Positions 1 to 64,000 of a stretch of 64,000 nucleotides of DNA are shown piece by piece. A model generated the notes under the pieces. The model worked only from the letters and a program-made list of their open reading frames with translations. It made no database searches and had not been told where the DNA came from. Position 1 is the first letter of the stretch, and each line of letters starts with the position of its first letter. Source of the stretch: Yuukianura sp. NJ FZ-2021 (Eukaryota); the NCBI GenBank assembly GCA_046563655.1, contig CM102284.1, positions 2,418,001 to 2,482,000 on the forward strand, written 5' to 3'. The position numbers and the translations under genes are program-made.

Positions 1-50
1 ACCCGGAACATAGACGTCATCACACCGAAAGCACCGAATAGCCCAAAGCC
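1..50 (-). CDS. Second Ly6-like N-terminal exon (partial)
   Basis: Acceptor tttgaag, then phase-1 (G)LWAIRCFRCDDVYVPG, resembling a signal-cleavage site plus the first CxxC of a Ly6 domain. Confidence 0.45.
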
Positions 51-593
51 CTTCAAATATATGGAAAATAGACCATAGACATGGATGCTTTTGATTTTTT
101 TTTACAACATTCTCCTCGTAGGTACTTATAGTGAATTTGTTTTCTCTCTTTTTTAATCTAATTACTAACTTTTGTAAAAGTTGTATAATTGGATTGAATT
201 ACAAGGCAGAGAAAGTGTATTTGTACTTTGGCTCGAAGGGAAAGTCGAAAAGTTCAAAGAAACCCTCTTAACTTAAAACAAAGTTTGAGATGAAAGGGAT
301 TCAAATTCTAAAATTTTGAAAAGAGCTTTTCCTACAAAAGTTAAAAGTGTGTAGAGTGGACCAATTACGAGAGCATACAGAAAAATGAAAAAGCAGCGAC
401 TTATTACAGCAAAACATTTTGCCAACACCATTGCAAGATAGAGAAGCATAAAGAAAATGGTGCACATGCTGCCGCCAACGTCAAGGTTGTGAGTGAAGTA
501 TTTGAAAAAAATTGTCTCGAATTCAGTGGAAGCGCGGCTAACCGAAAGCATAGTGAGAGGTGAAAGCTTGGCGACAAAATTTTGAATTTTTAC

Positions 594-2046
594 CGCCATT
601 GACTCCCGTCGTTTTGATACAAAACCGTCCGTCGTAGATGGGGTCACATGAGACGTAAGGCACAATGTACGAGTCCTCTGAGGTCATGTACTCTGGGCAA
701 TAGTGGTCGTTGACACTGGAACAGTTGTAGCACATTCGACCCTCTCCACCTAAATTCATCCACATGCAAACAGTTCATCACGAAACAGTCAACAACGATA
801 GTCCGTGTCATGCATTTCAAATATGCAAATTTCCGTGCGATCATAAGCACTCATGCGCACTCAATGTCTATAATTTCCTTCATCTCAGTTGAATATTAGT
901 TCTAGGAAAAGTTGATTGGATTCGATCTGTCTGCTGTTTTGGAGACATGCTTTTTCTCGAGAAAATTTCCTTTCTGCCCAATAACAAAAGTCTTGAGATG
1001 AAGTGAAAGTGAGTAAATTGTGTTGAGTCAACAGAAAAGCGCGGTTGATTTCCAGCGTCTTTATCCTGTCTTCGCTTTCACTTTCACTTGATCTCCCTAA
1101 TTTCCCACGAAACTCAGCTCCAAATGAAGCATCAAACTCAATTCCCGTTCAAATGTCACTTGTCTACTCCCTGCAGGCAGACATTCTTTTTCGGATTTAT
1201 TAAAGCGAAAGTCAAGTCTCTCTTTCTTTTCTATAGACGTAAATGTTGACCTGAAACCAAAAATATACTAAAACTTAGCCTAACCTTCTCTTTCTTCATG
1301 TTAGTTTTAATCTTACTAGGTCATAGTTATAGTAAGTAAAAACATAGGTTTTCCTACATACAGCTACCTGAAATTCGTCATGTTGTTACATTTGATTTGG
1401 CTATTCTTACCTTAGCCAAATTAATGCTGGTTTGTTTAAATTCACGTCTAAAAACTAAACCTCAGAATTTCTTTTTTTCTTTTTTTTTTTTTTGCTACCG
1501 TTACCTCCCTTCATTTTATTTTTTTTTATTTTTAGACAAAGCTCCAGGAAATAGATGACATTGGCCTACGGTAGCCCAGTGTTGTGGTGCATGTTAAATT
1601 CTTCTATATTCTACTTTTACCCGATCTTTTTTAAATACTTCAATGTTTCATGTTACACAGCCCCATACACCTGCGACATGACACTGCCACTTCCAAGGTA
1701 GAGTGAGTCAGAGGAAGTGGCGTCATTGTTCTCAAATGGGAACAAGAGGGAATAACTATTAATAAATTCCAAATAGTTAGTTGGGGAAATTCGAAACTGC
1801 TAGAAATTTCGGAGGCTCGATTTTCAAGCAAACAAACAAACAAAAACGAATTACCGATGAGTTATCTAACAACTAACTTAATTTAAGAATAAATTAACAA
1901 AACCTAAAGCTTCAAAAATGTCGATTCTGAACTTTATTTAGCAAAAACCTTACAAAAAAAAGAATTTGTCGAAATTTGGATTTTTTACCTGACGCATTTA
2001 GGAGAATGATGACTCCAAGGTAAATGAACATGTACAAAGATTTCAT
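594..2046 (-). CDS. Ly6/uPAR three-finger (quiver/CG6329-like) secreted or GPI-anchored protein, 5' part; exons 2046-1989 and 749-594, remainder beyond the window start
   Basis: Exon 1 encodes the signal peptide MKSLYMFIYLGVIILLNAS with a phase-1 GT donor. Exon 2 (ttag acceptor) encodes GGEGRMCYNCSSVNDHYCPEY...VSCDPIYDGRFCIKTTGVNG, the CxxC...C...C...CxK pattern of arthropod Ly6 domains. Confidence 0.8.
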
Positions 2047-3528
2047 GTTGTAGTTAGTTCAATTCCTCACTATGAACGTTCTGCACTTTTCATTGGAATT
2101 CACTTTTTTGTGTAACTTTTTAAAAATTTTAATTTGACCTAATCATTTTAATTAACCACTTCCTAGAAATTCATTCTGGACGAAACACGTAAGATTTTTG
2201 GGAAAACCTCGACTGATTTTGCTTTGTAAGTGCTGAGTTGGAAAGAAAACTTTTGGTAACTTGATGTATTTTTCCTACAACTCAAAATTTTGTTCGTTTT
2301 AGCGGAGTTGGGAAACGGGTTTGACCGGTTGTTCTGTTGTGAAGTGACTCCAATTTTTCCAAAATGAAAATAAATTTTCCAATAAAATGAGAAGTAAATA
2401 CTGGAGTTTAGGACATGGGCTGATGATTCTCCGAATGGTAAAGGAGGAGTGGGCAGTGTGTAGTGGCGGGTAGAACCGTTAAGGGAGTCCTTTGTGTGCC
2501 AGGATTCAGTGGAAAGGTGGTTGGACTGAAAATGTAGTAGAAGGTGGAATTGGGAGATTCATAAAAATATAAGCACTCTCTTACTCGCTCGACGCCTTCT
2601 TTCGTAATTGCAGGTCCATTGTATTTTGAGGATGCGAGAGACGCATCTTGGATCCAAAAGTTCCAAACGACGAAGAGATGAATAAGCAAAGTATTTCCAT
2701 GCCTATAGTCTCCCTCGTTCAATTTTTTTCAACCACGATCACCTTCACGACCTATCATTGGACAATCAATTATTAACATTACCAATACCACATGCTGTGT
2801 CTATTTTTCATCATTTTTTAAAAAAGCCTTAACATTTCGCACAAAAATAGCCTAACGGTATTAGTTTTTTAGTCAAACTTTTTTTTTTGAACATAGTAAG
2901 GTTACATACAGTACAGTATATTTTTTTTCGAACATAGTACAAAATTTATACCAAAAAATTTGTTGGAAATTGGATATTTAAAAAAGGTACATTTGGTGAG
3001 AATTAGTTTATGGAAATGTCATTTGTATGAAGTTCTGTGTTCTATTGAGTAGCTGATTATGACCTTGGAGAGTTTTTGGTTTAACACGAACGTTTAACAC
3101 TGGCCATAAATTGAATCTCATCTATAAGCTAACACTTTTATCGTACAAAAACTTCGCAGTCCTTCATATTCCACTGCTATCAAAAAAAGTGTCCTTCAGA
3201 TTTGGCAAATACTTAATAGTAGGAAACTGCCATAGGCCTAGACAAGGAACCGCGCGTGTCATGAAATCAGTTCCAGAATGTGCTTATGTGGACAAATTGG
3301 TGACTAATTGCGTAAACATGGTATGTTAGAACCACGAACAGAGTCGGAGTCCGTGGGTTTTATGGATGGATGTGCGTATAAGTATACATTTGACATTAAA
3401 GTTTTTATCGCAAATTCTACTTCACTTTTATTCTGGTCATCGTCCGATTCTCACCGAATTCCAACACGACTTTTGCCACGAAATTTTATTTTGGCTTACT
3501 TAGAAGATTCACCTCACTAATCTAAACA

Positions 3529-5381
3529 ATGGGAGATTGCGCAGAAGTTTTGGCAGTGGACAGCACGACTGACCTCATCAAGAACAACATCAAAGTTGCC
3601 TTGAGATCATCCGGAGTAACAGATGAAGTGAAAAGTATTGACCTTGTTCTTCCGCCGGAACTCAGAGGAGAACACTTTGCAACGGAGACTGCTTATGCGA
3701 AGATCCACTTCACGAAGACGTGTCTGCCACCGAAGAATCTCTTCGTTAAAAAGTTCTCCAGCAGTGTAGTGCAGCGCGAAATGGTCAAAAACATGAAGGT
3801 CATGGACAAGGAAGCAGCGTTCTTCAACAAAGTCCTTCCAGCACTTCGCCAATTTTCAAAACGGTTTCCGGGGTTAGAAACAAATTCTGAATTGGAACAA
3901 AAAGAAATCAATTTTTATGAAATATTAATATTTTTTATAATGTTTCTGTTTTGTAGGTGTGAAGATTTGCTGAACTTTTTTCCAAAGTGTCTTTACGCAG
4001 ATGAGGACTGCGTCATTTTGGAAAATTTAGTACTTGACTATGGATATATCATGCTTGACAAGGAGGAACAACAAGACTACGAAGCTGCAAAGTAAGGTGC
4101 ACGTTTAAAATTTTGACTCAGTGTTCATCAAAGAACATTGTTTAATTCAAAATCGAGAATCAAGAAAACAATTTATGAATTTCACTTGAATTTTTTTTGC
4201 AGGCTTGTTTTCACTCATTTGGCGAGATTCCATGCGGTAAACTACGCTTTCATTGAAACGATGGGCAGAGATCAGTTTCTGCGGGAATTCGAACTTAGCG
4301 TCACAGAGTCCTTTGACTTCAGTCCCACCTCTGTCATGGCTCCAATGTTTGATAATGGGCTAGCCACTTGCATAAAAATTCTCCAAGTGAAATACTTTTA
4401 ACTAGTCCATGTTGAATTCCAAAATATTAATTAAGACTTTGTTTTCTAACAAGGACAACCCAATGGAAGGAAGCAAGGAGACAATAGAAAAACTTGGTAA
4501 AATGATTGGACATACTCTGCCAGAGTTGGCTAGCACTCTGGAACGTGACAACAATCACAAACTTCTTGTTTTAAATCACGGCGATTGTTGGTAAGAAATA
4601 TGTACAGTAAAAAAAAAGTTAAAAAAGTATCACTTTTATTAAAGATATTAATTCCTACTTTGTATTTTTCAAATGAAGTTCAAATTTTCACATTTTGATT
4701 AGGAACAACAACATGCTGTTTAAAAAGGACCCGGAGACTGGTCGTCTCTCCGACCACTTGCTTGTGGATTTCCAAGTAACTTTTTTTTTTTAAAAATGCC
4801 TGTGTTTTAGAAAAAAGGATTTTTCAATTTTATAGTGAGGATTTGAATTTGATTCGTTTTGTAAAAACTTGTATTCCACGTCTTTGTAGATCACACGTTA
4901 TGGATCTCCCTGCCTGGACCTTGGTTACTACTTCCTAACAAGTGTCAAACCGGAAGTGCGGAGGGCTCACTTTGAAGATCTCTTGCAACTGTACTTGGAC
5001 GAATTCGAAGCAACTGCAAAGCGTTTGGGCAAAAATTGTCCATCCACTTTCGAGGTACCACAACTTTTGAAAAACAAAACTCCAAAATTCAAAACCCAAA
5101 AATTGCAGTGTAACTTGTGGAGTTTTTAGGAACTATTGGTTGATTTCAAGCATTTTTCCAAACTGGGTTACTACGTGGCTCTGAGCATGATCTCAGCTAT
5201 TGGTGCGTTCAAGAACCTTGAGATGGATGAGCTTGGCACTGATCCAGATCCAGCCAGGATGATGGAGACATTCAACAAAATTATTGCTGACTGGATTGCC
5301 GCTAATCCCGACAAAGCAAACACCAGCGCCAGCGGCATCATCCAATCCGTCAAGGGTTTTGACGAAATTCAGCGGAAGTAA
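3529..5381 (+). CDS. Ecdysteroid kinase-like (EcKL/DUF227, choline-kinase-like) protein, copy 1, 7 exons
   Basis: Spliced ORFs give LFVKK, E..FF, VILENL, LARFHA, LNHGDCW-NNNMLF (Brenner motif) and VDFQITRYGSPCLDLGYY. Confidence 0.9.
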
Positions 5382-6263
5382 ATCCTAAGCAATTTTACAA
5401 AAAACAATAAATTAAAAAGATAACCAAACTTTTGAGCAATTTTGAGACTCCAGAAATCCACTGCTAAATTTATGAACCAGTCGTCAGTATTTCATTCGGT
5501 ATTTCCGTCTGATATCAAACGTGAGTAAGCCTTTGCAGCAATTTATGTTTGATAAAAATCGGTTGAAGGTTGACTCACTGCTAGTTATTGTATGGTTTAA
5601 CAAAATGAAATAACGATATTGTCATGTTAGGCTTAACTTTTTTTGTCATTTTAATTAAGTTAGGTTTGAGTTTTTAAATTTTAGTTGAGTTCATTGCGAA
5701 AGAGATTCGCGTGTAGTTTGAAGTGGTACAATGCAAATGTCATTTTTACGACGTGTTGAATTCGATTGAGTGGATGATTGTGAGGTTGCAGAATTTGAGG
5801 GTCAGTTGACCATAGTGGACTGCTTAACACTTACCATAATTGAACCGCATCTCCAGCTACCACTTATCCTACAAAAAATAGCAGCGTCCTTCACATTTCA
5901 ATACTAACAATCATCAAAGCGACCTTCAGCTTCAGTTAGGCAAAATAATATGAAATCACTCCTAAACTAAACCAGAAACCGCGCGTCATGAAACTAGTTC
6001 CAGGAGCTGTTTATACGCCGTAGTGTTGACAAATCTCGTAAACAGGATTGCAACCTCGACCAAACTTTGAGTCCGTGGTGATTTCGAGATTGGCATTTGA
6101 ATTATCCCTTCTTTGTATTCATTGGTCATCTCACATTCCACTTCACTTTCGTTCTGCGATTTGTCCACTACGCATCAAATTTCAGAATTGGCATTTTTTG
6201 CAACCTCTTGATTAAGTGAGAAGTTAGATTTGACTTAACTAAGCTAAAAAATTAAGTTGAACA

Positions 6264-8147
6264 ATGGGAGATTGCGCAGAAACACCACAAGGAGACAGCA
6301 TGATTGATTTGATCAAGAACAACATCAAAGTGGCCTTGAGGTCATCCGGAGTCACAGATGAAGTGAGTAGTATTGACATCATTCTTCCACCGGAACTCAA
6401 GGGAGAACACTTTGCAACGGAGACAGTTTATGCAAAGATTCACTTTGCGCAAGCGTCTCTGCCACCGAAGAATCTCTTCGTCAAGAAGTACTCCAGCAAT
6501 AAACTGCACAGCGACATGATCAGAAAGATGAAAGTCATGGACAAGGAAGCCGCTTTCTTTAACAAAGTCCTTCCAGAACTCCGCAAATTTTCAAAACGGT
6601 TTCCAGGGTTAGAAAGGAACTCTGAAATGGAACAAAAAGAAATCAATTTTTTGAAATACTGATATTTTGAATGTTTCTGTTCTGTAGGTGTGAAGATTTG
6701 CTGAACTTTTTCCCGAAGTGTCTTTACGCAGATGATGACTGCGTCATTTTGGAAAATTTAGTACTTGACTATGGATACATCATGCTCGACAAGGAGGAAC
6801 AACAAGACTATGAAACTGCAAAGTAAGATGGACGTTTAAAATTTTGACAAAAATTTAAAAAAAAAAAATTCAGTAAGATATTCTTTTAACTAAAAATCAA
6901 GATGTATGAATCTCATTCTAATTTTTTGTGTAGGCTTGTTTTTACCCACTTGGCGAAATTCCATGCGGCCAATTACGCTTTCATTGAGACGATGGGCAGA
7001 GATCAGTTTTTACGGGAATTTGAATTGAGCGTGACGGAATCGTTTGACTTCAGCCCCACTTCTGACATGGCCCCAATGTTCGACAATGGAATCGCCACTT
7101 GCATCAAAATTCTCCAGGTACTTATTTAAATAATTTAAGTAAGTTTCAAAAACATTTTAACTTTACACTACTGCATTCAAAAACATTAATTTTTTAAAAC
7201 TTTTTTTTAAATAAAGGACAACCCAATGGATGGCAGCACGGAGACCATAGAAAAACTTGGTAAAAAGATTGGACACACTTTGCAAGAGTTGGCTACCACC
7301 CTGGAACGAGACAACAATCAAAAGCTTCTTGTTCTGAATCACGGCGATTGTTGGTACGCATAAGCAATTCTAAAACTTAATTAAAACGCAAAAATTAAAA
7401 TCACAATATACGTATTAAAAGTAGCAAAGTACGACAGTTTAAGTTTCTTTACTGTCTATACTTTTACTTTTGACTTTTTTTAAAATTGTTTTTGTTTTGT
7501 ATAGGAACAACAATATGCTGTTTAAAAAGCATCCAGAAACTGGAAAGATTTCGGATCACTTGCTTGTGGATTTCCAAGTAAAAAATACAATTTTCAAAAA
7601 AAATTATTATTTCGCTTTCACAATTTTGGCAACAATTTTAATGTATCTTTTTGATTAACAGATCACACGATATGGATCTCCTTGCCTAGACCTTGGCTAC
7701 TACTTTTTGACGAGTGTGAAGGCCGATGTGCGGAGGGCTCATTTTGAGGATCTCCTCAAACTGTACCTGGAAGAATTCGAAACAACTGCAAAGCGCTTGG
7801 GCAAAACATGCCCAGTCTCTTTCGAGGTGAAACACAATTCGAAATTCAAAATTCAAAAAATTAATAAGGTAATGCTCATCCTGGCGAATTTTTAGGAACT
7901 GGTGGCCGACTTTAAGACTTTTTCCAAACTTGGTTACAACATGGCTCTGAGCATGATGTCAGCCATTGGCGCCTTTAAGGACTTGGACATGGATGACTTT
8001 GGCACTGATCCAGACCCAGCCAAGATCATGGAGAAATTCAACAAAATCATTTCCGACTGGATTGAAGCCAATCCAGACAAAGCAACCACCATCTCCAGCA
8101 ATGTCATAGAATTTGTCAAAGATTATGAAGAACTCCAACGCAAGTGA
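6264..8147 (+). CDS. EcKL protein, copy 2 (tandem paralog), 7 exons
   Basis: Same exon structure and motifs (HGDCWNNNMLF, DFQITRYGSPCLDL) as copy 1, with high similarity throughout. Confidence 0.9.
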
Positions 8148-9163
8148 ACCTAAAGAGTATTGTCTTCGGAGTAAAAACGTTACCTTGTTCTTGTGGTTAC
8201 CCGGAAGCATCATAAGCTAATCAAACTTTTAGTGGCAATGCAATTCTTGTTCTTGTTGCAATAAATTGGTACATTCTGTCTTCCTGTGAGAGTTTGAGAA
8301 ACCATTTAAGTTAAAATGCAATGAGATTTCGAAATTTTGAATTTTCTTCACTCAAAATTGTTATGTAATGGGAATTGTAAAAAATATAGAGTTGTTGATG
8401 TGAGTGGTTACCGTAACTCTTGTTTCAAATTATTCACCACGTTATGTATCGTCATACTTCTGCTGATTAGTGTTAATCCTTGTGGTTCTTTTTGTTCTAC
8501 TTGCGGTTAAGCTAATTATTGTTCTGCTTCTGCGTCTGGCCTCATGCATCTTACAACACATCTGCTGGTCTCTCCTGGAGTCGGATCCAAAAAAGTCTGT
8601 TCCAGAAGGGAAAGGATTTCTAGTGTGGTTAATTCCACGTTTTAGCTTATATCAGCTGAATTAGAACATATTTTTACTCACTCTTCTAACAAAAACGTTA
8701 TTTTGACTTAATTTTTACCTTCAACCTCTGCTAGGTTACATGTACAACGAATTAACAGCAATTTAGAAGTGCAAATCAGACCTATTTTGTATATCTTTGG
8801 AGTTACGTTGACAACATTCCAAGGAAAAGTTAGTTTTGAAACAAAAGTGAAAGTAACTTTCTTCGTATGTTCAGAATTTTCCCATTTGAAATGTTATCTG
8901 ACATGGGAGAGGATTACTTCTTGGACGAAGATAAACTGTAACAATCTTTTAGAACAATTTTTTAGACAAGAGTTTTTCTTAATTTGCTATCATATTGTTA
9001 TCACTTGGTTCCGGTTTTTCGGTTTGGATTTTGCACTGTTTTCATTTTTTGCTTTATTGACAAAAGTTTATTTTGTGTATTGATTTTGGTCTTGCGAAAG
9101 TGAAAGTGCAACAGGAGGAGAAAAGTGGATCTGTTGGCGCTGCGTCTGCGCCTTGAAGCAAGG

Positions 9164-11059
9164 ATGCAGGATGACTACGCTTGTGAACATGACTATCGCT
9201 ACTACTACTTTGAAGATCGACTGTAAATCACCCGTATCATTTGCTTTCTTTGTTAAACACTACTTCATTTGCTATTTTTATGTCTATCATGTGAACAAGA
9301 TTTTTGATTTTTCTTGCCTAGCAAAACTCCGATTTTTTATCACGGGAAATGCGGTTTCCGATGAATTTGAAACGGAGTGGTTTTGGTGACAAAATTTTTC
9401 TACTTTAACTACTAGTGCAGTTCACTTTGTTTTTAGGCTTTTGCATCTCTTTTTATTTCGTTGTGCTTCTAGAAATTTTTTTTTTAATTTTGAATAATGT
9501 TCGGTATGACCCACATGCCCTCGTTTTTTGAAAACAGGGGACTCAAGGTCACTTCGGGAAGTGTGACAATTGTGAAGGATGCGTCGACGAATATGATTGG
9601 AATCAGCATTGGCGGAGGAGCACCCAATTGCCCATGCCTCTTTATCGTCCAAGTAATTCAAACTAATTATAAATTCCATAATTACAACCGGAATTACTCG
9701 AAAAAATTTGAGCAGATTTCAAGAAATTTCAAACCTCGTTTTTATAGGTGTTTGATAACACTCCAGCGTCGAAAGAAGGAACTCTGCAGAGTGGAGACGA
9801 ACTGCTTTCAGTGAACAATGTTTCTGTCAAAGGGAAAACGAAAGTAGAAGTGGCCAAACTCATCCAAGCAGTCAAAGTAAATCTTCAAAAAAAATTAACT
9901 TTTTTAAAGTGGAAATTTAAAAATTGCTTTGTACAGGGAGATGTCGTTATCAACTACAATAAGCTTCATGCCGAAGCGTCACAGGGGAAGAGCTTGGACA
10001 TTATTTTGAAAAAAGTGAAACACCGTCTAGTAGAGAACATGAGTTCGTCAACAGCAGATGCTCTCGGACTTTCCCGCGCAATTCTGTGCAACGACAGCTT
10101 GGTCAAGAAGTTAGCTGAGCTTCAGAGGACAGAGGTCATGTACCGTGGGCTTGTAGAACACACACAGCGTCTGCTCAGAGCATACCTTGAACTCCATCGG
10201 GTCATCAAGCTCTTCGGCGACTGTTTTGCACAAATCGGAGTTCGAGAACCACAACCAAGAGCATCTCTAGCTTTTACACAATTTGCAGACTATCATCGAA
10301 GTATCGAAAAGAAAGGAATAGACATGATCAAGAAACTTAAACCGGTAAATCATCAGTGTGGTAGCATAACTACTAACTAAAACTAAAACTAACCTAACAT
10401 GTTAGCTTAACCTAACATTTTTGCATGCGTTTAGGTTTTGGCTGACCTGGGAACTTATTTACACAAAGCAATTCCAGACACAAAGTTGACCATAGGAAAG
10501 TACGCAGACGCGAAGTTTGAGTACTTGTCGTTTTGTCTCAAAGTAAAGGAAATGGATGACGAGGAAATCAATTATGCTTCCATACAAGAACCACTTTATC
10601 GAGTAGAAACTGGAAACTACGAATACAGGTTCAATGCTTAAAAGCTACTCTCCTGAATATTTCAGTCGAAAATTGTTCCTGGAATTTGAAATTTACGTTT
10701 CCTTTAGGTTGGTGCTGCGGTGTCGGCAAGAAGCAAGAGCTCGATTTGCGCAACTCCGATCGGATGTACAGGTGAAGCTAGAGCTATTGGACAACAAGCA
10801 TGTTCAAGACGTCGCCACCCAACTTCAAAAACTGTCGCAAGGAATTGCTGAATTCTATGAAGAGTTGTTCAACATGAGTAAAGAAAACGAAAATTTGTTT
10901 CCGGTAGAAGTTGACCTAACTGACACGGCGTTCATCTACGATTCCAACTTCGATACGCTTCCACCCGACGAAGAAGACGAACCACCACCAGCACAAGCTC
11001 CAGAAGAACATAGTTGTAGCAGTAGTGGTACCAGCAGCAGTCAACTTCCGCTTTTCTAG
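9164..11059 (+). CDS. PICK1: PRKCA-binding protein PICK1 (PDZ + arfaptin-type BAR domain, acidic tail)
   Basis: Exon 1 MQDDY...FEDRL (9164-9222). PDZ: NMIGISIGGGAPNCPCLFIVQVFDNTPASKEGTLQSGDEL. BAR: GKSLDIILKKVKHRLVENMSSSTADALGLSRAILCND, YLHKAIPDTKLTI, KFEYLSFCLKVKEMDDEE, EPLYRVETGNYEYRLVLRCRQ. Confidence 0.96.
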
Positions 11060-11640
11060 TAATCCGTATCTAAACAATAAACGAACAAACTTTATTTAAA
11101 TGATTGAAGAAAAAAAATGCAACCGAGAAGGTGTTGAATTTGACGATAATACAAAGTTATGTTACAATGGTTACAAATACGCGGGGTCGTAGTTACCTCA
11201 CGTGTAATAGACTAGATGGTTACAGCGGATACAAGTATCATTAAAGCAACCGAGAGCCGTAGTCGAAATGTCACGCATTTCCTAGGAATAGTCCATCCCG
11301 TTTTTTGTACTTTTGTTATTGTTGTTGTTTCAACAAGTTATGTTGATCTGTCGATAAATTTACTGAAGGAAAAGGAATTTACCTAAACAACCATTTTGTT
11401 GTTCATTTAGTACAACAAAAATAAGTTGATAACCGGTGATGGGGACCTTGAGACATGCTGTCAGCATCTGCTTCTCCGGACTGTTGTTGAATTGCGCTTC
11501 GTCGTGTGTCGCTGGAGATTTCGCTGCAAATGGCATTCCTGGGATTCAAATACCGGTACATTAATACATTACATTTCAGCTGATCAAGTAAGTTTTGACA
11601 AAAGTCGATCCTAATTGATTCTAAACTCGTGATTGAATAG

Positions 11641-13169
11641 GTTCTGGAAGAATCCAAGGTTGTTCCTATCGTCACCATCATTCCGGGGAAGTTGGACGTA
11701 GATTTGTTCGCAATCGATTCGATTCTGGACAAAATTGGTGACCGGCCTTTCGCAGTCTACTCAATCAATGGACCGTCCCGTACTGGGAAATCGTATCTCT
11801 TAAGCCGTTTCGTTCATCACTTGACAGGTTCAAGTTGTTACTCATACTCAAAGATATTACAAATGGTTTTCTTGTCACAAAGGTTAAATTAGACTAAACG
11901 TTCTTATTTGGACAGGAGGCTCCCCTGAAACCAACAACGGATTTGAATGGAGAGGAGAAACAGATCGATGTACAAGAGGAATCAACGTTTGGGCAGATCC
12001 GCTCGAAGTGTCTCTGCGCAATGGATCTACACTTCCGGTTCTGCTGGTGGATACACAAGGATGCTTTGATGAAAAATCACCACTGGAGTTGGATGCCAAA
12101 CTGTTTGCAATTGCCACGCTCCTCTCATCTGTTCAAGTGTTCAATACCATTCGAACGATTGATGAAGCGACGCTTCAGTTCTTGGAAGCATTTACCGGTG
12201 TAGCCTCCATGTGCAACAGTTATGTAGCCCACGAACAGAAAGACAATGTACCAGATTTTCAGAAACTGATGGTCCTTATTCGCGACTTCCAGTTCCGAGA
12301 TTATAAATTTGGGTACTATGACAACAATCACAAACCACTGGGAGAAAATAGAAATTTCAAGGTTGACCGACTCAGTCCAAAGGAAAGCCAAAGCGAAGCT
12401 CATCAGCGAGTTCGGTTGAACATTATACAAAGCTTCAACGAAACTGCTGTTTACTTGATGCCCCATCCAGGTGATCCAATACTTTGTTTAAATCAACATT
12501 CCATTGCAGTCTGAATGTAATGCTGAGCAGTATATTAACCGTGTTGTTTCGATCTTCTTAGGAAAGGAGCTGAGCATGTACGACAATCCAAGTAATTTGG
12601 ATGAGGACTTCAAGAAATCCGAAGAAGAGCTAGTGAGTATTCTCTTCAGTTCTAAGAACCTCATTCCGAAGAAGGTTGGACAAAAAGTTGTGACGGGGTT
12701 AGAGTTCAAAGGTCACGTTGCCCGGTGGGCAGAAGTTCTGGAGAAGATACAGAATCTGAAACTTCCAAAAACGTCAGAAGGTGCAGCTGAAATTCAGTAT
12801 TTGACGGGAATCGAGAGCGCTAGGAACGACTACTCTTCCAAGATGAATTCCTTTATGGCAACTAAAAAGTTTAGAATTGATAGTAAACTTTTAGAAACCA
12901 AACACATCGAAATCATTGATTCTTTGTGTGAGGCTTTTGAGCATAAACTGCTATTCCGAAAGCACCATCAAAACAGTATAAGATTCCGCAAGGAACTGGA
13001 AGAGTGGAGTAGTGGTCAGTTATCCAAGTACCACGAATTTAATTTAAACAATTACGAGTACTGGGCCTACTTTGCAATTGCGGCTTGGAAATTGGTGTAT
13101 CCATATTTGCTTTATATATTGGCTACTCTAGTTTTTATAAAGTCAGTAAGATGGTTGATCGGAATTTAA
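11641..13169 (+). CDS. Atlastin-like (GBP/atlastin family) membrane GTPase; 5'-most exon not resolved
   Basis: G1 NGPSRTGKSYLL, GFEWRGETDRCTRGINVW (G2), LLVDTQG (G3), VLIRDF (RD motif), YLMPHPG, a helical middle region, and a hydrophobic C-terminus. Confidence 0.88.
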
Positions 13170-14028
13170 AAGTATTCAAACTAACGATGGCAGCTATAGG
13201 TTAGGTTTTCACAAAAGAGTCAGTTTCTGGCTATTGCATGTTATTAAGACTAAATCCATGACCAAGTTTATTAAATAGCGAAAGCTACTTTATGCATCGA
13301 CATTGTCTGTCTGTCTGGGCGACCGTCTGTCAATTATCTCTAGAACGGCTCAACATTTCCGGCATCTGTCTTACAAATGTTATTCATCTCATCGACATCA
13401 ACAACAGTTATGTATGTATATAATGTGACCCTAAGTGACCTCTTGCCGTGTCAAACTTTTATTTTTTTGCCGTTCATAACTATGGTACATTACCGCTCCC
13501 AATGTTGTGCTGGTATTTAAGCCTATCGCAAATTCAGCTTGCAGTTCAGTTGTATCTTTCGTTACTTTTTTACACCGGTTTGCAAAAAAAATTAGGGTGA
13601 GATCTTTTAGATTTTTTTTTTATACGAAATCAATTGAACCGAACAATTTTGGTGACGAGACTATTAATCTTTTCATTTTTTTTTGACAATTGCAAATGTC
13701 AATCAAAAATAATGCATATCATGGGACTTATTTTTTCTGACGATAGTTTTTTGTCAATTTCTTTGTTGAATATTCAATGCAGTAGTGTACTGAATATGGA
13801 GTGTCCAGGCTGTCCTCTGGACACACCCATGGACACATCAAGGTCTCCCAAGAATTGGGACAATTCAAATATGCAAATGAGTTAATCTTCGATTGTTCTA
13901 GCATGATCGTCATATTTTTGCATTTTGTCTCCAGAGGTATAAAAGTCTTTCAGAATTTGATCTTCAACTTAAACTTAACCCAGTTTTAAAAGCTTCAACT
14001 GCAGTCGCAACTCGCAATCCTAGCAAAA

Positions 14029-14968
14029 ATGAAGGGAGTCTTGATTCTACTGATGGCTTGCTTGGCCAGTGGCGCTGTTTTCGACCACTGTCCATACACC
14101 ATGGACAACATCCCCGAGACCGTCAAAATCACCGATGTAAAGCTAACATAAATTTTGAAAAAATTCAAAAATCAAAATTTCACTTGAACTTTTTGTTGTT
14201 GTCTAGGTGATGGGTGGTTGGTACCACATTCGTAAGGGACCAGTCCCAGAAGAGGTCGCGAAGATTGGAAGCTTCGACTGCATTCGGTCAGTCCTCTGGA
14301 GAGAGTACAAGGGACCTGAAAATACGTTTTCATACCTCCACTAGTAAGTATTTCTGGTTTCCATTTTCACATAACTATCGTTCCTGCAATTTCAAAAATT
14401 TCTATAAAATTTCTATTTTGAATTTCAGCGTTCGAAAGGATATGGACAAGCATATTGCCAAATCGATTACGTTTGACCTGGAAAAGAAAGATGAGTTGCA
14501 TGTCAACAACTTTGTCGTTTCGAAGACCATTCACTTGGAAGAGGGAGGAGAAGATGTCACGAGTAAGTTGATGGAATTCTTTAGAAAAAATGTTTTTCAA
14601 CAGTCTTTTTAAAAAGAAATTCATTTTAATGAAAATATTTTCAAGATTCAAAACCTAAACTTAAATGTTTTTCTAGTTGATGTTCAAGAGAAGTTGGTTG
14701 AAACTGACGAAGGAAAGAAATGGAGTTTGTGGGCAGCTTGTATCACCAAAGAAGGCAACTCCACGCTTGTCTGGTCAATTAAAAGCCGTTGCCCAGCGAT
14801 GGATGCCAAGGTTTGAAAAGAAAATTTGTATTTTTTTTTTTGAATTTCCCTCATTTTAACCGATTTTTTCTAAAGTTGGAGCAAACGTTGGTGGAGAAGG
14901 TCGAGAAGTACGGCGGAGTCGGACCATCTCAACTCCGCGGAATCGGACAGACTGATTGCACCTACTAA
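14029..14968 (+). CDS. Lipocalin (ApoD/insecticyanin-like), 5 exons
   Basis: Spliced protein: signal MKGVLILLMACLASG, HCP, VMGGWY (SCR1 GxW), FDCIRS, LVETD (SCR2), WAAC, VWSIKSR (SCR3), C-terminal GQTDCTY*. All splice phases are consistent. Confidence 0.8.
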
Positions 14969-17397
14969 ATGCGCTATGAGTACCCTTACGAACCCTTTAA
15001 ACACCAAATTGTTAAATTCAATATTCGGAATTTGTTGGGAAATAAATTTGCAAGCTCTTTAGCATTTGCGCACAGCGCAGTGTATATTTGAATTTTTCAT
15101 CTCTTAAAGTGTGTTTTTGTAGACTCCAAGAAAAATGCGACAGTTAATTTTCTTAGCAGGCGAAATGGTCAAAATAATTTGATCAAAATCAAAAGTGAAA
15201 AGTTCAAATAGAAAAAATGTCAACCGTTACAAATAGTATTTTAGTTTTGGTTAGGCAAGTTTTTCTTATGTTTGCCTTACTTTTTGACCTTCTCCATTTT
15301 TGACCAAATTGTTTTTGGCCATATTACATTATGTTTTTTTTACTGTAGACTCTTTTTGTACCTAGTACATCCTGGGTGGAAAAAGTTTCAAATATTTTTA
15401 TGAAACATAAAATTTTATTTTTGGGTAACACCTCTTTGAACAATCAAAGTTGTTAACTTAATTGTTGATTAACAATATTAGATTAGATAAATCCGGTTAG
15501 ATTATGGTGCAATGTCGCAAGAAATGCAGAAACGTTGCGGTTTTGTCGGCTTAGGGTGGGAGTAGATGTGGGGGAGGGGGGTTTAAGGGGTCCCATGCCC
15601 TTTCACTGACTTTTGTAGAATAGAAAACTGGTTCTTTTCCTTTTCCTTGAGTGACCCACTCTCCTCGTCAGTTGACTAAAGGAGCTCAAGGGAACAGCAA
15701 CTCAAGGGGTCAAGTGGATCTGCCCACAGGAAAAGTATAACTTCATAAATTGGGTCACTTTGAAGCATACACAACAGTTTGGCTGTAGATTCCTGGCTGT
15801 TTGGAGATCAATTGACAACATGACGCAGATGAGCCCTACTCCTACCACATATCGCACCAGTTTGGAGAGGATTCTGGAGGTCATTGATGTGTGGAACTGG
15901 AGACAGGTCATCTGGAAGTATCTCAGGCCTTTCGTAGATGGAATTGTTCAGATGTCTCAGATGTGCATGATGGATCAGCACAAACTTATGGAAGACGACG
16001 AAGAAACGGAAAAGACAAACTGAACATGAACAAGCGGATCAAAAAGAAGAAAGTTTCTAAGAAATCAAAACATCACAACGAAGAAGTTTGCAATCAATTA
16101 CAAATCTCAACTCAGGAACCGATAGTTCCCACGGACTCAAACTGGTTAAAAGTCAATTGTGTAAGATTTACTAAAAGTTTAAGATACTTCTTAGCATATT
16201 GATCGACTTTTTAACGCAATTTCGTTCAATTTCGAATAAAAAGACGAATTTTTTTTTTATTTATTTCAATCTCCTCATTCCGAATCTACAAACTCATTGA
16301 GCTGATCTGCAATGACATTTTTATTAACTTCCAAATGCTAAAATTCAACCTAATTTTTTTTGTCTATTTTGAAAATCAATTTCGGGCAAGTTTGACGTGT
16401 CAGGCAATAATGCAAACGCAAAGACAAACGGAAGAAATACTACACAATAATTGTGTATTCGGGATATCTCAATGCTATGTTCCACCAGGGCATTTTTTTT
16501 TATATTTTGGACGAAAAAACGCTCAAAGTTCAAAATCATACAAACTAATATTGGGAGGCTCTTTGTTTATTACGCTTCTGCGCATTACGCTCTTCTGCAT
16601 GAACATGTGAACTAAGCATCAATTCCAGAAGTGGTTACAACTATGACATTGTCCTCTGAGGCTACCTTTTTCAAGTCATCTGCATGCTGGATGACTTTAC
16701 GAGTATTTCCAATTCAACACGTTTCACTTTTCTCTGGAAAAGCGGTCATAACTACTATCAACGCGTGGATTCAACTGGAGAAGATCAACACAGGTATATT
16801 TTAATTCAAGTACTTTTTCACAAAAGTTAAATGTAACAATTTATGCGTTTTTTTCCTTTTTTTTTTTTTACAGAAACGGAAATGCAGTTTGAAGAAATTA
16901 TTAGCAGCCTTAATGCAATTTTGCTGAGGAAGTTAAGTTAAGTCGCAGTAGAAAACAGCCTCACACAAAAGCTAGTCGAAGATTTAGTCTAACTGTATAA
17001 AATTTGGGTTTATCCTTGTCGATTAAGGTGATTTTAGTATCAAAGTGTAAGTGGTTTACTTTACATGTCACGCTGACCCTAAATCAAAGGTCACTTCACA
17101 CCCTGTTGTTCTCAACGGAACTTTGCTGTGCTTTAGTTCAGTTCGAATTCCACGTAAAAATATTTAATCTCATCTGACATTGGGATGTTAATCTCCACTT
17201 CAAAAAAATTGCAAAATTTGCCACACAATAAATTATCGTAATCTATTAATTGATATCAAAGTAGTTTTTTCAGAAGCAAATTCAAAGGAAGGAACACACT
17301 ATTCCATTAGATTGGATTTTGCGCACGGTGGCCCTGGCAGTGCAGATTCCTTTTTGATTAATTAACTTTAATTAATTAAAAATCGGATTCTACCAAA

Positions 17398-20144
17398 ATG
17401 CACAAGTTTGCATGTCCCGGGATTCTAGTTGGCGTGGGAGTGGTGGTAGCTCTCCTTGGAGTAATCGTGGGGTTTGTAGTCGCGCCATGGTACATCAACG
17501 TTTCAATTGATGAGGTAACAGGTCAAAAGTCATTTTTTAATATTTCGAAATTTTCAAAAATTTTACTTTTTGGAATTGTAGACGCAACAACTTCGGAATG
17601 GATCAAGTTCTTACGATGATTGGCAAATCAATCCAGTTCCAGTTTACCTCAAATTCTACCTTTGGAATGTAACTAATCCTGATGCACTCATCGTTCCACG
17701 GGAAAAACCAATGTTGCAGGAATGCGGACCATACGTTTTCAGGTAAGGTTTGTTAGGCTACTCATGTTAGGCTAACCTAATTAGGTTAGACATGTTTGGA
17801 TAATTGACGTCAAAACAAATTCAGCTAACAGAAAATGATCTATATGATTTTCAGAAAAAATTTCCAGGTATTTGCAGTAGAAATTAGAATTTTAAACACC
17901 AAAATGCTTGCGATATTTTATTTTCTTTGATGAAAAAATTAAGTTTTCTGTTCCAGAGAAATTCGTGAGAAGCATGTGAGCAAAATTGACGAACAAAATG
18001 GAACGATCACATACAGGCAAACTATAACGTACTTTTACGAAGAATCTTTGTCCATCACTGCTGATGGAAAACAACTGAGCCTCAAGGACAAAGTGAACGT
18101 CGTCAACCTTCCCTATGTTGTAAGTTTTCCAAATCGGTATTAAAAAAATTCTAGATTCAAAAGATTTGTTGCAACCTTGGGATTTGCGTTGGTCATACTT
18201 GAATGGCGTCCAATTTGTGTTAAAATTGAAAATATTCTAGGCCATCTCTACCACAATTGCGTCCATGAACATCGAACCACTGGACGAGATACTGGCTTTT
18301 TTGTATAGTGTGGACTCCTTTGTCAAGAAAGACGTTGAGGTTGACGAAGTGCTTTTCAAAGGCTGGACGCATCCGCCAATCTACAGTCTCCTCCTACTAC
18401 TAGCAGGAGAAAAACCGGCCGAGTTCCAAGACGGCAGATTCGGTTACTATCTTGGGGTATTTAATCAACCGTATCGAAAATCGTCTTGTTTGGAAATTCT
18501 GAAGAATTCCAAATTTTCAAATTTTGAATTTTCAATTGTTGATTATGAATTTAGAAAAATGGATCCTCCGACGGCGAGTACATGATCAGTTCTGGAACCA
18601 ATGACATCTCAACACTTGGAGAAATTTTGACCTGGGAAGGCAAACCAGATTTGTCATGGTGGTCCAATCCAACTGACGAATCAGTACAAGACAAAGTCGG
18701 AGATCCAAAATACTGCAACCAAATCAACGGAACTGATGGCGCTGTAATCCAACCTTACAATGCTACAAATCAAGTCTATTTGAAGCAAAACCTGACTTTA
18801 AATTGTTTTTTTTTTAAAGATTTTCCCGCCATACTTGACCCCAGAAACAAAGTTGCCAATTTTCTCAACTGACCTGTGTAGGTCAGTGATCTTGGATTAT
18901 ATGGGAGATGAGGACTTCAGAGGCATCAAGGGATACAGATACGCTGCTGGAGAGGCGTTCTACGAACATCCCAATATTAACCATGACAACTACTGCTTCT
19001 GTCCAACCCCACCAGATCCAGAACTGGACGGCGAATGCGCAAGAGGCGCCATTCGGCTTTTCACTTGCGAAGGTCAGTTTAAAAAATTATGGTTTCGGTA
19101 AGGTTTCACGAACGCCATTGTAGCCATGCACACAATGTATCCACTATGCTGTTAGAATGTGTATCAAGGTTCATTGACACCCGAATTGTATTTCCTACGA
19201 CAGGTTGTCCAATAACTCAAAAATCTTTTTTCAAGCAATTCCCCCCCCCCCCATTTCCCCACAATTTTGTTTATAACCCCAATTTTTTTTCAAACTAAAT
19301 CCCTTTATTTAAAAAAAATTGGACAAAAGCAAAAGTTGCAATAGAAATGGAGGAGAAGTTGAACCGGCAAAATATATGAACATTTTGGCAAAAAATTAAA
19401 AAACCCGAGTTATTGCACAACCTGATATGTTTATCCCTGATGTGTTGAACCTTGATGTCTCCAAAATTCGGACGAAGTTTTGTGTTTTCAGTTTCTGGAG
19501 GTTGTTGATGATACTTGAGGAAAAAATGTTGACTGTTGTGTTTTCTAATCCACTAAATCATTTTAGGTGCTCCACTTGTAACTACTGCGCCACACTTTTT
19601 CAATGCTGACCAAAGATTTATCGACGCTGTTGGAGGAATGCAGCCTGACAGAGAAGCTCATGAAACGTATCTCGTACTTCAACCAGTGAGTTATAGAATC
19701 TTTTTTCAAATTGTTTTTCCTAAGGTAAATATTACACATTTTCTCAAATTTAGAATGCCGGAATACCTCTCAAAGTTCGGAAACGAATTCAAATGAGTCT
19801 GGAAATTCAAAATTTCAACAATTCCTATCTTCCCCGATGGAACGATTTTGAATACTTTTTGTTTCCCGCTCTTTGGGCCAGTGAGGTAAATTCAAAAAAC
19901 AGAATTCTGAAAAAAAAAAACGAATTTAAAATTTTTTGATTCTTTATAATTTGCTTTTAATTTTCGTTTTTAGGATATGGAACTGGACGATGCTTTGACA
20001 GACTATGTATACGGAGAACTGATCACTCCAATGACAATCCTCGACTACGGCAAATGGGTTATCATTGGTATTGGCGGAGTCGTTTTACTCATCGGCATTG
20101 TTATGTTCGTCATGAGAAGAAGAACCACCACTGAAACTGTTTAA
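17398..20144 (+). CDS. CD36/scavenger receptor class B family protein
   Basis: N-terminal TM, KFYLWNVTNP, P.LQECGPYVFRE, CNQINGTDG, IFSTDLCRSV, GIKGYRY, NYCFCP, APHFFNAD, PDREAHET.L.LEP, and a C-terminal TM. Confidence 0.93.
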
Positions 20145-20415
20145 ATTTTCGCTGAACAATAATAAAATCTTGTACAAAAACGGAGCATGCGCAGTAGATT
20201 TAAAGCAAAAGTTTATTTTCTACCTTAGTTAGAGAACAATGGGTAATTCAGAGTTTGTTCCAAGAATATCTTTCTTGCTTTCCAAGTCAACCAGAAAACA
20301 AAGACTTGGAAAAAGTAATTGGGAGCAGAAAGTGATCACTTTCAACGTATACAATCATTTATTGGAACGTTTGTTTGGAGGTGTGAAACTTGTCACTGTT
20401 GAAGCCACTTGGAAT

Positions 20416-22874
20416 ATGGACATCCGACTTTTAGTCGTTCTTGGAATATTTAACTTCCTCTCGCCAACGCAGTCAGCCTACAACATTTCAGGTAAAATTT
20501 TATTTATATTTTGCAAAAATTCTTAAATATTCAACTCAAATTGATTGAATACTGCATAATTTTTATTCCAGAATTGACAATGGAACTTGACAACGATGGT
20601 GAAGATTCGCACAGTTTGGATCCAGATGAAATCCAAGATTTGATGAGCCTTGACCTTGACATTTCCTCTCCCACCACCACAAGTACATCGCTTATTTCAA
20701 TAATTGCGTCACTCGAGGGAAAAGAAGAAGCTCCGCCCCCAAATGATTCCCCGCCAATCCCCGCTTCCCAATCTCCACCAATCACGATCTACGAATCCCC
20801 ACAAATTGAACAACCCAATGTGAACACAACAGCTACTGAGCTTGTTGTTGACGAAACATTAGAAACTGAGGCTGAAAATGTAATGGTTCAGGAAACCACC
20901 GAGGAATCGAATCCGCCACCCCGATATCCAAGTCCGCTTAAGGAACCACCAGTACTGGACCCAATTCCACCACAATTTTACTCCAGTCGACGCTACAACT
21001 TATTCCTCCCTCATGGAACAATGTATAAACAAAATTTTGTGCTGGACGCACCACCTCCCGCGAAACTGCCACCGATTCAAACACTATTGCCGAAAGGTAG
21101 AGATACGTTTTTCCCGCTTTTATTGCCGTACAAGCATGGTCACGTGTATCGTCCACTACAAACTTATGGGATTCTGCGCAGTGTGCCACAGAGACTACTA
21201 GATCCTGTTCAGCAGAGTTTGAATTCGTCGCGGGATTTTATGTCCAGGTTTCGTCGGTTTCAAGCAAACGAGAACTTTTTCGAAAAAAGTTACCAACCGC
21301 AACAAAATTATGTCCAGAATCCGTACTCTATGAGCCCTCCGATGCCTTATCGTCCAGGGCCATATGAGCCTTGGACTCCAAACAATTATTTCTCAAATGA
21401 CATGCGCAGACCATACAACTACCAGAATCCATACAACCTTTACTCTCCGCCTGCCCAGTTTGGTCCATTTTTGCCAGTGGACAAAATGAGCCAATTTAGT
21501 AACTATCCAACTCCAAATCAGAATTATGACCAGTATCCACCCAGTTTCTACAACAGGAAAGACGGTCACATTTTTGTGTTTCCCATGGGGTTCAGCGGTG
21601 GCTCTCTCAACACCTACAGAGGTCAAATTCCAGCCAGTGCTTCCAGAATGTCTGTTCCAGCCACTGGATCCCGAATGCCGAGCTACAGTGACAACGTAAG
21701 GCCTCACTCCTACTACGCTACACCTTTGAACCAACCACTGATCCCTTTTCATGCTCGACAAGGTACTGGGCAAGGCTGGTCCACCACGCCGGGTGCCCAA
21801 GGACTCTCAAATCCGCATGGACTCTGGGGGCCTGGTAGAGTTGACGCGCCGACGCAGGAATTCCGATCACAAGGGACTGGGACTCGACCTTGGCCTGGTC
21901 CAGCTCCTCGCCAGACGACGAACCCTTGGGAAACGTACAGGCAAATTGAGAGGGTTCCGCCCACGGCATACTACGGAAAAGACTGGAGAAAAGCAACCAA
22001 TCCTGGAGCAGGAGAAGCAACCAATCAGAGAACGGGAGGAGCAGCACTCGGAGGTGAAGCTGGACGATCTATTGGTCAAAGTGGACCAGCTTCTGTCTCA
22101 TATCAACCAATCAATGCAGGACCAAGTGCCGGAGGACATGGAGTCGTCACTGGAGTTAGAAAAGTCAACCCGTTCACCTACTTTGTCGGAAATGAAAGGT
22201 CAAAGGTCACCGGTGAATATGACAACGCAGTTCCCAGGAGTGGACCAACTCCAACGTCTACTGTCACAATCCCAGGGTCCAAACTCCCAGTATGACGTCA
22301 ATTCTAAACAACTAACATTATTTTAAAAAAAATCAAGATAGTTTCAAAAAATTTTGAGCAAGGTTTTTTGCTAATGAAAATTTTGACCGTTGCTTAGGAA
22401 CAAGCACCCAATACTGAGAGTGGCCAAACGACAGAAGTTCCTGTTCTGCCGTCGTCTGGGGGATCAGTGCCGTTTTATTCACAGTCAGCGATCGACGGCC
22501 ACTACCGAAGGATGTCTAACCACAATGAAACAACTAGCGATTTGGAATTTGAAGACGATTCTCACCTACTGCAATGGTACATACAGCGAGGTCAACAAGT
22601 TCTACGATCGCGCAATCGCCAAAATCCCACCCACGAAAGCACCAACAACCACCCACCGCCCACTTCCACCCCCGCCCCTCTTCCCCGTAGACGACGCTCA
22701 ATTGAACAACCAAGCAAATCTACCATATCAAACGAATTTCCAGGAGCAGGAGCTGCCACAAATCCGGATCATGCTGAAACCAATGACTTTTGGTCAGAGT
22801 CAACCAAGGTCAACCGGAGGTCAGCAGACTTCGGCTTCTCTGGGTCAGCCATATTACCGAACAGATTACTCTAG
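20416..22874 (+). CDS. Large secreted Cys-free Pro/Tyr/Gln/Gly-rich protein (~756 aa; exons 20416-20491, 20572-22289, 22398-22874)
   Basis: Signal peptide MDIRLLVVLGIFNFLSPTQS, a 1.7-kb open exon, in-phase splice sites, and AATAAA at ~22927. No domain recognised. Confidence 0.7.
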
Positions 22875-23273
22875 TGATTAGCTTAACTATTACTTCTTAA
22901 GTAGACCTTAATCTCTACTACGCGTAAATAAATGCAGTTGACAGATTAAACAGTTTTAATATCTAATTTACAGTTGATTAAAATGTTCCTGCCGAAGAAA
23001 AGACTTGCTTATTTTCCTTGGTCCGAGCAATTAAAATCGGCGTTATGCTTTTTGGCCAACCGCATGAAATCATAGAAAAGTTGCGGTTTTTGTTCAGTTT
23101 AGGTTTTAGTGTTAAACATATTTAGCTCATGTCATCACTAGTTTCTCACAAGTGAAGCAGATATCTTTTGTGTAAACTCGTTGAACTACTTTTTAGACGT
23201 CTGGTGGACTGAATTTAATTAGGATTTTAACCAAGGAATGAAGAACTGCTGCTGTGACCTTTGACCTTGAAAA

Positions 23274-25590
23274 ATGAAGGTGACGGCGGATTTGGAGTTG
23301 GGAAAGTTCAGCAAGGCACATTGGATTTTTCTGTGGTCCTTTGGATTTTCTAGTTTTCTTCAAGCCCTAGTCATTACCATTGAAGATCCCACCTACCAGA
23401 GTCTGTACGGGGTAAGTTTTTTAAAAAAAATGAAGAACTTTTTTTCAAAATCTTGTAAATAAAGTTGTTGGACAAAATGTGCTTGTTTTAAAACTAGCCG
23501 AATGGAACGGATCTCAAGAAAGCAAGTTATGACTTCAACGCCTCTGCAGTAAGATTTGAAAATAAACTTGTCCAATATACCTAAGTCGCTGATTCTGTTT
23601 TCGACTCTTTTTTTTCCAAAAATTATTTGAATTTTGATTTTGTTTTTTAACTTATTTAGATTGGTCCAGTGTCAGTTGACCAAAAGACTGGCTCCGTTCC
23701 TCTCATTGCGACGGACAGTTTTGAAAAATCTGGAGATTTTTCCGCAACATTCTTCGGTTTGCTTTTGCTCTATTATCATCTCCTCAGTTTTGTTCTCACG
23801 CCGCTGATTGGTGGATTTGTAAGTTTCTGAATTATGACCTTGAGACCAATTCATGTCCAAGGTCATGTTAATTAGAAAAATCTAAATTTTGTGTTTGGTT
23901 TTGATTTTTAGGTGGAGGATATTGGTCTCAAGCAGGTTTACATGTTCGGCATCTATGTCGCTGGACTCACTCCATTCCTTTCCGCGTAACAAATTAATAC
24001 AAGAAAAAGTCCAAAATTTTTACAGAACTTTCAAATTTTAATTGAAACATGCTTTATTCTGAATTTTTGTTAGGATTTTGGATGTATTGAGGGATCAACC
24101 GACTTATGTTTTGTATTCGTTCGTGATTCGGGGAGTTCAGGCTTTTGGGGCAGTGGGAATGCAAGTAGCTTTGTACATGATGATCACCATCATTTTCCCT
24201 GTTCAAGTCGCTTCTGTTTTCGTAAAAATTCAAATAAATATTTTGTTTCTGAAATTTTGTGATTTTTTTAAAATTATTTTCAAATTTCCTAGGCTGTCAA
24301 TCAAGCCATGTCAATTCTTGGAACGATCATGGGTGGACCGATAGCTCTATTCATTGCCACTGTACGTACTTGATTTATATACTCAAATTTAAATAAGAAG
24401 CTTAACATTTTTTTTGAATGTCTACAGATTGGTGGCTTTGCATATCGCTCCAGGACTTTCTGGACGCTGGGTGGAATCTACGTATGTTTTGCTGTGACGC
24501 TGGAAGCGATTTTGCCAGACCTCCCTCCTAGAGAGCCAGTTCCGACAACTTGGTGTCAACTCATCAGACGCTACATTCACTTCATCACCATTCCGCCCAT
24601 CCTCCTCTACGCAGTCTCACTCGTCGTCACGGGCATCGGAGCTGCATTTCTGCAGGGTTTAATGACCATCCACATCAAAAATGTAAGAAAACAAACTAAA
24701 AAATCGTTTCAAGGAATTCAAATTTCGAAAAAACTCAAATTCGACGTTTTTTCCTGGCAGTATGACGTTGGTGTATTTTGGGAAGCGATGATTCCGCTAC
24801 TTCCAGCTCTTCTTCAACTGCTTTCTCCTCTATGGGGATTCTTACTGGACAGACTCAAGTATGCTTGGGCCATTGCCCTCATGGGAACATCCATTGTCAC
24901 CATGGCGATGCTCCTCGTAGGCCCCGCCCCTTTCTTCCCGCTCGAGGAGTAAGCTCTAACATAACATAAACCAACAAAACGCTAACAATTTTCCCAAAGT
25001 TACGAAACTTGGAACGTGCATTGCGAAGTTTTTGAATTTGGTGTCATAGGAACCTTGGATCAATGTGCACTGGGTTGGTGGTGTTCGGCCTTGGTCAAGG
25101 AGCACTCATCGTCAGTTCATATGTGCTGATCATGCAGGAATCAATGTAAGTTGATTGGCAAAACACTGAAGACCTAACCTTACCTCGTATTTGAAATTTA
25201 CTTACACTAACTAATCTCTGTCCAGTGAACATGAACTACCCAAAGATTCCGTTACCATAACAATAGTGTCAACAATTTTCGTTGGAGCCATGTCAGCTGG
25301 CGGTGCTGTGGGGTCAATCACTGCCCCCATCGTCCTCTCCCGCCATGGATTCAGACAGGCCACTCTAATTCCGCTACTTCTATACTCACTTCTTGTAAGC
25401 AAGGCGCCAAATTCAAAATCATCTACGAAATTATAACTTTTAACGAGCATAATCACTTTAATCTTGAAATTTACAGATCCCGCTATTTGTGGTTAACATC
25501 TTTCTGAATCCACAACTACCAACCACAATTGAACAAATTGATGAAGATACACAAACCATGGATGAAACGACACCACTCAACACGAGATAA
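23274..25590 (+). CDS. MFS transporter, SLC18B1-like
   Basis: Many hydrophobic exons. Motifs VEDIGLKQVYMFG, SFVIRGVQAFG, PLWGFLLDRL, LLVGPAPFFP, and a C-terminal dileucine-like DETTPL. Confidence 0.8.
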
Positions 25591-26155
25591 TAACTGTGAT
25601 TTCCAAATCTTGCGGTTTGGAAATCAAAACCATTGCTATAATCTGGAAAAATCTACACCATCTGAACGGAATGGAAATGGAGAACAGAGATTTTGTTATT
25701 TTTAAGATCGAAAAACTTTTAACGAGTTACAATGACAAGAGGAGTTTGTAGTTTAATTGTCAGTCAGCAATGCTACTCTAAAAGCCAAAAGCTACCAACC
25801 ACAACACCTTACTGCATAACTCTATGTTACAATCATGGATTTTAAAAGTTGAACTTTACAAACAGTTGAGAAACAACTGGGTCAACATAAATAAAAGAGC
25901 TAACTACTCAATTAACAAGTGAAAAGTTTGAATGAAAGCAGCCACTATTTTTAGTAAACACTGAATTATATACATCAACAATAAAAAAACAGTCAAAAAT
26001 GGAAGAACCTCTACAGTAATAGGTTAATGGTAGGGGTTGAATTATGAATCTCAATCTCAGTTGAAACTAATACAGCAGTTGGGATAAAAACGTATCTCTT
26101 CTAAGAATCTAAAAACGAAAGAGGTCAAAGGTCAAACCTTCCTGTACATCTTCTA

Positions 26156-27804
26156 CTAAATGTCAACTTCTCCAGCTCCAGCGCCTCCTGCGGGGGAATC
26201 CATGTCCCTCTTTTCCAAAAAAGTATCTTGCAAAAATCCAGCCGTGAAGGCTAACAATCGAGTGAGAGCGGTGTATTTGTTTTCGCGTTTTAGCATTTTC
26301 AGCTCCTCACGAATGTGCAGCATCTATAAAAAACGATTTGAAAGCGAACAATTCGTTTGAGCATCTGCTTAGCTTAATTATTATTAAACTTACGTCTCTG
26401 TTGCTGTAGCTGGTTCGAATGTGATTCAACACGAGTTCCTTTATGTCTTCCTCATCCGCCAATACATTCTCGCCATCCTCTGTCGTCTCATCTCGGCAGT
26501 ACTGAATGCAAAACAAACGTTTAAAGGCGGGAATCTCAAAAATTACAGCAACGTTGGATTGATTTTCGTTGAGTATTTACCAAAGACCGATTTCGACTAG
26601 AGCTACATGTAACCACTTCTGATTGATCGGCATCTTCGTCCTTGCCATTTCCTGCTGCAACACTACCAGCTGATCTTCCCGAGTAAACTGACGATCCTTG
26701 ACGGTTGTGATTGTAGAGGTCACCTACCCCATGCTGGTAGTGGCCCGAGCCGTAACGACCGAACTGATTCGACGGCCCAGTAGCATTGACATATGCAGCC
26801 TGAGACATGCCAGAATGGTGTGCATATCCACTTGACCCCATGCTCTGTGACCCTCCTTGTTCCGTTGGCGTAGAAAGAATAACCGATGGAAACATTGCTG
26901 ACGGAGACAAAGTGCTGTTGGACTTCTCATCATGGCTGTACGACCCTTCACCACCGTCTTCTTCTTCCATATCGTCGTTGAAACTGCTGCGATCCCTCTT
27001 GTGATTCACCGCTCCTCCCTGCATAGCAGCCTCTCTACGAAGTTTGACTAAAAAGTTGGATAACTTTGTCTGCGGCACTTCCTCCATGCCTTTTTTCTGG
27101 AGAATGAATTGAATTCGTCTTGGTTTATTGACTCCGTTGTCAAACAGTTCCCGAATTAAACTCTCCACTTCCGGAAGAAGCCCACGCGTTTTTACTTTCT
27201 CTGCGTGGTGGTGAAGCGGTTGATTTCGGAAAAGAACTACGCGTGGTAGTTGACTGTGATACAGCAAATGAATTTGAACTGGACAACTGGCCCCCTCACG
27301 ACAACTCCAGTAGACTTTGAAGCCCTCACGCGACGTAAACTTGTTTCCAACTTTCCAGCGGCAGTTTTCAAAGTTCTTGATTCCTTCCTCTGCCTCGCTG
27401 GGAGTATTGAAGATGGCTACCTGGTTCCAGTCTTGGTAAACTCTCTTTCGCGGTGTTCCTCTGTTCAATTCCTGGCGGCGTAAATATTCCGCAGCAGCAC
27501 TGATGGGAGCCGGCGAGGAGCCAGGAGATGACTGGCAAGGAGATCGACCCATAAAGTGACTCTGGTCCACCAGTGGTTGATTGTTGTCAAAGTGGTCATA
27601 GGCGGCTTGAGCCCGAGAGGGTCCACGCCCACTGGACGAAGTGTCAATGTGCTTGACATCCATAGGAGTTGAAGGGGCGTGATCGTGAATCCGATGATGG
27701 TAACTGCTCGGTCCGTGGTGCTGTGACCTTTGAGAATCTCCCTGGAAAATTGGTTTCTGGTCTTCTGGAACTGAGGGTTGATGCATGTGTCCAGTGTAGT
27801 CCAT
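26156..27804 (-). CDS. Nuclear protein with a WRKY/FLYWCH-like zinc finger plus helical module (Mutator-transposase-type DNA-binding domain), 3 coding exons
   Basis: RWKVGNK...KVYWSCREGASCPVQ...LHHH followed by GLLPEVESLIRELFDNGVNKPRRIQFIL...LSNFLVKLRR. Phase-0 introns join to YCRDE... and MLHIREELK...DI*. NLS-like PRKR. Confidence 0.7.
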
Positions 27805-28283
27805 ACCGTCTTTGAATCGATGATAAGGACTGACTGCTCATTCACCAAACAGAACAACTACCTATTAACAGTAAACATTTTTTTGACTCAAACTGCTCTC
27901 TGTTTTAGTAAAGGCTAAAATTTAGCCGTTTTATGAATAATGAGATCATACCGCTACGACTTACGTGCTCATAAAAGGGGGTGTGACAGCTGATGAACTA
28001 CACCATGACGATACTACTCAAGTTATCCCGTTCCGAAATACTGTAATTAGTCGAGCAATAAAAGTAATGACAAATGTTAATTTCGTTTTTTCAGTGACTA
28101 TTGGTTGTTATTAACCCTACCACTTCAAAATTCGAATGGAAAAAACCGAACCAAAATCTCATTGGAGGAGAATCAAACACAAATACATACACTCCACTCC
28201 AATCACTCAAATCCAAATCCAAGTCCATCCTTCCATGATCCATCCAACCAAGAGGGAAGGCAAATTGAAGGAACCACTAAATA

Positions 28284-28440
28284 CAGTGCGAATTTTATGT
28301 TTTGGACCAAAAAACCTTCTCCAAAGCCTCTCTTCCTCTCCACCCCGATTTCAACCCTTGGATCAAGGGTCGAAATCGAGGTGGGAAAGAAAAGAGGTCT
28401 TGGAGAAGGTTTTTTGGTCCAAAACATTTGCAGCTCACTG
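28284..28440. mobile_element. Palindromic Tc1/mariner-type MITE
   Basis: TA|CAGTG...CACTG|TA termini; 64-bp arms 28297-28360 and 28364-28427 with 8 mismatches. Confidence 0.75.
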
Positions 28441-30253
28441 TACCTGCTGCTTTGTTTGATGCGAAAATTGGAAAAGAATCATGCGCGGCGAGTTCAGATT
28501 CCCGAAGAGAGCCGGAGAACCAGCGAAGTCATGAATATCTGTGAAACGGTTAAAAGTCTTCTCACTTGTCTTGTCGCCATTAGAAGTGGGTTTTTGCTTG
28601 GGCATTAGGGAGAAACACTTAATATTTGAGCGGAACGTAGGCTAAAATGAGACATTCAAACGCTCTTTAAGTCATAAATGATAAGAACAAGTTTTTGTGG
28701 TGTAATATTTTAACATACCAGTTGACCTTGACCTTCACCCTGGCATAGCGTCATTGTCGGTGAATTAAGAAAACCGTCCGAATTTTCATGAGAAATTATT
28801 AAACTAGTGTAGTACAGATTACAAAGCGAAAGGGGTGTGGCGAAAGCGGGTTAAGTTACTTCTGGCTTATGTTTGGGGTGTCTAATCCACAGAATTTTAG
28901 TGATGAAGAAAATCTCTTTTACCTAACCTAAAAAAAGTTGGTAGAAATAATCAACCGTAACACTATAAAAAGCAGTTTGGCAAAACCGATGTTTCCTTTT
29001 ATTTTTTTTTTCACCTTCAGAACTAGATACAGTGGATATAAATTAACTGAGTTCAGTAATGTTCAGAATCTTGCAATGTTTTAGAATTTATCGCTCTTAT
29101 GAGATAATGCAAGGTAGGTTGTACTTGTAAACAATAATGTAAACGCGGAATTTGGCTAGCCGAATTAAGTTATATGTATATGTTCAAAGCCCGCAACAAG
29201 AGATATCGACTGTTTGATTTGAAGAACAAATTTCCCTTCAGAGATGTTAGTAAAAAAATTTTTTTTTCTGGATACATAAGATGTAGATAAATCCGATCCC
29301 AAGTTTCAAACTGATTCATAAGCGACAATGAAAGCCAAACAAGTTTTTAGCGCCTAAAGTTCCGTTTCGTGCTAGCTATGGTTTACATTACATGCGATGA
29401 AACGCGTTAATTTTAACACCAAAAATATGTACATCGCGGCCAAGCCAAACTAAGGGTAAGGTCCGATCAACTTTTTGTTTCGAATTACCTTGACAACGCA
29501 CATGAATTTAATATATGTTAACATAGTTCCAGCTTTCGAACATACAGGTCAGACCTAATTTATTTAAATGTGCAAATTAGCGACTCGGAAGTAGTCCATC
29601 TAGTAGTCCATTACACTGTACATGCTGATCGTTACCCAAACAAGTAAGGTCAACACTATAGTTTGTCTATCTTTAGAAGAACCTTTTAAAATTTGGAACA
29701 ATTTGAGTCGCGCTATGACAGTTAACATAGAAATGATCAACTTTTTGAAATTTTGTATACAAACCTAATGGAGAAAGTGTTTTTCAAAAACTGAATTTTT
29801 CCATACGCGTCTCAATAAAAGCGAAAAAACGAAAGGTTCTTGTAAAAATAGACAAACTACAACAGTGTTTAACGCTTTTGATGCTTTAAAGTCACTTAAA
29901 ACGACAATGTTGGACGTCGCGAGAACGGTTTTACGCAATTCAGCAATTTCTCGTCAAATTTTCGAGAACGCTGAGACATCTTTCCTATGTGAAAACGTGG
30001 ACACCGCTAATTTTTTTTTGGCAGTATAAGTGCTGCTGTTTAACTGTGTCGTCAACGTGTGTGTGGCCCAGTATAATTGAACGACTCAATTTAACGATTC
30101 CAGAACACTACAAGAAAGAAACCAAATATAGCGAATATACAACTTAAAAATGTAGTTTTTTGTTTTGTTTTTTATACTTTTAGACAAGACCTACTTTTTT
30201 AAAGTTTTCAATTTGAAATAAAAAATTCTAAAAATCATCAAGGTTGCACTAAC

Positions 30254-31071
30254 TAATGTTCGTCTAAAAATGCAAGACCCTTTGTTTATACAAATTTTCG
30301 CTGATTTTGTATTTGTTGCCATACGTTACCGCAAGGTTGAATACAACGTGCGACACATCATTTGTAACCACTAATCATACATCTAATCATCAAAACTAAT
30401 ATCGGACTCAAACTTGGAACTTTTTGCACTATCACTGTTCTTTTTTTGCATCGCAGGTGAAAAAAATGCGAGAAAGTGAAATAAATGCAACTAATGCAAT
30501 AAAGTGCAATAATATGCAATAGAATAAAAAAAACATACAATTTACTGCACTTTGTTGCACTTGATTGCAATTTATTTCATTTGATTTCACATTAACAAGA
30601 GTCAAAAATACTGCACAAAAATGCAAGAAAAGGTGCAAAAATCTCTTTTTTTCATTGCATTTTGTTTGTGTTTCATTTCAGTGAAAATGTCACTTCTGAA
30701 ACATTTCACTTTGTAGCATGCCAATTCTATTTAGGTTGTCTTTAATCATAATTGTTATGCAAGTGTTCTGAGTCAATCCATGCCTTTTCCTCTTTGCCAT
30801 AGGCATTTTAGTAATTAATACAACTAAGAAGTGGAATTAATTAAATAAAAGGAAAAGAATGGACCAGAAAACGGTAATAGTAAAAGGTGACAAAGAGACG
30901 AAGATAATTTTTGACAAATGACGAACAGTGATAGTAAGTTCCTAAATAACCCACTCAGTCGCTGGTGTATACATGGTGTTGCGCACGCGCAAACCCAACC
31001 CGCGCCGAAAAAATTAAAAATACCAAATTGCGAGAATAAATAAAGGGTCTTGCATTTTTAGACGAACATTA
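30254..31071. mobile_element. Non-autonomous DNA transposon (~0.8 kb) with ~35-bp TIRs
   Basis: taatgttcgtctaaaaatgcaagaccctttgtttat at the left is the reverse complement (1 mismatch) of the right end. The outer TA could be a TSD. The interior carries many tgca-core repeats. Confidence 0.75.
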
Positions 31072-32728
31072 ACGTCTAAAGGTAATCGACATTCCTTAAG
31101 CCTTTTCAGGTTTCTAAACTTGTGTAAAATGTGAGCACAACAGACAACAGGTTCTGGCTCACGACATGTCATGTCTCAACAATAATTTAGATTTTAGACA
31201 CAAATTTACACATTTCAGGGTAAAACCACAAAATTTCAATTTTACCGAAAAAAAAAAGTCAAACAATTCCAACGGCTCAACACATTTTGCTATTATGGGG
31301 AAAATTCGGAAAAAGGTTTTTGAATTTCGCGATTCCTTGTGAAAATTCATCTTAAAAGAACCAATTTGCTTGTTGTGTTGATGCGATGTAGAGCATGTGG
31401 TAACACAAACACTAAACATTTAAGGCTCAGAGATGTTGATACACTTATAAAAACAATTACTCAAGTAAATGCGAAATTAAGTAAGCACAAGAGATCAGTT
31501 TCTGTAAATTATTTTCATTACCCGCTTAATTAGTTCATTATTTCTTGGGAAATCGTTTGCGTATTGTTTTTCCATTTGGTCTTCCTAATTTTCATTTGGA
31601 ACTAAAACAGGAAGATAAAATCCTACGCTTTTAGTTCAATGGTTCACTTATTTCTTTTTCCTCAACTTTAAACCTAACCTCGACCTTAACTTTCTCAAAA
31701 GCCAAATTTAACGCCAATTTAGGTTCAAATTGTTGGACCAAATACAGATCCCCAAATTTTTCGAAACGTTTAAATTCACACCCACTAAAAGTCTAAGGAA
31801 TATTTTCATATTGTTGTCCCTTATTCTAAATTGTTTTTATCAAAAGATGTTACGTCAAGTGGACAATTGGATACACGTTAAGAGATCTAGCAGCTAATGA
31901 ACACGACGCATGACTTTTGTTGCCAAAAATCTTTCTGTTGTCACCCCCTACCGGCACATTAGTTTTACTTGTGCAAATTGAGAAGTGAATTCAAGGAAAT
32001 CTTTAGGTTTTAACTACACTTATCAAGAAATCTACCATTTAAGATTGAACGAATCTAAAAAAGTCTCTTAAATGAATTCCTGAGCCGTTGACCGAAAGAG
32101 AATCAACATTTGTGGGTCATTGTCGCACGATCGATTATTAAATGGCGGTAAAGTCCAAGGATTGTTCAAAATTATTACCATTGGACTGACCCACAACAAA
32201 TAAATTACTTTCACGTACTAAAAGTCACTAATAAATAATGAGCTTATAAGGAATATATACACTAAATTTACAACTGAAACGCCTGTACGCGCTCCACTAA
32301 TACCAGCACTCTCTCAAAACGCCTTTGAAAATGTCAACACAATTACTTCAATTACAAAAAAAAATGAAGCTTCTAACACTCCAAACACGCACGCTCCTAA
32401 AAACTACCGACGATCACCACTCAACACATGGATTATTTCTGTTTAAATTGAAACACTACCTATAACCTAATTCTGCCAACATTGAGTCGGAACAATTCGA
32501 AGAAACGCGCCTGTACATTCATCAGATTCAAAAGTTTTCTGCTTTTGCTTCTGAAGATTCTGTTGATTCAACAGTTGAATTTTGAATTGGAACACAAATG
32601 AAGAATACCGGATGCTGCGATTCGGCCGAAGGTGTAGTGGTCGTTTCATATGCAAACTGGGCTGCGTTCGACGTTTGCTGTTCCTCAATGTCTACTACAA
32701 ATTGCTGGGTTCCTAGTATGTACAAGCA

Positions 32729-41065
<8,337 letters not shown>

Positions 41066-42093
41066 GGCCCTTTCGAGAGCCGCAAATTGATCAACGAGGC
41101 GTGACGGTCTAGCCAGGATGAAGGCTGTGGTGTTGTGTTCCACGCTACAGAAGCGTGGTCCACAACGAATTCCTCCGAAGTTACAAAAGCAATAGCTGGG
41201 GTTTGGTACCTGGTTATAAAGATAAAAATGGCTGTTTAACGCCAACTTTCAACTGTAACGACACTGAAAAAAAGCGTATGTTGGTTCTCTAACCTTATTA
41301 GTTGTGTACTAAAGCCTACGCTGGTCAAAACCCTTCCGATCCAGTCATATTGAGTTAAAAAGTTAGTGGGTGCCGAGAACACGAAACAAATCCAGCCGAG
41401 CACTGTACTCGGTAGGAAGGATACTGTGGCAAGCTAATTTAAAACCTCTTCCTCCTCCACAACATTCGTTATATGATGCTGTATCAAAGACGAACCGCAG
41501 CCTTTGCGGTTATGATTTCTTATCCCCCCTTTAACTTCAATCGGCTTCAACATTTCATTTTAGACAACAATTTATGTTTGGTTGCTCTTCGTAAATTAGT
41601 AAACCTGAAATAAAAAGGAAAAAATCAGTGCTCTCTTTCGAGTAATTGGAGATTTTTCTTTTCTGAAATGTGATACGAACTCGGAATAGACTAAATACTG
41701 GGAGTGGGAACCATACCTAAATATGCTTAACTTCGGTAGAATTGTCGGAATTGATAAACATTTACAAAAATTTACTACTCAAACTCAAATGAAGGACATA
41801 GATGAAGTTATCAAATAAATACATTGGAAGTATTTTCTAACCTAAATCCACGCCCAAATCAATGGTTAGATTTTTAAATTTTTTGTTTACAAATTAACGT
41901 GCTCGATTAACTTTATTTTTACTAAAAAGATGCGAGCAGCAAACAATGCTACCAAATTCCGTCATGAACTCAAAAGAAAAAAAAACAGCCAAAAAATGTA
42001 GTAAACCAAATTCTACAACTGCGTGAATACTTAATTAATTTATTGGTTCAATCAAAAGACTTGTATGGTTTACCTTAAGCGAAGGCAGATAAG

Positions 42094-42734
42094 GGCTGAG
42101 TTGCACTTTCATTCTACTCACTCCGAGGTGGAGGTGGGGGTGGAGGTGGAGGTGGAGGTGGCGGTTTTTGGTAGTTGATGGGAAAACAATACTCCCAGTG
42201 TATAGTAGTTGCCCAGCAGTTGTCCATCAGTTGTCCAGTAGTTGACCTTGACACCTTTTCAAGCCAGTTTGCCAGATGTTCAGCTGGAAGCATGTATTGG
42301 GAAAACTATTGGTGGTGGAGGTGGAGGTGGAGGTGGAGGTGGAGGTGGAGGTGGAGGTGGCGGTGGAGGTGGAGGTGGCGGTGGCGGTGGAGGTGGCGGT
42401 GGCGGTGGTATTGTGAGTAGGAGATGGAGGACTAACCTAACCTAACCAATCATTTTTGCTTGTTCTCCGCGCCGAAGGCGCGCGTTAGGTTTGGTTAGCA
42501 TATAATAACTAAATAACCGAATTTGAAATCCGAGGTAACACATTATGTAACCAAGGAGAGTAGAAATGATTGTTACATGCTAACCTAACCTAACCTAACC
42601 TATTAACAAAAAACAATGTATATAGTATCCAATCCACTGTCCTCATCCATCTACCACCTGCCACCGCCACCGCCACCTCCACCTCCACCCCCACCTCCAC
42701 CTCGGAGTGAGTAGAATGAAAGTGCAACTCAGCC
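42094..42734. mobile_element. Non-autonomous DNA transposon (GG termini, 8-bp TSD; Merlin- or Mutator-like)
   Basis: ~75-bp TIRs ggctgagttgcactttcattctactcactccgaggtggaggtggggg...; TSD CAGATAAG at 42086-42093 and 42735-42742. Confidence 0.85.
42311..42409 (+). repeat. (GGAGGT/GGCGGT)n microsatellite inside the element
   Basis: Directly visible hexamer array. Confidence 0.95.
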
Positions 42735-44559
42735 CAGATAAGCTGCTGATTAATTTCGCAAACCAGGTGAGGTGATCCCCAGTAGTGGATGGCTACTGCC
42801 GTTACGTGGATGTTGTTAGGTTGCGAGATGGATTTTGACCTGCCCTTTCCCTACCACTAACCAGTATCTGTGGAAACCAAACCAGAGTACTGTGTAAACC
42901 AAACGTTAGAAGATGAATAGAAAGTGTCCCATGGTGAGTAAATGTGTTTGGCAGAGGTTACTCACTCCGTCCAGTCAAGTCCATCCAACCAAAAAGACAA
43001 AAGAACAGAACAATGGGCAGGGGAGGGAGGTACTGAAGATCTGCAGCCAGATGAGGCACTCAACAAAGTCCAAAGTGGGGGTATGACGATTCGTCATATT
43101 TACTCATTTTCAAATGGGGCAACGTGAGACAAAGTTGCTTTAAAATGCAATGAAATTAACTTCGGGTTATTCCACTCAATAATTAAAGTAGTTCAACGTT
43201 TTGCTTACAGATTTTTTTTATTACAAATCGTCCTGATGTTGAGAATTATAATGAAATAATGTAACCTAAAAATAAGTTAATATAAGTAGTGAGGTTACAT
43301 TATCGTGTATATAATGTTGTTAAATGTTTGGTTTACGGAGGTGCTTAAGGTAAATTGTATTGTATATTTTAAACTGTTTTTTTAAAGATTGTATGGCTTT
43401 ATTTTTGCGAAATGTGATTGGTTTACTATAACATACTTAATTTGCAATATTAGTTTTAAATATTGTAACATTGAGAATTAATTAAGAACGGAATAGTGTG
43501 TTTAGACTTTAGATAAGTGTTAAAATTATTGGGAAGTGTGTAATATTTAACCTTGTTCATCATTAATTTAATTGGACGGCAGAGCGTTGTGTCCCAATTC
43601 ATAGTTAGGCTATATCTACGCTGTTTATATAAATATCAACCTACAAATTGGAACAGCAGTTATTTCTGTCGAATAGTCAATCCGTTCATAGATTTTATGG
43701 CTAACTCCCAGCTCTCTCCCACTTCACATGTAAACAATGCATCTGAAGTTACACTTACAATCCATCATCACAATTCACAAACTGAAATTTTCACGGATGA
43801 CCATAGTGTCTGGCGTCAATCCAGGACATATCTTCCTAAACGCATGAACCATTACAATCTGAATTGTTTAGAACAAATTGAAACCGAGCGTGGTAATTTT
43901 TTTAACCCGACAATTTTTAAAGCGTTTTCGCGCACCATGTACCATGCGCCTGATTCCTAGATTTCGATGAAAGGTGTGGCCGTGTTGCCTGCATAGCCTC
44001 TCCGGATCAGAAATGTGAATTCTAAGTAAAAATCCACTTTAGATAGTTTAAACCATACAAATGAAAGTAAACTGTATTAAATGAAAATTTACTCTTATGG
44101 GGGCACTTTAACCCTTTCCGCTCGGAAACAGTTTTTCAAAATTTTAAAACTTTCGCATTTTTTAGAAATTGCTTGTAAAATTTAAAACTAGACTTTCGTT
44201 CTCGTTTTTGTTGTGGGTACATTTTGCGTTCCTTGGAGACAAGGGAGGAATCAGAGCAGGGAAAAGCTTAGGTCACTCACGCAAATTTTTAAAATTTAAA
44301 ACATCAAAGTTGTCTAAACATCATTGCTTAGCGCGTGAAATTTTGAAATTTTAACAATCGTATACATTTTACGAAATTTTGAAGTTATTTTGGAGACTCA
44401 ATATAATATTCCTCCAGACAAGTTTTCTTAAGCTATGTGCTTGAGTGATATACATATATAGTTGCGAAAATTAAACAATTAATGTGGTATAATATAATAT
44501 ATACTGTATTATGCTATATTATACTATATCAATTGTTTAATTTTGCAACTGTGGCGGGA

Positions 44560-44720
44560 AAACCAGTGAAATTACGTGGTTTGCAAAAAAAATCATTTTA
44601 ATAGTAAATGTAACCTGATCGAGTTAATAAGCGTTACGGACGGACGGACAGACAGACAGACAGACAGACGGACGGACAACACGATCCCTATAAGTATCTC
44701 ACCATACTTAATAAAAGAAA
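44560..44720. mobile_element. Helentron/DINE-1-like (HINE) remnant with a (GACG/GACA)n microsatellite; boundaries approximate
   Basis: ttacggacggacggacagacagacagacagacagacggacggacaac resembles the tetranucleotide core of arthropod HINE/DINE-1 elements. A similar remnant lies near 13300-13500. Confidence 0.4.
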
Positions 44721-44920
44721 AATATTGCGTATAATTTAAAATACGGAACAATAAAATTGGAAAGAAAAGTTCTTACGTTGAGTTTCCTTTATTAATATTT
44801 AAAATGTTGACCTGTATCCGAGGTGATCACCGCTGACAAGACTGACCAGGTCAAGCCATAAACTAGGTGTTGCTATTTAGTGCAAAGCTAATTAGAACAA
44901 GATTCAGCCATATCATGAGT

Positions 44921-47547
44921 TTACTTGTAGTAGACTTTGGTTCCTTGCTGTACTAGAAACTGTTTCAAACCGGTCAAATTCGAAAATATTTTTTTTGATA
45001 CTAAAAGTAATATTTCAGACAACTGCATTACCAGCGTGAAGGCAAATGCAAATACGTAAATGAAGAATATCGTCTGAATGCTATCGTGCATACTAATTGG
45101 TTTGACTAGCATTACGGTATTGTTTGCGCTATTTTGAAGTGAAAACTGAGTTCTTTGTGGTCCTTGTGTGAGAATCATATCAGCCAACCAATGATAAATA
45201 CCCGCTTCCACAATTATTTTAAAATAAAGCGGTATTCTGGACTCTCCGTAGTTTGCAAATTGCCAAACCCGAAAACTATCAAAAATCTGAGCTTCGCTAA
45301 GCCTAAAGTGAATTCCTTTGTAATATCGTTCTAAATATTTTTTCTCCTTTAGTACGCGAGTTAACGTTTCAACATAAGCCGTACGTCCACATTGAGTGAT
45401 ATTCTTTTCCACAGCACTATCATATGGAATGGAGCTGTTGACAGCAGATTTTTTGTCAACGAATACCAAATTCTTTCCGTCACGCTCACTCCACGGAGGC
45501 GGATGCCGACATCTATACGGATTCAAAAGGTGCCACAATAGTTTGTCGTCGCGATGTGGCGGGAATAATGTTGCGTTTGCTTCCCAACTTGTTCTACGCA
45601 ATAACATTCTTCTTTCGTTCCTCTTAAGCATTTCGTTAAATCTTGAATGCTGAATTCTAATATCATTGCCATCATGCGTTTCATCTGGATCTTGAGCATA
45701 CAAACGAAATTCCGTTTCGTTTAGTTCACGGAATTGCGTTTCCAACGTCCTTTGTTGATAGTACTGATGCGAAACATTATACGAGGCATTCGAAGCATCA
45801 TACAATTCTTCAAACTTGGTGACAGATTCCCTGGGTAGTGGAGCTGTAATTGACGTAATGGCTATTCCTTTGTAAGCATTTGTAAATATAATTCCAACAA
45901 GGAGCCATTTGCCTAATACAATGCGAAATTCACGACGGTTCTCAATTTTACTTGGAATTGTTGCGGACTGTTCAACGACAGTTGATGCCATGAAGATGTA
46001 TGGCGAAAAGTGGCTTGATGGTATCCGTAGTAGCCAAATACTCACGTCGGTCAAAACGGCCAAAATACAAATTTGGATAATAAGGCCAATCCAAAGGTTC
46101 GGTTGAAACGGTGTAACGTAATATTCAAAAGATAGAACTGGGTTTGAGTAACAAGTCAAAAACCGGTATTCATCTTGTTCTGTTGGTACTACAGTTGTGT
46201 CCGGAGCGAAGGTAAAATAGCAGGAGGACGACTGAGAATGACCGGCAACGCCAAATGGACTCTCAGCAAATAGATTCATGTCTGGAACAAATGTCGGATT
46301 TGCTCGCTCTTGCTCAGTTGCGGTTGTCAAGTATTTGAACTCAATAGCTGTTGTAGTTGAGTTTCCTTTAGTCAGCAGAAGATTTAAAACAAAGTGCTCC
46401 AATATCTTCTTTCCCCTCGCCTGCATGTTTGCCGGGTTAGTATTTTTCTGAACCTCGCTTTTATAAAAATGAAATCTGGCTTCGCTTTGCGAGCTCAACT
46501 GTCGTATCCAAATATTTCCGCTGAGGTCTTCAGAAAATATACTTTTGAAGGTTGTATCAGAGAAAAGAAGGAACGGATCAACCTATAAAACCGGTATTAC
46601 GTTCATCTTATATTGAGAAAAGGTTTGGTCTGAAATTGCAACGCGTGACCAGGACGCTTACAATGTGTTAAAAAAGAAATCGGCAGGGGACGCCACTACG
46701 TTATATAAGAAGATACTGAAATTGAATACAAGTTTCTTTGAAACGAGTTTTCAATATTTCTAAAAATTTGTCATACGCGCATTTTAAGCAATGTGCTAAC
46801 CTGGCGCCAAGAAGCTGGTGAGCATTTGGGGCAAGCAGCGAAACCTGCTGATTTGCTTCGCAGAAGACGCCGCGTAGTGTTTCCTTCTCTTTGTTTCTCC
46901 CAATAGTCATTGATGAGTAGCACGGCAACATGTACGAAATAAGAATTGTAAGGACGATATAAGTTAAGCAAAAGTGGTTTTGTAGAAACATTCCAACCCG
47001 GTTGCAAAATTCTATAAATGTGCAAAATGTACGTTCTGAATTTCACGTTGATTTGCTTAGGAACTGGAATACCACGATCCGGATCCCAGCTACCATCGGG
47101 CCTAAGGCCCAACTTCGTGCAAACGTGGCTGAATTTAATTTGAATCCCAAAACTATAAACATCCAAAGCTATTTCCCACCATGGTTGCACAAATCCTCTA
47201 TTTTGCCTCATTTCACGGGGACCATTGTGGTCAAATATAATAACATTATAAATACATTTGAAAAATCGGATGTTAATGAAGGGTAGTGAACGGATTTCAG
47301 ATTGAGAGGGGTTGCCAGTGGTTTTAGTTAGAAGTATTGGGTTGCGTATCGTAATTTCTCCAAATCTGATCATAGTTGATGCTATAAATACATTGATGGC
47401 ACATGTTGTATTGATGTTGCTTAATACAGACTCCAGGTTTTCAAATTCTTTTGCGTCTTCTTTATCCGGTTGGCTGTTACATTCAACAGTCCAAAGGCGG
47501 ACAAAAGTGACAAGTATGGTCACTATTATGAATATCGGCGTTGACAT
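44921..47547 (-). CDS. Divergent ionotropic receptor (IR)-like protein, 2 exons (47547-46801, 46582-44921), ~802 aa
   Basis: Signal peptide. A phase-0 intron CAG|gttagc...ttttatag|GTT joins the two ORFs. RFLTCY...YVTPFQPNLW (pre-M1), VLGKWLLVGIIFTNAYKGIAITSITAP (M3), IVEAGIYHW, and a final TM SIQTIFFIY. Confidence 0.8.
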
Positions 47548-48860
47548 GATTTAGTAAAACGATAAATGTGCAATAAATATTTGTGCCGTTAGGATTTGAA
47601 TTAAAAAGAATTACTCAAAACAATATCAAAACCAAATATAGGGAGCAACAAGATTTGACCTGCTAACGACAATACGCTCAGTTTTTATGTGCATTTTTGT
47701 TTTGAGCGGAGGAGTTGCAAAATTATACTTGGGAGCGATACCAGTTTCTATTGAATATTTGATTGAAAAGTTCAAACGCTTTGTAATGAAGGGTAATCTT
47801 TACTGTTCGTGTACATTCCAATTCTCCGTGAACGCCTACTTAGTTTTTTCCTTGTAAGCAGAATGTTGTGTGCATTACCTTCATGACCAATGAGGCAAAA
47901 GTTTCGGGCGGAGATCTTCCTAATCTTTGTGCCGACGTACATACCCATAGGAGCGTATAAACACATACAGGAAACATTTTGTTTTTCCAAATTCGTGAAT
48001 TTTTCAATCCACACTGTGCAATGTTGATTTCTACGCGAGCAATTAAATTTGCCGCGTATTCGCTACATCGATGAGAAGTCACCAAGCTCTTAGTCTCCAA
48101 CAGTTGTTTTATACCGTATATCACATCAAAGTATCTATCACGTTAAGCCGGGCAGTAGTAGGAGAATTACGGTACAGGTTCGTGTTTTCGCATCTACTTT
48201 TGTGTTCAAATTAGTTTTAAAAATGTATGATAATTGAAGCCCATATTATTTCCAAAAAAGAAAAAAATGGGACACACGATACTGTGCATTCAACAACGTG
48301 AAAACTTTCGAAATTGCTGCGAACTTTCTTGTCGAATTTTTCACGATAAATTTAAACAACTGAACACGCCAACTAAATTTTGCAACGCCATTGCGGCGGC
48401 GGGAGTGACTGCTAATGTTGGAACAAAGCCTGAATTATAAAATGCTCTGATGTATTTGTCACTTATATAAATGTCACTTACGTAATTGAACTAATGTAAT
48501 GACGTGCTACGTTTTGCTCCACAACATTGAATAAATGGGGAAGATTTTTGAACTTTTTTCTTGGCTAAAATTTGTCTTATCAGCGAACAAATTCTTGGAC
48601 ATGTCAAATCAGTATTCCTGTCAGGCACACTTACAGTCTTCTATCTCTTGGTTCCGCTTTAATCAATGTTGGACGGTTTGAGCTTAAACTTCATATTTTC
48701 ATCATGAATCTGGAAACTTCATTTACAATTTGAGTCTTTCTTGGTTTGGTGGTGTTTAATGAAATTTTTAATTCAACTTAAAATTCATAAAAACTAAGGC
48801 AATTTTTTTGGAAAGAAGTTAACAAATTCTTTTTTTTTAAGCTTTTGTGTGCGCACCAAC

Positions 48861-50531
48861 ATGAATAACAAAAACGGGTAACTTGCCGAGGCTGAAAATT
48901 TTTATTTATTGAAGCGTACACTATTATGATTTTTTTAAAGGGAGATTTCAAACTGGAAACAATTTGCTGACAACGAACTCGAAATGGTAGAATCCGCCTG
49001 GGGAAACGTTTTGGACAGAAACTTTGGAAATCTACAACCGGCTAAAAGTGACGATGGAAATGCTGAAAATCAAGATCGACGTGCGCATGGGCCAAGACGT
49101 TCAAAATACAGTGGGTTTTTCTATGGACTTCTAGCTGGTGAGTAAACCAAAATAAAATAAAAAGTAAACTTTAGGAATAAAATAAGTTATTGTGTAAATT
49201 TTTGAAATCTTTTGCCAGCTCTTACCTTCTCAGCAGCCGCGTTTGTTTCAAAAATTCTTGCAAAAAGAAACTACCATACGTTTAATATTGCATTGTGGAA
49301 GTACCAAGGCATGACAATACTTGGCCCGTTTTTGCTCCTTTACTACGCATGTAAAAACAACGGAAAAATTTTCAAATCTGTTTGGCCTTTGACCCCTACT
49401 TCAACAAAGTGCCTCATTTTTCTTGTCGTGAGTAACTACATTTCTTAAAAACTAAAAAACAAAGTTAAAAAATTAAGTCAAGAAAACATTTGGGTATAGA
49501 TCCGCGGTTCTTTCGGTGTTTGTACAATGATTTTGCATACAAATTCCCTCAAGTATTTGTCTCTGGCGGATTCCGCTGTGATTGCGTACAGTACTCCAAT
49601 TGCAGTTGTTATTCTCGCAAGAATATTTCTCAAAGAAGCATTTGGCGTCGTCAGTATTCTTCTGGCTGTTGTAACTTTTCTTGGAGTTTGCGTTCTCGCC
49701 AGACCGCCACTGCTAACTGGCCAAGAAACTTTTGATATAAACACTTTGGTAAGGCTACACATCAATCAAGAATTTTTTGCGAATTTGCTAAACTAAGCTT
49801 TCGAAACTCGAGTTAAAAATTATTCAGAAAAATTGTCCGTTACGTGTACTCCACGTTACAAAGTTTATGTGCGTCGTAAAATCGCAAACGTTGTGTGACA
49901 CGCTCGGTTTAAAAAATTTAATCTTGTTTAGATTGGCGTTGGATATGCCTTTGCAGCAATGGTTACCCTGTCGGGCGTTTTCATCGTGATTCGCCACATT
50001 CGTGAAGTCCACTTCAGTTTGTTCATTATGTTCTATGGATACGTGGGTACTTTGGAATGTTCCATTTTAGCACTTAGTTTTGGAGTTCTGGATATTCCTC
50101 AAACAACTTCTGATTGGCTTATAGCTGGTGGAAATGCACTTTTAAGTTTTGCAGGACAAATTTTTATAACATGCGCCCTCCAGGCGGAGTTTGCTGGACT
50201 CGTATCTCTTGTCAGAACTGGAGATGTGGTAATGCTTTGCAAATATTCACGGTAAAAAAAACATTTGTACCATAAATGTTAATTTTTTTTTTATAGGTTT
50301 TTGCTTTCATTTGGCAAATGTTCATTGGAATTTACCCAGATTTGTTGAGGTAAACTTTACCAAAAATATATTTCTAGGGTGATTTAACGAAAATTATTTT
50401 GGAACCTGTGTAGCTTGGTTGGAGCTTCTATTGTGGTTTCAACTATTTTGTGCAGTGGCTTTACGAAGTGGATTGGCAGTTTACCATTGGACGATCCTCG
50501 ACGCAAAAAGCTTTCTGTTTTTCTGAAATGA
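48861..50531 (+). CDS. SLC35G1-like EamA/DMT transporter
   Basis: SLKYLSLADSAVIAYSTPIAVVILARIFLKE, GVCVLARPP, SFAGQIFITCALQAEFAGLVSLVRT, and C-terminal KWIGSLPLDDPRRKKL. Confidence 0.88.
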
Positions 50532-51006
50532 AATGAAATATTGAAAACAGGTACCGGATTTTCTCGCAGATAACGCGCTCTCGCGTATAACCCGCACCCT
50601 GGAAACCTCGCTTGGGTGGGAAAAACTTGGGTTTCTTTAAACCTTCTCATTTGTGTTTAATAGTAATTTAGCTCTTGATTTCGAATCTGACGCTCCAATT
50701 AGTTCTTCTTAAGCGCTTTGAAAGTTGACCCTAAGTGAAATAAATACCCTAACCAAAATTCAAAAAAATGATTGATATTTTTTTCCTTCAAAATGTTGAA
50801 AATAACAAAAAAAAAATAAGAAAAAAACAAAAAAGTAGGAAATTATTTATTGATAAAATTTTGAAGGTCGCAATACTGATTACGTCTTGAGGATTTCTCT
50901 GGTTTTAGGGTTTGCTCGTCACGTTGGTTTGGTTTATAGGTTTGTTAAAGTTTGCAATACTGATTCCGTCTGAAGTGTTTCTCTTTTGAGGACTTATGCA
51001 ATTAGT

Positions 51007-51115
51007 GCTTACCGAATTATGTCGCTTACCTATTTTCCAGTTACCTTTTTCTGATTACCTAAATCTATTGCTTACCTAAATGCATTGCTTACCTGATTTC
51101 CACTTACAAATTTTC
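51007..51115. repeat. Degenerate ~16-bp minisatellite with a TTACC core
   Basis: Repeated tgcttacc/gattacc units. Confidence 0.6.
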
Positions 51116-51216
51116 TGATATTAATTCTGTTTATCTTATTTTTTTGATCTAATGGCGGTCCTGTTTGAGGTGCGTGGGGTTTATTAATAACGCAATTGAA
51201 CATGTTTTTTTTATAT

Positions 51217-51906
51217 TTAAAAGGAAAACGTAGGTTCACAGTTTCTATCTCTCAAAAGCTTTTCAGTTGGATATCGGATATGTGCTTCCATGAAATTGAC
51301 GGCACTACTCTCCTCGTCTTTAATTCGGTACGGGTATGGCTCAATGTACTTGCCTCCATAGTAGTAGACATTGTAGTACCAACACTTTCTTCGATATTCA
51401 ACGCAAATCTGTTTAAATGAAATTTTACTTAAACTTTGTTTTTGCTACAGTCATTTTGCATCAACATTTTTAACTATAAATTTTTGCGACTCTTTCTCAC
51501 CGGCTTTTCATTTTTGCTGGATCCGCGACATTCAAAAGCCCCAAGACCGCCAGGGTAGTCCATCTTAACTAGAGCTGTTGCAATTTTAGCAATGGACTCT
51601 CTTTGTCCTTTGAAAACTGGACACCCTATGTCGAAAGCAAGGTTGAAATTTGGAAAACTGAAACTCCATGAAAAACATTTTCATTTTGTAAAATCAAAAT
51701 TACACAATTTTTGTTTTCTTACAAGTATTGTAGTAGTACACCCAGGTTCTGTTTTGGATGAAATCGTAATAGTTCTCTTCGTTCAATTTCACGATATTCT
51801 CTTGCCCGGGAACTTCTTTCCAAAAATCGTCGGAATTTCTTCCACTAGTTGCTACTGCGACCTGAAATGTCGCAAGACCAATAACCATAAAAAAAATGGC
51901 GGGCAT
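51217..51906 (-). CDS. Secreted thioredoxin-fold (PDI-like) protein with degenerate active site WCPVF, 3 exons
   Basis: Signal peptide; NIVKLNEENYYDFIQNRTWVYYYNT|WCPVFK (acceptor gacatag); GLGAFEC; ICVEY; YYYGGK. No KDEL-type signal. Confidence 0.7.
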
Positions 51907-53167
51907 TTTTAGTTTAGAAGGTTTCGTTAGCTTTTCTTTCCTGTCAGCAGTTTCGCTTATTTAAGCGATTCGAAAAAATAGGTAAACCGCAAAAAAAAGT
52001 TGGGAAGTCTTTTTGAAGGTTAGAATTTGTCATAAAAATGACTTGAACATAAATTGTGTACTAAGGTTCCAAGGTTTGTGTTACAATTTGGAATTAACAT
52101 GAATGTGACATTTTGAAATATGTCAAGGTAGGAGTGATAATCGATCTCAATCCGAAGACTTCCGCCAATAAAATATATTTTGAACAGTTTTGTATTTATA
52201 TGTTCTTGAAACTTCTAAAATACAATACATAAAGCAATTTATGGCGTACATCAATATAATTCTATTTATATTTTTATAGTAAAACTCTGAAAATTGTGTT
52301 AAATACTCTAGTTAATTAAACTATTTTCAAATTTGAAAAATTCATATTCCACAACCTTACAAATACAGTAAATTACAGGACCACTAACAAATCCGAATTT
52401 GTTTGCTGTTTATTAGTACAATTATAATTCACTACTAATTAAATTTGTGTTTATCACACTTGGACATTATTATCTATTGATAATTCTGAACGTCTTTCTA
52501 CATTTCTTGTGTGCATAATGCAAAGCCAAATAGTTTTTTTTAAATCAAGTTTTCAAGAATAGCTACATTTTAATTTTGATTGCATTTTTTGTTATGTAGA
52601 TTTGACACTTAGTTTATTAAACCCAAATTAGACAAACGAGTTTATTCAAGTTTGTTTTCCGGCAATAAGCTTGGGTGCCCTTTGAGTTGTCTTCGAGTAA
52701 GTCTTATTAGATTTTTTGAAATTTGAAATTCAAAATTGAAAAAAAAATTTGTTTAAATACACGTTTTCATTTTTATCTCAGCCCCCTTAAAACTTATTCT
52801 TACGCCAAAGTACATATATAAAAATTAAAAAATTATTTAAGTTATCTTGTATTTACAGTAATAAAAAAATTGAAGTGATTTTTTCAGCAATCCATTATAC
52901 TACAAAATGTATACACCAAAATACTGGGCATGCATGGCTGGGAAAAGCGTTAAATAGATTGAAGGGCAGGGAATAATTTTAGACGAAAAAGACCGAAAGG
53001 CATTTTCATTTTTACTAACAAGTGAATATGTCCCCGGGGCGGGGGATTTAAAAACCAGAAAAACGAAACAAAATTGAAGCTGCAGCCAGTTTTTGATCAC
53101 ATACCCCCAACAAGCGACACAATCTATCATTTGCGTAGTTTTTTTTTGACTTTGTTTACAGGAAGAT

Positions 53168-54337
53168 TTGGAAATGGATTCAAAACAACTAAATCCAAGG
53201 CGGTACAGCTTCGCATATGACAAATGCAAAGAAACTTTTAACAGTGGATCAAAGTATAGACAACATTCGCTTCAAATACACTCTGACCCTACCCCATTCC
53301 AGTGTTTAGTCTGTCCCCGGAAGTGTGCAAGTCTTCACAGCTGGCAAAACCATAAATTAACCCACCTAGAGGTAAAACCATTCAAATGTTCACTCTGTTC
53401 CAAAACATTTGGTGAAAAGAAGCAACTGAGGAATCACTTACGGAATCACACTGGTCAGGATTTGGAAACATGCGAACAATGTGGGAAGAAATTCAATTGT
53501 ATGGACACTCTCCGCCGGCATATAATCACGCAGCATACAAAATCCAGCAAATATAAATGCAAAATTTGTGACCTTGTTCTAACATGTCAAGCTGGACTGA
53601 CCATTCACATGCGCTCTCACACTGGTGAAAAACCGTTCAAATGTCCATTGTGTCCTCTCCGTTTTAGCGGTAAGGGAGGATTGAAAGCACATCAAAAAGT
53701 TCACGGACCGCAACTACTTGCATGTCCATTCTGCAAATTCTCCACTCGATACCGAAAGTGCCTCCGACGACATGTTCTACGCCATGCTTCATCCACAAAA
53801 AGCTGTGTCGATTATGTGATTGGGAAGATCGACACTACTACTTACAAGGTAAAAAGTGGCGTAACAGTACGCAAAGGATGTCAGAAGTGTACAATCTGTG
53901 AAACGGCAATCTGCAGCAGCGACGAACTTTTGAATCACATCTTGAATCACGGAATAAGGAAACTGTTCAGTTGTTATTTCTGTCCCATGGAATTCAAAAG
54001 GAACGAATCTCTAGACGTTCATATGAGGACTCATACTGGCGAAAAACCGGCAGCATGCCACTTCTGCACAAAGGAATACGGCACCTCCCATTCACTGTAC
54101 AAACATCTCCATAAAGTGCACAATTTTGATAAAATCAGTCTAAACCAGATTAATGAAAAGCTATGTCAAAGTGAATCCAAGGTCAAATTGACTTGTCCAT
54201 TCTGTAATTTGGTTTGCAAATACGAAGAAACCTTTCGCAGCCATTTGAGAATCCACACAAAGAAGGAGAATGTTGTCATTATAGTAAATTCTTGTAAGTC
54301 TAAACTGCGTGTAGTTCTTAACAAGATTACAATTTAA
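53168..54337 (+). CDS. C2H2 (Kruppel-type) multi-zinc-finger protein; possibly has an upstream exon
   Basis: About 10 CxxC-x12-HxxxH fingers with HTGEKPF-type linkers; acceptor-like tttacag at ~53161. Confidence 0.9.
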   Translation: MEMDSKQLNPRRYSFAYDKCKETFNSGSKYRQHSLQIHSDPTPFQCLVCPRKCASLHSWQNHKLTHLEVKPFKCSLCSKTFGEKKQLRNHLRNHTGQDLETCEQCGKKFNCMDTLRRHIITQHTKSSKYKCKICDLVLTCQAGLTIHMRSHTGEKPFKCPLCPLRFSGKGGLKAHQKVHGPQLLACPFCKFSTRYRKCLRRHVLRHASSTKSCVDYVIGKIDTTTYKVKSGVTVRKGCQKCTICETAICSSDELLNHILNHGIRKLFSCYFCPMEFKRNESLDVHMRTHTGEKPAACHFCTKEYGTSHSLYKHLHKVHNFDKISLNQINEKLCQSESKVKLTCPFCNLVCKYEETFRSHLRIHTKKENVVIIVNSCKSKLRVVLNKITI

Positions 54338-56137
54338 CTGAATCTATTTTAAAATAAGAAAAAAACTCTTTCCTTATGTGAAAAAATGACAAGAAGTTAT
54401 TTTTTCTGAATTCTGGCTGTAATTTCTGTTAACGAGTGTCATGATTCATTCCTGGATTAATAAATCTCATTGTTTTTTTTTATTATTACTAATAAACGCT
54501 CTTTTTTTTTATCGAAACCGGAAAATTTTCAAACTTGGACAACATAAATTTTTCGTACTTGTAATTCAAATAACCTTGGGAAGCTCATAAGCCCGTAAAA
54601 AACCTCTAATAAACTTCCAAAAAGCAGTAATTAAAAAAAAATGTGCGATTCAATAAAACTGTGTTCCACCCTATTATTAGAGCCAACGTCACTTCAACTG
54701 ATTTTCATCACAGTTTTGCAATCTTCGGATCTCGTCTCTACTCTGCTCACGGCGACGCTTTTCCCTACATGATTTCATTTTGGTAATTTCGAATTTACTG
54801 CCGAGGTAAATTCAAAATTTACTGTCTTTACACTTTGAGACGATGATCAGTGGAATGGGAGAACGCAGAAAAATCAGAATTATGACAATTATTGTTCCTG
54901 AAAAGTAAATGGAGGAAAAGCGAATTCCGGCTGCAATCTGCAATCCAGCAGAATAAAATCCTTTGTGCGATATACCGACTTTTGTCTATGAAGACTGAAG
55001 AAACCTTCGTTGTGTTTTCAAATAAGACATTCAACAACCCATTAAAACGTACTAACAAAACCTTTATCAATTAAACGCCTTTTCTTAATTAAAATATAGC
55101 ACCTTATTTAAACCCATACTTCTTGTTAAATAGCATGCAAGGAACTGTGTAACCAGTTTATAAATTTCACACAAATGCTTTAGCTGGAATCGACAATCAC
55201 GAACAGAATTAGATCTGCTTTGCGTTCTGTATGACGTTCCATTGTTGTTGTCTTTCCACGAGTCAGACAAAAGAGAATAGCTCAAGGTCAATTGCTAATT
55301 TTTGTGTATTTTCAACAGCTGCATTTCTAACTTAAGTGCCAATCGAATATAAACGATTAAACAGTTTTCCTTATGTACAGGGAAAACCAGTTATGAAAGG
55401 TTGAAGTTACCAAAAACACATCACTTTGTAACCGAATGTGTAGGACATATATCGCATAAATAGAATGTACTAAAATACACAAATGTATTTAAATTTATGT
55501 ATAAATATATTACTCTGTATTAATCTACATTAATTTAGATATATTTAGTATGCAAATTAATTAATATGTTAAAATATTATCGGACGTGAAATGTTGTTAC
55601 AGATTGCACTTCCTAATAGAGTATATTAAACTCGATACACATAAAACAGATAAGTACATGGAGTTGAAATTATTGGTTACGATATGTAGAGTCTGGTTGA
55701 CGTCAACCATTTATGTAACCAATACCAGCTACTCGTAAATCTTGCAAATGGCGAATCTAAATCGGAATCGAGACAAAAAAAAATTGACTTTGAAATTGTT
55801 TTTTACACTTGCTTTTATGGGAAATCGTCAAAATGCAGGTTTTTAAATTGCTGGTTAATTGGCGTTTCCACACGCCATTTTCATTACGCATGCACTGTGA
55901 CAGCTCCCTGTCAGAAAACACAAAAAACATCAAAAGAACAAAGCAGGATTTTCTGGAGCTTTTTCGTAAATATAACAAACACATTTCCCAGAATCCCTTC
56001 TACTTTGAGCATAAAAGCGGAAGAAGCTGGTATGGCGAAAGATTGACGCCAAACCTGTTTAGATTTTGAGTATTTTAAACAAGCGCTGAAATCCAACTGA
56101 GCGAATTCAACAAAAATTGGGACACAAAGTAAGTGAA

Positions 56138-58540
56138 ATGGCGGACAATAAAGGCTTTATTCCCGGTTTCGACAAAGAAGCAAAGAGTGGAGAACATTCC
56201 TTGGCAATGGAAACATTTTCCGCATCAGGATTTGAATCTCCCGCCAGAAAAAATTCGAATGCTACCATAAATGGACATGTTCCAGAAATGGAAAAAGCCG
56301 AATTAAAGTCATTGCTGTATGATGTAATGGATGTTCCACCTTGGTACTTGTGTATATTCCTTGGATTTCAGGTAACTTTTTCATGCATACATTTTTGTTT
56401 GCTTCTTTTCAAAAAATCTAAAAACAAATCTGTTCTTTTTTAAATATTTCCGCAGCATTATTTGGAGATGTTGTCGGCTACAATAGCAATTCCGTTTATT
56501 TTGACGCCTGCTATGTGTATAAGCGGAGACGACCCTGATAGAGCCAACATCACTTCAACATTGATTTTTATGTCTGGAATCATCACTATTTTGCAGTCTA
56601 CTGTTGGATGTCGTCTACCCATAGTTCAGGGCGGGAGTTTTTCATACTTGATTCCCGCTTTGGCAATTTTGAATTTACCCCAATGGAGATGTCCGTCTGC
56701 GGAAGCTATGAGTGGAATGAATCAGACAGAAAGACAAGAATTATGGCAAGTGCGCATGCGTGAAGTCCAAGGAGCAATTATTTTTGGCGCTCTTTTTGAA
56801 GCAGTGTTTGCTGTTACTGGTTCGTCAGAAAATTCTTTTTTTTTTCTTCAAAACAAAAAAAAATAGAAAATTGACACGAATTTTGAATTACGTTTTTAAC
56901 AGGTTTTATTGGATTCTTGTGTAACTTTATAACCCCGCTCACAATAGCTCCTGCTATTAGTATGATTGGGCTTTCAATTTTTCAAGAATTCACAAAGGAA
57001 TCAATGAAAAATCCGCCAGTGGCAGTTTCGTTAGTAAAAAAAACTTAAAACTTAACCAAACTTGCAACTTAAACATTTTGCTGAAATTTTCTGAGACTTT
57101 TGCTTATTTTTTTATTTTAGAATGATCGCTTTGCTTGTTTTTCTTTCACAACATTTAAAAAATGTGAGGATTCCAAAATTGTGTGGTGAAAAGAAGGATC
57201 CGAAGAAAGCAGGATTTCCAGTTTTTCAAGTTTTCCCGGTAAAGCCAAAAAGTCAGCATTATTCATTAGTATTTCAACAGAAAAGTCTTTATGTGTATGC
57301 TCATTTCATTTCTGATTTTTATAAAAACTCGAATTTAACTAGGTAATCATTTCCTTATTGGTTGTTTGGGGAGTGTGTACAATTTTGACCATTACGAACG
57401 TGCTACCTGAAGGGGATGCAGCCAGATCAGACGCAAAATTAAACATTCTGAAAGCCACTCCATGGTTTCGAGTTCCATATCCATGTAATTTGAAAAAGAA
57501 AAGTCCCGCCTTTTTCAAAATTTCAAAATGTTAACAACTTTTACGCTAACCCCTTGTAGTTCAATGGGGGTGGCCGACTGTTTCGATTGGAGCTGTGATT
57601 GGTGTCCTATGTGGTGTGATGACGTCAACAATTGAGACGCTAGGGGATTACTTCGCCTGTGCAACCATGACAAGTAAAGCATCCATGAAATTGAAAGTTC
57701 TAAAGTTTCAAATTTTTATTTTTGAATTTTGCGTTAGACTTGCCGACTCCTCCGAAGCATGCGCTGAACCGTGGGATTTTTATCCAGGGAATGGGTTGCA
57801 TGATGAGTGGTGTCATGGGTTCTGGAAATGCATCAACTTCATATAGCAACAACATCGGAACACTCATTATGACACGCGTAGCTTCTAGAAGAGTTGTCCA
57901 AGTAGCGGGAGTTATCATGATCACGGTTTCACTTGTGGGGAAAGTTGGCGCCATTTTCATTGGAATCCCCGACCCTATTCTTGGAGCAATGTTTTGGTAC
58001 ATTTGTCCCCTCGTAGCAGCAGTTGGCATTGGAACTCTATCAGAAATCTGTTTGGAATCTGCACGAAACATTTTCATATTCAGCTTCGCTCTTTTCACTG
58101 GTCTTGTACGTACTACTTGAGATTCTAAAAACAAAATTCAAAAAAATAATTTCCGTTTTTGTTAATTTCAGGCTGTTTCATTTTTTGCACAAACGAATCC
58201 TGATATCATCCATACCGGAAGTCCTGGATTAGATGCTTTGTTACAGATTCTTCTGAGTACTGGAATGTTCATTTCCGGTGTCACAGGATTTATACTGGAC
58301 AATACAATTGCGGGAACTGACAAAGAACGGGGACTTGTGCACAGGAAAGCTGCTGAAGCCGCTTCTTTGATTTCCAGGGATACAACATATGACCTACCTT
58401 TTGGAATGGGAATAATTAAAAGGTTGTCTTTTTTGAAATGGCTGCCGATTTCCCCAACTTATGAAAAGAACATTTTTGACTTCTGGAAAAGCGACGATGA
58501 AGAAATTCCAACTACTTTGCAAAATAGAAATTCATGTTAG
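56138..58540 (+). CDS. SLC23/nucleobase-ascorbate (NAT/NCS2) transporter
   Basis: [78 protein letters not shown], NIG....TRVASRRV, LDNTIAGTDKERG. Confidence 0.95.
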
Positions 58541-58991
58541 CATTAAATTAGAAAATTCAATCAATCGCTTCTACGCATTTCCATAGTCGCTAATATTTTA
58601 GTTCCGCCAAAATACTAACCAAATCAAATAAATACGCTTCTTAAAACAGCGATGATGCAAAATTTTAATTAGAAAAAAATTACGATTTAGAAGAGTACTA
58701 GAAAACCACAAGTTTCTAAAAATTGTAATGCAATTATTATACGTTAGTCTAAGTTATAAGCAAAGTGGCAAAGGGAAGTCGATGAACAATACGATTTTTC
58801 TCAACTCAAATGTTTATTTATGGAAATCAAAACATGTTATTTACTTGCACTGAAGAGGAAATGAAACGATCGTATCTTTATCAAATGATTATAATAATTT
58901 TCTTAAGTACTTTGCTTTGTTTATGGGCAATAACCCCAATGGTCAACCCAGTCTTAGCCGGTCAAAGGTCAAGGTCTGAAGTGGAATCAGC

Positions 58992-59301
58992 TTAGCCGCA
59001 ACAGTACGAGTTGAACCTGCCTTCGTCGCAGGGATTGGTGAAAATCCGTCCCATAGCAGCAGGGCACTGTGGATACCCAGGAGCACATCCGGTGAAGAAG
59101 CATTGAGCCACACGATCTACAAAAATAGTGTTTCAAGATATATTCCAAAAGTAGAATTAACTAACGATAAGTAAGTCCTTAAAATTTAGGAAATAGTTAT
59201 GCAAAAATGAACTCACTTGGGTTGAATGGCGGAAATGCAGATGCAAGCGTCACGGAGACTACAATAATAAGGAAGAAAATTGGCACGATTTTGAATCCCA
59301 T
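58992..59301 (-). CDS. 69-aa secreted six-cysteine (defensin-like) peptide, exons 59301-59217 and 59116-58992
   Basis: MGFKIVPIFFLIIVVSVTLASA-FPPFNPNRVAQCFFTGCAPGYPQCPAAMGRIFTNPCDEGRFNSYCCG*; canonical A|gtgagt...tttgtag|AT phase-1 intron. Confidence 0.85.
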
Positions 59302-59784
59302 ATTTTTAGCGTGACAAAAAAGTTTTATAATTTTCAACAAATAATACGAATCTAGAAAATAATTGTAACTCTATGAAAAACTTGTTATAATGTTGAAATG
59401 GAAGAATTTTAATCACGCCTTTGCTTTTCAAAGTACCACAAGAAACTAAAAGGTTCAAAAATTTTACTTTACTTTTGAAGGATTAATACATTGAAATACA
59501 TTGTGTTGTCTTAAAATTGTCTGAAAAACCAGTCTAATAATGTCATTGGGTTTTCTAAAAACCAGTTCAAACGCTTTTCGAGTTGTGTTAAAAAGGACAG
59601 CTTTACTTGATACACAATTTGCGTTTACATTTTGTAACCTTTCACATGCTTTCCTACGTACTGTTTAGACATCCCAAAGACGTGTCCGTGGCATTTTTTT
59701 TCTGAATTAGCTATTTTTGGGACGGGCAAGGGCTTTCGATGCCATAAAACTCAAAAAGTCCACATTACGCGGATTTCCAGCCCC

Positions 59785-59900
59785 GCAAATTGCGAGGTCG
59801 AATAGTTTCAACCTCGCAAATTAATACGATGAAAATTTCAAACCTTGTAAATTTCGGAGTTGAAAATTTCCAACTCTGTAAGTTACGGAGCTGAAAAAGG
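59785..59900. repeat. Degenerate 31-bp tandem repeat (~3.7 units)
   Basis: Units start at 59785, 59816, 59847 and 59878 (gYaaatt...gaaaatttc.aacYct). Confidence 0.7.
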
Positions 59901-60097
59901 TTACAGAACTGATAATTGCGTCCTAGGACTATATTTGTCGAAGTTGATAACAGACCATTGAGTAAACAGGATACTAAATTTTGAACTAAGCAGGAACATC
60001 ATATCGTCTTTTAGCTTTTCAGAAGAACAAGTCAAGTTTTGAACTCTTATGCTAAACCATTTTCGTCAAAAAACTATATAATAACGAAAGACTGGAA

Positions 60098-61074
60098 ATG
60101 AAGCGTGATTTGCCATCGCAGATCTACATACCCGTGGTAAACAATCCCAAAGGTATGATAACAGTTTATATTTCTGAAATTTAATCTGAACTCATGTTTT
60201 AAATTTGGAAAACAAGAAAAATGGTTGGCGCTGTTCAAACTAAAGCATGAATGTTGATTTGCACAGGGTGGATATTACAGGAAGAGCAAGAAATGGCAGC
60301 TCCAGCAAAGCGCATGCGTGATTCGATAAATTGGAAGAAATCGAGTACTTTTGCTGTAGTCATGACTGTAGCCCTTCTTGGTGGAATAGCGGTTGGATGG
60401 TTCATCAAACCATGTCAGCAATTTCGAAATTACAAAAAATTCAAACTCGTTTTCATAATTTTACTCTGTTTAAAAACTTCCGTAACCTTTATTGCATTAT
60501 AAACGTTTTCAGGTCATGTGGCTCCTGCGCCTTCCCCGACGACTACCACTGAGGCACCAAGTTCAACCACAGTCACTGACCCTCCATTCCCACCACCAAC
60601 AAGACATGTAAAAACTTTTTTTAAACAAACGCGTTGAAAATGGTTGATAGCATTTTAAAAAAATTGAATTGGTCATTTCAGCCACTGCCTCCTCACCCTG
60701 AGACTATACCTCCAATAAGTCTCCTTTACCAGATGGGAATGAATCCAAATTTTACGGAAGTCAATTGCGCCATCAAAACTCCTCCAGTATATAAATACAA
60801 CCTTGTTGTTAGTGGTCATACCTTCACCAGTCCAGGCAAATTCAAATTAAAATTTCAAAATATTTTTGCATAATCGCTCATTACGCAAAATTTGTCTCAA
60901 CTAACAGCAGTTGCACACATGTTCAACGAAACTTTTATTTTTAACTTAGGTGGAGATGAGAAAAAAATGGCCAAAACTACGGCAGCTATGGTTGCCAATG
61001 AAGCACTTTTTAAAATTAGGTATCCTTCTATTCCTCAACCGAAATCAGAATGCGAAATGATTGCAGACGTTTAA
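60098..61074 (+). CDS. Type II membrane protein: TM + Pro/Thr stalk + dsRBD-like domain, copy A (191 aa; exons 60098-60152, 60267-60413, 60513-60607, 60682-60835, 60950-61074)
   Basis: All splice phases match (intron 4 is GC-AG). TM FAVVMTVALLGGIAVGWFI. dsRBD-like PPISLLYQM...PVYKYNLVVSGHTF..PGGDEKKMAKTTAAMVANEALF. AATAAA at ~61233. Confidence 0.75.
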
Positions 61075-61587
61075 ACGAAATGAAGCACACAACAACATCA
61101 ATAGTTTGTCCTAACAATTAAAAGACTGTTTTTTTCGTTGCTTTTTTGCTTCCATTGTGACACTTTTGGTGTCAAAAATTTGGTGGAAAAATTTAGTTCT
61201 CTTCTAAAAACAATTTCTAATCTAGGTTTGTGAATAAACTCCAAAATTCTTTTAGTTTGCATTTATTTTATTTAGGTTGAACATTATTTTATTACATCAT
61301 CATAAAACAGAGAAGCTAAAAACCATTGATCACACAATTCTAAAGAAAACTTGTTTTGCAGAGGTCTTGTTTTTGCACATACTATGACAAATGCATGGCC
61401 GCATTTCTTGGAAGTGGTGGACGATGATTATAATAAGTCTATGACTTATCGGCAAAAATGTAGAGTTTTAAAAGCAGAGGCAGAGGCTTCATTCCGTTCT
61501 GTGGTTTTAAGAAAGCAGTGTGTAGAAATTAATTGCTGAAAACTAAAATTTTGATTCTGAAGGTCTAAAAAGCCGAAGCTTTTTAAA

Positions 61588-61901
61588 ATGAATCTGGATC
61601 CAGCCAATGAGTTCTACTTACCCGTCGTTCATACTGATAAAGGTATATTCTACAAAAAAGCAATTTGGTTGGAAGCACTACTTATTCAGCTTTTTTTTTT
61701 TCACTTGAATTTGAAATTAATTTGAAATTATTTGTTATAACGATTTTGATAGGTTGGATTTTACGAGAGGAGCAAGGGAAAGTTACGGTGATGCGTGCGC
61801 CTGCGCCGATAGATTGGAAGAAATGGCTGATCCTCGCTGGAGTTTTGGTCGGGGGTCTGGTTGGCGGAGTTGTTATTGGGTGGTTCATCAAACCTTGCTA
61901 G
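61588..61901 (+). pseudogene. Copy B of the same family, only exons 1-2 (N-tail + TM); truncated copy or alternative 5' module
   Basis: MNLDPANEFYLPVVHTDKG|WILREEQ...IDWKKWLILAGVLVGGLVGGVVIGWFIKP. The donor is changed to gctagt. No stalk or dsRBD exons were found before copy C. Confidence 0.55.
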
Positions 61902-63206
61902 TTTCAATTTTCAAAAAAAAATTACAACTTCCCAAAAAGTTTCTATACTTTCATTTGAACCGATGCACTTTTGACTTTATTTTAAGCTATCTTCATCTTA
62001 AATTCTGTAACTTCTGTAGCTTCGAAAAAATAAATCTATTATCAACTGTTTGGTTTTATATAATCTGCAACTGGCTGTATTTTCAACATTTTCTAGAATG
62101 ATTTCAAACGTTGTATTTTTTTTTTAGAATTCCCGGCTAATCTTTATTTGCACACATCGGCAAATCCACAATGCACACAAAGCCACTGCTGATTAATCAT
62201 AATTCGGCTATCTTATTGCAGATAAACAATGCATATAAAAACCTAGAATACTAGACAACCCTGTTTGTAGAAATTTTCAAAATGCAGAAATAGTGAGTAG
62301 GTAGACGTTATATTAATGAAGAATATTGTCTCTGGAATTCATTAGCGTTTTTAGTTAATTTTAACAAATTTTATCCAACATTATCAGATTAATTTTTTAT
62401 ACTAGCGGTTGTATGAGCACGTATGCTAGATTATAAACTGTACACTCATAAACGCTAGGTACTGACATTTGACTTTACATTGACCTTAGATTTTATACAT
62501 ACGTAAAAGCAAAGCGTCGGCATAAACCACCTCAAATAACGAGACAATTAAAACACATTCGTCTTAATTCTACTAAGTAAGTCGTCGCGACTTAATAGGG
62601 CCACTGAGCCACTCATTGATTATTAATTTTTTAAGCAGGATATTATTTACAATAAAAAATTGTACATTGCTAAATAATATGTAATTGCAATGAAATACAA
62701 ATTCAGTCTTAAACCAATTAAACTGTCATAAATCAGACTCCCGTACATAAAACCAGAAACCCAAGGAACATTAAAATTTAGTTATCAGTTTTGACTGCAT
62801 TGGAAGTTAAAAGTACTTTGCCTTTAGGTCCTGAGTTTCTAAGTTTTGATTACAATTGTCTTCAGTATTTGCAAAGTTTGCAATTACTTAGAAAAACATG
62901 ACTCATCTTCACCGGACACTGAACGATAAAGCCACAAAGCTAAATTGATTGCTCATATAAGTTTTCCGGCCGGCCGGACAACTTTGATAGCCCGGCGGCT
63001 ACCAAAAACATTATCCAGTGTCTTAGTTTTTGCAAATGACGAATGCAAGCTTGTAATTCTTAGAAGCAGATATGACGATATGACTCAACTGAAGAATAGT
63101 TTCAGCAAATCACAACCTTCATTCGTTCTTGAGCAGCCTTTCCAAACTGGTTGCAAAATCAAAAGCATTTTAGTTGCAATTTTGGAGTCGAACAAAAAAG
63201 TTGGAA

Positions 63207-64000
63207 ATGAGTCCTGAATTTAGCGTGCCAATTGTTATTTCTGACAAAGGTATGGAGGAATTTTCTACAAACAAAAATACACACTAATCTTAAAATTTTA
63301 ATGATGTATTCAAGCCTTATGCAAAAGCCAATCCTTAATTACCTAAAAATTGAAAAATTTGAACGTCCAGTTATTTATTCTAACTTTGCATTTGTATATA
63401 TTGATTTTTTGTAGGTTTGCTATTGCGAGACGAACAAACGAGAGTTGCAATAATGCGCGTGCGTGATCCGATCGACTGGAAGAAATGGCTTATTCTTGCG
63501 GGAGTTTTGGTTGCAGGCCTGATTGGAGGAGTAGCTATTGGGTGGCTCATCAAACCATGTTAGTAATTTCAAAATTTTAATTTTTTTTTAAATTGGTTTT
63601 GACAATTCAGCTTGACACAATTTTCAATAAATCCAGGCCAGCCCGCTCCTCATCCAACACCAACAACAACAACTACCCCTCCGCCGCCTACGAAGGCAAC
63701 CGAATCCACGACGACTAATACGGTCCTCCATGATACCATCGAGGAAGTCGCCATGATGCTTGAGGACACTCCGTTTCCGCCTCCAACAACACACGTAATA
63801 ACATACTACAAAATAGTAACTAAGTATAAATATATTTAACAGTTATTTAGAAATAATCTACAATTTTATGTTTCTTTTTATAATATTTTTCAGCCATTGC
63901 CTGAACACCCTGAAAAGAGGCCGCCAGTGAGCCTTCTCTATGAAATGGGCATGAATCCAACGTTTACGGTTGTCAACTGCGCTCTGGCATCACCCCTGGT
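63207..64000 (+). CDS. Copy C of the TM-stalk-dsRBD-like family (runs off the window end); exons 63207-63249, 63415-63558, 63637-63794, 63894-end
   Basis: MSPEFSVPIVISDKG|LLLRDEQ...DWKKWLILAGVLVAGLIGGVAIGWLIKPC|QPAPHPTPTTTTT...FPPPTTH|PLPEHPEKRPPVSLLYEMGMNPTFTVVNC. Confidence 0.8.

Follow-up and report, generated by a model that had tools for sequence, protein, structure and literature searches.

A tandem cluster of predicted type II membrane proteins carrying a very divergent dsRBD in Yuukianura sp. NJ FZ-2021

Results

Gene structure of the cluster

Two related units and a 5′ fragment of a third, which we call copies A, C, and B, respectively, lie in tandem on the forward strand at the end of the window, meaning the whole 64-kb stretch of DNA (64,000 nt) that was analyzed (Table 1). 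The wider gene content of the window includes EcKL, PICK1-like, atlastin/GBP, ZSWIM8, and SLC23-like genes and is suggestive of an arthropod. When joined, the five exons of copy A (60098-61074) form an open 576-nt coding sequence for 191 amino acids with intron phases of 1, 1, 0, and 1, and this spliced model has the architecture that the original prediction described: a short N-terminal tail, a basic patch, one transmembrane (TM) span, a Thr/Pro-rich stalk, and a C-terminal domain. All of the peptides quoted in that prediction are present in the sequence where it had placed them. The tail encoded by exon 1 of copy A holds a conserved motif, Y/F-x-P-V/I-V ... K. Introns 1-3 of copy A are of the GT-AG type; the donor of intron 4 is GC (CAG/GCAAAT), lacks +5G, and stands at an ancestral GT site where the homologues show GT, and a full-length copy A product would depend on the use of this GC splice donor.

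The earlier proposal of three paralogous units with identical exon phases holds for two of them. Copy C has the exon phases of copy A, GT-AG introns, and 150 codons without a stop in its visible part; its exon 5 lies beyond the end of the window. Copy B, by contrast, is a 5′ fragment consisting of exons 1 and 2 only and is not a complete unit: the donor of its exon 2 is altered from GT to GC in a poor context (T/GCTAGT), an in-frame TAG follows at 61899-61901, and with copy A as the query, tblastn detected neither stalk nor domain exons in the interval 61900-63200.

Table 1. Exons of the three tandem copies, in window coordinates
Feature	Position	Strand	Remarks
Copy A exon 1	60098..60152	+	Start codon and N-terminal tail; ends in phase 1; donor GTATGA
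Copy A exon 2	60267..60413	+	G-W-I-L-Q-E-E-Q motif, KRMRDSINWKK basic patch, 22-residue uncharged span, then IKP-C
Copy A exon 3	60513..60607	+	Thr/Pro-rich stalk, 31 aa, S+T+P 65%, C-terminal end PFPPPTRH
Copy A exon 4	60682..60835	+	PLPPHPE linker, then dsRBD alpha1, beta1 (NFT sequon, Cys128), beta2, beta3
Copy A exon 5	60950..61074	+	Region 3 of the dsRBD (KKMAK) and alpha2, then a Pro-rich tail (contains Cys185) and the stop codon
Copy B exon 1	61588..61642	+	N-terminal tail
Copy B exon 2	61753..61901	+	Basic patch and TM span; range includes the in-frame TAG, exon proper 61753-61896
Copy C exon 1	63207..63249	+	N-terminal tail; motif without Tyr
Copy C exon 2	63415..63558	+	Basic patch, TM span, IKP-C
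Copy C exon 3	63637..63794	+	Longer stalk, 52 aa, S+T+P 56%
Copy C exon 4	63894..64000	+	Reads PLPEHPEKRPPVSLLYEMGMNPTFTVVNC...; runs off the window end

Coding constraint and relatives

Values of dN/dS were 0.13-0.24 for pairs of paralogues and against an environmental homologue, with dS saturated. On an environmental contig from another organism (L003), a stalk exon is followed by domain exon 4 and then domain exon 5, the order seen in copy A, and the intron between the two domain exons, 57 nt long and of the GT-AG type, matches copy A in codon position. Given this coding-frame constraint and the recurrence of the exon order in L003, the exons are more than chance.

Few relatives were found: three clusters among 1.84 billion proteins, all unannotated. 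A phmmer search with exon 4 against the 1.84 billion representatives gave four matches at E<=0.001, namely three unnamed relatives and one repeat protein; the latter (P0005, 666 aa, E 2.4e-5) was judged a spurious repeat match and was excluded from every alignment. No further relatives were found by a word-index search with the "longer" lengths, and a profile search returned only the same three. A scan of viral contigs with the read-through sequence P0131, which detects close relatives only, gave no match. As part of the best explanation set out below, we tentatively regard the family as lineage-restricted tandem paralogues.

Similarity of the C-terminal domain to dsRBDs

The original prediction likened the C-terminal domain to dsRBDs, and profile-profile comparison bears this out: the C-terminal approximately 90 residues are a very divergent dsRBD. 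Using hhalign, the spliced family profile matched a profile of 30 proteobacterial RNase III dsRBDs with a probability of 87.8% (P 3.4e-6; score 34.0), the alignment being 50 columns long and collinear from beta1 to alpha2. The reversed family profile scored 12.3, the maximum among 26 profile windows from unrelated real proteins was 15.2, and 200 column shuffles all stayed below the observed score, peaking at 17.8. Taken separately, the two halves of the domain each aligned to the corresponding dsRBD segment (P 0.0034 for exon 4 and P 0.00079 for exon 5), and the match persisted when copy A was left out (P 1e-5) and when unspliced alignments were used (P 8.8e-5), the latter skipping exactly the intron-coded insert.

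At the level of single sequences the signal is faint, with hhalign probabilities of 4-27% and scores of 5-10 bits with the RNase III dsRBD HMM. An HMM match to dsrm had been proposed as a check, and it came out in part: Pfam searches at E<=10 found neither dsrm nor any other family in the contiguous pieces (P0001-P0004, P0006-P0008, and P0131), and since spliced copy A scores just 10.3 bits with the RNase III dsRBD HMM (9.4 bits was reached by 1 of 1,500 shuffles), the match exists at the profile-profile level only. Sub-threshold hits to Imm8 and DUF5869 in the Pfam search were noise. A search started from the E. coli RNase III dsRBD collected relatives that were all at least 87% identical, and the resulting narrow profile was uninformative (hhalign P 0.023).

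Four other methods gave weaker evidence in the same direction as the profile match. In an hmmsearch of the PDB (177,635 sequences), the sole match at E<=10 was the dsRBD of DRB2 (E 1.5 and 0.53); phmmer searches of the PDB with single exons gave no match. The nearest cluster to exon 4 in a language-model atlas was dsrm (score 0.90), and exon 5 alone had low recognition and no dsrm cluster there. Two AlphaFold2 models, both of homologues with intron-coded inserts and both of low confidence (pLDDT 45.5 and 37.7), had the order H-E-E-E-(insert)-H; the third strand fell within the intron-coded insert in the first model, and all three strands lay in exon-coded sequence in the second. Among the first 10 Foldseek matches, dsRBD proteins made up 9 for one model and 7 for the other, with none at E<=0.001. 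The best match of the first model was STAU1 "RBD"5 (E 1.6, not significant), which we take to be a dsRBD that does not bind RNA. A complex prediction for the exon 4 and exon 5 peptides scored 0.11 against a mark of 0.34 and gave no verdict.

Predicted membrane topology

Each product has a charged N-terminal tail of 38-43 residues ahead of a single hydrophobic span of 22 uncharged residues with a mean hydropathy of about 2.3 (in copy A, a Kyte-Doolittle value of 2.29 for residues 44-65, at about 60341-60406). Residues 1-20 lack hydrophobic character, in keeping with the absence of a cleavable signal peptide. The net charge of the N-terminal flank of the span is +4, +3, and +3 in copies A, B, and C, against +1 for the C-terminal flank, so the positive-inside argument made originally stands in all three. 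From these features we predict a type II signal-anchor with N-in/C-out orientation, which would probably place the C-terminal domain outside the membrane.

The Thr/Pro-rich stalk varies in length and reaches 89% Ser, Thr, and Pro in the partial L003 sequence (27 aa); it is mucin-like and probably O-glycosylated. The extra cysteines pointed out earlier proved to be a pair conserved wherever both positions are visible, in four of four sequences (copy A, P0007, P0009, and L003), and exon 4 of L003 has three N-x-S/T sequons within 51 residues. The composition of the stalk, the conserved Cys pair, and the N-glycosylation sequons are consistent with the N-in/C-out topology. A juxtamembrane cysteine (IKPC) present in all three copies might just as well be palmitoylated on the cytosolic side.

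Residues expected to contact RNA

Region 3, in register with K-r-x-A-E of RNase III, reads KKMAK in copy A, which thus retains KKxAK at the N-terminus of alpha2, KKRAQ in P0007 and P0009, and RQTAK in L003. The alpha1 contact position retains a polar residue (E, Q, or D), and beta1 and beta2 each retain an aromatic one. No member has the His of the GPxH loop (region 2, between beta1 and beta2): the column aligned with it holds T, I, I, Q, and S, within loops of the sequences AIKTPP, EPTIPL, NLRIPP, ISQQPP, and ALASPL. Because this loop is variable among true dsRBDs, the absence of its canonical form lowers the expectation of canonical RNA contacts more than it does that of membership in the fold. 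The isoelectric point of the domain is 7.2 in copy A and 8.7 in P0007, presumably less basic than in typical dsRBDs.

Discussion

Proposed function and alternatives

The best explanation that we can offer, and a tentative one, is that the cluster encodes tandem type II membrane proteins of approximately 190 residues whose divergent dsRBD would sit on the exoplasmic side and capture extracellular dsRNA. From N- to C-terminus, such a protein would comprise a cytosolic tail of approximately 40 residues, a signal-anchor TM helix, the stalk, the divergent dsRBD, and a Pro-rich tail ending in a conserved Cys, with the C-terminus facing the cell surface, the gut lumen, or the lumen of an endosome. 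The tethered domain would bind RNA, either duplex or otherwise structured, with the lysines of alpha2 and the polar residue of alpha1 as its main contacts; the C-terminal tail, possibly disulfide-linked via the conserved Cys pair, would replace the missing GPxH loop; and extracellular dsRNA would thereby be captured. A YxxPhi motif in the N-terminal tail of copies A and B could couple this capture to endocytosis. A receptor function for extracellular dsRNA is our hypothesis from sequence features. A bolder version, which we consider unlikely, is that these proteins would form a new class of arthropod dsRNA receptors: type II membrane glycoproteins of the cell surface or gut lumen whose mucin stalk would bear a dsRBD stapled by a disulfide. 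They would capture environmental or viral dsRNA and internalize it via the tyrosine-based tail motif, and theirs would be the first dsRBD known to act beyond the cytosol and nucleus.

The same exoplasmic fold might instead have lost RNA binding and serve on its mucin stalk as a protein- or glycan-recognition or dimerization module, a role that intracellular type B dsRBDs, which do not bind RNA, are known to fill. The absence of the GPxH loop from all members, the only partly basic region 3 of the homologues (KKRAQ, RQTAK), and the isoelectric point of 7.2 in copy A all suit such a loss, as would the remodeled surface suggested by the extra Cys pair and Pro-rich flanks, and the best Foldseek match of the first model, at its non-significant E of 1.6, was STAU1 "RBD"5. 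Yet KKMAK is intact in copy A, each homologue keeps at least two of the three basic positions of region 3, and a polar residue persists at the alpha1 contact position, so that we rate loss of RNA binding as somewhat unlikely. Quite unlikely, in our estimation, is the reverse orientation, in which the dsRBD would face the cytosol on the ER, an endosome, or another organelle and tether or sense RNA such as viral replication intermediates, with the Thr/Pro segment a mere flexible linker. All characterized dsRBD proteins are intracellular, and the IKPC cysteine after the span in all three copies would suit palmitoylation in the cytosol, but the flank charges (+3 or +4 against +1) oppose this orientation in three of three copies, the charged tail of 38-43 residues would need to be translocated, and neither a conserved Cys pair nor clustered sequons would be expected in the cytosol.

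Two further readings question the protein itself or its kinship. With a GC donor lacking +5G at an ancestral GT site in copy A and a truncated copy B, the locus may be decaying, and with copy B reduced to a 5′ fragment and the exon 4 GT donor of copy A lost, little or no full-length protein might be made from what the window shows of the locus. Two ancestral donors have changed from GT to GC (intron 4 of copy A and intron 2 of copy B), and copy B has its in-frame TAG and no downstream exons; we nonetheless find such decay quite improbable, as the context of the copy A donor is near-consensus and the whole coding sequence is open, the sites of copy C are canonical where visible, and dN/dS is 0.13-0.24. 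Finally, the dsRBD likeness could be convergent or due to chance, the C-terminal domain being an unrelated small alpha+beta ectodomain, in line with the lack of a Pfam match on contiguous pieces, the weakness of single sequences (5-10 bits; hhalign probability 4-27%), and the low confidence of both AlphaFold2 models. This we hold to be very unlikely, given that the profile match keeps its register across 50 columns and greatly outscores 200 shuffles and 26 unrelated profiles, that the two halves of the domain match independently and collinearly, and that dsRBDs come first in three unrelated methods (PDB hmmsearch, the language-model atlas, and Foldseek).

Comparison with known systems

Like canonical dsRBD proteins (PF00035 dsrm: RNase III, Staufen, Loquacious/TRBP, R2D2, PKR, ADAR, and plant DRBs), the family shows a predicted alpha1-beta1-beta2-beta3-alpha2 order, G-x-x-K-K-x-A-K...A-A at the N-terminus of alpha2, the beta1 and beta2 aromatics, and the alpha1 polar contact residue. 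Whereas the canonical proteins are soluble in the cytosol or nucleus, the family domain follows a predicted signal-anchor TM span and a mucin-like stalk, lacks the GPxH loop, has an added Cys pair, Pro-rich flanks, and sequons, and is too divergent for a Pfam match on contiguous pieces.

Among dsRNA receptors, SID-2 of C. elegans, a single-pass receptor of the intestinal lumen, is likewise a small membrane protein with a proposed luminal RNA-binding ectodomain and a part in dsRNA internalization; it has no detectable sequence similarity to the family, is type I, and contains no dsRBD. TLR3, an endosome-luminal dsRNA sensor, recognizes dsRNA on the exoplasmic face of the membrane, as proposed for the family, but does so as a type I protein with a leucine-rich-repeat ectodomain and a TIR signaling domain and without a dsRBD. 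The class A scavenger receptor SR-A binds polyanions via its collagenous stalk, and unlike the family it is trimeric, much larger, and equipped with an SRCR domain instead of a dsRBD. It nevertheless resembles the family in its type II orientation, short cytosolic tail, extended stalk, and small C-terminal domain, and endocytic uptake of extracellular dsRNA is the role also proposed here. For this receptor (MSR1/SR-A), a type II membrane protein, uptake of extracellular dsRNA has been reported (PMC3662657). With the domain exons as queries against the 1.84 billion representatives, we found no kinship to SID-2, SID-1/SIDT, scavenger receptors, or TLR3, and no named protein. For the wordings that we used, open-access full texts yielded no description of a membrane-anchored or extracellular dsRBD, and the combination of membrane anchor, mucin stalk, and dsRBD looks new.

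As far as we are aware, dsRBDs are considered to function exclusively inside cells, and we know of no SID-2-type receptor in arthropods, in which the uptake of extracellular dsRNA bears on environmental RNAi, antiviral spread, and RNAi pesticides. A dsRBD fold with a disulfide and glycans in the secretory pathway would be out of the ordinary even if it did not bind RNA. If the proposed explanation is true, the family would offer a specific dsRNA receptor candidate that is easy to test, an exoplasmic dsRBD tethered to the membrane, and evolution would have put an old domain to a new use.

Gene structure and conservation of the tandem family

All of the peptides quoted in the original prediction were found in the sequence at 60098-64000. 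The three paralogous units with identical exon phases that it described resolve into two units with the same phases, copies A and C (the latter cut by the window end), and one 5′ fragment, copy B. Joining the exons of copy A yields an open CDS of 576 nt (191 aa) with intron phases 1,1,0,1, in which introns 1-3 are GT-AG and the donor of intron 4 is CAG/GCAAAT (slash, exon-intron boundary). Copy C has GT-AG sites and continues for 150 codons without a stop to the window end. The exon-2 donor of copy B is T/GCTAGT, the frame then runs into TAG, and no stalk or domain exon was found by tblastn between copies B and C. At the amino acid level, copy B is 66% identical to copy C versus 53% to copy A. 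It might serve copy C as an alternative 5′ module, spliced to exon 3 of that copy at 63637. Left unspliced (61588-61901), copy B would give a 67-aa peptide of tail plus TM that ends IKPC-stop. The GC donors at 60835/60836 and 61896/61897 are two visible donors of the cluster, and paralogues or the environmental homologue on contig L003 have GT there.

Gene models of the three copies and other features of the window
Feature	Coordinates	Strand	Remarks
Tandem paralogous ORF pair	3526-4095; 6261-6662		first matches EcKL (ecdysteroid kinase-like) family, Pfam E 4.4e-10; second compared by eye
599-aa ORF	20496-22295		Pro/Gln/Tyr/Asn-rich, low-complexity in appearance; no Pfam family
ZSWIM8-like gene	32862-41248	-	large, multi-exon; TPR_ZSWIM8 E 1.2e-34, ZSWIM4-8_C E 1.2e-49
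553-aa ORF	44921-46582	-	uninterrupted; several hydrophobic stretches; no Pfam family at E<=0.001
Small gene directly upstream of cluster	58943-59300	-	hydrophobic N-terminus (MGFKIVPIFFLIIVVSVTLASA...), then Cys-rich exon without Pfam family; product looks like a secreted peptide
Copy A	60098-60152, 60267-60413, 60513-60607, 60682-60835, 60950-61074	+	exons join to an open CDS
Copy B	exon 1 61588-61642, exon 2 61753-61896 only	+	N-tail and TM exons
Copy C	63207-63249, 63415-63558, 63637-63794, 63894-window end	+	phases as copy A

The sequence of the window is eukaryotic and its introns are short. Pfam families in its larger ORFs include EcKL, PDZ with Arfaptin (PICK1-like), a GBP/atlastin-type GTPase, ZSWIM8, C2H2 zinc fingers and Xan_ur_permease, a gene content compatible with an arthropod.

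A phmmer search of 1.84 billion representative proteins with the 51-aa exon-4 peptide gave four matches at E<=0.001, three of which are true relatives: P0006, P0007 (with its cluster member P0009) and P0008. The fourth, the 666-aa repeat protein P0005, was dropped, and two word-index searches added no further relatives. The three true relatives are ORF calls that read through the intron on unannotated Logan or JGI contigs, and none is named. In L003, the 1814-nt contig behind P0008, the Thr/Pro exon ends PPFPPTTK/GT; the next exon starts PLPANATNYPPVSLL and ends ...FTSEG, its GT donor falling on the codon position of copy A's GC, and a 57-nt intron then leads to an exon with ...RRQTAKDGAAMVACEAIF...WPC. 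Thus, the stalk-to-domain exon order is kept in another organism, in a contig that ends before any TM exon would be seen. Downstream of this homologue (1309-1674), a 121-aa ORF resembles by eye a retroelement reverse-transcriptase fragment.

Probable assignment of the C-terminal domain to the dsRBDs

The proposed dsRBD was supported by profile-profile comparison and left without a Pfam hit on contiguous pieces, where single exons, read-through homologues and P0131 (a read-through peptide from L003) gave nothing at E<=10. We built an independent dsRBD profile from E. coli rnc, for which a PF00035 search of 121 genomes of its phylum returned a match in every genome, using the 30 loci returned. 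Aligned by hhalign to this profile, a family alignment that combined spliced copy A with exon 4 of copy C and the homologues after removal of their introns scored 34.0 (probability 87.8%, P 3.4e-6) over 50 in-register columns, placing the family F/Y on the beta1 Y, its Y/F on the beta2 F, and G..KKxAK..AA on G.sKrxAE..AA. The reversed family scored 12.3, and none of 200 column shuffles reached the observed score (mean 9.7, sd 2.3, maximum 17.8). Among 26 windows of 77 columns from unrelated families (Era, LepB, RecO and the RNase III catalytic domain), the mean was 11.8 and the maximum 15.2, and the single high score among rnc windows, 25.5, fell in the window from column 183, near the dsRBD-bearing 3′ end. 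Exon 4 (columns 23-48, P 0.0034) and exon 5 (columns 56-73, P 0.00079) matched the profile separately and collinearly. The match persisted without copy A (P 1e-5), and an unspliced comparison of alignments A4 and A5 (P 8.8e-5) opened an 18-column gap precisely over the intron-coded insert. The profile-sequence signal was weak, with 10.3 bits for copy A and 5.3-5.5 bits for the homologues, the best of 1,500 shuffles reaching 9.4.

Positive signals from other searches were weak. The DRB2 dsRBD was the sole match at E<=10 when family alignments were run by hmmsearch against 177,635 PDB sequences (E 1.5 with A1, 0.53 with A4), aligning at the KKxA...AA helix; phmmer found no PDB match for the exon 4 or exon 5 peptide alone. 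In a language-model atlas, the cluster nearest to exon 4 was a dsrm one, at a score of 0.90 with 160 features in common; the best ten family-bearing matches of exon 4 were all dsrm, as is also the case for one third of shuffled proteins, and exon 5 alone found no dsrm cluster. AlphaFold2 models of two homologues with intron-coded inserts, both of low confidence (pLDDT 45.5 and 37.7), ran from a helix through three strands and the insert to a long helix, with all three strands exon-coded in the second model alone and the third strand within the insert in the first. Foldseek returned nothing from the PDB at E<=0.001 for either model, and dsRBD proteins filled nine of the top ten rows for one and seven for the other. 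Overall, the domain belongs among the dsRBDs: it is very likely a true, very divergent member, and probably one below the Pfam cut-off.

Predicted topology, RNA-contact positions and alternative readings

Each copy has one uncharged 22-residue span (mean hydropathy ~2.3) and an N-terminus that is not hydrophobic. Net charge over the 15 residues before the span is +4, +3 and +3 for copies A, B and C, against +1 over the 15 after it, which bears out the N-in/C-out argument of the original prediction. By the positive-inside rule, these flanks predict that the span is a type II signal anchor and that the dsRBD is exoplasmic, a sequence-based assignment that we consider likely. Ser, Thr and Pro together account for 65% of the 31-aa stalk of copy A, 56% of the 52-aa stalk of copy C and 89% of the partial, 27-aa stalk of L003, and N-x-S/T sequons number three in the 51 aa of L003 exon 4, two in P0007 and one in copy A. 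The extra cysteines noted earlier are invariant in the family and, compared with canonical dsRBDs, are additions at the beta1 end and ~12 residues past alpha2 within a tail rich in Pro (P.P...C); another addition is the linker ahead of alpha1, which is of the PLPPHPE type.

The most likely reading, still a tentative one, is that the dsRBD is membrane-tethered and exoplasmic and that it binds duplex RNA via alpha2 and alpha1. At the alpha1 contact, canonically E, copy C has E, copy A, P0007 and P0006 have Q, and L003 has D (LLID, by eye from P0131, the region being absent from the alignment for L003). For region 3, canonically KKxAK, copy A reads KKMAK, P0007 KKRAQ and L003 RQTAK. The His of the beta1-beta2 loop (canonical GPxH) is missing in all (AIKTPP, EPTIPL, NLRIPP, ISQQPP, ALASPL), and the domain pI is 7.2 in copy A and 8.7 in P0007. 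An exoplasmic dsRBD fold in which RNA binding has been lost is a possible but doubtful alternative.

A tethered dsRBD facing the cytosol is unlikely. Depending on the side of the membrane on which it lies, the Cys of IKPC, directly past the span, may be linked by an interchain disulfide (outside) or palmitoylated (inside). We give the same low standing to a decaying locus, which is favored by GT-to-GC changes at two ancestral donors and by the truncation of copy B. Nei-Gojobori dN/dS values, rough since dS is saturated, were 0.21 for A versus C, 0.13 for A versus B and 0.21 for B versus C, and a similarly rough 0.24 for copy A versus the environmental homologue over exons 4-5. Least probable is a chance resemblance to dsRBDs.

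To our knowledge, this architecture matches no known dsRBD protein, and full-text searches of the open-access literature turned up no account of a dsRBD that is anchored in a membrane or lies outside the cell. In function, the family would have its counterparts in SID-2, class A scavenger receptors and TLR3, which share no sequence with it. On the preferred reading, the tethered exoplasmic domain would bind duplex RNA through alpha2 and alpha1, with a disulfide-fixed C-terminal tail replacing the lost beta1-beta2 loop, and, more speculatively, the conserved N-tail motif (YIPV in copy A, YLPV in copy B, without Tyr in copy C) may couple binding to endocytosis.
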